From Pseudomonadota bacterium (GTDB lineage Bacteria; UBA10199; 2-02-FULL-44-16; JBDRGF01), in the NCBI GenBank assembly GCA_043818055.1, contig JBDRGF010000033.1:52363-116362 (forward strand): 64,000 nt of DNA, in the 5' to 3' direction. The position numbers and the translations under genes were made by a program. This document shows, piece after piece, positions 1 to 64,000 of this stretch; positions within the stretch are counted from its first letter, which is position 1, and every line of letters starts with the position of its first letter. The notes under the pieces are model-generated. The model had not been told where the DNA came from. It searched no databases and worked only from the letters and a program-made list of their open reading frames with translations.

Positions 1-900
1 AAATTCACACTCCTTGCACAATGCAGGCTTTACAGTTTCACGCAGTAATGCAAATTGCTGCCTCTCTCCAATTCGATCAAGAATCTGATTTTCAAGAATA
101 CTACCAGCTATCCAATCCCTTCCGACCAAATAGGTTGACGGCGTGATATCGCCGGTTGGCAAAATTCTTAAACTTGAAACACCAGACATATCATCAGAAA
201 TTCGAGATTGTTTAAAAATACTTGAAAAGAGAGGATCTGAAAGTACAGCAACTTTGTAACGTTTCATTATCCATGAAAGAGCTTTATAGACTGTCTTTGA
301 AGAAGGGGGAGATAACCGATTATTCGTAGGACGAAATAGATTAATGCGCACCATGGCATTGTGCTGTGATGCTACATCAAAAATCCCTTTTAAATTTTCT
401 TTGGTGAGGGTATCCTCAATTCCAATCATTACTATCGTGCTTTTAATATTAGCTTGTGTGCAAAAATCTAAAGTTCCAATCGCCCACTCAAAAGCGCTTT
501 CATGTCCTCTTATTTTATTGTGTTTGTTTGGATTTGAGTAGTCAAGAGATACATCAATTTCATTTATACATCTGCTCACTAGATTTTGATAGAATGAGTC
601 ATTTTTCACGACTTCAAACAAATAACCATTTGTTGTAAGTGCCTGTAATATATTAGGAAAATACTTACGCGCATAATCAATTAAATCGAACCAAATTGGA
701 GTTAGAGCATTTTCTCCTGTGCCGTAGTTTATTGAATCAATATAATTGTGATTATTAGAAATAAAATTTCGTAATGTATCTAAATTAAGAGTATCCTTAC
801 CTTCTCGCGCATCAATGCTGTAACAAAATGAACATCTCATGTTACATGCTTTTGTGATTCCCCATCCAATTTGCCATTTAGTTCCCAACTGACAATTCAT
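1..900 (-). CDS. Radical SAM/SPASM-domain protein, 3' end runs off the window (absent from ORF track)
   Basis: Manual translation from ATG at 900: MNCQLGTKWQIGWGITKACNMRCSFCYS (CxxxCxxC), then GTGEN, LTTNG, DVSLD, RILPTGDITPSTY, ending in ...PALCKECEF at the window edge (start of SPASM-like Cys motif). The frame is open for 300 codons. Confidence 0.88.
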   Translation of the reverse strand, partial: MNCQLGTKWQIGWGITKACNMRCSFCYSIDAREGKDTLNLDTLRNFISNNHNYIDSINYGTGENALTPIWFDLIDYARKYFPNILQALTTNGYLFEVVKNDSFYQNLVSRCINEIDVSLDYSNPNKHNKIRGHESAFEWAIGTLDFCTQANIKSTIVMIGIEDTLTKENLKGIFDVASQHNAMVRINLFRPTNNRLSPPSSKTVYKALSWIMKRYKVAVLSDPLFSSIFKQSRISDDMSGVSSLRILPTGDITPSTYLVGRDWIAGSILENQILDRIGERQQFALLRETVKPALCKECEF

Positions 901-957
901 AATTACTTACCCCAAATATTATTTTGTAACAGATAAATCAATCAACCTTAAACACTC

Positions 958-1083
958 GCAAAAATTATGCCAAAATGGTAAAAAACATAACCATTTGAAA
1001 TTATACTTGTTTTTTTTAAAAATCGTTAATAACAATTAATTATTTGTCCAAAAAATCGGACTCGAGAGTCCAGAAAATCAGAC
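958..1083 (-). promoter_or_regulatory. Sigma-54 promoter with IHF-like site and tandem enhancer-like boxes, driving the radical SAM gene
   Basis: Minus strand TGGCATAATTTTTGC (958-972) fits GG-N10-GC. IHF-like TTTCAAATGGTTA at ~988-1000. Boxes GTCC-N8-GGAC (1046-1061) and GTCC-N8-AGAC (1068-1083) are 22 bp apart. Confidence 0.72.
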
Positions 1084-1137
1084 ACTCCAGATCGAACGGT
1101 TATATCAAAGGATGGATTTTAATAAAAAATTAAACAA

Positions 1138-2646
1138 TTATATTTTCTTCCATTCTGTCTTTTGAGAAGTATCTCTAATCTCAATTCCTAAGTCTCGTAA
1201 CATGTTGCGAATTCGATCCGCTTGTTTGAAGTTCTTTGTTTTGCGAGCTTCATTTCTCTCTGAAATGAGATTTTCAATTTTTCGGATGAAATTAGCATCC
1301 ACCTCTTCGACTCCATAGTCAAAAATAACGCCTAGAATGGAATCAAAAACTTTTAAAACCTGTAAACAAGTTTTAGCTTGTTCTTTTGAAAGCATACCAA
1401 CTGAATTTATTTTTGTCACAAAATTAAAAACGTACGCCAAACTCCCTGATATATTTAAATTATCATTTAAAGAATCGACAAACCCAGTTTGTGCTTCACA
1501 GCAGATCTTAGAAATATTAACCTCAACATCCTCATGGATCGAACCCTTCTCGTATGCAAGCAACTTGTCCCTCAATTCCACCAAACGGTTAATGTTGCTT
1601 TTCGCTTGGCCTAGCGAAGTTAATGTAAAATTCATAGTTTGAGCATAATGCGTTGTCATGAGTGCCCACCTGATTGCAAGAGGATGATGTCCCATATTGA
1701 TTAGATCTCGAATTGTATAAAAATTACCCTTTGACTTACTCATCTTTTCGCCATCCACAAGCAAGAACTTCGCGTGTATCCAGTAATTGACGAAAGGTGC
1801 ACCATTAGCACACATGGATTGAGCTATTTCGCATTCATGATGCGGAAACTTATTATCCTCTCCACCAGTATGAATATCGATCGTATCGCCTAGCAATTCC
1901 TTTATCATAGCCGAACATTCTATGTGCCAGCCTGGAAAACCGACACCCAACTCAGTCTCCCACTTCATAATATGCGTGTCGTCCTTCTTCCAAAGTGCGA
2001 AATCATAAGGATTTCTTTTAATGGCGGACTTAATTTCATCTATGCGCCCGCCAGCTCCCGTCTTTAAAGATTCCATGGTATTATTTGACAAACGACCGTA
2101 TTCCTTAAATGAAGAAATATCAAAATAATATGCGCCATCAGATGCCTTATACGCATAGCCCTTGTCGATAAGAGCTTTAATCATCTTAACCATTGTATCG
2201 ATATGTTCAGTCGCTCTTGGAAAACTCATCGGCTTTTTAAGATTGAGGGCATTAAAATCTTCCTTGAATGCTTTGATATAAAAGTCAGCAACATCCCATG
2301 GAGACTTAAAATCAAGATCCTTATATCCCTCCTTGCGACCAGCTTTTTTCGATTTCAGCTGATTTACAGCGAGAGTCATTTTATCCTCTCCGCCACCTTC
2401 AGGGAAATCATCGTTAGTCATGTGACCTACATCGGTTATATTCATAACTTGCTGCACTTCATATCCGTTTTGCTCCAAAACTCTCCGAAGCAAATCAGCC
2501 ATAAGAAAGGTTCTAAAATTACCGATGTGAGCATAGTCATAGACTGTAGGACCACAATTATACATCTTAACAATAGGATGACTGATAGCTCTGAATGGAG
2601 TTAGGCTGTTTGTGAAACTATTATATAATGTCAGTTCCTTAGTCAT
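1138..2646 (-). CDS. cysS: Cysteinyl-tRNA synthetase
   Basis: CGPTVYDYAHIGN, PGWHIECSAM, DIHTGGEDNKFPHHECE, KMSKS motifs and an intact C-terminal anticodon-binding helix (ERNEARKTKNFKQADRIR). Confidence 0.97.
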   Translation of the reverse strand: MTKELTLYNSFTNSLTPFRAISHPIVKMYNCGPTVYDYAHIGNFRTFLMADLLRRVLEQNGYEVQQVMNITDVGHMTNDDFPEGGGEDKMTLAVNQLKSKKAGRKEGYKDLDFKSPWDVADFYIKAFKEDFNALNLKKPMSFPRATEHIDTMVKMIKALIDKGYAYKASDGAYYFDISSFKEYGRLSNNTMESLKTGAGGRIDEIKSAIKRNPYDFALWKKDDTHIMKWETELGVGFPGWHIECSAMIKELLGDTIDIHTGGEDNKFPHHECEIAQSMCANGAPFVNYWIHAKFLLVDGEKMSKSKGNFYTIRDLINMGHHPLAIRWALMTTHYAQTMNFTLTSLGQAKSNINRLVELRDKLLAYEKGSIHEDVEVNISKICCEAQTGFVDSLNDNLNISGSLAYVFNFVTKINSVGMLSKEQAKTCLQVLKVFDSILGVIFDYGVEEVDANFIRKIENLISERNEARKTKNFKQADRIRNMLRDLGIEIRDTSQKTEWKKI

Positions 2647-2783
2647 AGTGTTTTAATAACTATAATGAAGTCCATGTGATTGTCTATATCAAAAATTTGT
2701 TTTTTATATGGTGGCTTGACAGAAAATAGAGAAACTGTCACTAATAAGCGCATATCCTTATTGGAAAGGGTTTTTAAAAAACT

Positions 2784-3962
2784 ATGAATTTTATATACAC
2801 ATTTTTGAAACCAGCTCAAAGCAATTTTGAATTGTTGAAGAAATGGAGTACCATTTCGATTTACAATCCAGAAAATCCCGTAGTAGTTAAAATCACAGTT
2901 CCTTTAGGCGAAGTCTTTCAGAAGAATCAATTTGTTTTAATTGGGAATTCTCTCACAGGAGAGTATAAAAAAGCGATTAGTTCAGCTGCTATCAAGGGAT
3001 ACGAACTGTTACGAAACTCAGCTGAACAAGCGATCAAGCTTAAAACTCACACAGAAGTTTCGGATCCACACGGACAAATTGTAAAAACCTTTGATGAAGC
3101 CGCCAAACTCATTATGGAGCAATTGACACTTTTAGAAAAAACGGAATCCACAGATGCATTTCAAATTATAATTCCGCTTCAATTAGATACTTCTATTCAA
3201 TTTAAAAACATGACAAGTCTACAGATCAAAAAAATGCTAGAGGCTGGCTGGAAAAGTGTAATTGTGCCAAGTGGTGCAATTGAACAACATGGCCCCCACT
3301 TGCCAATGAACACTGATATCTATTTAGCAACGGTGCTTTCAAATTTAATAGCTCAGGAATTAGGAATGATGTTAGTCTCATATGGAATTGCTCCCGGATG
3401 CTCTGACAATCATCTTCCTTTTGCCGGCACGCTATCGTTGGACCAAGATACATTCAAATCTGTACTAAAGAGGATGACTCGCAATTTGATCTCTCATGGT
3501 TTCAAAGAAATCATACACTTTCCTTTCCATGGAGGTAATTTTAATCCAACTCAAGAAGCAATTAGAGAGCTGAGAGCCGAATTTGAAACACAAAAAATCA
3601 AAATTATAGGCCCAAAACAAGGCAGTATGGACAAGAAAGACTTTTTTAATACCCTAGAATCTGCTTTGCATATACACTTTCCTGACAAACCTGATGACTG
3701 GCACGCAGGTTGTATTGAAACATCGATGATGCTATATGCTGATCCTTTTCTTGTAAGAAAGGAATTGGTCGAAGTTGGTTACACTGGAAAACCAATCCCG
3801 TCTGAAATTGTGAACCGAGAAGGTCTTAATAAGTATACGGCTAACGGCATTTGGGGGGATCCAGTTGGATATAGCATAGAATTAGGTGCTTTAATCTTTC
3901 GAAAACTGATTGCCAGAGCTATCCAACATATAGAATCTGAAAGAAACAAAAACGTTACCTAG
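2784..3962 (+). CDS. Creatininase/MftE-family amidohydrolase with ~135-aa unknown N-terminal domain
   Basis: GAIEQHGPHLPMNTD, GCSDNHLPFAGT, FHGGN, WHAGCIETS and NGIWGDP motifs. Confidence 0.88.
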   Translation: MNFIYTFLKPAQSNFELLKKWSTISIYNPENPVVVKITVPLGEVFQKNQFVLIGNSLTGEYKKAISSAAIKGYELLRNSAEQAIKLKTHTEVSDPHGQIVKTFDEAAKLIMEQLTLLEKTESTDAFQIIIPLQLDTSIQFKNMTSLQIKKMLEAGWKSVIVPSGAIEQHGPHLPMNTDIYLATVLSNLIAQELGMMLVSYGIAPGCSDNHLPFAGTLSLDQDTFKSVLKRMTRNLISHGFKEIIHFPFHGGNFNPTQEAIRELRAEFETQKIKIIGPKQGSMDKKDFFNTLESALHIHFPDKPDDWHAGCIETSMMLYADPFLVRKELVEVGYTGKPIPSEIVNREGLNKYTANGIWGDPVGYSIELGALIFRKLIARAIQHIESERNKNVT

Positions 3963-4008
3963 TTACAAGCTATAACTTTTTTTTAAATTTAGCTAAGTTG
4001 AATATATC

Positions 4009-5277
4009 ATGATAAAGAAACTGTTATCGATTCCCACCTTATATAAAAAAGCTCCAAAGGAAATATACATTCTCGCTTTGTCTAGAATAATTAACAGCTC
4101 AGGCAATTTTGTTTATCCCTTTCTAGCCCTCTTTATTACACAAAAATTACAGCTATCTGCGAAAACAGCGGGAACGGCTGTTCTTCTTGTTTCAATTGCT
4201 TCGATTCTTGGCACATTAGTTGGTGGGAAACTAACGGATCATAGTCGGCTTGGTCGGAAAAAAATTATGATTATCGCACAATTCTTTTGTGCCATAAACT
4301 TAATTCTGTGTACTCAGTTCGCCCATTCATACATAATTTTATTCTTTATTTTTATTTCACATTTTTTCCATGGAATCTTTAGCCCAGCAAATAAAGCAAT
4401 GGCAATAGACTTGACGGATAAAAACAATAGGTATCCTTCATTCTCCTTAATTTATTTGGGACATAATATAGGCTGTTCTATAGGACCTCTTTTAGCTGGT
4501 TTTCTATTTAAAAATTATATCATGTGGTTATTTATTGGAGACGCACTAACTACACTTATTTCAGCTTTAATCATTGCAATATTTCTACATGAAACGCGTC
4601 CATCAAACGAGAAGATAGAGTCGAGCTACACAAAACAATCACAGGAACGAGCCGAACAAGGCAATGTCTTTGTCAGTTTATTTAAAAGACCCAACCTCTT
4701 GTTTTTTGTTGTATTACTTATCATTCTACAAATTGTTTATTCTCAGCGACATTTTTCACTTCCATTGCAGTTAAATCTCATTTATGGAAATACTGAAGGT
4801 CCAATTCTTTTTGGAACTATGATGACAATAAATTCATTGTTTGTGATCGCTTTTACTACCATAATCACTTCATTCACAAACAAGTTCAATCCTCTTATAA
4901 ATGAATCTATCGCTAGCATATTTTATGCTCTGGGATTCGGAATGATCATTTTCACCCACTCTATTCCGTTCTTCATAATTTCTACATCTCTATGGACAAT
5001 TGGTGAAATTCTATATTCCACCAATTCTTCTGTTTATATCGCTAACCACACTCCTATTTCACATAGAGGAAGATTTAATGCGATTATACCCTTAGCAATG
5101 TATGTTGGATATGGACTTGGTCCATTATTAATGGGAAAAGTTATCGAATTACATAATCTCCAATATGTATGGATATCAACTTTTCTCCTAGCATCATTCG
5201 CAGCTTTTGCATTATGGACATTGCACATCTTAGAAAAAACAAAACTGCAAACTGTGTTTAATAATGTTTCCAATTGA
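4009..5277 (+). CDS. MFS transporter (drug/metabolite exporter-like)
   Basis: About 12 hydrophobic segments and motif A-like GGKLTDHSRLGRKK. Confidence 0.92.
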   Translation: MIKKLLSIPTLYKKAPKEIYILALSRIINSSGNFVYPFLALFITQKLQLSAKTAGTAVLLVSIASILGTLVGGKLTDHSRLGRKKIMIIAQFFCAINLILCTQFAHSYIILFFIFISHFFHGIFSPANKAMAIDLTDKNNRYPSFSLIYLGHNIGCSIGPLLAGFLFKNYIMWLFIGDALTTLISALIIAIFLHETRPSNEKIESSYTKQSQERAEQGNVFVSLFKRPNLLFFVVLLIILQIVYSQRHFSLPLQLNLIYGNTEGPILFGTMMTINSLFVIAFTTIITSFTNKFNPLINESIASIFYALGFGMIIFTHSIPFFIISTSLWTIGEILYSTNSSVYIANHTPISHRGRFNAIIPLAMYVGYGLGPLLMGKVIELHNLQYVWISTFLLASFAAFALWTLHILEKTKLQTVFNNVSN

Positions 5278-5320
5278 GAATGCAATTTTGCGATAATCTT
5301 TTAGAAAGAGTGAATTTTGT

Positions 5321-6517
5321 ATGAAAGAAAATATACTAATTTTGAATAACGCCAGATATGAGCACTACTATAAGAATAAAAAACCAATTATTGACTATAA
5401 TCGTTACAACGTTTTTTTTATAACAAAAAAAGAATACGCTGCTGAAATTCCAGATAATGATTACTCAGAACTTCACTCCATCAATATGAGTGACAGCGAC
5501 GCTGTATTCGAATTAGCAAGAAATATTCATTTAAGGTATTTTATCAATCGTGTCATTGCACTATCCGAAAGTAACATTTTGGATGCAGCACGAATTAGAG
5601 AATTTTGTGGGTGTAAAGGAATGCCATTTAACCAAGTGCTAATATTAAGAGATAAATGTTTAATGAAAGAATACCTCAGTGGTAAAGGAATTAACGTCCC
5701 TGCATTTAAAAAATTATACTCAACTCAGAATGCCATAGAGTTTTACCAATTATATGGTAGAGTTGTGATCAAACCTGCGTTAGGAATGGGATCAAAGAAT
5801 ACCTACATTATTGATACAGAGACTAAGTTCAACTTAGCGTTAAAATGTATTAATAATAGCATTCTTGATTACGAAATTGAGGAATTTGTTGATGGAGATA
5901 TGTATCATTGCGATTCCATCATAGTGGATGGACATGTTAAACTATGTAGCGTTAGTAAATATCTTGATTCCACATGCGGTTATTTAGAGAGTCAACCACT
6001 TGCATCAGTTATGGAAGATGACGAAAACATCTGCTCTAGGTTACAGACTTTTAACAGCATGATTCTTAAAGCTTTCGGCATCAAAAATGATGTTACACAT
6101 CTTGAGGTCTTCTATAAGGATTCTAATATCGTATTTTGTGAAATTGCAATAAGAACAGGAGGGGGAGGAATTATTGATTCAGTTGAGCAGAAATATTCAA
6201 TCAATCTCATGGAAACCCATCTCAAACTCCAACTTTCACAATGTGAAAAATTACAACTATGTAGCAGAGATCTTTACAGTGGATTTGTTATGTTTTATGC
6301 GAAACCAGGGATAGTAGTCAATATTACACCGGCCGATAAATTTAATCAGGAATGGATATCTAAATTTAAAGTCTACATCAAAAAAGGCGATCGAGTCATT
6401 TTACCAAAATATAATGGAAAACCAGCCGCCATAGTAATCATCGTTGGAAAGACGAAAGACGATTTGATCAATAAAGTTGAATGGGTAAAAAGCAATTTCA
6501 GAATTAGCTACATTTAA
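5321..6517 (+). CDS. ATP-grasp ligase (L-amino-acid ligase-like)
   Basis: RDKCLMK, VVIKPALGMGS, IEEFVDG, THLEVF and FCEIAIRTGGG motifs. Confidence 0.85.
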   Translation: MKENILILNNARYEHYYKNKKPIIDYNRYNVFFITKKEYAAEIPDNDYSELHSINMSDSDAVFELARNIHLRYFINRVIALSESNILDAARIREFCGCKGMPFNQVLILRDKCLMKEYLSGKGINVPAFKKLYSTQNAIEFYQLYGRVVIKPALGMGSKNTYIIDTETKFNLALKCINNSILDYEIEEFVDGDMYHCDSIIVDGHVKLCSVSKYLDSTCGYLESQPLASVMEDDENICSRLQTFNSMILKAFGIKNDVTHLEVFYKDSNIVFCEIAIRTGGGGIIDSVEQKYSINLMETHLKLQLSQCEKLQLCSRDLYSGFVMFYAKPGIVVNITPADKFNQEWISKFKVYIKKGDRVILPKYNGKPAAIVIIVGKTKDDLINKVEWVKSNFRISYI

Positions 6518-6655
6518 AAACATTTATTTGTTCTTTCACCACTAGTACCGAATAAATTAAAAACAAGCGCTGTTTGAATCGATGACGGTGTGATATTCTG
6601 ATGCTTGAAGCGGCGTTTAAAATCATAAGATTTCAATGTCAAATATTACCACTCA

Positions 6656-7696
6656 TCACCCCACCAGTTCAATTCTTTCACCCTCTGTCAACTCACCAAA
6701 TGAATTTATCGCATGTTCAGCAAGCCCCATTTTTCTAGCAACTCTGATATATTCTTCCACATTTGAAGGATCGACTGCGACAAGCAATCCACCCGATGTC
6801 TGCGGGTCGGCTAAAATCTTTTGATTCTCCCCTGTGAGACCTTCGACATGATGGCCATAGCTCCTAACATTTCGAAATGTTCCTCCGGGACAGCACTCTT
6901 TGTCGAGATAGTATTCAACTTCTTTAAGCAGAGGGACATCATCAACTCTAATTACAGCTTTGAGCTTCGATCCTTGAGCCATTTCAAGGAGATGTCCCAA
7001 GAGTCCAAACCCGGTGACGTCGGTCATCGCGTGCACACATGATAGCTTTCCAAAGGCCTCACCTGCGCGATTCAATGCTGTCATTATCTCTACCGCTTTT
7101 CCTTCATCTGTCGGCTTTAGCACTCCGTGTTTTTGGGCGCTCGTGAGGATGCCTATACCAAGCGGCTTTGTGAGAAATAAAAGGTCCCCTGCCTTTGCGC
7201 CGTCATTTCTTTTTATATGGGCCTTTTTTATGGTGCCGTTCACGGCCAATCCAAATATCGGCTCAGGTGAATCAATGCTGTGTCCGCCGGCCAGCGGAAT
7301 GTTCGCATCTTTGCAGACTTCGCTAGCCCCCCTCATCACCTCCCTTGCAACATCGGGTGATAATTTATCTATCGGCCAGCCCAGGATCGATATCGCAAGG
7401 ATCGGAGTCCCTCCCATCGCATACACGTCGCTGATCGAATTCGTTGCAGCTACCCTGCCGAAATCGTATGGATCATCGACGATCGGCATGAAGAAATCGG
7501 TCGTACTGATCAGCGCCTCTCCGTTCCCCAGATCGACAACGGCGGCATCATCCTTGCTCTCGTTGCCAACGATGAGATTTGGGAATTTCGTGTTGTTTTT
7601 CCCCTCTAAGATCTTCTCCAGCACATCAGGCGCGATCTTGCACCCGCACCCTGCCCCGTGGCTGTATTGTGTCAGTCGAACATTTTTTTTATCCAT
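6656..7696 (-). CDS. selD: Selenophosphate synthetase (Cys form)
   Basis: [56 protein letters not shown]. Start placed at ATG 7696. Confidence 0.97.
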
Positions 7697-7807
7697 AACG
7701 TTTTCTACCTTTTTTCTCAAGACTGTTCGAAAATGCTGAGGGAGTTCACCCGCCTCAACTTCCCCGTTATGCAACGGGAGAAGCCTTGTCAAGAGAAGTG
7801 ATTCTGA

Positions 7808-10800
7808 TCAAAAATTTGGTATCAATCTTAGCTCTTCGACAGCTTTATCATCTATTATACTTCCAAACCTATCTATCGGCTCGACAAGGGCTTCTAAAAT
7901 TGTAAGTGGGTCTTCAACCTTTCCGATCGAAACTTTTTCTTTGTAAAGTTTTGTTAAATTATATTGAAGCTCCTTGAGAAATTTTGACAGTTCATCTCCA
8001 TTTGAATAAATGGCGCTCTGTGGTTTTAATGGAGATGATATTTTCCATTCACTATCGATAGCCTCCTGAAACAATTTTGTGAACTTATCAATCATTGCCA
8101 TTAGTTCATCAACAGCCGGGTTGTTTTGTCTATATTTCGACAGTATGTGTTTATATTTTAACAAATCTTTTGTGATCGATTCTCTCAATGATCTCAAAGG
8201 TAACTGGCCGGAGGTCCTTCTGATCATATCCCTTTTATTGATTAAACCCTGAACGACCCATTTAATCTCCCTTGGTATTTGATTTCTATAATACGATTCA
8301 ATTGAATTAATGATGTGAAAGGTCGAAACATTGGATATAGTCAATGGGGTGATTTTTTGATCATTCGTCTCAGCTTCAAGTTGGGTTCTTCTCTTGTTCA
8401 GTTCATTTTGATATTGTCCTCCCATGACATAAAGAAGGTTAACGGCCAAATACCTATCTTTTGTTGGGGTTCTACCGTCGCTGGCTATTCTGAAAAGCAA
8501 CTCGAAAAACTCATTATTATATTCCAACGTGCCAAACTCATTAATATAATGTGTAAACCAATGTAAAATAGCAAAAAGCTCATCATGATCTCTAGATGGA
8601 ATAATCATTAAATCGGAGTTTTTTAATAAGTTGATTACATATTTAAACCGCTCAACTTCTGGCAGACGCCATATGAGTTTTGAAAATTGATTTAAAATTC
8701 TCATTCTTGAATTACGTGATCGCTCCGCCATGTGAGAATAGTTAGAAATAGCCATTCCTAAATTACCAGATTGTTCCTCGTTGAATGTTTCTATGATTTT
8801 ATCCAGATGACCACGAAGATATTCCATATTGTCAATATTTGATTCGACGCCAAATTTAAATGGAAGGCCAGCATTATTTCCAACTTTTGACAGTGTGGCG
8901 GGATCCTTAAAATGAGTATATGGATCAGCGCAACTTTTTGAAAATAGCTTTGAAATCAATGTTTTTGCTTGTCCTGTCTTGTCATCATAAGAAATAGTGT
9001 TGAGAAAAAGAAAAAATAAAAGATGGGTTGAATTTGCGATATCTAGAATTTCATTCAAGGGTTCGTTTGATCTCTCGCAAAAGTTGGATATCTGTTCGAT
9101 TGCTTCAGAAATCAAACCATCCCTGTCAGGATACGAATAACCATTCAACACGGCGAATATTGCAAGTCGCAACCGTTGTTCTTTGTCCTTTGTTGCGGAA
9201 ATAAGTTTTTGAAATAGCATTTCGTCGATTAGCAGATGAGGGTGACAGAAGGCCTGTTGCCATATAGTGCCAGATTCATATCCATATGTTGATTCATATA
9301 TAATTCTGTTGAAAGTTTGGAAATCAAGGCTTTCAGACTCTAAATGATTTCCTATAATAATTTTGGACAACTTCTTTTTGATTGCGATTTGTACTTTTTC
9401 AGAAAACTTTGAGAGCATCATTAGTAAATCAGGTTGGTTTAAGATACCAACCCAAATATCTCGACTACCTGATACATCAAGTACATATTTTTCAAACTCC
9501 TTATCGTAGCCCAATTGAAGGGCAAGGACACCTAGTTTATGGATGTTTTCGTCACTGTATAGTAGTTCTAAAAGTTGGCTAAAATCTTCTTGAGCAATAA
9601 ACAAACCTTCGTCAAAGTAGTTGCCTAATATGTGATCAAAATACTTTTGTAGTGTAAGTCTATCTGCTGATCTAATGGCCTGGGCAATGATATTGTTTTT
9701 CAATGCGCTAGATCTTTTTGCTGATTGAGATAGCAAGTCATCTTCCTTACGTATGTATGCAAATAAATGATAACTTCCGACCGCCTCCCCACCATGGTCT
9801 TCGACAATTTTTTTAACAAGGGACGTGTCAAACCCTCCCTCGAATAGGAGTTCCATAAAACCGGGTGCGGTATAGTTAGAGGCATTTGAAGGTTGCAATA
9901 GATCTCTGGCTATTTCAGAAAGCAGGTCGTCGATGATTTTTTCACAATTTGTGATTTTGAGCTCTTGCAAAACATGATCGCATTTCATCATTTTAAGAAG
10001 CAGTATTGAATGTCCTGTTAATACGTTTGAACATATCAAATTTTTTAACGATTCTGCTATAACTGTACGTGATGCTGGATAATGCAAGATGTAATCTGAG
10101 ATATTTGACAACCAATATCGGAGCTTTATTTGAGTCTCATCTCTGAGATGATCATTAAACCTATCCCTCCAAATTAATTTTGAACTTAAATCGTTGTCTT
10201 TATTAAATAGTCTAAAAAGTTCATGCCATTTTTTAAAGTTAGTCCCAATCGATTTCTGCTTGGATTATCTTGATTATCTCTTCATCGCTAGGGTCTATCA
10301 GTTCAGACAATGAACTAATTGTGTCTATATCTAGCTTGTTTTTAAGCGAATTGAGCTTTTTAATAATTTCTTGATTGCTTGACACTATCTTCCAAGCAGC
10401 TCTGTAATAAACTTTAGTATCATCGAGCCTTTTGAGAAAATCCCGTCCAGACAGACCTTTTAAATAATCAATAAATATTAAAATAATATCTTCGTCTGGA
10501 CACAAGAACGCGGCAGCGGGATTATTTTGTATAATGATTCTTATTAGATGTTTTACTGCTTCTTTGACCTTCGAGTGTCCTGATTTGTATAGAATTGCTA
10601 GCTCGCTTAAATATTCTTCGAGGCCATAATAAAGCGAAGAAAGAAATTTAATATCTTCGTTCTTCTTTCGATTTCTATTAAACAGTCCTCTTATATCTGT
10701 TGGAGAGTGCTCTTCAGCACCAAAGGCGGTTTCAATCGAAAAGGGATATATGCTTCTTCTGTCATCTGTCAGCAGAAAATTCAAAGTTGTTGCATGCGTA

Positions 10801-12464
10801 GTTGCACTTGTGACCTTTGGTTCGGATACACTTACTCCACCTGAAAATATTACAGAAAAACCAAGGTGTGCAAATATCTCCCTGGTGACTATTGCAAAAC
10901 CATCACATTTAACCTTGTATTTTAATCTCCTCGTCTTTTTACATATTTTCGAGCAGTGTTTATGAATAAATTCTAAGAGAATGACTTGAGAATGCTCTCT
11001 TTCTCCTAGAAATTCTCCATATCTTTCAACAAAATTATCTGCGTAATCTCTATTGTAGGCCAAGTCAAAATCATATTCGTACCAAGAGCCAACATGTTCA
11101 ATCACCTCTTCTAGACATTCTCCTAATTGCAATGATCCTCTCAAAATTCTTGAATTCATGGCTTCTATAAATTTTCTCGTTGGTTCAGGCCACTCATCTA
11201 ATTTTGAATCCGGGCGCGTCAATGACATCAGCTCTGGAGGATCACCCCAAAAAGCTCCCCAATAATTGAAGCCAGATGCCTCTCGCGGCACTTCGAGAAT
11301 TTTAAATGAATAAAAAAGGTCTCTTTTCTCTGTCATCTCTGGAATTTCAATGAATGTTAGATGCTGGTATTTTGTCGGTCTGAAGTCCCAGCCTTGCAAA
11401 CCTTCTATCCTTATCGTTTCAGGTTCTATTTGAGCGGCGAATGGCTGTGGCAACAGAATGCGCCTCTTTTCGCCCGCTTCAATTTGGATTTTTACGGTTA
11501 CCCTTTTAGGTTCTACTCTAAACAATGACCACAATTCATCCGGCGCATTGGGAAGCGAGGGGGATAATGCATTGTGAATCTCCTCGATTTTTTTGCATGC
11601 TGCCTCGAATTCCTCTTCTGTGCAGGAATCAGGTTTTTCAAGGGGAGAGCTATGAAAAAATTGGTGATTATTGTATTCATTGCCTGAACCCAAAAATTCG
11701 AATCCCTCTACTATTGTAAAAAAATGCATGTCTTGCTGGCTTAAACTAAAAGGTGCCGATTCTGGAGATTCAACTTGTTGAGCATTATCTAAGCTCTGAC
11801 CTTCGGTCACTCCGGCAGACAATTGTTCTATGCCGATTTCAGGCATTTCAGTTTCGAGGATTTGCATTGTCTCTTCCTGCTTTGTTTGTTGATTTATTAT
11901 TTTATCAAACAGAAGAGGGACTGCGTCTGAGATTGGATTGTGTAAAATTGAATTCAGCTTTTTGATTCTGGAGTACAATAAAGTCTGATCTTGATGTGGC
12001 AGGCTCAAAAACAAATTAATTAAATCTTCAAAACTACTTTTTGTATTGTGAGAATGGCTGACCCCCAAATTAAATTTATTCCCCTCTCGCCAAAATCGGA
12101 GAGAGATTTCCCCTTCCGGCAATTCAATTGAAGATGTTAACGACTCATCTGGAGATATTTGGTTAAGATCTTCGAATAAACTTTCTAAGTCACTCGCACA
12201 AAAAATACTGACAATTTTTTCCCTTAAATTCATCCCTTCCCAGATTTCCGAAACAGATTCAAATTCACAACTATGTTGAAGTATTGAAAGAGAACTTTGT
12301 CTTTTTGAAACTAACCGTGCAGGGATGGTTAATGTTGCAGAAGGTTCTTTTAGAGAATATGAGGATAATGATGAATATGCAGCTGGTTTAGCAATTCCCC
12401 CTTCAAAAGAGGGCAACTGTGGAACAATCATCGCATATGTTGTTGTATGGAGGCATTTGACCAT
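7808..12464 (-). pseudogene. Large orphan gene with transglutaminase-like Cys/His motif, split by a +1 frameshift near 10245 (ORFs 10239-12464 and 7808-10111)
   Basis: The downstream ORF frame stays open from 10111 up through the upstream stop at 10239-10241. Removing one G from GAT TGG GAC TAA gives D-W-T-N-F-K-K-W-H-E... and a continuous ~1551-aa protein. KCDGFA...THA resembles the transglutaminase-like core. Confidence 0.65.
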
Positions 12465-12474
12465 AACGTAATTA

Positions 12475-12500
12475 TTATCGGCTGATTTCTGATAAAGTTG
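12475..12500 (-). promoter_or_regulatory. Sigma-28 (FliA/WhiG)-like promoter
   Basis: CAAC-N14-GCCGATAA on the minus strand just upstream of the orphan gene. The same motif occurs at 28671-28698 and 54357-54383. Confidence 0.55.
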
Positions 12501-12747
12501 TCAATAGGATGGAAAAAACAGAGAATATGCCCTAACAATGCCTCTTAAAATCAGCTCGGTCGTCACAAAATAATTGACGATGGGGGGGGCATATGGGTAT
12601 TATCCGTGACTCAAAAAACGCCAAATAACCTAGCACCTCATCTATAAAATTCTTTATAGTGAGGAAGGGCACAAGTGCTCGTAACAATTTAATATTTATT
12701 ATATACCACCTGTGGTAATTAAATTGACGAAGCACTAGGAGACGCAG

Positions 12748-14466
12748 ATGATATCCAAAGAAATCGAAAATAAAATCAACGAATTAGCAAAAAAATATCC
12801 AAAAAAAGAGTCGGCGCTCATGCCGGCACTCGATCTCGTACAACGCAGCAATAAAAACCTCCTATCACATGAGGATATCAAAGAGACCGCACGCGTTGTC
12901 GGGGTGACTGAAAGCAAAGCTTTTGGCGTCGCAACTTATTACACGATGTATAACACGGAAAAAGTCGGGAAATTTAATCTACAGATCGACACGAATATCC
13001 CGGGTTTCTTGACCGGTGCGAACGAAATACTCGAACACCTCAGGAAAAAACTCTCAATCGATGCCGGCGAGACCACAAAGGATGGTATGTTCACCCTCTC
13101 AATCGTTGAAGATCTTGGTTCATGCGGCACCTGCCCTGTGATGCAGGTCAACGACACATATTACGAAAATCTGACAATCGAAAAGGTGGACAAGATCATA
13201 GATGAGCTGAAAAAGGACAAAACGCCTGAACCGGACACGACAGCGAACTGGGGATCCGAGTGCAAGATACTCCTAAAAAACATGGGAGAGAAAAATTCGA
13301 CGAGCATCGAAACATACAAGAATAGCGGTGGCTACACAGCCCTTGCCAAAGCCCGCAAGATGAAACCTGCCGACATCGTTCAGGTGGTGAAGGAATCGAT
13401 GATCAGAGGTCGCGGCGGTGCAGGTTTCGCGGCCGGGGTCAAGTGGGGATTTTTACCCAAGGATGATTCCCGTCCAATCTACCTTGTCTGCAATGCCGAT
13501 GAAGGGGAGCCGGGAACATTCAAGGATCGCCAGATCATGCAATATGATCCACACCTTCTGATAGAGGGAATCGCGATCACCGCCTACGCTATAGGATCGA
13601 AAAAGGCATTCATCTATATAAGAGGTGAGTTCCGCTGGATCGCCGACATACTCGAAACGGCCATTGAACGTGCTAAGGCAGAGGGGATGCTCGGGGATCT
13701 GGACATCGTAGTTCATAAAGGGGCAGGATCATACGTCTGCGGCGAAGAGACAGCGCTGATCGAATCTATAGAGGGCAAGCGCGGCAATCCGAGAAACAAG
13801 CCGCCATTTCCTGCGAATATCGGCCTCTACGATTGTCCCACTATCGTAAATAATGTCGAGACGCTTGCGTGCATTCCATACATCATCGAAAATGGCGCAG
13901 AGGCTTTTAAAAAGATCGGAAATGCAAAGAACTCAGGGCCGAAGCTCTACGGCGTAAGCGGCCATGTAGAAAAACCTGGTGTATATGAATATCCGCTTGG
14001 AACACCGCTTGAAAAGATTCTCAAAGCAGCAGGTGGCGTGAAGGGAAAATTAAAAGCTGTAATAGTCGGAGGATTATCGGTCCCGATATTGCGCGCCGAT
14101 GAGGTCAAGGATCTCAAGATGGATTTTGACGACTGCTTAGCGCATGGCACTATGCTCGGTTCCGGCGGTATCATGGTGATCAACGATACCATATCGATTC
14201 CTGAGTTAGCGCTGAGAACTATCAAATTCTACGCTCACGAATCGTGTGGCCAGTGCGTCCCGTGTCGCGATGGCAGTTCTGTGATAAAGAATATATTGAA
14301 AAGGCTGATTGCGGGCCAAGCAAAAAAAGAGGAGATCGACCAGATTTTATCCATGTGTAAGACGATAAAGGGTCTCACACTCTGCCCAACCGGCGACGCG
14401 TTCGCAATGCCTATAGAGGCTATGATTGAGAAATTTAGAGAAGAGTTTGAGGGATTAATAAAATAA
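12748..14466 (+). CDS. Fused NuoE-NuoF-like NADH/FMN-binding subunit of a soluble NAD+-dependent formate dehydrogenase
   Basis: NuoE-like N-terminus (GVATYYTMY), then RGRGGAGF, NADEGEPGTFKDR, YVCGEETALIESIEG, NNVET and ESCGQCVPCR...LC. No C-terminal ferredoxin domain. Confidence 0.92.
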   Translation: MISKEIENKINELAKKYPKKESALMPALDLVQRSNKNLLSHEDIKETARVVGVTESKAFGVATYYTMYNTEKVGKFNLQIDTNIPGFLTGANEILEHLRKKLSIDAGETTKDGMFTLSIVEDLGSCGTCPVMQVNDTYYENLTIEKVDKIIDELKKDKTPEPDTTANWGSECKILLKNMGEKNSTSIETYKNSGGYTALAKARKMKPADIVQVVKESMIRGRGGAGFAAGVKWGFLPKDDSRPIYLVCNADEGEPGTFKDRQIMQYDPHLLIEGIAITAYAIGSKKAFIYIRGEFRWIADILETAIERAKAEGMLGDLDIVVHKGAGSYVCGEETALIESIEGKRGNPRNKPPFPANIGLYDCPTIVNNVETLACIPYIIENGAEAFKKIGNAKNSGPKLYGVSGHVEKPGVYEYPLGTPLEKILKAAGGVKGKLKAVIVGGLSVPILRADEVKDLKMDFDDCLAHGTMLGSGGIMVINDTISIPELALRTIKFYAHESCGQCVPCRDGSSVIKNILKRLIAGQAKKEEIDQILSMCKTIKGLTLCPTGDAFAMPIEAMIEKFREEFEGLIK

Positions 14467-14537
14467 ATGCTGTGCGCTATGGGCTTTGCGCCATGCGTTT
14501 TAAAAGCGCATAGCGCACGACACAAAACGCATAGCAG
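14467..14537. repeat. Intergenic imperfect palindrome built from short GCGCATA/TATGCGC-type units (copy 1)
   Basis: First 38 nt match 37326-37363 at 34/38 positions. Confidence 0.7.
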
Positions 14538-14559
14538 TTCATTTTTAAGGAGGAAATAC

Positions 14560-17298
14560 ATGAGTAGCAAAATCAACATCGATGGAAGGAGTTGCAACTT
14601 TGAGGGGGCGAAAACCATCCTTGAGGTCGCACGCGACAATCACATCTACATCCCGAGCTTGTGCTACCACAAAAAGACAGGGCCGGCTAGCATGTGTCGC
14701 GTCTGCGTTGTAGAGGTGGATGGCATGAGAGGGCTTCAGACTGCTTGTTCGGTGGAGGCCAAAGATGGCATGACGGTCAAAACCGACACACCAAAGGTAA
14801 TAGAAGCGAGAAAACTCGTAGTAAATCTACTCCTCGTAAATGGCCATCACAACTGTCTATCCTGTGAACAGAATGGCGAATGTGAGCTTCAGGAGGCTGC
14901 ATATAAGCTTGGAATAGAAGAGCCGTCATTCGTTGTCGACGAGGGGACAAAGACAAAGGATGAGTCGAGTGAGATGATCATCCGCGACGGCAACAGATGC
15001 ATACAGTGTGGCCGTTGCATCAAGGGATGCAATACAACTGTCGTCAACGAAGTGCTCGATTTCGGCTACCGCGCCGATTCGACAAAGGTGATCTGCGATG
15101 ATGACCTCGCGATGGGAGATTCTTCCTGTGTCCAGTGCGGCGAGTGTTCGCAGCTCTGTCCGGTTGGCGCGATCACAGACAAGAAAGCCCATGGAAAGGG
15201 TCGTCCCTGGGAATTAAAAAAGGTCGATACGGTTTGCACATATTGTGGAGTTGGCTGTCAGCTGACGCTGCATGTCGATGAATGGAAAAATGAGATCGTG
15301 AAAGTAACAGGTGTCGATGGGGCACCTCCAAATGACGGCATGCTCTGCGTGAAGGGGCGTTACGGTTATGAGTTTGTAAACAGCCCAGAAAGGCTTACCA
15401 CCCCGTTGATCAGAAACAGCAAAGGTGAGTTTGAAAATGCGACTTGGGAAGAGGCTATAAACTTCATCGCAAAAAAGTTAAATGATATTAAGCAAAAACA
15501 TGGTTCGAACAGCATAACGGGCCTTGCTTCCGCCAAGGTGACAAATGAAGAGAACTTCCTATTTCAGAAGTTCATGAGAAAGGAGGTGGGCACAAATAAC
15601 GTTGATCATTGTGCCCGGCTCTGACACTCCGCCACGGTGGCCGGTCTGGCTACCTCACTCGGTTCAGGCGCTATGACAAACGACATCGCAGGTATCAAGA
15701 ATGCCGATGTCATTCTAATAACGGGTTCTGATACATCAGCAGCTCATCCAGTTATCGCTGCCCGCATCAAGCAGGCTGTGCGATTTGGAAAAACAAAGCT
15801 CATCGTCATCGATCCGAAAGAGATCAAGATGGCCGAATACGCAACCATCTATGCAAGGCAGAGATGCGGCACGGATGTCGCAGTATTAAACGGTATCATG
15901 CATGTGATGATCAAGAACGGTTGGTACGACAAGGCATACGTCGAAGAGCGATGCGAAGGATTTGAAGAGCTGAAAAAAGAGGTCGAGAACTATCCTCCGG
16001 AAAAGGTTGAAAAGATATCCGGCGTCCCAGCAAAGCAGATAGAAGAGATAGCAGAACTTTTTGGCAAGGCCGAAACCGCGAGCCTCTTCTATGCGATGGG
16101 AATCACACAGCATACGACCGGCGTCGATAACGTCTGGTCAACTGCCAATCTGCAGATGCTCTGCGGCAACCTTGGAAAGGATGGCGGAGGCGTCAATCCA
16201 CTCAGAGGCCAATCAAACGTACAGGGTGCTTGCGATATGGGTGGGCTTCCGAATGTCTTTCCGGGATATCAAAAAGTTATCGATGAAAATGCAGTAGCAA
16301 AATTTGAAAAGGCCTGGAACTGCAAGCTTTCGAATAAAGTCGGACTAACTGTGACAGAGATGCTTGGTGGCGCTCACGATGGAAAGGTGAAGGCGATCTA
16401 TTGCATGGGAGAAAATCCGATGCTCTCAGATCCTGATCTCACGCACGCAAAAGAGGCGCTCGAAAAATTAGAGCTGCTAGTCGTTCAGGATCTCTTCATT
16501 ACAGAGACTGCAGAACTTGCTCATGTAATCTTGCCGGCTGCAACTTTTGCCGAAAAAGAGGGGCATTACACTAATACAGAGCGAAGGGTGCAGCGTTTGA
16601 GAAAAGCCGTCAACTCTCCTGGAGAAACAAAACAGGATTGGATGATCATACAGGATATCGCAAACGCGATGGGTGGCGAATGGAAGTATCAATCGGTAAA
16701 GGATATAACCGATGAAGTTTGTCAGCTCACTCCACAATATGGTGGCATCACATGGGAGAGAACGGAGAAGATCAGTTTGCAATGGCCATGCCCGACAACG
16801 GAACATCCGGGCACACCATACCTTCATAAAGGGAAATTTGCACGCGGCAAGGGACTTATGAAGGCTATACCATTCAAAGAGCCGGCTGAGCTGCCTGATG
16901 AAGAGTATCCACTTGTTATGACGACAGGCCGAGTACTGGAACATTTTCACACGGGAACCATGACAAGAAAGACTCAAGGGCTAAATAACTTAGCAGGCCC
17001 GATGGTCATGATCTCTGTCGAAGATGCCGAAAGCCTGGGAATTAAAAACAGCGAACTCGTGAAAGTCACCACGCGTCGTGGCGAAATTCACACACCTGCT
17101 TTTGTAACAAGAAGAATCGGCAAGGGAACGATTTACATCCCGTTCCATTATAAGGAAGCTGCGGCTAATTTGTTGACCAATCCGGTCGTAGATCCGGTGG
17201 CCAAGATTCCAGAATACAAGGCCTGTTCTGCACGCGTCGAAAAATTAAATGGAGAAATAGCTGATTCACCTTCGTGTAGAATCGGAAGGGTTAAATAG
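14560..17298 (+). CDS. fdhA: Selenocysteine-containing formate dehydrogenase alpha subunit (Mo/W-bisPGD), cytoplasmic, ~912 aa
   Basis: The two track ORFs are in frame across TGA 15622-15624: VDHCARL-U-HSATVAGL. N-terminal [2Fe-2S], HxxCxxCxxxxxC and 2x[4Fe-4S] motifs, CTYCGVGC, PLRGQSNVQGACDMG. No Tat signal. RBS AGGAGG before ATG 14560. Confidence 0.95.
15625..15660 (+). promoter_or_regulatory. Bacterial SECIS element
   Basis: Hairpin GGTGGCC-GGTCT-GGCTACC (15636-15654) begins 11 nt after the UGA and resembles the fdhF-type SECIS. Confidence 0.88.
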
Positions 17299-17302
17299 GT
17301 CA

Positions 17303-17746
17303 ATGGTTAAAATTGATATCGACACCATATTTCTCAAGGCAATAGAAAAGGAAGAAAAATCTTCAAAATTCTATTCCGACTTATCGGAAAAATCGAAAGA
17401 TGAATCTTTAAAGATTTTTTTTAAGGAGCTCTCTCAGGATGAGCTGTCACATAAAAATTATTTGGAAAATCTCAGAAAAAATCCTCGCCTGATAACCAGG
17501 ATAAATGAGAACTACGACGACATAATTTCAATTATTGATTCTTCCCCTCCTGAATTTAATCCAAATATGAATATCATGGATGCTTTTAAACTCGCCATAA
17601 ATAAAGAGGAAGAAGCTGCTCTCCTTTATAATTCTTTGGTCAGCCGCGTCGATGATCCTGAAGCCGTTAAAATTATCAAATACCTGGCGAATATGGAGAT
17701 GGGACACAGAAGTAAACTTGAAGGCATACTCCTCACGTTTAAATAA
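17303..17746 (+). CDS. Ferritin-like/rubrerythrin-family diiron protein
   Basis: AIEKEEKSSKFY, DELSH, AINKEEEAALLY, MEMGH (two ExxH motifs). Confidence 0.85.
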   Translation: MVKIDIDTIFLKAIEKEEKSSKFYSDLSEKSKDESLKIFFKELSQDELSHKNYLENLRKNPRLITRINENYDDIISIIDSSPPEFNPNMNIMDAFKLAINKEEEAALLYNSLVSRVDDPEAVKIIKYLANMEMGHRSKLEGILLTFK

Positions 17747-17767
17747 CAATCCCAAAGGAGAATTTAT

Positions 17768-18226
17768 ATGGATAAGATTGAAATGGAAAAAATATTTTCG
17801 ACAGCAATCGACAGAGAGATTGAGGCCTACGAATTTTATAAGGATGTCGCAACCAGGATTGATAACAAGGAAGTAAAAACGGTCTTTGAGCAGCTCGCGA
17901 AGGAGGAGATGGGACACAAGGATATGCTTGAATCACTAAAAAATGATCCGACAAAGATGATGAAGATCACCCCTCCTGCTGCAGATTACAAGGTCGCTGA
18001 AGCCACAGAGTTGCCCCCCTTGAGCACCGACATGAAGCCAGCGGATGCCATAGCGCTTGCCATGAAGAAGGAAGAGGCGGCTGTTGAATTCTATCGCGGG
18101 ATGGCTGCCGGAGCAGAAGAGAGTAGTATCAAAGATATGTTCGAAAATTTAGCCAACATGGAACTCGGTCACAAGCATCGACTGGAGAATGTCTTCGTTG
18201 AGATTGGGTATCCGGAGGTGTTTTAA
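17768..18226 (+). CDS. Ferritin-like/rubrerythrin-family diiron protein (tandem paralogue)
   Basis: AIDREIEAYEFY, EEMGH, AMKKEEAAVEFY, MELGH. Confidence 0.88.
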   Translation: MDKIEMEKIFSTAIDREIEAYEFYKDVATRIDNKEVKTVFEQLAKEEMGHKDMLESLKNDPTKMMKITPPAADYKVAEATELPPLSTDMKPADAIALAMKKEEAAVEFYRGMAAGAEESSIKDMFENLANMELGHKHRLENVFVEIGYPEVF

Positions 18227-18264
18227 AAGCAGTGTAGGAGTGTTGAAGTGTTTGAGTAAGGGCT

Positions 18265-19848
18265 CTAATTTTTATCTTCCTTTGCTTTATTTAGTATCCT
18301 CCTATCCCCCACCCTCATCGTTGTACCTTCGGAATCGTAGCGGGATAGAAGTAAGAGACAAAATTTTCTGTTTGCGCCGATAAGATCTCTAAACTCGGCT
18401 ACTGTCATACCAGAGGGTGTTGATTTTAAAGCCTCAACAAGTTTTTTTCTGAATTCATCCACAATGGAAGCATGTATATAATTTCCTTCTATGGAATAAA
18501 CCCTGCCTTTTTTTACAAGGGAGTTGAGTACGAATTTTAATCTTCCTTTATCAATTCCCTTCCCCTTGGATATCTCTATGAGTTCAGATTCAAGAGGCGT
18601 TTTGGTTCCACAATCGGCAAGCAGTTTCTCTACGAAATTCAATTCATCAGTTGACGCCTCATCTATTTTCCTTAGCAGCCTTTCCACAGCTGGCGGTGAG
18701 ACAACCGATTCTACAGCCTCTCCTCTTGCTACTCTATTAATTCTCTCAATCAGCGCCTTTGTCCTTCGCCTGTGATGTAGAGGATTTGAATCGATAATTT
18801 CACCGGCACCTATGGTCATATCACCGGATGAATTCCGCATTATAAATTTATCCCCTTTTGCGATCGCACATGGCGTGGGAAGATGTATTTGAGCGATAGC
18901 ACGCTCATCTCCCTTGAGTCTGTTCCTGTCTATCAGATGCACCTTCGCCATCGATTCGAATGTTCCAAGGTGAAAGGTGACATTGCTCCATAGGCTCAGG
19001 GCTTTGGATGATCGAAATAATTTTATCTTTGCATCGACCATTTGGGTGGTTTCAAGTGCCCTGTTTGAAATAAGCTGTCCTCGTCTGAACCCATCGAGTT
19101 TGAATCCGGGAATATTGATCGACGCACGATCTCCCGCAACCACTTCGTCAACCTGAGTACGATCCCTCTCAATCCTTCTAATCCTGTGACTCTTTCTATC
19201 TCCAGGAATTACGAAGATCTCCTGATTTGACTCAAGCCTCCCACTCAGAACTGAGCCATTAAAAACCGCTCCAAAGCCCTGGACATAAAATGCCCTATCT
19301 ATAAACATCCTGAAATCCCCTCCTTGAGGGCGTTCTGGAATTGATTTTATAATTTCAGATATGGTTGATTTGAGCTCGTCGATACCAAATCCGGATGTTG
19401 ATGACACCTGAATGATCGGCGCGTTCTTTAGAAAAGTCTCATCAGTTAATTTTTTGATATCATTTTTCGCAATTGAGATCATTTCATCATCGGCCAGATC
19501 GCATTTGGTGAGCACAACTATCCCGGATTTTATTGAGAGGGCATCCATGATTTCGATGTGCTCCCTTGTTTGAGGCATGACTCCTTCATTTGCTGCAACG
19601 ACCAATAATCCAAAATCGATCCCGCTCGCTCCAGCTACCATGTTATGAATAAAATCCTTGTGGCCGGGGACATCGATGATGCCGACCTTATCATCTCCGA
19701 GTGTTAGATGGGTAAATCCCAGGTTGATCGTAATTCCGCGTTTTTTTTCTTCAGGATGGGTATCACAGTCAAAACCTGTAAGGGCTTTTACCAGAGCTGT
19801 TTTACCGTGATCGACATGACCGGCTGTGCCGAGTATTATATGTTTCAT
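18265..19848 (-). CDS. selB: Selenocysteine-specific elongation factor (short, 527 aa)
   Basis: GTAGHVDHGKT, EEKKRGITINLGF, DVPGH, TKCD, and C-terminal SECIS-binding WH motif FRDLIGANRKF...RVGDRR. Confidence 0.95.
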   Translation of the reverse strand: MKHIILGTAGHVDHGKTALVKALTGFDCDTHPEEKKRGITINLGFTHLTLGDDKVGIIDVPGHKDFIHNMVAGASGIDFGLLVVAANEGVMPQTREHIEIMDALSIKSGIVVLTKCDLADDEMISIAKNDIKKLTDETFLKNAPIIQVSSTSGFGIDELKSTISEIIKSIPERPQGGDFRMFIDRAFYVQGFGAVFNGSVLSGRLESNQEIFVIPGDRKSHRIRRIERDRTQVDEVVAGDRASINIPGFKLDGFRRGQLISNRALETTQMVDAKIKLFRSSKALSLWSNVTFHLGTFESMAKVHLIDRNRLKGDERAIAQIHLPTPCAIAKGDKFIMRNSSGDMTIGAGEIIDSNPLHHRRRTKALIERINRVARGEAVESVVSPPAVERLLRKIDEASTDELNFVEKLLADCGTKTPLESELIEISKGKGIDKGRLKFVLNSLVKKGRVYSIEGNYIHASIVDEFRKKLVEALKSTPSGMTVAEFRDLIGANRKFCLLLLSRYDSEGTTMRVGDRRILNKAKEDKN

Positions 19849-21287
19849 AATCTAATAGATGTAGGGGCAGACCCCCGTGTCTGCCCGAGGGCTGACGCAT
19901 AAGAAGATGAGACAGAATCACAAATATATTCCATATTTTCTTCGAAAACTGTAAACACGTCTAAAATAAAATTTCCCTTACGTAATACTCCAATGATAGG
20001 ATGATCTGATTTTAGAAGTTTATAGTAAAATTGTTCGGCGAGCTTCGCGTCCTTTGATTTTGAAGATTGATCGAATTCAATTTTTACGGCGAAACTTTTC
20101 AATTTCAAATTTGGCAGTGAACCTCCACCTACCTGTGCAAAACTGTCGACTACTTTGCATCTCACACCGGCTTTCGTAAGTTCGTTTTGAAAACTCGAGG
20201 CCAATGCATTTAGCTCCTTATCAGAACGATTCAACATCGAAAAGAGGGGGTTCGATTTAAGAAGGCTATTTTCATCAAGATACTCTCTACATGCTGCGGA
20301 GAGTATCGCCAGTGTCAGTTTGCCAACTCTTAGAGCCCTCATCATCGGGGCTTTATCGAGTTTTCGTATCAAGGCATTCCTTCCCGCTACGACACCACCC
20401 TGGGGTCCTCCGAGAAGTTTATCACAGCTGAATGTAACAAGGTCAGCGCCACTTTCCAGGGCTGATTTTACATTCGGTTCGTCATTCATGGGAAGGCCAT
20501 CAATATTCTTGAGCAATCCGGAACCTATATCATATAACAGTAGCAAATTATTAGAATGCGCGAGTTTGGAGAGGTCATTCACATCCACATCCTCTGTGAA
20601 ACCTTGAATTGTGTAATTGGATGTATGTGCCTTGAATATCATCCCTGTCTTAGGCGTGATCGCATCTTCGAAATCTTTTATGCGCGTCTTGTTAGTCGCT
20701 CCAACTTCGACCATCTTCACACCAGCCGCCCTCATAATCTCGGGGATGCGAAATGATCCTCCGATTTCGATGAGTTCGCCACGGGAAATTATTATCTCCT
20801 TTCCCCTGGTCAAAGTATTTAATGCCAGAATTATTCCAGCTGCATTATTGTTGACTACGATTGCATCTTCAGCACCTGTAAGATATTTGATGAGCTCAGT
20901 TACATGTATACTTCGACTTCCGCGCTTTCCATTTTCAAGGTCGAACTCTAAGTTTGAATAACCTGTGAGAATTTCAACAGCATCCTCAACAGCCTTTCTC
21001 CCAATCGGCGCCCGTCCCAAATTGGTATGAAGGACGACGCCAGTAGCGTTGATGACAGGCTTTAGTGATTTGCCAGCGATAGATTCTACCAGCTCTTTAA
21101 CCTTTGAAACCAGCTGATCATCTGTGGATGCCTGTTTTTCGGATTGTATCTCGACTCTTGCAACATTAATCGAACTACGCACCGCATAGGTGACAAGCTC
21201 CCTGCCATATTCTTCCGACAGGGCTTTAATCTCAGGATACTCAAGCACCCTATCCACTCCCGGCAATTTCCTAAATTCATTTCCCAT
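19845..21287 (-). CDS. selA: L-seryl-tRNA(Sec) selenium transferase
   Basis: VINATGVVLHTNLGRA, VNNNAA, SRGELIEIGGSFRIP, FSCDKLLGGPQ (PLP lysine). Confidence 0.97.
   Translation of the reverse strand: MGNEFRKLPGVDRVLEYPEIKALSEEYGRELVTYAVRSSINVARVEIQSEKQASTDDQLVSKVKELVESIAGKSLKPVINATGVVLHTNLGRAPIGRKAVEDAVEILTGYSNLEFDLENGKRGSRSIHVTELIKYLTGAEDAIVVNNNAAGIILALNTLTRGKEIIISRGELIEIGGSFRIPEIMRAAGVKMVEVGATNKTRIKDFEDAITPKTGMIFKAHTSNYTIQGFTEDVDVNDLSKLAHSNNLLLLYDIGSGLLKNIDGLPMNDEPNVKSALESGADLVTFSCDKLLGGPQGGVVAGRNALIRKLDKAPMMRALRVGKLTLAILSAACREYLDENSLLKSNPLFSMLNRSDKELNALASSFQNELTKAGVRCKVVDSFAQVGGGSLPNLKLKSFAVKIEFDQSSKSKDAKLAEQFYYKLLKSDHPIIGVLRKGNFILDVFTVFEENMEYICDSVSSSYASALGQTRGSAPTSIRL
19861..19886. repeat. 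GTAG-type REP half-unit inside the selA 3' end
   Basis: GTAGGGGCAGACCCCCGTGTCTGCCC. Same family as 25728-25781 and 29993-30052. Confidence 0.75.
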
Positions 21288-21356
21288 ATGTAATAAATTA
21301 TTTCCTTAATAACTTACGCACTCAAGCACTTCTACACTTAAACACTGTTTTTCTTG

Positions 21357-21448
21357 CAGAGAGGGCAGGAATCGAACCTGCCACAGACGGTTTTATCCGG
21401 CCGCTACTGGCTTTGAAGGCCAGCTAAAACACCAGTTTATTCCTCTCT
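21357..21448 (-). tRNA. selC: tRNA-Sec (UCA), 7-bp acceptor / 5-bp T-stem
   Basis: AGAGAGG...CTGGC-CTTCAAA-GCCAG, long variable arm, GCAGG-TTCGATT-CCTGC-CCTCTCT-G. Lies directly upstream of selA-selB. CCA is not encoded. Confidence 0.93.
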
Positions 21449-21627
21449 ATTCATGCCGACTTATGTGGAATCAACATAACTTTAATTCCTGGTCAATATA
21501 AATTCTATTTATGGAGATTTAAAAAATATTTAGGTGGTCGAATAAATCATGAATTACAACAGGTTAGAAAGGATGATCTCAGGGTTGAAATTTGACAAAG
21601 GGAGATAAAAGGAGCAAAATCTGCTTT

Positions 21628-21800
21628 AGATTTTTGAAAACTTAAGCACGGGGACAGAGATTTGAATTAAGAATGCTCTCACTTCCCAGGGGGTGAAATA
21701 AATTTCATTTACTGGAGAAAAGTGTAACAGTTCTTTGCGCCAAAGGGAGGCTTGCGGCTGCTTCAAACCCTGTTCCCCGTGTTTAAGTTTTCAAAACAAT
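21628..21800 (+). ncRNA. Candidate structured ncRNA (or paired-REP/MITE): long terminal stem plus internal hairpins
   Basis: Arms 21632-21666 and 21762-21796 are near-perfect inverted repeats. TTGACA-N17-CAAAAT at 21592-21620 lies just upstream. G-U pairs favour the + strand. Confidence 0.45.
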
Positions 21801-21871
21801 CAGTTAATATTTTCAATCAGTTATTCCTTAATACATGAAATTTTGAACCGTTCAAGAGATTTTAGTGATTT

Positions 21872-22660
21872 TTATTCTTTTGAGGATAAAATTAACTGTT
21901 TATTCTCGTCCATAATTTCAAAATTGTTTAAATATATCAAATGCATATACTTTGCCTTGTCATAATTATTTTTTCTGTTATCAACAATAAAATTCGAAAC
22001 TGCTGAATGCAAATTACTTATCTGTTCCGTTAAATAGTATAATTGAGACTCTGTAAACCAATTCAAATGAATTCTTGAAATCACTTTATTACTAGAACCA
22101 TGTGATTGGTTGGGACTTTTAAAATATCTTTTAAAAACCGGTTCGTGTATCCTTAAAAATGTTTTAATAAACTTTTTTGACCTTCCCAATTGATATCTTG
22201 TATGTGTTGGGGGATTTATCAATAGTTTCCCGTCCGGCCTACAAATCACGACGTCTTTTCTCTTGAGCATTTCAATTAACTCTGCAACTTGTTTCTTCTT
22301 ATCTGAAAAACATTCAACAATTTCTTCCTTGGAAAGTGGCCACTTCAATAGAAGAATCATAATGTAAACAGAAATCTCACTTGTACACCAGGCATCAGAC
22401 TCCTCCTCCTCAAAAATATACAGCCTGTTATCCGGCCTCATAGTTTCGGAAAAGATGTCCGATATTTCAATATTAAGAAACGAACAGATGCTATCCAACT
22501 GAGAGATGCTCATTTTGGATTCACATTTAAACATGCGAGAAATTAACGAAGGGGTTAGCTGCAAAGCTGCGGCTAAATCCTTTCTTCTAAGGCCTTTTAG
22601 CTTAATAATTTCGTCCAACCTTTTGCAAACTTTATTTTGTAGCGCTATATTGTCTTTCAT
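21872..22660 (-). CDS. XRE/HTH_3-family transcriptional regulator with long C-terminal domain
   Basis: N-terminal LRRKDLAAALQLTPSLISRMFKCESKMSISQL helix-turn-helix. Confidence 0.78.
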   Translation of the reverse strand: MKDNIALQNKVCKRLDEIIKLKGLRRKDLAAALQLTPSLISRMFKCESKMSISQLDSICSFLNIEISDIFSETMRPDNRLYIFEEEESDAWCTSEISVYIMILLLKWPLSKEEIVECFSDKKKQVAELIEMLKRKDVVICRPDGKLLINPPTHTRYQLGRSKKFIKTFLRIHEPVFKRYFKSPNQSHGSSNKVISRIHLNWFTESQLYYLTEQISNLHSAVSNFIVDNRKNNYDKAKYMHLIYLNNFEIMDENKQLILSSKE

Positions 22661-22822
22661 TAGCCGTTCTCCTTCTTACATGACAAAAGATTCAATTGCA
22701 AGCACTAAATTGAATATCTTTCAACTTGCAAATCTCATTCAACTTTTTCTTGACCTAACCGTGTAAATAACATAATCAGCCAAGATGCAAAATATCACTA
22801 ATAGCGAGTTTGAGAGGTATCA

Positions 22823-23836
22823 ATGAAAACTTGTTTTGACAAGGAGAAAAAGGACATCCTGATGGGGGAGTTGGATAACATAGATGTATCATCGCGCATC
22901 GTTGGAAAAAGCAAAAACTTGACAGGGTTGCTTCAGAAGGCACGCATGGTAAAGGGACATCACGACGCCAACGTCCTGATCGAAGGCGAGAGCGGCACGG
23001 GGAAGGAATTGCTGGCGAGATACATCCATAGTCTTGAAGGTGATACAAAACGGCCGCTGATTGTTGTGAATTGTGCGGCTATTCCGGAAAATCTGATCGA
23101 ATCTGAGTTGTTTGGTCATGAAAGAGGCTCCTTCACAGGGGCTACAAAGAAAAAAATTGGGAAATTCGCCTTAGCCGACGAGGGAGATGTCTTTCTCGAT
23201 GAGATCAGCACCTTAAAAATCGAAACACAGGCAAAGCTTTTGAGAGTATTGCAAGAGAAAGAATTCTGTCCAATAGGCAGCAATTTCCCCGTGAGATCAA
23301 GTTTTCGGGTGATAGCTGCATCCAATGAGAATCTGGAAATGATGATTGCTCAGGGCAGGTTTCGCTTAGATCTGTACCACCGCCTGAAGATCATAACACT
23401 GACAACGCCGCCCCTCAGAGATCGAAAAGAGGACATAGAAGCGCTCGTTTTGTATTTTCTAAAAAAGTTCAGCGCACAAGGTAAATTAAAGAAGATATCA
23501 AAATCGACAATTGAAAAGCTAAAGAAATACGATTGGCCAGGGAATATAAGAGAACTAGAAAATGTGATTCACAACGCAGCGATATTCACAGAGAGCTATT
23601 TTATAGAAGAAAACGACATCTCGATTCCAGCTCGCACATCAGCTGCTCACACAGGAATGATGAATCTTTCACCTATGGTAACAGGCACCGTCATGCCACT
23701 GAAAACACTTCTTTCAAAGATTGAGAGAGAGTATATAAAAGAGTCTATCAGCTTTATGAATGGCGAGAAGGCAAAAGCCGCAAAGCATCTTGGCATTGGC
23801 AGAACGACGCTCTTTACAAAGTTGAAGAAAATGTAA
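22823..23836 (+). CDS. Sigma-54 enhancer-binding protein lacking an N-terminal sensor domain
   Basis: GESGTGKE, ESELFGHERGSFTGA, FLDEI, RFRLDLYHRL, WPGNIRELEN and a C-terminal Fis HTH. Confidence 0.93.
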   Translation: MKTCFDKEKKDILMGELDNIDVSSRIVGKSKNLTGLLQKARMVKGHHDANVLIEGESGTGKELLARYIHSLEGDTKRPLIVVNCAAIPENLIESELFGHERGSFTGATKKKIGKFALADEGDVFLDEISTLKIETQAKLLRVLQEKEFCPIGSNFPVRSSFRVIAASNENLEMMIAQGRFRLDLYHRLKIITLTTPPLRDRKEDIEALVLYFLKKFSAQGKLKKISKSTIEKLKKYDWPGNIRELENVIHNAAIFTESYFIEENDISIPARTSAAHTGMMNLSPMVTGTVMPLKTLLSKIEREYIKESISFMNGEKAKAAKHLGIGRTTLFTKLKKM

Positions 23837-23981
23837 CTATTCAGGTACCCTGATAACATATTGAAATGATTGACGTTGTATAACCCTGTTTGTCATCCCC
23901 GACTTGATCGGGGATCCAGGAAAGCCTTATTGTATTTGGATTCCCGCCTACGCTGAAATGACAGATACCTGAATAGTTACA
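23832..23981. mobile_element. 150-bp MITE-like palindromic element carrying an internal GTCAT...ATGAC REP
   Basis: Perfect 16-bp terminal inverted repeat TGTAACTATTCAGGTA / TACCTGAATAGTTACA. Internal GTCATCCCCGACTTGATCGGGGATCC...GGATTCCCGCCTACGCTGAAATGAC. Confidence 0.72.
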
Positions 23982-24201
23982 AAGTTTTTTGAATATCAGA
24001 TGGCCTCATTACCCAACTTTCATTTATAAGTCCATAAAAAAATTTTATAGACCTTTCCTCTTATCATAAATTATTCTCATAATATAACCGCCCGCTACAC
24101 AAAAAACTAAGAATATCATATAGTTACATATAGTATCCCAACCTCTCAAATAGTCATTTGCCCTTGCAGAATTCCCCTTTTCAAAGTACTAAATCTATAA
24201 A

Positions 24202-24789
24202 ATGAAGATAGATTTTGAAGCATTCATACTTGCCGGGGGAAAATCTAGCCGATTCGGCTCTAACAAGGCGCTCGTCAAACTCAATGAGGAAACCCTGCTT
24301 GAAATCATACTCGGAAAGCTAAGGCAAATTTTTCCAAAGGTTACAATTGTTGTTAAAGATTCCGCACAGGTCACAACACTAAAAATTGACCATATCGTGG
24401 ACAACCATCAATACCCGGGTGCCCTTGCCGGGATTGCGACTGCCCTTTCCACAGCTAAAGCCCAGAAAATTTTTATTGTCTCATGCGACCAGCCACTGAT
24501 CGATCACAAGGTGATCGATAAAATTCTTCAAAACGCGGGAGATGAGGAATTGTTGCTCCCGGTTGTCGATGGATTCAAACAACCGCTGCAAGCCCTATAT
24601 GATAAAAAAGCATATCTTAAGTTGCCCGGCGACTTGAATGCTGCGCTTCCTGATTTTACCTGTAAGTTGATCACGAGGCAGATGCTCCGAGGTGAGTTTT
24701 GCGGGATCCCAAATTTTGAGAAGTCCTTTGTCAACGTCAACACACAAAGCGACTTTGAACGCGTCAAAAGAATATGGAGAAACCTATGA
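24202..24789 (+). CDS. mobA: Molybdenum cofactor guanylyltransferase
   Basis: ILAGGKSSRFGSNKA, CDQP, QPLQALY, NVNT. Confidence 0.92.
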   Translation: MKIDFEAFILAGGKSSRFGSNKALVKLNEETLLEIILGKLRQIFPKVTIVVKDSAQVTTLKIDHIVDNHQYPGALAGIATALSTAKAQKIFIVSCDQPLIDHKVIDKILQNAGDEELLLPVVDGFKQPLQALYDKKAYLKLPGDLNAALPDFTCKLITRQMLRGEFCGIPNFEKSFVNVNTQSDFERVKRIWRNL

Positions 24790-25664
24790 AAAAAATATTA
24801 AAACTAACCCTATGTATTGCTATGATTTTTAGCAGCTCAATTGCGTTTGCCAAAGAAAAAGCAATAATCCTGGCAACAACTACAAGCACTGAAAACTCAG
24901 GACTTCTGGACTACATTCATCCCGATTTCACTCAAAAAACAGGGATTAAGGTCAAAGTCGTTGCTAAGGGGACAGGCGCCGCACTCAAGATGGCGATGGA
25001 TGGGAATGCCGATATTGTAATGGCGCACGCAAAGAATCGTGAGTTAAAATTCGTAGAAGAGGGATATGGAATAGACAGACATGAATTCATGCATAACGAT
25101 TTTATCATAGTCGGACCTGCGAGCGATCCGGCAGACATTTATGGAATGACAGATGCGGCATCAGCGTTGTCTAAAATTGCAAAATTTAAGAAGACCCCCT
25201 TTATCTCGCGGGGTGATAACTCCGGCACTCATATCAAAGAGCAACAGCTCTGGAAGAATTCGACAGCTGATCTAATAGAAGATAATCAAGATGTAATGGC
25301 AGAAGGTCAAATAAAGAACGTAAAATCTATTAGGCCAAAAGGGAGATGGTATCTCTCCGTCGGCCAGGGCATGGCAAAGACATTTGGAATCGCCTATGAA
25401 AAGAATGCCTATACTATAATAGATAGAGGCACCTTTATCGCGCTATCCGATAAATATAAGCTCAAAATCATGGTGGAGGGAGATCCAAAGCTCTTCAATC
25501 AATATTCGATCATGGCCGTCAATCCAAAGAAATATCCGCACGTGAAATATAAATACTCAAAAAAATATATAGACTGGATCCTCTCTCCTTCGACTCTGAA
25601 GATGATTGCGAACTACAAGATCAAGGGAGAGCAGCTCTTTTTTCCTGAAAAGATGCCCGATTGA
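24786..25664 (+). CDS. tupA: Tungstate ABC transporter substrate-binding protein
   Basis: Signal peptide, TupA signature ATTTSTENSGL, SRGDNSGTH. Confidence 0.92.
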   Translation: MKKILKLTLCIAMIFSSSIAFAKEKAIILATTTSTENSGLLDYIHPDFTQKTGIKVKVVAKGTGAALKMAMDGNADIVMAHAKNRELKFVEEGYGIDRHEFMHNDFIIVGPASDPADIYGMTDAASALSKIAKFKKTPFISRGDNSGTHIKEQQLWKNSTADLIEDNQDVMAEGQIKNVKSIRPKGRWYLSVGQGMAKTFGIAYEKNAYTIIDRGTFIALSDKYKLKIMVEGDPKLFNQYSIMAVNPKKYPHVKYKYSKKYIDWILSPSTLKMIANYKIKGEQLFFPEKMPD

Positions 25665-25727
25665 TTAAACTGCATCTTCAAAAATTTTTCTTTAAATATA
25701 GCTGCCGCAAAACGCACTCTCTATTTT

Positions 25728-25781
25728 GTAGGGGCGGCCCCCTGTGGCCGCCCGCGGGTAAGCACGGGGGCTTCCCCCTAC
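25728..25781. repeat. GTAG-type REP doublet
   Basis: GTAGGGGCGGCCCCCTGTGGCCGCCC...CCCCTAC. Confidence 0.75.
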
Positions 25782-25855
25782 ATCAATAAATTATACAAAA
25801 CGGACAATTTGTTTTGCGGTAGCTATATCTGATCAAACTATGATAAAAGGACGAA

Positions 25856-26548
25856 ATGTTTTTGGATTCTATACAACAAGCCCTGCTCAACATCACAAAC
25901 CTCAACCCTGAACTACTAAACATCGTTTTGAGGTCGCTCCTGCTCGCTACAACATCGACTTTTGTTGCGGCGATCGTCGGCATATCGCTTGGAATATCGA
26001 TCGCCAGATCCAATTTTTCAGGAAAGAGACTTATCATTTCCCTCATCAACACAGGAATGGCATTTCCAACAGTTGTAGTGGGCATTGTCCTCTACTGCAT
26101 CCTCTCCAAAAACGGCCCCCTTGGAATTTATTCCCTCCTCTATACAAAAATAGCAATAATTCTGGGGCAGATAGTTTTAGGGCTGCCCATCGTCATAGCG
26201 ATAACGATCAGCTCCATCTCCCATCTCGACAAAAATCTCTTTAAACTTATCGACATCTTCAATGCCCGGGGAAGCCTTAAGCTTTTTACTATACTAAAAG
26301 AGGCCAGATTTGGAATCATTACTGCAATCGTCGCCTGCTTCGGAAGGGTGATAGCAGAGGTTGGAGTATCGATGATACTGGGCGGCAATATCAAAGAATA
26401 CACCCGCACGATGACGACAGCGATCGCGCTCGAACACGACAAGGGGGAACTATCATTGGCCCTGGCACTTGGAATTATCCTCCTTTGCATATCGCTTGGC
26501 GTCAACATCCTCTTTCAACACTATAAGCCCCATGAAAGGGAAGCATGA
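25856..26548 (+). CDS. tupB: Tungstate ABC transporter permease
   Basis: PTVVVG, FGRVIAEVG, GGNIKEYTRTMTTAIALE. Confidence 0.92.
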   Translation: MFLDSIQQALLNITNLNPELLNIVLRSLLLATTSTFVAAIVGISLGISIARSNFSGKRLIISLINTGMAFPTVVVGIVLYCILSKNGPLGIYSLLYTKIAIILGQIVLGLPIVIAITISSISHLDKNLFKLIDIFNARGSLKLFTILKEARFGIITAIVACFGRVIAEVGVSMILGGNIKEYTRTMTTAIALEHDKGELSLALALGIILLCISLGVNILFQHYKPHEREA

Positions 26549-27543
26549 TCGAGATAAACGGACTGACAATTTCAAAGGGATCAAAAAAGATACTCGACAT
26601 CGATCACTTAAAACTCGAATCCGGGAAGGTCACAGCGATATTGGGACCCAACGGCTCCGGTAAAACAACGCTCCTCGAGACTATAGCCCTCCTCAACAGG
26701 GATGAGCTATCAAAAATCAAATTTGACGGAAGCGATATCACACTTGAAAATCTTCCCCAGTTAAAAAGATCTATTGCGCTCCTGTTGCAAAGGCCGACGC
26801 TATTTGAATCTCCGGTCATCGACAACGTCTGCTTCGGCCTGATCGCCAAGGGCTTTTCCAAAAGAGAGGCTACTCCCCGGGCGATTGAGATGTTAAAAAG
26901 ACTTGGCATCGATCATATATCAAAAAGAACCCCCACCTCGCTATCAGGCGGGGAACGGCAGAGGGTCTGCCTAGCCGCTCTTCTCGTTTTAAAACCAAAA
27001 TGGTTGCTATTGGATGAACCATTTTCAAACATCGATACAGAAAATCGCGAGATGTTCAAAAGGCTGATCACAGAGCTATCCAAAGTAGGCGTCGGGGTGA
27101 TATACTCGAGCCATAGAGTTCCAGAGGCGGTTCTCCTCTCCGACCATATCTATCACCTTTATGAAGGCAGGCTTTCCGAAGAGGTGATGGAGAATGTATT
27201 CACTGTCGAGATCCTCAAAGAGGGGGAAGAGAGATTCTTCGAGCTTGCCAGAAAACAAAGGATCTACATAGCAGATGATCTTGAGGGAATCTGTCGAATC
27301 TCGATCGATCCCAAAAATCTGATACTCTCCCTGAAGCCATTCAAATCGAGCGCTAGAAATATGCTGATCGGAAAGGTGATATCGATATCCTCTCATCACG
27401 ATCTCGTTCGGGTCGAAATGGATGCAGGAATCCCTCTCCATGCGATCATAACGCACCAATCGTTGGAGGAATTGAAGCTCATCCCAGAGAAGAACATCAT
27501 AGTCTCATTCAAGGCGACTGCTATTAAGGTGATCAAGATTTGA
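26545..27543 (+). CDS. tupC: Tungstate ABC transporter ATPase with TOBE domain
   Basis: GPNGSGKT, LSGGERQR, LLLDEP, C-terminal SSARN...FKATA. Confidence 0.88.
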   Translation: MIEINGLTISKGSKKILDIDHLKLESGKVTAILGPNGSGKTTLLETIALLNRDELSKIKFDGSDITLENLPQLKRSIALLLQRPTLFESPVIDNVCFGLIAKGFSKREATPRAIEMLKRLGIDHISKRTPTSLSGGERQRVCLAALLVLKPKWLLLDEPFSNIDTENREMFKRLITELSKVGVGVIYSSHRVPEAVLLSDHIYHLYEGRLSEEVMENVFTVEILKEGEERFFELARKQRIYIADDLEGICRISIDPKNLILSLKPFKSSARNMLIGKVISISSHHDLVRVEMDAGIPLHAIITHQSLEELKLIPEKNIIVSFKATAIKVIKI

Positions 27544-27599
27544 TTTAGACATAAGTCATATCATGTGCTATCATTCGCAAAAATAAAAAGGGGGGATAT

Positions 27600-28061
27600 A
27601 TGAATTTTAAAAGGATCTTAATCGCAACGGTCGTAGTAACAATCGTAAACGCACTCTTTGGCTGGCTCACATGCGGCTGGCTCTTCAACTGGGTATATCA
27701 GCTGGAGCCGGTGAACGTCTGGATCGCTGAGGCTGAGATGACCCCGACTTTCATGCTCTGGGCAAATTTGGGAAGCTTAGTCATCGCCTTTTTGTTCGTA
27801 CTGATCTTCGCCCGCCTTCAGGATTGCCTTCCAGGTAAATGCCGATGCTGTAGGGGTATATCGTATGGCGTGATCGTGTGGCTGCTGGGCGTGCTTCCAG
27901 GCATGTTCTCGATCTACATGTTCATGAACATAAATAAAACCGTGCCGATCTACTTGGCGCTGAGCGGACTGGTCAGAATGTTGATCTTGGGTGGAATAAC
28001 AGGTCTAATCGTCAACAAGAAGGTAGAAGGTGAAAGCTGCTGCTGCGGTTCTGGTAAATAA
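27600..28061 (+). CDS. Four-helix membrane protein with Cys-rich patches
   Basis: Four hydrophobic segments, KCRCC and C-terminal SCCCGSGK, with an RBS. Confidence 0.75.
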   Translation: MNFKRILIATVVVTIVNALFGWLTCGWLFNWVYQLEPVNVWIAEAEMTPTFMLWANLGSLVIAFLFVLIFARLQDCLPGKCRCCRGISYGVIVWLLGVLPGMFSIYMFMNINKTVPIYLALSGLVRMLILGGITGLIVNKKVEGESCCCGSGK

Positions 28062-28082
28062 CAAAACAATCAATTGATTTGC

Positions 28083-28112
28083 AAAAAGGCCGCTATCAAT
28101 AGCGGCCTTTTT
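28083..28112. terminator. Bidirectional intrinsic terminator
   Basis: AAAAAGGCCGCTA-TCAA-TAGCGGCCTTTTT between convergent genes. Confidence 0.85.
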
Positions 28113-28129
28113 AGTACAAAAGATATCTT

Positions 28130-28621
28130 CTATTTTTTTAAATCTTTAGAATCAATTTTAATTTCTAAATCCTTAGGATCGATATTAATCTTCACTTCCG
28201 GGCAATCAAATTCCAACATTTCGATATGTTCACCGCTTCTGATCAATGCGTCCGTAACCTTCTGCGAAAATTTCTCCATATCTTTCAACATTTTTATGAT
28301 CGCACGATCCTCTAACGTCGGTTTTGAAGTTGGCTTGGATGTCGGGGCAGGTCTGCTTGTCGGCTTTGACGTTGATTGTTTTGTTACCTGCTCTGGGGTT
28401 TTTAGATATCTTCCAGGTTTAAAACGAGGCTCAAACTGACTTAAGTTAAACGAATCCATTTCGATATGTTCCGATACCATCGGCTTAGACTTTTCCAAAG
28501 ACTCTAAGTACCGAGAAATCTGATCGTCATTCAACGATACAGGTTTAGAGATCGGCTTTCTCTTTTTCACCGGCTGTGATGCTGGTGCTTTTACCTTCAC
28601 TGGTTTTGCTTTAATCTTCAT
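28130..28621 (-). CDS. Lys/Pro/Ser-rich orphan protein (~163 aa)
   Basis: RBS AAGGAG before ATG 28621. Repeated EHIEM motif and PTSKPTS repeats. Confidence 0.6.
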   Translation of the reverse strand: MKIKAKPVKVKAPASQPVKKRKPISKPVSLNDDQISRYLESLEKSKPMVSEHIEMDSFNLSQFEPRFKPGRYLKTPEQVTKQSTSKPTSRPAPTSKPTSKPTLEDRAIIKMLKDMEKFSQKVTDALIRSGEHIEMLEFDCPEVKINIDPKDLEIKIDSKDLKK

Positions 28622-28670
28622 AAAATTCTCCTTTTTAAAATTTCCCCCAGAATTGTTATCTATACTACCA

Positions 28671-28698
28671 TTATCGGGTGAAAGTACAAAAATGTTGC
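28671..28698 (-). promoter_or_regulatory. Sigma-28-like promoter
   Basis: GCAAC-N15-CCCGATAA upstream of the 28621 orphan gene. Confidence 0.5.
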
Positions 28699-28739
28699 TA
28701 GCATTATGTAAAAAAAATAAAGGCAATAATATCAATGCG

Positions 28740-29957
28740 TTACATAACCAAAAATTGCACCTGATCGCCCGATTTAAACCCATCTCTCTTTTCAGGGTAG
28801 AACACAAGAGCATTGCCTCTAGATAGAAGGCTTAAAGACTGGGAGCTTTGGTTATCGAAGATTTCGAGGTTATATCGATCATCTTCAAGCTTATATCTTC
28901 CCATCAAAAATGAGGTTCTGTCTGACTTATATTTTAGATCGGAAGTCAATATTCCCTCATAAAATTTCGGATAGCAATCCGCTGTATTCATTCCCGAGAG
29001 CCTGTCCACAACTCCCTTAACAACAACCTCACACAACACAGCGACGGAGACCGGATTGCCGGGGAGGCCGAGAAAAACCTGATTATTTTTTTTCGCTAAG
29101 AGCAGAGGCCTGCCGGGCTTTATTTTGGCGCGCCAGAAGATGATCTTCCAACCGAGCTCTTCAAGGCATGGCCTAATATAGTCCCTCTCCCCCATCGAAA
29201 CACCGCCGGTAGAAATTATCAAACCGTTCCCTAACAACTCTGCTTTTTGAATTGTTTCTTTGAGCTTTTCCTTCGTATCACCAGCGTTGCCCATATATTT
29301 TACATCAATCCCCCACTCCCTGAATTTAAGATCGAGAAATACTCTGTTACTATTGATAATCGCATCGCCTCTAGGATTCTCATCCACAATTTCGTCACCA
29401 GTTGTAAAAAAAACGACCTGGGGTTTTGGATAAACACTTAGATGCGTTATTCCTTGTGTATATAAGTTTGCGATGTCGGCGGGTTGAAGCCTTTTGTTTT
29501 TTGGAATTAGCGCGTCGCCCTTTTTTGTATCGTTGTCGAATTTACGAATATTCGCCCACGTTTTTGGCATGAAGTCGAAGTTAACTATGTTGCCATCACC
29601 CTTTGAGTTTTCAACAGGTATGACGGCGTTGCAGTTGGGAGGAATTCGGGCGCCGGTCATGATTTTCACGCAGCAGCCTGGAGGTATTTCGCCGTTGTAA
29701 TTTTGTCCGGCAAACGACTCGTCGCTGACTCTGAACGCCTGTCGTTCAATTGGTGCATCGCTCTTGATGTCATGTGTGTTGATCGCCCAGCCATCCATGG
29801 CCGAGTTATCAAATCCCGGTACATCACGAAGGGTTTTGATTTCAGCGCTCGTGACTAAACCGGCAGCTTCACTAACGGGAATCGATATTGGATTTCCCGG
29901 TTGAGCAGCATCGATGCATTCGTTTAGAACTTCTTTGTAGGTGATGTTTTGTTTCAT
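28740..29957 (-). CDS. moeA: Molybdopterin molybdenumtransferase
   Basis: PGFDNSAMDG, IMTGA, TGDE, STGGVSMGERD, KPGRP, GLPGNPVS. Confidence 0.95.
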   Translation of the reverse strand: MKQNITYKEVLNECIDAAQPGNPISIPVSEAAGLVTSAEIKTLRDVPGFDNSAMDGWAINTHDIKSDAPIERQAFRVSDESFAGQNYNGEIPPGCCVKIMTGARIPPNCNAVIPVENSKGDGNIVNFDFMPKTWANIRKFDNDTKKGDALIPKNKRLQPADIANLYTQGITHLSVYPKPQVVFFTTGDEIVDENPRGDAIINSNRVFLDLKFREWGIDVKYMGNAGDTKEKLKETIQKAELLGNGLIISTGGVSMGERDYIRPCLEELGWKIIFWRAKIKPGRPLLLAKKNNQVFLGLPGNPVSVAVLCEVVVKGVVDRLSGMNTADCYPKFYEGILTSDLKYKSDRTSFLMGRYKLEDDRYNLEIFDNQSSQSLSLLSRGNALVFYPEKRDGFKSGDQVQFLVM

Positions 29958-29992
29958 AATTTCTTCTGTGGCTATTCGAAAATAGTATTAAT

Positions 29993-30052
29993 GTAGGGGT
30001 CGGCCCCTGTGCCGACCCTTAAAAACGGGCAACCACAGGGGGTTGCCCCTAC
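29993..30052. repeat. GTAG-type REP doublet
   Basis: GTAGGGGTCGGCCCCTGTGCCGACCC...GGGCAACCACAGGGGGTTGCCCCTAC. Confidence 0.8.
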
Positions 30053-30088
30053 AAAAAACAAAACATATTTTCGAACAGCTTGAAGCGG

Positions 30089-30583
30089 TTACACCGTCTC
30101 ATCTTTACAATCGCTCACCTCTCCCTTGAGCACTTTGATCGCGTGGGGGAGGAGCGGTTTTAAAATTTCGAACGACTCAATGACGCTCTTTGGCTTCCCC
30201 GGCAGGTTTATTACGAGCGTCTTGCCGATCGTGCCCGCAACACCGCGCGTGATCGGGGCGTAGGGTGTGATTTTTAGGCTCTCCATCATAAGATATGTGA
30301 TGATGTTGTCTGCCCGACGTTCCAAAAGGGAAAGGGTCACCTCCGGCGTCCTGTCGCTTGGCGCAAATCCAGTACCACCACTAGTCAAAAGCAGATCGCA
30401 CTCTCCCACCAGCCCTAAAATCCCTTCATTGATCCGCCTTTTTTCGTCCGGAACAACTTTAGTAGCAGAGAGGATAAAGACCTCATCCATTTCGATATGT
30501 TCTTCAAATAAAGGGATCGTTTCATCGGGGCGCGATCCGGTGAATGCCCTGTCGCTCACTATGAGAAGTCCAACTTTAATCAT
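30089..30583 (-). CDS. mog: Molybdopterin adenylyltransferase (Mog/MoaB family)
   Basis: VSDRA, TSGGTGFAPSDRTPE, INLPGKP. Confidence 0.88.
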   Translation of the reverse strand: MIKVGLLIVSDRAFTGSRPDETIPLFEEHIEMDEVFILSATKVVPDEKRRINEGILGLVGECDLLLTSGGTGFAPSDRTPEVTLSLLERRADNIITYLMMESLKITPYAPITRGVAGTIGKTLVINLPGKPKSVIESFEILKPLLPHAIKVLKGEVSDCKDETV

Positions 30584-30599
30584 AATATTTCCTCTAAAA

Positions 30600-30803
30600 T
30601 GTCATCCCTGCGAACAGACTGTGTCATAATTCAAATTTTACATATAATGTCATTCTGAGCGAAGCGAAGAATCTTGTGATTTCGGATACTTAAGATCCTT
30701 CACTTTGTTCAGGATGACACCAAAAACCAATTATGACACAGTCTGGAAGGCAGGGATCCAGTCTTATGTCTATTATATGGATTCCCGCCTTCGCGGGAAT
30801 GAC
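30600..30803. mobile_element. Nested repeat: a REP interrupted by a 131-bp MITE that itself carries a REP
   Basis: 17-bp terminal inverted repeats CAGACTGTGTCATAATT (30615-30631) and AATTATGACACAGTCTG (30729-30745), flanked by duplicated GAA. Confidence 0.8.
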
Positions 30804-31225
30804 AACAGGGGCACACCCTCTTTCACAACTCCACCCGTCACCACCTTTGCAAATACACCCTCTATCGGCATCACACAGGTGCCGACCGTTTTTGCGATGT
30901 GGCATGGATGATGGCATTCTTTGCCGATCTGGGTGATCTCAAGTTCGACCACATCACCTAATTTCAAACGTGTGCCGACGGGTAAGGTGTAAAGGGAGAT
31001 GCCCTCTGTGATAACATTTTCGCCAAAGGCCCCAGCTGCAACCGTAATCCCCTTCTCAACAACTTTTTTTATGCTCTCCGAAGCGATGAGGCTCACCTGC
31101 CTCTCACTTCCCGCGTGTGCATCACCTTCAATGCCAAAGTCCTTAATGAACGTCACCTCATTGACAGGGGACTTCGTCGTTCCTTTTTTCAAACTCGTGC
31201 AGAGATTAACGACGGTAGCTGCCAC
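30773..31225 (-). CDS. MOSC-domain sulfur-carrier-like protein
   Basis: GIEGDAHAG, RQVSL, GAFGEN, TQIGKECH, CVMPIEGVFAKV. GTG start at 31225 with GGAGG. The C-terminus reads into a REP. Confidence 0.88.
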   Translation of the reverse strand: MAATVVNLCTSLKKGTTKSPVNEVTFIKDFGIEGDAHAGSERQVSLIASESIKKVVEKGITVAAGAFGENVITEGISLYTLPVGTRLKLGDVVELEITQIGKECHHPCHIAKTVGTCVMPIEGVFAKVVTGGVVKEGVPLLSFPRRRESI

Positions 31226-31685
31226 TTGCACCTCCCTCTTTGCTGATGAGGCGCACCGGCCCAATCTCAATCCCTCTATCGAGTGCCTTGCACATATCGT
31301 ATATGGTGAGCGCGGCGACAGAAACTCCTGTCAGCGCCTCCATCTCGACGCCTGTCTTGCCAGTTAGTTTAGATGTGCATGTGATTCGAATCTGGTCGAC
31401 ATCCTCGAGCACATCAAAGTTCAAGTCGATGTGTTCGATCGACAGCGGATGACAAAGGGGGATCAGCTCCGCTGTCTTTTTCACCGCCTGAATGCCTGCG
31501 ATTTTCGCGGTAGAGAGCACATCGCCCTTTTTCACATTGTTATCGACTATCGCTTTGAGCGTCTCTTTCGAGAGCTTCACAAAACCCTCTGCGGTAGCTA
31601 TCCTGTAAGTATTCTGTTTATCCTGAACATCGACCATGGAGGCTTTCCCCTTCGCGTCGATATGAGTGAGACTTTCTTTCATCAT
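31206..31685 (-). CDS. moaC: Cyclic pyranopterin monophosphate synthase
   Basis: LTHID...MVDV, KKGDVL, LIPLCHP, TGVEMEAL, TIYDMCKA. Confidence 0.96.
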   Translation of the reverse strand: MMKESLTHIDAKGKASMVDVQDKQNTYRIATAEGFVKLSKETLKAIVDNNVKKGDVLSTAKIAGIQAVKKTAELIPLCHPLSIEHIDLNFDVLEDVDQIRITCTSKLTGKTGVEMEALTGVSVAALTIYDMCKALDRGIEIGPVRLISKEGGASGSYRR

Positions 31686-32650
31686 CCACCTACCTCTTTC
31701 ATCGGGTGACATATTCTTTTCGGTTCTTCCAGCTTATCCCTTATCCTCTGAAGCTGATCACGCTTTAACGACACGATACTCTCAACACCTTGAGAGAGAA
31801 GCCTCTTATTTCCTATCATCTTTTTAAGATCTACGACTTCGCTGGATCGCAGACATGTCTTTGCGACCCCCTTTGATGTGAGGCGCAGCTTCGCACAATC
31901 GTCGCAGAATTTGTCGGAGTTTGGTGAAATAAAACCGATCGACCCCAAGGCCTCCGGAATACGAAAGACCTTCACATGCGTCCCATCGTTGGATCTGATG
32001 GATGACATAAGCTCACCGAATTCACTTATCAGAATTTTTTTAATCTCATCGCTTGAGATAAAGCGTCTGCTCCACTCTTCGTCTGATTCGCCCTGTTGCA
32101 TAAGCTCGATGAAACGAAGGTTGATCTTGTGAGCAGTTGTGAGTTTTGATAGCTTCACTATCTCAGATTCGTTGACCCCTTTTATAATGACCGTATTCAG
32201 CTTGATCGGCGAAAAACCAATTTTAAGCGCCTCTTCAACCGAACCCCAAACATCTCCTAAGAGATCCTGTCCTGAGAGCTCTCGATAGATCTTCTCACAC
32301 AGCGCATCGAGGCTGAACGTGATGCGCTTCAAACCCGCGGCGTATAGATCTTTGAGATAAGGCCTTGCAAGCGTCCCATTTGTGGTGATCGATATATCCG
32401 TGAGGGGTAATTTTTTAAGCTGACCTATAAAATCTACGAGCCCCTCTCTGCAGAATGGCTCACCGCCGGTGATCTTGACGCGATGAATGCCGTGCTTTGA
32501 AAATTCTCCAACGATCTCGTAAAGTTCATCCCACGAGAGATAGTCGTCACTAATCTGTTTCTCACGTTTATTAGGTGAGCAATAGAGACAGTTGAGATTG
32601 CAATAATCGGTCACGGATATCCGCAATGTGTCTATTTTAAGAGCTTTCAT
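31682..32650 (-). CDS. moaA: GTP 3',8-cyclase
   Basis: LRISVTDYCNLNCLYC, TGGEP, RFIELM, FCDDCAKLRLT...C and C-terminal GG. Confidence 0.93.
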   Translation of the reverse strand: MKALKIDTLRISVTDYCNLNCLYCSPNKREKQISDDYLSWDELYEIVGEFSKHGIHRVKITGGEPFCREGLVDFIGQLKKLPLTDISITTNGTLARPYLKDLYAAGLKRITFSLDALCEKIYRELSGQDLLGDVWGSVEEALKIGFSPIKLNTVIIKGVNESEIVKLSKLTTAHKINLRFIELMQQGESDEEWSRRFISSDEIKKILISEFGELMSSIRSNDGTHVKVFRIPEALGSIGFISPNSDKFCDDCAKLRLTSKGVAKTCLRSSEVVDLKKMIGNKRLLSQGVESIVSLKRDQLQRIRDKLEEPKRICHPMKEVGG

Positions 32651-32818
32651 GGCGACAATGGGAATAGCATATGCATGATATGATGCAAGAGGAGAATCTC
32701 TTGAAGAGAGCAAAATTTCGCAAAAGATGCTTGTTTTTTTCTTTTTTTCATGAAAAAGCCTAAAACCCTTAAGGCGCAAACATCAACGAGCAGTATAACT
32801 GCCGCCAAGGAGAACAAC

Positions 32819-34552
32819 ATGGCATTTTTATCAACACGAATATCCCCATCGGTAATACAACGTATGCGAGAGGTGGCGCCACCCGAAATGAGCGCCCATC
32901 TTTTAAGCCTCTCCATGACCAAATTATCAAACGCGCTGTTATCCTCTGGAAAACCGCTCAAAGCGACCTTATACGGAACATGCCTTGAAAATGCCGGCTG
33001 TGGCACAAGCTGTGATTCGATTCTGCTTAACACTCCGGATCGCGTCTTTCATGACCTGAATTGTCTGCTACAAGGTATAAAGGATTCAAAGATCAGGGAA
33101 TGCGACATACGCACCCTTACAGAAGGGGTTTCGATTGCAGATATCTCGGGGGATTATATTCCACAAGCCCTCGTCTTTCAGACCTTTGGAGCCTTAACAC
33201 TTTTTGCCTTCGATGAGTTGATCGGATCCTATCTGGCAAAAGAGATGAGTTCTATGGCGCGCATGTTCGAACAGATAGCTACCGCAGAGGATTATAACTT
33301 CTCCAATGACGTACTGATGCAACACCTCAAAAAAATTGGCAATATCCAATTTTTATTTCATGAAATACAAAACTGTGACAGAAATTCGCTTGCGTTCAGA
33401 ACACATATAGTAGGTGCGCACCTAGTCTCTCTTACGATACAACTATTTCATCCCGAACCTTTTCTATTTAAAACTGCGCTTCTCGATAAACTTGAATACA
33501 TTTCCTTAGAAGATGCAGTTGTGCATGTAACCGACATACTCGAAGAGGTTCATCGAAAAATTCCAGCAAAAATTGTGGGCGTCAGAGGTTTTCATTCAAT
33601 CAAAGAGGCCTTAATTATGGGACTCAAAAAACAAATGAAAAATATTAAAAAGGATTTAACGCCTGACGAAAAGAGAATTTTCGACCCAAATCAGGTTCGC
33701 ATGCACGTCGACGAATATGGACGCATTTTCTTTCAAATAAATGGCTTTGGCGGTTACGGGAGTAAAATCATTCTTGAGGTTCAACACAAAAAAAATGGTG
33801 AACACCCCTTCCTAGATCTACGTTTTCATCCATTTCCATCGACACTTACAAGACTATCCAGGCCGTGCGATCTCGAACAGATGGAAAGCTATAGAAATGG
33901 CAACAGCAGATCGATGGCAATAAAAACTGGCATATTCAGTCGATACGTCTCTACCTTCAACTTTAATATCAAGCCAAAAGATGTTACTGAAGCGCTCGAT
34001 AACTATACAAAACGGTTTCGTCAAAGCAAAGGTATTAAACCTTTCATAATTCAATTCAAATGGAATACTCCGAGCAGCAACGATCAACACGGCATTTCAT
34101 TGCCAGCTAATGTATTTCTCGCTGGCCAACAGAAACCAGTTTTAGGGGAATTTTTGATCAAACGTGATAAAGATGGCAAAGAACACTGCCTTTTTATAGA
34201 TTCAGAGGAGCTCGCTGCCACAGCCAAGTCTGATATTTTAGAGATCGAAGTGGACAGCATGATATACGACAACACTCCGTTGATACAGCTTCTCAAAAAA
34301 GCTTTATACCCGATGGGAATAACAGAAGAATCAGAGATCGAAGAGAGCATCTATTTGTTCTTCAGAACAATTCATAAATATCTCGAAGAGCGCATAGATA
34401 TGACGAATAGAAACATCGGAGAGTTTCAATATAAAACATCGTATCAAGACGACCAAACTACGATTCAGATTTTTGACAATGGCAATATTGTACTCAAGAT
34501 CGACATTTGCATCAATGATGAGGAGATCATACTAACACCTCTTGATCTGTAA
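32819..34552 (+). CDS. Hypothetical protein (~577 aa)
   Basis: Long ORF with AAGGAG RBS before ATG 32819. No motif recognised. Confidence 0.7.
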   Translation: MAFLSTRISPSVIQRMREVAPPEMSAHLLSLSMTKLSNALLSSGKPLKATLYGTCLENAGCGTSCDSILLNTPDRVFHDLNCLLQGIKDSKIRECDIRTLTEGVSIADISGDYIPQALVFQTFGALTLFAFDELIGSYLAKEMSSMARMFEQIATAEDYNFSNDVLMQHLKKIGNIQFLFHEIQNCDRNSLAFRTHIVGAHLVSLTIQLFHPEPFLFKTALLDKLEYISLEDAVVHVTDILEEVHRKIPAKIVGVRGFHSIKEALIMGLKKQMKNIKKDLTPDEKRIFDPNQVRMHVDEYGRIFFQINGFGGYGSKIILEVQHKKNGEHPFLDLRFHPFPSTLTRLSRPCDLEQMESYRNGNSRSMAIKTGIFSRYVSTFNFNIKPKDVTEALDNYTKRFRQSKGIKPFIIQFKWNTPSSNDQHGISLPANVFLAGQQKPVLGEFLIKRDKDGKEHCLFIDSEELAATAKSDILEIEVDSMIYDNTPLIQLLKKALYPMGITEESEIEESIYLFFRTIHKYLEERIDMTNRNIGEFQYKTSYQDDQTTIQIFDNGNIVLKIDICINDEEIILTPLDL

Positions 34553-34603
34553 AACGCTTTAGATTGATTTTGTAATTGGATTAACTTAAGTTATCTATCG
34601 CTT

Positions 34604-35383
34604 ATGGAAAATTTTATCAAACAAATTGTGAACCACTATGACGACGGTGATCTTTCAGAAAAAACACGTCAGATTGTCGTTGAGGAGCCGCTAGAGATTC
34701 ATGTTCAGGGAAAACCTTATTCCATATTGATGCGCACGCCTGGAGATGAATTGGCGCTTGTTGCCGGTTTTTGTTTGAGCGAAGGGTTGATTGATAGCCA
34801 TGACGACCTTTCATCGATCGGCTATTGCAAGGATATCGATAGCAACAGGATTCTAGTTCAGCTCACTGAAAAGAGGGAAAAGCTCGTTTCAAAGCTCCTC
34901 CAAAGAAGCTCTTTCAGATCACAAACCAGCTGTGGTCTTTGTGGCAAGGAGATGATAGACGATATCTGCACAGAGTTTAATAAAATCGAAAAAATTAATG
35001 TTAAACCAGAAATATTGATAAGACTTCAGGATGATCTTAAAAAGAGACAAAAACTTTTCAAAGAGACAGGCGGAACACATGGCGCTCTGATATCCGACGC
35101 GGATGGAATTTTTTTGTCCTTTGCAGAGGATGTCGGGCGTCATAACGCATTCGATAAAGCGATCGGCAATCTCATTTTGGAGAAAAAACTGAATAAAGCA
35201 AAGATAGCCTTGCTATCGAGCAGGGGAAGTTTCGAGATGATTCAAAAAGCCGCTCGCGCCAACATTCCGGTTGTCGTTTGCGTATCGGCCCCGACGAGCC
35301 TTGCCATAGAGCTGGCAAAAAAGGCGGGCGTTAAACTGATAGGTTTTTTAAGAGGCAATAGTTACAATATTTATTGCGATTGA
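34604..35383 (+). CDS. fdhD: Formate dehydrogenase accessory sulfurtransferase
   Basis: EEPLEI, MRTPG, SCGLCG, TGGTH, EDVGRHNAFDK, SAPTSLA. Confidence 0.95.
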   Translation: MENFIKQIVNHYDDGDLSEKTRQIVVEEPLEIHVQGKPYSILMRTPGDELALVAGFCLSEGLIDSHDDLSSIGYCKDIDSNRILVQLTEKREKLVSKLLQRSSFRSQTSCGLCGKEMIDDICTEFNKIEKINVKPEILIRLQDDLKKRQKLFKETGGTHGALISDADGIFLSFAEDVGRHNAFDKAIGNLILEKKLNKAKIALLSSRGSFEMIQKAARANIPVVVCVSAPTSLAIELAKKAGVKLIGFLRGNSYNIYCD

Positions 35384-35423
35384 GTTCTTTTTTTGAATAT
35401 CACAACACCATGAGGAGACATCA

Positions 35424-35780
35424 ATGATACAAAGAGGTTGCGATCCACTTCGAATCATCTCTGCCAATACGCTCAGAGCTTCGCCACTTGGAGAGGCTCT
35501 TTTTTCCATTGTTGCTTACGATCATAAAGATTTGGAATTATATAGAAATGCTGCTTTTTTTGATCAGAACGAACCCTACAACAAAAGATTTAGACATCAA
35601 ACTTGGATTAGAAAGTTTGCACAACATTCAAAACGAAGCTCTGAATTCGGTATTCGGAGGAACGGTGACATTTTCGCAGATACAATTCCCCCTTCTATGT
35701 CCACTGACTGGAAAGATCACAATCGGCTGGAGGAGTTCAGATTTTACCAACCTTGTTCTTTAGTGCTTTTTTGTTTTTAA
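35424..35780 (+). CDS. Small hypothetical protein, possibly frameshifted at a T7 run (35555-35561)
   Basis: GAGGAG RBS before ATG 35424. Overlapping ORF 35488-35763 in another frame. Confidence 0.35.
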   Translation: MIQRGCDPLRIISANTLRASPLGEALFSIVAYDHKDLELYRNAAFFDQNEPYNKRFRHQTWIRKFAQHSKRSSEFGIRRNGDIFADTIPPSMSTDWKDHNRLEEFRFYQPCSLVLFCF

Positions 35781-37281
35781 GTCCGTTCACAAATTCCTGC
35801 CACTGCACCGATCCAAAAAACTCCTTCAGGTCATCTGTAGTCTTTCGCGCCTTCAACTGAAAGTTTTGACTTACACTTTGAAGACCTGTTTCGGTCGATT
35901 GATACATCTCCTTCAGATGGTTCTGAAATCCTTTGGTGGCCTTTTTAGCCTTTTTCGACATGCGATATCCATACGACCTCACCGCCATCGTTATAACATC
36001 GAAGCGATTCAAACAGGCAAAAAGTCTTGGGATTGAATAGAATCGTATCATCGCTCTGACCGTCTCCTTTTGAAGTTCAAACATGCTGATCTTCTTGGGC
36101 TTAAATACCACATGATGCGCATCATAATATCCCCAGTCGCGGGAGATGAGTCGCCCCTCCGCCTCCATCTTGTTAAAGACTGGAGTTCCCGGCAGTGGGG
36201 TCAGGATTAAAAACTGCACGGTCGTTAAATCAATTTTTTTAGCAAATTTTAGCGTCTCTTTGATCGTATTCCTATCGTCATCATCTGCGCCAAAGATGAA
36301 CATGCCGTGAGTTTTGATACCCGCTTTTTTTATGATACCGATTGCCTTCTCGATCTCCTCCACAGTCTGCCCTTTATTTAGAGCCTTCAGAGTCTTGGGA
36401 TTGGCCGACTCGAGACCTATATAGACGTAATGACAATTTGACTCCTTCATGAGAGTTAGCAGTTCTTCGTCCCATGCGATATCGATTCTCACTTGAGACA
36501 TCCATCGCGGTGTTATTTTTTGTTTGATCATCTCACGCAGAAGCTCCTTCGTCCTCTCCTTGTTGGCCGCGAAGTTGTCATCATAGAAAAAGACCCATTC
36601 TGGTTTCTTCGCTTTGAGTTCGGCAATAACCCTTTGAGTCGAACGAAATCTATAACGGCGGCCGAACATCTGAGTCACCGAGCAGAAGTTGCAGCCGAAC
36701 GGACATCCTCTGGATGTGATGACTGGCGTGACGCTTAAATCCTTATCCTCTATCCCCTTCCCTTTGATCAAAGTTAGATCGGGATCGGGCAACGAATCGA
36801 GTTCAGGGCATGTTGTCGGCAAAGGATTTTCATGATAGATCTTGCCGATATTATATGAAAGGCCAGCCACATTTTCAAAACCGCTATTTTTATTCAACGC
36901 CTCGATAAATGGGATGATGGTCTCTTCAGCCTCGCCGCGCAAAACAAAATCGCAGTGTTTGAGCGCCTCTTTGGGAAGAAACGAAACATGAGGTCCACCC
37001 ATGAATACAGGGATACCGGCCAGTCTTGCCTGACGCGCCATCTCATAGGCCCTTGGGGCCGTGGATGTGATCGTCGAGATGCCAACAGCATCTGCAGTCA
37101 ACACATCCTCAAAATCGATCCCCTTATAATCTTCGACATAAACGAGAGCATCGTATCCGGCATTTTTAAGGATAGTCGCAAGCTGAACAGTTCCAAGGCG
37201 AGGCAACCCCCACTTAGAGTAAACATGCGACCCGGGCGATTTTGGTTCGAGGAAAATGATCTTATTAAGCACTTGTTTCAT
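35737..37281 (-). CDS. B12-binding (class B) radical SAM protein
   Basis: N-terminal B12-binding-like region (MGGPHVS, RGEAE), TSRGCPFGCNFC, FYDDNF, IGLES, TPLPGT. Confidence 0.9.
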   Translation of the reverse strand: MKQVLNKIIFLEPKSPGSHVYSKWGLPRLGTVQLATILKNAGYDALVYVEDYKGIDFEDVLTADAVGISTITSTAPRAYEMARQARLAGIPVFMGGPHVSFLPKEALKHCDFVLRGEAEETIIPFIEALNKNSGFENVAGLSYNIGKIYHENPLPTTCPELDSLPDPDLTLIKGKGIEDKDLSVTPVITSRGCPFGCNFCSVTQMFGRRYRFRSTQRVIAELKAKKPEWVFFYDDNFAANKERTKELLREMIKQKITPRWMSQVRIDIAWDEELLTLMKESNCHYVYIGLESANPKTLKALNKGQTVEEIEKAIGIIKKAGIKTHGMFIFGADDDDRNTIKETLKFAKKIDLTTVQFLILTPLPGTPVFNKMEAEGRLISRDWGYYDAHHVVFKPKKISMFELQKETVRAMIRFYSIPRLFACLNRFDVITMAVRSYGYRMSKKAKKATKGFQNHLKEMYQSTETGLQSVSQNFQLKARKTTDDLKEFFGSVQWQEFVNGLKNKKALKNKVGKI

Positions 37282-37325
37282 ATTTTAAGTTTATACCTTA
37301 GTAGCATCATTATACTTAATCTGGA

Positions 37326-37392
37326 ATGTTATGCGCTATGAGCTTTGCGCCGTGCGTTTTAAACACAGAGCGCATGACGCATAGCCTAGCAC
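37326..37392. repeat. Intergenic imperfect palindrome (copy 2 of the 14467 element)
   Basis: ATGTTATGCGCTATGAGCTTTGCGCCGTGCGTTTTAAA...GCGCATGACGCATAGC. Confidence 0.7.
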
Positions 37393-38490
37393 TTAATTTG
37401 CAAATCGAAATTGAATAATATCACCATCTCTGACTATATAGTCGTGTCCCTCTATGCGAAGCAACCCTTTTTCTTTTAACACATGTTCATCATTGAACTT
37501 CATCAATTCTGAATAATTATAGACAATCGCTTTTACAAAACCCTTTTCGAAATCTGTATGAATCTTTCCTGCGGCTTGGGGCGCCTTTGTCCCGCTTTCC
37601 ACCGTCCAAGCCTTCACCTCGGAACTCTCCTTTGTAAAGAAAGTAACAAGATTGAGGAGCGAGTATCCTGCGCGTATTATCTCCTCGAGGCTCGAATGCT
37701 CAATTCCGAGCTCCTTTCTGTAAGCAGCCCTCTCGCCGGCGGGTAGATCGGCAATCTCCTCCTCTATCTCCGCTGATATTTTCAGAAGTTGATCGCTGCG
37801 CTTGTTACAGAACGCTTCAAGCGCTTTCAAAGCAGGTCCACCATCGTTCAATTCGCTCTCACCGATATTGGCTATGAAAAAGACCGGTTTATCAGTGATC
37901 GTTGCAATCTCAACACCCTCGATTTTAAGTTCATGAATGATTCCGGCACAATTCTTGAGCAGCCGCCCCTCTTCGAGAGTTTGTTTTAAAATTCCCATCT
38001 GTTCAAGCTGGTGCTTGATCCTTTTATCGCCACTTTTTGCGGATTTTAAAATCCTGTCCAGCTGCTTATTGATAATTTCGAGATCGGCCAGCATCATCTC
38101 GGTTTCAACGACACCGACATCCCTAACGGGATCGACGCTCTCATACTGATGAGGAATATCCGGATTCTCAAAACACCTCACAACATGCGCGATGGCATCT
38201 ACATTTCTGATATTCCCTAAAAATTTATTCCCCAGCCCCTCTCCCTTGTGCGCACCGGCAACGAGACCGGCGATATCGACGAATTCTATATGAGTGTTTA
38301 CAACCCGATCAGGTTTGAATATCTTTGCTATATCGTCGAGACGCACATCCGGCACACTCACCACACCCGTATTGTGATCGGTGGTGCAAAAGGGATAGCT
38401 CTCCGCCGGCACATGCTGCGCCGTCAAAGCATTGAAAATAGTAGATTTACCGACATTCGGAAGACCTACTATGCCACAGTTAAAGCCCAT
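37393..38490 (-). CDS. ychF: Redox-regulated ATPase YchF
   Basis: GIVGLPNVGKST, YPFCT, DIAGLV, GEGLGNKFL, AGKIHTDFEKGF. Confidence 0.96.
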   Translation of the reverse strand: MGFNCGIVGLPNVGKSTIFNALTAQHVPAESYPFCTTDHNTGVVSVPDVRLDDIAKIFKPDRVVNTHIEFVDIAGLVAGAHKGEGLGNKFLGNIRNVDAIAHVVRCFENPDIPHQYESVDPVRDVGVVETEMMLADLEIINKQLDRILKSAKSGDKRIKHQLEQMGILKQTLEEGRLLKNCAGIIHELKIEGVEIATITDKPVFFIANIGESELNDGGPALKALEAFCNKRSDQLLKISAEIEEEIADLPAGERAAYRKELGIEHSSLEEIIRAGYSLLNLVTFFTKESSEVKAWTVESGTKAPQAAGKIHTDFEKGFVKAIVYNYSELMKFNDEHVLKEKGLLRIEGHDYIVRDGDIIQFRFAN

Positions 38491-38687
38491 ACACTTCTTC
38501 ATGCCCTAATTGAAATCAGATGACAAGCAGTGAGGTGAATTCATTATAAATAGCCAATTATCAATTTCTAATTAACAATTTATATGAGGATGTTTTTTAA
38601 TTGGATATTGAATATTGTTAATTGGATATTGCTTTATAAAGCTAATTGTCCCTTGTAATCAGCAAAATATGTGTTAATCAATCTCTT

Positions 38688-39998
38688 ATGCAAAGCGTCC
38701 ATCTCATAAGCCTTGGATGTTCGAAAAATCTTGTAGATTCGGAGGTTATGCTTGGGAGCCTTCTGAACGCGGGCTTTGTTCTGGCTGCAGATCCGAAAGT
38801 GGCAGAGATCATTATCGTCAATACCTGCGCTTTCATAGATGAGGCCAAGGAGGAGGCGATCGACACCATCCTCGAAGCGGCTAAATTTAAAAGGGAGGGT
38901 GCGTGTAAATATCTGATCGTAACGGGATGCCTCGCGCAGAGATATCAGGACGAACTGGTCGAATTGCTTCCGGAGGTTGATCTCTTTGTAGGCACTGGGG
39001 AGTTTCCGAAAATCGCATCGCTCATCAAAGATATAGAAAATGCAGATAAGCTAAATATCGGGACCCCTGAATTTCTCTACGATCATGAGTCTCAGCGCGT
39101 TTCTCTTACAAAACCCCATCTTGCTTACGTCAAGATAGCAGAGGGTTGCTCCAACAATTGCAGCTACTGCGCCATACCAAAAATCAGAGGAAGGTACAGA
39201 AGCAGGGACACCGAATCTGTCATCTCTGAGGTGAAGAATCTATTAAATAGAGGCGTTAAAGAGATCAACCTGATAGCACAGGATACGACTGCCTTTGGTT
39301 CAGATTTGAAATCAGAGCATAAACTCACACACCTTTTGAATAGGCTGAATGATCTTCCCGATAAAAAATGGATTCGGCTTTTGTACACATACCCCAATTC
39401 GATAACGAAGGAGCTTTTGGATATTGTTAATTCTAAAAACGACATCGTCCCATATCTCGACATACCTGTTCAGCATATAAGCGATAAGATATTGACCTGC
39501 ATGCGGCGCAGAGGAAACAGCGAGGAATTGAGAAGGCTATTCACATTGATTCGCAAATACTATCCGAACATATTTTTGAGGACGACTGTCATGGTTGGAT
39601 TTCCGGGAGAGGGCAAAAAGGAATTCGATGAGCTCATAAAATTCGTGACGGAGTTTGAATTCGATCATCTGGGATGCTTTGTCTTTTCGCCGCAGGATGG
39701 AACTTCCGCCGCGAAGATGAAGGGGCATGTGAATAAAGAGATAGCGATTGCGAGACGCAATACAATAATGGATCTACAGAGGGAGATTTCGGAAAAGAGA
39801 CTGGAAGCACTGATAGGCAAAGACCTCGAAGTCCTCTTCGAAGGTGAGAGTGCGAGGCACGCGGGTCAGGCCCCGGATGTCGATGGCATAGTCGAGATCG
39901 AAGGAAAGCTCCCGAAGGCGGGAGAATTCGTCAAAGTCAAAATAACATCCTCGTCTGATTACGATTTGACAGGCACAATCTCAGGCTTGACATCTTAA
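38688..39998 (+). CDS. rimO: Ribosomal protein S12 methylthiotransferase
   Basis: SLGCSKNLVDSE, NTCAFI, KIAEGCSNNCSYCAIP, WIRLLYTYP, APDVDG and TRAM domain. Confidence 0.94.
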   Translation: MQSVHLISLGCSKNLVDSEVMLGSLLNAGFVLAADPKVAEIIIVNTCAFIDEAKEEAIDTILEAAKFKREGACKYLIVTGCLAQRYQDELVELLPEVDLFVGTGEFPKIASLIKDIENADKLNIGTPEFLYDHESQRVSLTKPHLAYVKIAEGCSNNCSYCAIPKIRGRYRSRDTESVISEVKNLLNRGVKEINLIAQDTTAFGSDLKSEHKLTHLLNRLNDLPDKKWIRLLYTYPNSITKELLDIVNSKNDIVPYLDIPVQHISDKILTCMRRRGNSEELRRLFTLIRKYYPNIFLRTTVMVGFPGEGKKEFDELIKFVTEFEFDHLGCFVFSPQDGTSAAKMKGHVNKEIAIARRNTIMDLQREISEKRLEALIGKDLEVLFEGESARHAGQAPDVDGIVEIEGKLPKAGEFVKVKITSSSDYDLTGTISGLTS

Positions 39999-40062
39999 AC
40001 ACAATATTGTCAATCTCCACAGGTTTTCAACTCAAAAAAATTGAAATCATCGGGGGAGAGAC

Positions 40063-42234
40063 ATGCATCACATCATTGGATATCCAATCGGGGCAGGGGC
40101 TTACTCACAAATTCTTTACAAACCAAACGCTATTACGAATCGAATACCGCCTGAAATATCCCCATCGATCACCGAAACAAACGAGACTCCTTTTACAAAC
40201 GAACTACAAAAGAGCATTTTAACTGACAATTTACAAACCAGCGGTTTATTTTCTCCCGAAACTCCACAGCTACCTACAAATCGCATACCCGCCCCAAGCT
40301 TTATCGATACGACCTTTGAGTCTCTAGCCTTAACACTCGAAGGGGCTTTTGATGCTGGAAAACGCGTCGCAAATCAACTTGTCGAATCCGCACAGCATTT
40401 TGCAGGTACATTGTCTGATAATTTTGATTCGATACCTTTCAAACAAAAGCTTGGTTTTACCGCCATAACGGCCTCCACGCTTCTGATTGGATGCAACCTC
40501 TCCCCTGATCTATCTCAAGCCTTGAAGAATGCCTTCATTCAGGCCTTCGGCGGATTAGGAATTTTTTTCCTCGGCATGAAGATGATGTCGGATGGATTAG
40601 AAAATGCTGCAGAAGGCAAACTGCAAAAAATTATTCAAAAATGCACCGACAATGTTTTATTGGGGACTACAGTCGGAGCAGGGTTAACTGCAATTATTCA
40701 ATCGAGCTCAGCACTTTCTATGATGGTCATCAGCGCCATCCAAGCAAGGATTATGACTCTAAGGCAAGGCATCAGCTTGATGTTTGGAGCTAACATCGGC
40801 ACCACAATGACTGGAATCTTACTCTCCTTAAAAGCCTCCAGTCTAGCGCTTCCACTTATTGGAGTTGGAGTACTTGCAAATCAATTTTTACCAGATAAAA
40901 AAGTTATCCTAAAAAATGCTGGGCTTGCTTTAGCTGGACTTGGTGCCGTCTTTCTTGGCATGAAATTTATGTCAGCGGGATTTAAAGATACCGTTATCAA
41001 AGAGGCTCTGAGCACTTTCTTCTCAACCATGTCTGGAAATAATCATTGGGAAATTTTTTTATGCATTTTCTCAGGAACCGTTGCCACAGCCGTTGTTCAA
41101 TCATCATCAGCAACCTTGGGAATCGTTCTTGCTCTGACCAAAGCTGGCGTAATTAATTTTAACACAGCTGCAGCACTGGTCTTTGGGCTTAATATCGGCA
41201 CAGTAATAACGGCTTTCTTAGCAGTAGCAAGGCCGGGGACCTCTGTTGAAGCAAGAAGGTTGGCCGCATCCCATCTTCTCTTCAATACATTGGGAACAGC
41301 AATGCTATTTCCGATTGCTCCATTTTATATCAGCTCGTTTCATGATATTTCCACCTACCTTGGCATCGACAATCCGGTTAAACAGGTGGCGGCCTTTCAC
41401 TTGGGTTTTAATGCACTCGCAACAACCTGCTTTCTACCCATGATCAATTACTTTCAAAGATTCGTTGAATGGATTTTGCCAGATAAAAATATTGAAGATG
41501 ACCCCTTTGGAATGAGTGCCCTACACGAATCGTTGCTAGTTACTCCAGATATAGCGGTGTTGGCTTCACACAAAGTTATGACAAGCCTGAGTTTGCCTCT
41601 AGTAACAAGCTACGCTGATCTAGAAAAGTTTTTAATTGGAAAATCGGGTGAGGATATTCAAGCTGCAATAGATGAAATCCGAGCATTGGAAGAGGGCTCT
41701 GACGAAGTCAAAAAAAGACTTAAAAAATGGGGGAAAGATGCAGTTCCGCCTGAGCTCAGAGATCTATTCGATCAACAGATCATTACAGCAGGACTGGAGG
41801 GCATATTCGACGGACCTAAACGTATTATAAAAGCACTTCTATCACTTTATGCAAACGACATATCCATTCCTGACGAATCAAGAGAATCTATGTTAAATGT
41901 TCACAACGCTACTGTTGAATTCGTATTACATGTAAACACACTCCTTCACTCTCGAGACCTTTCAGAGATATCAGACGATACGAAGGCTGATATAAGATTG
42001 AATATTGCTAGAGAACGAATAACAATCCGAAAACTTATCAACTCTCACAAAGAAAACCACAACTTACGACTCAGTGGAGATAACGGGAGCAATAAGGCTC
42101 ATATTGCAGTAAATATTAAATTTATTGAAATCATGGATCTCTATGAACAGATCGCTAGGCGAGCAAAGAACATAGCCGATGCACTTATTGGGAAAAGGAC
42201 AATTAATAACAAAAGTCTATTGCAAAAATCCTGA
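40063..42234 (+). CDS. Na/Pi cotransporter family protein with ~130-aa N-terminal extension and PhoU-like tail
   Basis: GMKMMSDGL, IIQSSSA, GANIGTT, VVQSSSA, GLNIGT. Confidence 0.88.
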   Translation: MHHIIGYPIGAGAYSQILYKPNAITNRIPPEISPSITETNETPFTNELQKSILTDNLQTSGLFSPETPQLPTNRIPAPSFIDTTFESLALTLEGAFDAGKRVANQLVESAQHFAGTLSDNFDSIPFKQKLGFTAITASTLLIGCNLSPDLSQALKNAFIQAFGGLGIFFLGMKMMSDGLENAAEGKLQKIIQKCTDNVLLGTTVGAGLTAIIQSSSALSMMVISAIQARIMTLRQGISLMFGANIGTTMTGILLSLKASSLALPLIGVGVLANQFLPDKKVILKNAGLALAGLGAVFLGMKFMSAGFKDTVIKEALSTFFSTMSGNNHWEIFLCIFSGTVATAVVQSSSATLGIVLALTKAGVINFNTAAALVFGLNIGTVITAFLAVARPGTSVEARRLAASHLLFNTLGTAMLFPIAPFYISSFHDISTYLGIDNPVKQVAAFHLGFNALATTCFLPMINYFQRFVEWILPDKNIEDDPFGMSALHESLLVTPDIAVLASHKVMTSLSLPLVTSYADLEKFLIGKSGEDIQAAIDEIRALEEGSDEVKKRLKKWGKDAVPPELRDLFDQQIITAGLEGIFDGPKRIIKALLSLYANDISIPDESRESMLNVHNATVEFVLHVNTLLHSRDLSEISDDTKADIRLNIARERITIRKLINSHKENHNLRLSGDNGSNKAHIAVNIKFIEIMDLYEQIARRAKNIADALIGKRTINNKSLLQKS

Positions 42235-42312
42235 CAACTCGTACAGGATCGCACAATACATTTTACCATTGTAAATCACACAACAGGTGCGTATATATAT
42301 CATCGCTTTTAA

Positions 42313-42385
42313 GCGTCCGTGGCTCAACGGATAGAGCATCGGTCTTCGGAACCGAGGGTTACAGGTTCGAGTCCTGTCGGACGCG
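42313..42385 (+). tRNA. tRNA-Arg (UCG)
   Basis: GCGTCCG acceptor stem, TCGGT-CTTCGGA-ACCGA anticodon arm, ACAGG-TTCGAGT-CCTGT T-arm. Confidence 0.95.
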
Positions 42386-42496
42386 CAATATATATAGAGG
42401 ACTCGAAAAGAGCCCGAAGGGCTCTAAGTTCGACGACCTCCCGACAGTATGGTTTATCTCATGCTGAAGTGTCGGCGATGCTTTATTCGCCGACGC

Positions 42497-42512
42497 CCTG
42501 TCGGACGCGCAA
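42497..42512 (+). repeat. 16-bp direct repeat of the tRNA-Arg 3' end
   Basis: CCTGTCGGACGCGCAA at 42373-42388 and 42497-42512. Confidence 0.8.
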
Positions 42513-42591
42513 CGATTTTCCGCAAGGAAAATCGAGAAAATAGAAAATGGTTGATCGAAAATTGAGGTAAAACCAAAGGAAAACACAAACC

Positions 42592-42900
42592 ATGACAATC
42601 CTAGCCTACCTAATAATCGCCCTATCAAAGGTGATCGGCCTAATAATCAACATCTACACATTCATAGTCATAATCGCAGCTCTAATCAGCTGGGTCAGCC
42701 CCGATCCACACAATCCAATCGTAAAGCTGGTATATGGCCTCACCTGGCCGGTGTTCGCACGGATAAGGCGCTTCCTTCCAGAACCACTGAGACGCTTACC
42801 GATAGACATATCCCCGATAATCGTACTGATTTTATTAGTTTTGATAGATACGATAGTAGTTGGAATGCTTTATAATTACGGCACTCGCATGATGCACTAA
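42592..42900 (+). CDS. yggT: YggT family membrane protein
   Basis: ALISWVSPDPHNPIV, IRRFLP, IDISPII. Confidence 0.92.
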   Translation: MTILAYLIIALSKVIGLIINIYTFIVIIAALISWVSPDPHNPIVKLVYGLTWPVFARIRRFLPEPLRRLPIDISPIIVLILLVLIDTIVVGMLYNYGTRMMH

Positions 42901-43793
42901 GAGGAGGTCTTTATCGACTTCTTCACGTTCTTCGCCTCTTCACGCAAAAACTGCATGAACTGAATTGCAGCCTTGGGAAGTTTCTCATCTTTCCGATAGA
43001 TGAGACCCACCGAGCGCTTGGCCTCGGTTTTGATGGGAAGCTGAAATATTCTCTTGTTCCTGAGATCGTCAAAAACAGTGTAATAAGGCACAAGTGAGAT
43101 TCCCATCCCTGCTTCGATCATAGCGACTATAGCGGCGATTTTCCTCACTTCGACGATATTTCTCGGTACGAACTTCAACATAGCGGTCACTTCATCGATG
43201 AGAGAGCGCGTCTTGGCGTATCTCGGGAAGATGACAAAATTCTTCGACTCGAGCTCACTGACCTTCTTTATCTTTTTATCTTTTTCAGAGCCTACAAATA
43301 TCAGGGGCTCTTCAAACAGGACTTCAATTCCCAGAGATTTAGGGGCATCATCTACAACACAGATGCCAAAATCCACCTCATGTTCCTCCAGGCTTCTTAT
43401 CACAAATGCACTGGCATTGATAGATGGGTACAGGAGTATATCCTCGTTCACTTTAAGCAGCTTTTTCATCGCAGGGGATGCGATCGAAAAGGCGACAGAG
43501 TCGATCATCGAAAATCGCAAAGTCTCTTTCAGCCTTAGCTCCTTATCCATAAAAAACTGGTCGATTTCATCGATCTTTTTGAGAGCCCCCTTGGCCATAG
43601 TGTAGAGTTGTTCCCCCTCAGGTGTGAGCTCAATGCCATTTCCCTTCCGGCGGATAAGCGCTAAGCCATATCTGTTTTCAAGAAACCTCACATGCTGAGT
43701 CACAGCAGGCTGTGTCAAATAAAGGCTTTTAGCGGCCAAAGTTAAACTACTCAGCTCTGAGATCCTGATAAATGTTTTTAAACGGTTATACAT
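42897..43793 (-). CDS. LysR-family transcriptional regulator
   Basis: SLTLAAKSLYLTQPAVTQHVRFLE...LTPEG. Confidence 0.92.
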   Translation of the reverse strand: MYNRLKTFIRISELSSLTLAAKSLYLTQPAVTQHVRFLENRYGLALIRRKGNGIELTPEGEQLYTMAKGALKKIDEIDQFFMDKELRLKETLRFSMIDSVAFSIASPAMKKLLKVNEDILLYPSINASAFVIRSLEEHEVDFGICVVDDAPKSLGIEVLFEEPLIFVGSEKDKKIKKVSELESKNFVIFPRYAKTRSLIDEVTAMLKFVPRNIVEVRKIAAIVAMIEAGMGISLVPYYTVFDDLRNKRIFQLPIKTEAKRSVGLIYRKDEKLPKAAIQFMQFLREEAKNVKKSIKTSS

Positions 43794-44006
43794 ATCTCTC
43801 CTATAGCAAGCGCGCCCCACCTGTTACTACAATAGATGAAATTTTTAAAGATAAAATCAAAAATGCTGTTGTTATTAATTGAAAAGGATGATCGAAACCA
43901 AGCCTGATGAAAGATTATGATCTCTCCTGCCTTCTGTGAATTCTATTCCCATGCTTCAACAATGTCAAAGAGAAGATTGAAATAATCATGACTTTTTATA
44001 CAGCAA

Positions 44007-44627
44007 TTAATAATCGAGATTCCAACCCTTGCCATGCATATTCGCCATATCCGTCTTTATGATGCGCAATTTTATATCTCTCAAAAGATTGCGAATCATT
44101 TCAAGCTGTAAACCCGACGCATTACCCTCAGTCTTCTTCAACGTCGCAAAAACAGAATTTCCCATAGATCTCATAGCCAGGGCCACACTATTTCTAACTG
44201 CAAAATTTTTATGTCCAAGGAGTTTTATCAAACTGTTAATTCCGGGGGGACCGATTTTTATCAGTGCAATCGGCATCATAATTCTGGCTAACGAATTCGA
44301 TTCACTTGTAATGATTCGAACTAATTCTGACGTAATGTGATAAGAGTATTTTCCCATCAGACTCAAATCCCGCACAGCTTTTTCACGCTCAAGCATTGGA
44401 TTATTCGTATTTTTCACAATCTGTATCAGCCTATTCGCCTTGGCTATTGACTGAGTTTCTTTTGAACCTTGTCCGGTACCTATTTTTTCCACAAGAGAAC
44501 GAGACGAATTATTGACAATAAATTTTCTATTTAAGGTTGCAGAACTTCGAACAGGAAGATTTTTCTTGCCATCATTTTTCGCACACTTCATCTTCCCTCT
44601 CACATACACTCTTTTACACTCTGCCAT
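44007..44627 (-). CDS. Basic HEAT/PBS-repeat protein
   Basis: LIKLLGHKNFAVRNSVALAMRSMG-type repeats after a Lys/Arg-rich N-terminus. AGGAG RBS. Confidence 0.72.
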   Translation of the reverse strand: MAECKRVYVRGKMKCAKNDGKKNLPVRSSATLNRKFIVNNSSRSLVEKIGTGQGSKETQSIAKANRLIQIVKNTNNPMLEREKAVRDLSLMGKYSYHITSELVRIITSESNSLARIMMPIALIKIGPPGINSLIKLLGHKNFAVRNSVALAMRSMGNSVFATLKKTEGNASGLQLEMIRNLLRDIKLRIIKTDMANMHGKGWNLDY

Positions 44628-44690
44628 GTTGATCTCCTTTTGAATATGACCCCAAATTCTTAACGTTTATATGAACTTGTCCGAACATCA

Positions 44691-46094
44691 TCATGCACGA
44701 TAGGTTTGAACTACAATGGTATTATTCTGTGTTGATCTGATCTCATATGGTCCAAATGTTGCTGCGAACAGGAATGGATCCCCTTGTTTAAACTCTGCAA
44801 GAGGTTCAGACCCGCCGATATCATATACGGCTACTCCGCCATTCAATACTATCCAACCCTGAACCTCAGTATCAGATGTATCGTTTTTCAAAACATCTCC
44901 AACATTTTCAAATGTTGCACGATTGAATGTGAAATCCGTTTCTTTTACAAGCTGTTCATACCTTGCCAATCCCGGTCCGCCCTCCTGCAATACAATTGGA
45001 GTGCGCAAGAGACTCTGTACTAAAGCATCTCCTCTCGGTGCATCCCAATCGATCGTCGCTATAGAATCATCGACATGCAATTCGCGCGGGTTTCCATCCT
45101 TATCTTTACGGCCGTAATCATAAACGCGAAATGTCGTCTCCGACGTCTCCTGCGGCTCAACAAGCAAAAGACCTGCACCGATCGCATGAATAGTGCCAGC
45201 CGGGATATAAAAGATTTCCCCCGGTTTAGCCTCTACGAAATTTAAAAATCTGGTTACATCCTCTCCCCTCCTTGCTGCCGCCTCAAATGCCTCCTTTGTA
45301 ACCCCATCCTTCAATCCGAGGTATATACCCGCACCAGGCTCTGCATCGACCACGTACCAAGCCTCAGTCTTTGATGGCTTGTCTGTCGCATAACCCTTTG
45401 GAGGATGAACTTGTACAGAGAGATTTTTGGTCAGCATTTCGGTATGTAAATCCTGCAACTTTTTTGCTAAACCCTTCACGCCAGCCTTTTCTAACGCTCC
45501 CTCAAGATACGAAAGACCAAGATGAAGCTCATGATTGTTGTGCTCTAACAGATCTGTGTATGTTTTTACTCCTAAATCCTCTTTCCAGTCTCTCCTTACA
45601 TCAAACCCGCTTTCAAGCTCCTCCAACATAGTTACAAGTGCGCCTTCCTTGTAAGGCATCCAGCTACCGGAGTTCAGAAGTTTCACCAGGAATGGCATTT
45701 TATTGTCCAAATCATCTACATTCTGTTTACCAGAGACCTCACCGGGAAAAATTTCACTTAAGCGGTTGAGGGGTATGGTAAGTTCTTGACCATCCACACT
45801 TACAACCATACCGCTGGGAAATTTCTCATGCCCTGAGTTAGCCCAGAATTCACCGACAACCTGTGGTGATTTACCTTGTAACTTTGGTATTTCTTCACCA
45901 CCCCAGGGTGTTCTCTCGGGAGGGGTATAATTGTCATTATTAAGAGCAAGAAGACCTCTTTTAAATACAGGATTCTGTGTCAACAGTACATCTACTGTAA
46001 CACCCATTTTGCCTACAAGTGTTTCAAAGTTTGCACGCTGAACCACACTCATGTTTGCAAATGGACCCTTTACGCCGACTAGACTGTTGCTCAC
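44691..46094 (-). CDS. manA: Type I mannose-6-phosphate isomerase with ~80-aa insertion
   Basis: PWGG, GEFW, FLVKLL...LSVQVHP, KTEAWY, IPAGTIHAIG, TFRVYDYGR, RELH. Confidence 0.85.
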   Translation of the reverse strand: MSNSLVGVKGPFANMSVVQRANFETLVGKMGVTVDVLLTQNPVFKRGLLALNNDNYTPPERTPWGGEEIPKLQGKSPQVVGEFWANSGHEKFPSGMVVSVDGQELTIPLNRLSEIFPGEVSGKQNVDDLDNKMPFLVKLLNSGSWMPYKEGALVTMLEELESGFDVRRDWKEDLGVKTYTDLLEHNNHELHLGLSYLEGALEKAGVKGLAKKLQDLHTEMLTKNLSVQVHPPKGYATDKPSKTEAWYVVDAEPGAGIYLGLKDGVTKEAFEAAARRGEDVTRFLNFVEAKPGEIFYIPAGTIHAIGAGLLLVEPQETSETTFRVYDYGRKDKDGNPRELHVDDSIATIDWDAPRGDALVQSLLRTPIVLQEGGPGLARYEQLVKETDFTFNRATFENVGDVLKNDTSDTEVQGWIVLNGGVAVYDIGGSEPLAEFKQGDPFLFAATFGPYEIRSTQNNTIVVQTYRA

Positions 46095-46182
46095 ACTTCA
46101 CCCCTTTCTCTACGATCGATATCATAAGGCATTCTGATGCTAGCGAGAATCTTTAAAATTTTGACAGAATAGTCAAGAAATA

Positions 46183-46390
46183 TTTATAACAAAATTTTAT
46201 TGACCTATAAGTATAATTTAGATAGTAATTGCGGTTCCAAATCGTTTAAAAGCTTAACATATTGATTTTTAAGCTATTTTTATCATTTAAATTCTAAGCA
46301 ATTTTTGCCAACAACCTAAATGGGGGAAGAAAATGAGCTTAGAAGAATGAGAAAAATTGAATTGATAAACATCTGAGAAAAGGAGCAGCT
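46183..46390 (+). promoter_or_regulatory. Upstream region duplicated at 54243-54462, containing a TTGACC-N17-TAGTAA promoter-like element
   Basis: TTTATAACAAAATTTTATTGACCTATAAGTATAATTTAGATAGTAATTGCG vs TTTATAACAAATTTTTATTGACCTATAAGAATATTTTAGGTAGTAGTTGCG. Confidence 0.75.
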
Positions 46391-49300
46391 ATGGGCACCC
46401 CAATTCCTAGTAGCACAACACAAAGAGCAGTTAAAAGACCGACTTTATCTCCACATAATCATAAACATTCAAAAAAAAGAAAGCACCCCGCAACTAAAAA
46501 ATCAACGGTGCTTCCATCAAAAAAGTTCAGAACTAAATCTAACTATTCCAAAAAACAACCAGAAAACGCCCCTGCAAGAGAAAGACCGTTTTCAAAGCCG
46601 ATAAGAACCCTCAATAAACGATGGGAACGACCGTTGACTTTCGATATCGACACTCCAATTTTAAGAAGAATTAAAAATAGAGGCAGCAAGCTCTTCCAAT
46701 ACCCTACAAGCTATCCGACTACTCCACGTGAAGTGAATTTATACACGCAACGCAGAGCCAAAATTGAAATTGGAGTGCTTATAGTCAAGTTACAAAGCAA
46801 CAAATCAAAATTGCAGATTGCAGCTGCAAAAGAATTGAAAATATTAGCGAATAGCCTTTCTTTCGCTTCGCTGACAATCCCTTATCTCAATGAATTGCTA
46901 GATAGCAATAATAATAAAGTTAAACTTGAAGTTATTAGAGCTTTAGCAGCTTTCAAAACCGAAGCATCCATAGCCATTCCAAAGTTAGTAAAAATTGTTA
47001 ATAATAATGGCAATGGGTCCGACATTAGAGCTGCTGCTGCAACAGCATTAGGAAAAATGAAAGCATCGAATGCAATTCAAGTTCTTCTGAAGGCATCATA
47101 CGAAGCAAACATTCTCGTTCGAAAGGCCTCCAAGCTAGCAATCACGAGAGGATTAGGGGCACTTGCTTTTGATGAATTAATGCGTGTGTATGATACAGCC
47201 TCATCCAATACAGATGAATACTCAAGGACAATAGAGTTGTTGGTAGAAATTTGCATAGATCCGAAAAACTCTAAGCAAATTCACCTTCCCATGATTCAGA
47301 AATTTACCACCAAATTGAGCAATGATTTAAGTGATAAAGATTTTTCAAAAAGGTTAGCTGCAATTAAAGCACTCGGCAAATTAGGTAAACATGCTTTCAT
47401 AACAATTCCCAATCTACTCATACTGCTGAAGGATAAAGACTCAAAAATAGTATTGCTAGCTATCAATGCACTGGGGCGAATAGCTGCTGGCGCTACGTTA
47501 AGAGGAGTGGTTGAAGCAATTACAGATCACTTGCACGATCGCAAATCGTCAGAAATTCGTGCTGCTGCAGCGCTTGCACTTGGAAGAATTGGCAAAGCCT
47601 CAATCAGAGCACTCCCAGATTTACGGATAATCGTAAGAACGGACATAAATAAGAATGTAAGGCACAACACCGCCTGGGCGATCGGTGAGATGGGCAAAGC
47701 TGCAAAAGCAGCGGTTGATGACCTACTCATTGGCCTGGTATCACATAATAACGGAGAGGCTGCGATAGCACTTGCTAAGGTAGATCCAAATAATGAGAAA
47801 TCCCATACTGCAATAACAAAGGCCCTTCAAAATCTTACTGATGTTCAACTCCGTTTGGATGCAGCAAATGCACTTGGGATCATAAACCACCACTCCCCTC
47901 AATCGCTCTATCCACTGATGGTAGCACTTAATGATAAATCTCCTAAAGTTCGAATAGCTGCTGCCAATGCAATTGATAAATTGGGTTTCCTAGCTGAACC
48001 TGCAGTAAAGGAACTTTTAAAAATAATAGCTACCAAAGTTAAAAAGGGTTACATAATTATAAACTCTCCCCTTGCTGCTACTGCAGCAAGGGCATTGGGA
48101 TCAATATGCACAAAAGATAAACGCTTTAAGCTTGCCATTATAATTCTGAAACTTGCGACAAAAATGAGATTTACAAAGGTTGGCTATGCTGCCCAACTCT
48201 CACTGAACAAAATTTTTAGAGCATCAATAAAGATTGAATTGCCGAAGTATTTTCAGGATTACAAAATACATAATGAAAGTATGCGCACTGCCTTTCCAAC
48301 GATGTCTCACAATAAAATGTTTGCTCACTCGGTATGGGGATACAACGACTCGGAACCGATACACGTGGTTCCACCCTCATTAATACCCTCTAGAGGAGAA
48401 ATTTCTCGCGGACTTAATCAGTGGAGAGTTGCATTCAAATCTTTCATACAATCCAGAAATCCTAATCAAACTATACACCACTTTTTAGATCTATATACTG
48501 CTTCTCTTAAAACTAATTCATTTCAATACTACAATAGCATCACACAAAAGGCGAAAAAGGAGTTAGGCGAAAGACTCCTCGATCTTAAAAATCTAGAAAA
48601 ACTCAGAGACCATGAGTATCGTCGCTCAATTGGTCCAGGTGCTTTGGCAGATCTTATGCCAACTTTAAATAACCTCCCTCCGCTTGTTAACTTCAAAACA
48701 GAACTCAGAAAACTGAAAAAGAAAATTATCTTACTGAGAATGACAATTCGAACTGCACACATAAGAAGAGGAGTAGCTATCGAGGCTGCAAAAAAAATGG
48801 TATTTATAGCAGGACATGAACTCCTAAGCCACAAGACAAACAAGGCCATCGCCTTCAACCTTATGGCAGATATCATCACGAAACAAGCTGCACCAACCGA
48901 ATCCCGAAAGCTTTACGATCAAGCTGTCAAATTTGCTGCGCAAACACCCAATAAAGCTCTGGCTGTATGGGCAAGGCTACAATCATTGAGCAATGAAATA
49001 AAAACAGCAACGCCTATAGAGGCTGGAAAGCTCTGTAAATGCGTCTTCGCTCTAAGGGATCTCCTTACCACACTTCACCGCTTAACTTCGGCCAAAAACG
49101 GCAAACAACTTAAAAAGGAATTTGCATATTTCAAACATGTAGAAGCATTAACTGAGGCTCTCGGCATAAAAACAGCCAGAGACATTAGCTACGATGTAAA
49201 AAGATTGAGATTGAGACTCCTTAACCCTCTACGCATTGTTAAATTAATCAGTGAAGCTGGAATTGATAAGCCTGAGGATCTCAACACATTCGCCTCTCGA

Positions 49301-64000: not shown

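Follow-up and report, generated by a model that had tools for sequence, protein, structure and literature searches.

The described systems closest to the present locus are antibiotic clusters that pair an aminoacyl-tRNA synthetase (aaRS)-like transferase with a spare aaRS, as do AbmF and AbmK in albomycin or AcmF and AcmD in ascamycin. In the accessible parts of PMC9092360 and PMC9032320, which cover AbmF, AbmK, AbmJ, AbmM and AbmG, the aaRS-like amide-forming enzyme of albomycin is fed by an extra intact aaRS, and the warhead SB-217452 is associated with radical SAM (rSAM) enzymes and a Trojan-horse carrier. The accessible part of PMC12945691 describes, for ascamycin (AcmF/AcmD/AcmE), a truncated aaRS paralogue devoid of the ATP-binding residues for activation (AcmF), an extra canonical aaRS and a hydrolase, and, for SB-203207, a class Ia synthetase fold acting as an aminoacyl transferase (SbzA). 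According to the part of PMC11641026 at hand, NikS of nikkomycin and PolG of polyoxin are ATP-grasp ligases that couple amino acids to nucleosides. ATP-grasp ligases with an LAL_C2 domain accompany an MFS transporter in bacilysin (BacD) and rhizocticin-type pathways, and an rSAM/SPASM enzyme lies beside a creatininase-family protein in mycofactocin clusters. A CysRS is found within the clusters of PEARL pathways, and one (TglF) is present in the 3-thiaglutamate cluster.

By analogy, the ten-gene island described here appears to follow the albomycin and ascamycin logic of an aaRS-like transferase plus a spare aaRS, with several differences. Set against the accessible parts of the albomycin sources, it has four rSAM enzymes including a B12 enzyme, ATP-grasp ligases in place of an NRPS siderophore and a Val-fold/Cys pair where albomycin uses Ser, and it lacks the PLP transaldolase, kinase and carbamoyltransferase; the comparison is one of gene logic. 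With respect to the corresponding part of PMC12945691, its paralogue has a class I ValRS fold whereas AcmF is a class II AlaRS, its amino-acid types are unmatched and sulfamate genes are absent, while SbzA still has a canonical IleRS architecture, editing domain included, and doubles as a resistance gene, in contrast to the island protein, which lacks the editing and KMSKS motifs. Unlike bacilysin and rhizocticin clusters, the island has no anticapsin or phosphonate genes and, unlike PEARL pathways, no PEARL was found in it.

Extent and composition of the island

The window analysed comprises 64,000 nucleotides of contig JBDRGF010000033.1 of an uncultured bacterium (C33; window position 1 corresponds to C33:52363). 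The five genes recognized at its left end by a sequence-only reading are present, with their families confirmed by ORF, Pfam and NCBIfam analysis, and are arranged divergently around a 137-nt gap (2647-2783). They make up only half of a ten-gene, AT-rich island of 14.4 kb flanked by focA and selD, which encodes four rSAM enzymes, two ATP-grasp ligases, a ValRS-derived protein, a second CysRS, a creatininase-family protein and an MFS transporter. As that reading had anticipated, the AT-rich block continues off the left edge, by 7.9 kb, and there carries the rest of a six-gene minus-strand operon. The features are as follows.

C33 44497-45345, minus strand: 282-aa orphan, likely to be a passenger
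C33 45439-46638, minus strand: ATP-grasp no. 1
C33 46635-48620, minus strand: ValRS-derived protein
C33 48601-50025, minus strand: B12-rSAM
C33 50042-51154, minus strand: rSAM/SPASM F10
C33 51147-52145, minus strand: rSAM F8
Window 1-900, minus strand: 5' part (300 codons) of radical SAM F0 (whole gene C33:52156-53262, 368 aa)
Window 1138-2646, minus strand: CysRS, 502 aa, intact second copy (Pfam, NCBIfam, motifs)
Window 2647-2783, no strand: divergent intergenic region, 137 nt
Window 2784-3962, plus strand: creatininase-family amidohydrolase, 392 aa (Pfam, NCBIfam)
Window 4009-5277, plus strand: MFS transporter, 422 aa, likely exporter (Pfam, NCBIfam)
Window 5321-6517, plus strand: ATP-grasp no. 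2, L-amino-acid-ligase-like, 398 aa (Pfam, PDB comparison)

Window positions 1-6517 have a GC content of 0.351, below both the genome value of 0.433 and the 0.483 of the fdh genes (12748-17295), and the GC3 values of the five window genes fall at the 3rd to 18th percentile of 1446 genome ORFs. The proposed contrast with the fdh operon therefore holds, whereas direct adjacency to it does not: selD is the immediate right neighbour and fdh lies further on, with two further AT-rich orphan ORFs in between. Low-GC DNA extends uninterrupted across the 14.4 kb, all ten ORFs are intact, and their codon usage is indistinguishable from that of other low-GC genes of the genome. Gaps of -20 to +16 nt couple F0, F8, F10, the B12-rSAM, the ValRS-like gene and ATP-grasp no. 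1; cysS and F0 lie 237 nt apart, and the gap contains a terminator-like hairpin. One 10/12 sigma-70-like site in the divergent region faces cysS; promoter and terminator counts in the island are no higher than in shuffled sequences, and no direct repeats of at least 9 nt were found at the island ends tested. Pieces of both island halves, slightly diverged in sequence, are present in run X6, yet no contig links them, and parts that lack coverage in this run are uninformative. RNA run X4 gave low-depth contigs over island and host genes alike, possibly by DNA carry-over. Nucleotide kinase, phosphorylase, glycosyltransferase and PEP mutase or similar genes are absent from the island, and neither an exporter nor a resistance gene belongs to the left operon. 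Elsewhere, the genome holds other rSAM-rich glycosylation islands.

Synthetase-related proteins and partner enzymes

The island CysRS is a foreign second copy. It keeps the HIGN, KMSKS and Zn-ligand motifs and the anticodon domain, exceeds the TIGR00435 cut-off (463 versus 340 bits), is 32% identical to the ispD-ispF-linked host copy and branches outside the host-lineage clade, and 56 of 60 relatives carry a single cysS; copy count and tree thus bear out the suspicion of an extra, non-vertical copy. An intact aaRS additional to the housekeeping one is also found in albomycin/ascamycin-type clusters, as is a degenerate aaRS paralogue additional to the housekeeping enzyme, represented here by the ValRS-derived protein; the amino-acid type of paralogue and spare aaRS does not match here (ValRS-derived versus CysRS).

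The ValRS-derived protein adopts the fold of ValRS (Atlas model with TM 0.79 across residues 3-652; an AlphaFold model from two sequences, pLDDT 33, was left unused) and retains the amino-acid-pocket elements TPPPY, GFDCH, WPITRSR and VLDT. Its activation motifs are remodelled (HxGH to HLHH, RxQGHD to RIHRLA, KMSKS to xFKERV), the TTRPE/GTG editing motifs are absent and the C-terminus is truncated. These losses are common to both known members of the family, the second being P0122, the only close relative in a set of 1.84 billion representatives; since the two are only 38% identical, the same remodelled motifs argue for selection. A search of 92 further genomes from the phylum gave no match, and full-length Val/Ile/Leu-type synthetases are encoded separately in the host. 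A metagenome scan gave eight weak matches, of which the three inspected (L083-L085) were ordinary ValRS. The ValRS-derived protein is a predicted transferase that would load an amino acid onto a scaffold. Cysteine is misactivated by ValRS. In the accessible parts of the respective sources, ValRS is described in connection with homocysteine editing and Val-Cys formation (PMC5370406), and a His at position 3 abolishes IleRS1 activity (bioRxiv 2023.01.31.526100).

F0, originally described as rSAM/SPASM, is an rSAM enzyme with a SPASM-type fold; it has no Pfam SPASM match, retains only four invariant C-terminal cysteines and belongs to a C-terminal HDGYLPT family of 572 proteins (E <= 1e-20). The best Foldseek matches of its predicted model (pLDDT 90) are BlsE, SuiB and anSME at 13-16% identity, the TM score with BlsE (0.60) lying below that with SuiB (0.70), such that the BlsE fold match is not diagnostic. 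F0 passes none of the listed NCBIfam cut-offs, and the best NCBIfam match of the B12-rSAM is PhpK (100 bits against a cut-off of 600). No F0 orthologue was found in the 60 relatives (best E 7e-9). Viral scans with F0 and F10 gave weak rSAM matches only, and F10 was found in no plasmid in the plasmid scan and in one of 401 Lachnospiraceae, the already known locus L065. A PADLOC search for known defence systems, including prokaryotic viperins, yielded partial rSAM-core matches (31-83 bits) and no full-length strong match.

In the creatininase-family protein, the PF02633 match is limited to residues 142-382, with the metal motifs EQHGPH..D, HGGN and HAG..E; the 140-aa N-terminal extension, missing from plasmid homologues, had no usable Atlas match (TM <= 0.37). 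ATP-grasp no. 2 combines ATP-grasp_4 and LAL_C2 (Pfam), and both ATP-grasps resemble L-amino-acid ligases (best PDB matches 4wd3, which is RizA, 3vot and BacD, the last matched by no. 1). Cassettes of an ATP-grasp pair plus MFS also occur alone on plasmids. The proposed likeness to BacD/BacE stands as far as ligase type is concerned and fails for membership of the bacilysin pathway, as the BacD equivalog cut-off is missed (57 versus 850 bits) and anticapsin genes are absent.

Relatives of F0 in other genomes

Homologues of CysRS, the creatininase, the MFS or either ATP-grasp were found at none of 75 loci of F0 relatives. The sequence-only reading had named two observations that would jointly count against it, a sole, vertically inherited cysS and lack of synteny of the five genes elsewhere; at these loci the second was observed. 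What recurs is an rSAM core with an aaRS-like gene. Among 46 F0 genomes, weak matches to the creatininase (six genomes, 26-38%) and the ATP-grasps (two genomes, 22-28%) carry no demonstrated linkage to F0.

The closest cluster, L065 from Lachnospiraceae, has F0, F8 and F10 in identical order (41, 36 and 45% identity, respectively), its F8 and F10 being sister to those of the island (SH-aLRT 89 and 96). After them come a GlnRS-like gene that is degenerate, a TMK-like kinase, which parallels AbmG in the accessible part of the albomycin literature, and an extra GlnRS, a paralogue and spare aaRS of matched type; another GlnRS-type gene lies elsewhere in that genome. Three more loci, from one lineage, combine F0, F10 and a B12-rSAM with an extra truncated AlaRS-like gene. 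A single clade of aaRS-linked F10s was rejected (two changes on the tree, 174 of 500 shuffles as low). The nucleotide-handling enzymes of nucleoside antibiotic clusters, absent from the island, are represented in 12 of 20 F0 lineages by a PNP/MTAP, TMK/CMK-like, deaminase or NUDIX neighbour within 6 kb; eight of the 20 lineages have a TMK/CMK-like kinase, against a baseline of three TMK-family matches in 2.9 Mb of the host genome. One gut lineage makes up 42 of 70 F0 loci, and the MTAP and deaminase neighbours could merely clear 5'-deoxyadenosine. Glycosyltransferases occur near F0 in four of 73 loci, and no small-ORF family was found among F0 neighbours (ORFs of at least 70 aa called).

Pathway readings and significance

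The island looks like an undescribed biosynthetic cluster, as originally proposed. The best explanation, which we regard as about evenly poised between right and wrong, is a single pathway to a peptide-capped, aminoacyl-nucleoside-like Trojan horse; the product is likely to be an exported, amino-acid-capped antibiotic that would act on a tRNA synthetase. In this scheme, a scaffold of nucleoside or sugar type would be remodelled by the four rSAM enzymes and loaded with an amino acid by the ValRS-derived protein. The two ATP-grasp ligases would cap it with a short peptide, and the finished compound would leave the cell through the MFS. The intact CysRS may supply activated cysteine (Cys-AMP or Cys-tRNA) and/or be a resistant target copy, like AbmK and AcmD, and the creatininase may N-deacylate an intermediate. 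Once the compound has been taken up, cleavage by peptidases may free a mimic of an aminoacyl-adenylate, which would inhibit a synthetase, in the simplest case CysRS. The ValRS-derived paralogue just outside the window strengthens the earlier aaRS-centred idea, whereas its Cys-tRNA/PEARL component found no support.

The main doubts concern the ValRS-fold/CysRS mismatch, AcmF/AcmD and L065 being matched pairs, and the putative link between the island halves: no homologue of CysRS, the right-hand proteins or ATP-grasp no. 1 was found at the 75 F0 loci, and the hairpin-containing gap lies between cysS and F0. The lack of a nucleotide kinase or phosphorylase, the possible housekeeping role and lineage bias of the F0 neighbours, the scattered aaRS-linked F10s, the non-separating codon usage and the non-diagnostic BlsE match also weigh against a single nucleoside-like pathway. 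It is possible, if doubtful, that the left six-gene operon is complete and draws on the Val-tRNA of the host by way of its ValRS-like transferase, and that cysS and the creatininase-MFS-ATP-grasp genes were acquired separately at an integration hot spot; the same gap and absences, the plasmid-borne cassettes and the AT-rich orphans flanking selD are consistent with this. However, that operon would lack an exporter and a resistance gene, the low-GC DNA is unbroken, the F0-F8-F10 trio in L065 is likewise accompanied by an intact spare aaRS, and run X6 contains pieces of both halves, though no linking contig.

A single pathway whose warhead is a non-proteinogenic amino acid of bacilysin/rhizocticin type, made by the rSAM enzymes and capped by both ligases with no nucleoside, would suit the ligase matches, the missing nucleotide enzymes and the PhpK match; it is nonetheless quite unlikely, as F0 relatives adjoin kinases, phosphorylases and glycosyltransferases, no PEP mutase-like gene is present and the characterized aaRS-like transferases considered, in the accessible parts of their sources, acylate nucleoside or sulfonamide scaffolds. 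A decaying mosaic, or tailoring of NDP-sugars or a cell-surface polymer with the ValRS-like gene as a relic, is very improbable: glycosyltransferases near some F0 relatives and the glycosylation islands elsewhere in the genome speak for it, and the intact ORFs, the selection suggested by the shared motifs and the lack of an island glycosyltransferase against it. Barely credible is a pathway of RiPP, mycofactocin-like or PEARL type in which Cys-tRNA would be used on a precursor peptide. The three SPASM-type rSAMs, TglF, and MftC and MftE as the top NCBIfam matches of F0 and the creatininase might point to it. Both matches are below threshold (78 versus 265 and 115 versus 172 bits), so the suggested mycofactocin likeness did not hold; the island has no MftA/MftB-like genes, no PqqD/RRE (two lie elsewhere in the genome) and no convincing small ORF in its gaps. 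No island gene resembles a PEARL, and PF04738 had no match in the 93.6%-complete genome in a search lacking a positive control. That no RRE, precursor or PEARL was found argues against mycofactocin or PEARL chemistry.

Returning to the aminoacyl-nucleoside-like Trojan horse, its most specific form, a first natural CysRS-directed antibiotic in which the editing-less ValRS-derived transferase has switched to cysteine from the foreign CysRS and loads a scaffold built by four rSAMs of uncharacterized families, the two ligases adding an uptake peptide, is improbable. No paper on the gene combination was found in an open-access library, and neither 'CysRS' nor 'cysteinyl' appears in the main text of two reviews, one from 2021 on natural Trojan-horse inhibitors of aaRSs (PMC8323819) and one from 2026 on enzymes that depend on aa-tRNA (PMC12945691). 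Synthetase-paralogue clusters point to a compound and to its target as well; a CysRS inhibitor, if true, would add a new class of antibacterial target, and it would be new enzymology for an enzyme of ValRS fold to use the amino acid of another synthetase. Independently of how the island is read, the F0 rSAM family marks many unstudied cassettes.

Extent and composition of the island

The five genes first noticed lie where the sequence-only reading put them, around a divergent gap of 137 nt, and belong to the families it claimed (Pfam and NCBIfam: radical SAM, CysRS above the cut-off, creatininase domain at residues 142–382, MFS, and an ATP-grasp carrying a LAL_C2 domain). The block is AT-rich in comparison with the fdh genes (GC 0.351 versus 0.483); these are indeed present nearby, but the immediate right neighbour is selD. 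The expected continuation beyond the left edge was found: the window corresponds to G000:C33:52363-116362, and further genes lie on the minus strand of the same contig (C33), the last of them at the island edge (also L001:4498-5346, in the extracted locus).

C33:51147-52145, minus strand, radical SAM (rSAM) gene F8
C33:50042-51154, minus strand, rSAM/SPASM gene F10
C33:48601-50025, minus strand, B12-rSAM
C33:46635-48620, minus strand, class Ia synthetase-like (ValRS-like) protein, 661 aa
C33:45439-46638, minus strand, second ATP-grasp
C33:44497-45345, minus strand, orphan, 282 aa

The whole block, bounded on the left by a formate/nitrite transporter, measures 14.4 kb (GC 0.357). Intergenic gaps from the marker rSAM gene F0, at the window's left edge, through the second ATP-grasp are −20 to +16 nt, and the six genes therefore form one operon by arrangement, with cysS lying 237 nt ahead of them on that strand. 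Codon usage of all ten island genes is closer to that of the island than to that of the host, a fit no better than that of other low-GC genes in the genome. The 282-aa orphan has no family match; it contains an R-x5-H motif of the kind present in HEPN nucleases. Near-exact matches to the island and its flanks occur in contigs of three studies (bins with depth: 30, 29 and 29 of 30), none of which spans the whole island; one piece from sequencing run X2 joins the transporter gene to the orphan, and run X1 may be the source sample itself.

Further features lie within the window.

2784-3209, plus strand, creatininase N-terminal extension, ~140 open codons ahead of the domain
7808-10111, minus strand, AT-rich orphan ORF, 767 aa
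10239-12464, minus strand, AT-rich orphan ORF, 741 aa
14467-17295, plus strand, formate dehydrogenase large subunit, split by an in-frame TGA

A homolog of the extension was sought and none was found. The two orphan ORFs, which separate selD from the fdh genes, have no Pfam, NCBIfam or PADLOC match. The TGA (15622-15624; context C-A-R-L-stop-H-S-A-T) is likely to encode selenocysteine; selD, selA and selB lie near this gene. Elsewhere, the genome (G000) holds other rSAM-rich low-GC regions, with names read from translations: a RiPP-like cluster with PqqD (C3:83-4815), a cluster with B12-rSAM and efflux-like genes (C75:11235-25251) and a glycosylation island (C159:31273-52207).

The two synthetase-type proteins

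Counting and treeing cysS, as proposed with the sequence-only reading, returned two copies, the island copy standing apart from the host relatives' group. It is 32% identical to the copy on contig C125, whose gene is preceded by carD-ispD-ispF (names read from translations). Among 60 host relatives, 57 have a CysRS match, a single one in 56 of these. In a quick maximum-likelihood tree the C125 enzyme groups with those of the host relatives (SH-aLRT 100) and the island enzyme with ten proteins, mostly without names, at 51–61% identity; no donor was identified. The catalytic motifs of the island CysRS are canonical, and resistance is therefore not readable from its sequence.

A word search with the ValRS-like protein returned one relative, P0122 (38% identity), and when 1.84 billion representatives were searched with a profile, these two alone preceded ordinary ValRS-type proteins; KMSKS-type motifs are present in the nine further matches opened or aligned, of 148 listed. 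Its Atlas model superposes on ValRS with a TM score of 0.79. Both members retain TPPPY, GFDCH, a WxIxRxR-type motif and VLDT, while HxGH has become HLHH, KMSKS has become xFKERV, the QGHD and editing motifs are lost and the C-terminus is shortened. Separate full-length class Ia enzymes are also encoded by the host. A review describes the same signature for AcmF of the ascamycin pathway (PMC12945691). Histidine at HIGH position 3 is reported to leave IleRS1 inactive and IleRS2 mupirocin-resistant (bioRxiv 2023.01.31.526100), so that a resistance role is conceivable, by analogy, for the ValRS-like protein; the additional loss of KMSKS argues for a putative transferase.

F0 and its relatives

The model of F0 (pLDDT 90) predicts a SPASM-type rSAM enzyme; in a structure search BlsE ranked first by E-value yet SuiB had the higher TM score, and hence no substrate can be inferred. 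At E≤1e-20, 572 proteins are related to F0; the top 120, F0 itself excepted, show 41–52% identity, and 60 host relatives contain no ortholog. Of 180 relatives in a genome scan, the best 80 were retained and correspond to 75 loci. Co-conservation of the five genes, the check suggested earlier, was not observed, homologs of CysRS, creatininase, MFS or either ATP-grasp occurring in 0 of the 75 (E≤1e-5). Within 6 kb and on the same strand, the 73 loci with a called F0 contain B12-rSAM (34), PNP/MTAP-like (34), pyrophosphatase (32), deaminase (16), TMK/CMK-like kinase (8), F10 (7), F8 (6) and synthetase or synthetase-like (5) genes, labelled from representatives drawn out of the same loci. When 70 full-length F0 proteins were collapsed at 58% identity into 20 lineages, one comprising 42 loci, a nucleotide-type enzyme was found beside F0 in 12 lineages and a kinase in eight (that of locus L038 by P-loop motif only); the genome baseline is three TMK-family matches per 2.9 Mb.

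The closest architecture, from Lachnospiraceae, is a low-GC island with F0, F8 and F10 in the same order.

L065:9980-17617, rSAM trio, degenerate GlnRS-like gene, TMK-like kinase, extra GlnRS

The GlnRS-like gene matches the full-length GlnRS close by in the catalytic domain only, at 35% identity, and another GlnRS-type gene lies elsewhere in that genome; this compact island is a candidate source of a compound that targets GlnRS. One lineage (L025, L028, L039) combines F10, F0 and B12-rSAM with a 420-aa AlaRS-like gene additional to a longer AlaRS. Distant F0 relatives on plasmids sit in small cassettes, with a pyrophosphatase and an exporter in two of the three opened.

The 42-locus lineage (L014-L078, gut Bacilli/Clostridia) carries a recurrent cassette of LysR, F0 rSAM, MTAP-like gene, two unknowns, B12-rSAM (best PDB match OxsB, E 3e-12), mini-pyrophosphatase and UvrD-like helicase, which appears to be an unstudied system for nucleoside tailoring or for conflict. 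A Wukongibacter cluster (L047:10010-20981) contains F0, a second rSAM, two aminotransferases, a pantoate-beta-alanine-ligase-like gene, an SDR, a B12-rSAM, a TMK-like kinase and a beta-lactamase-like gene.

A possible pathway and its alternatives

Most support goes to a single pathway, to which we give an even chance and which would follow the logic of albomycin (PMC9092360, PMC9032320) and ascamycin (PMC12945691); all of its chemical steps are ones that we infer. The rSAM enzymes would build a scaffold, the ValRS-like protein would transfer an aminoacyl group to it, and the two L-amino-acid-ligase-like ATP-grasps would add a peptide cap, for which nikkomycin NikS and polyoxin PolG offer a precedent (PMC11641026). 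The creatininase would then deacylate, the MFS protein would export the product, and CysRS may be the donor, the resistant target or both. Three points chiefly trouble this reading: the mismatch between Val and Cys, an island without a nucleotide enzyme, and a right half (creatininase, MFS and its ATP-grasp, beside cysS) never met with F0 elsewhere.

The last of these speaks for two adjacent modules, and ATP-grasp–MFS cassettes do travel on their own; sequencing run X6, however, contains pieces of the rSAM genes, MFS and the right-hand ATP-grasp (divergence 0–4%, depth ~3), which hints weakly at a second strain carrying both halves. Taking these points together with the mismatch and the absent nucleotide enzyme, we consider two modules a real but clearly less probable explanation. 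An amino-acid warhead appears unlikely and a relic or a glycan role more so, while the mycofactocin likeness and PEARL chemistry suggested from the sequence, or a RiPP, are highly improbable, since their defining genes were not found in the island.

No paper on this gene combination was found in the open-access library searched. The logic of the single pathway is already known; what is new is a two-member family of ValRS-derived paralogs and its pairing with CysRS, together with three unnamed rSAM families and two ligases in such an island.
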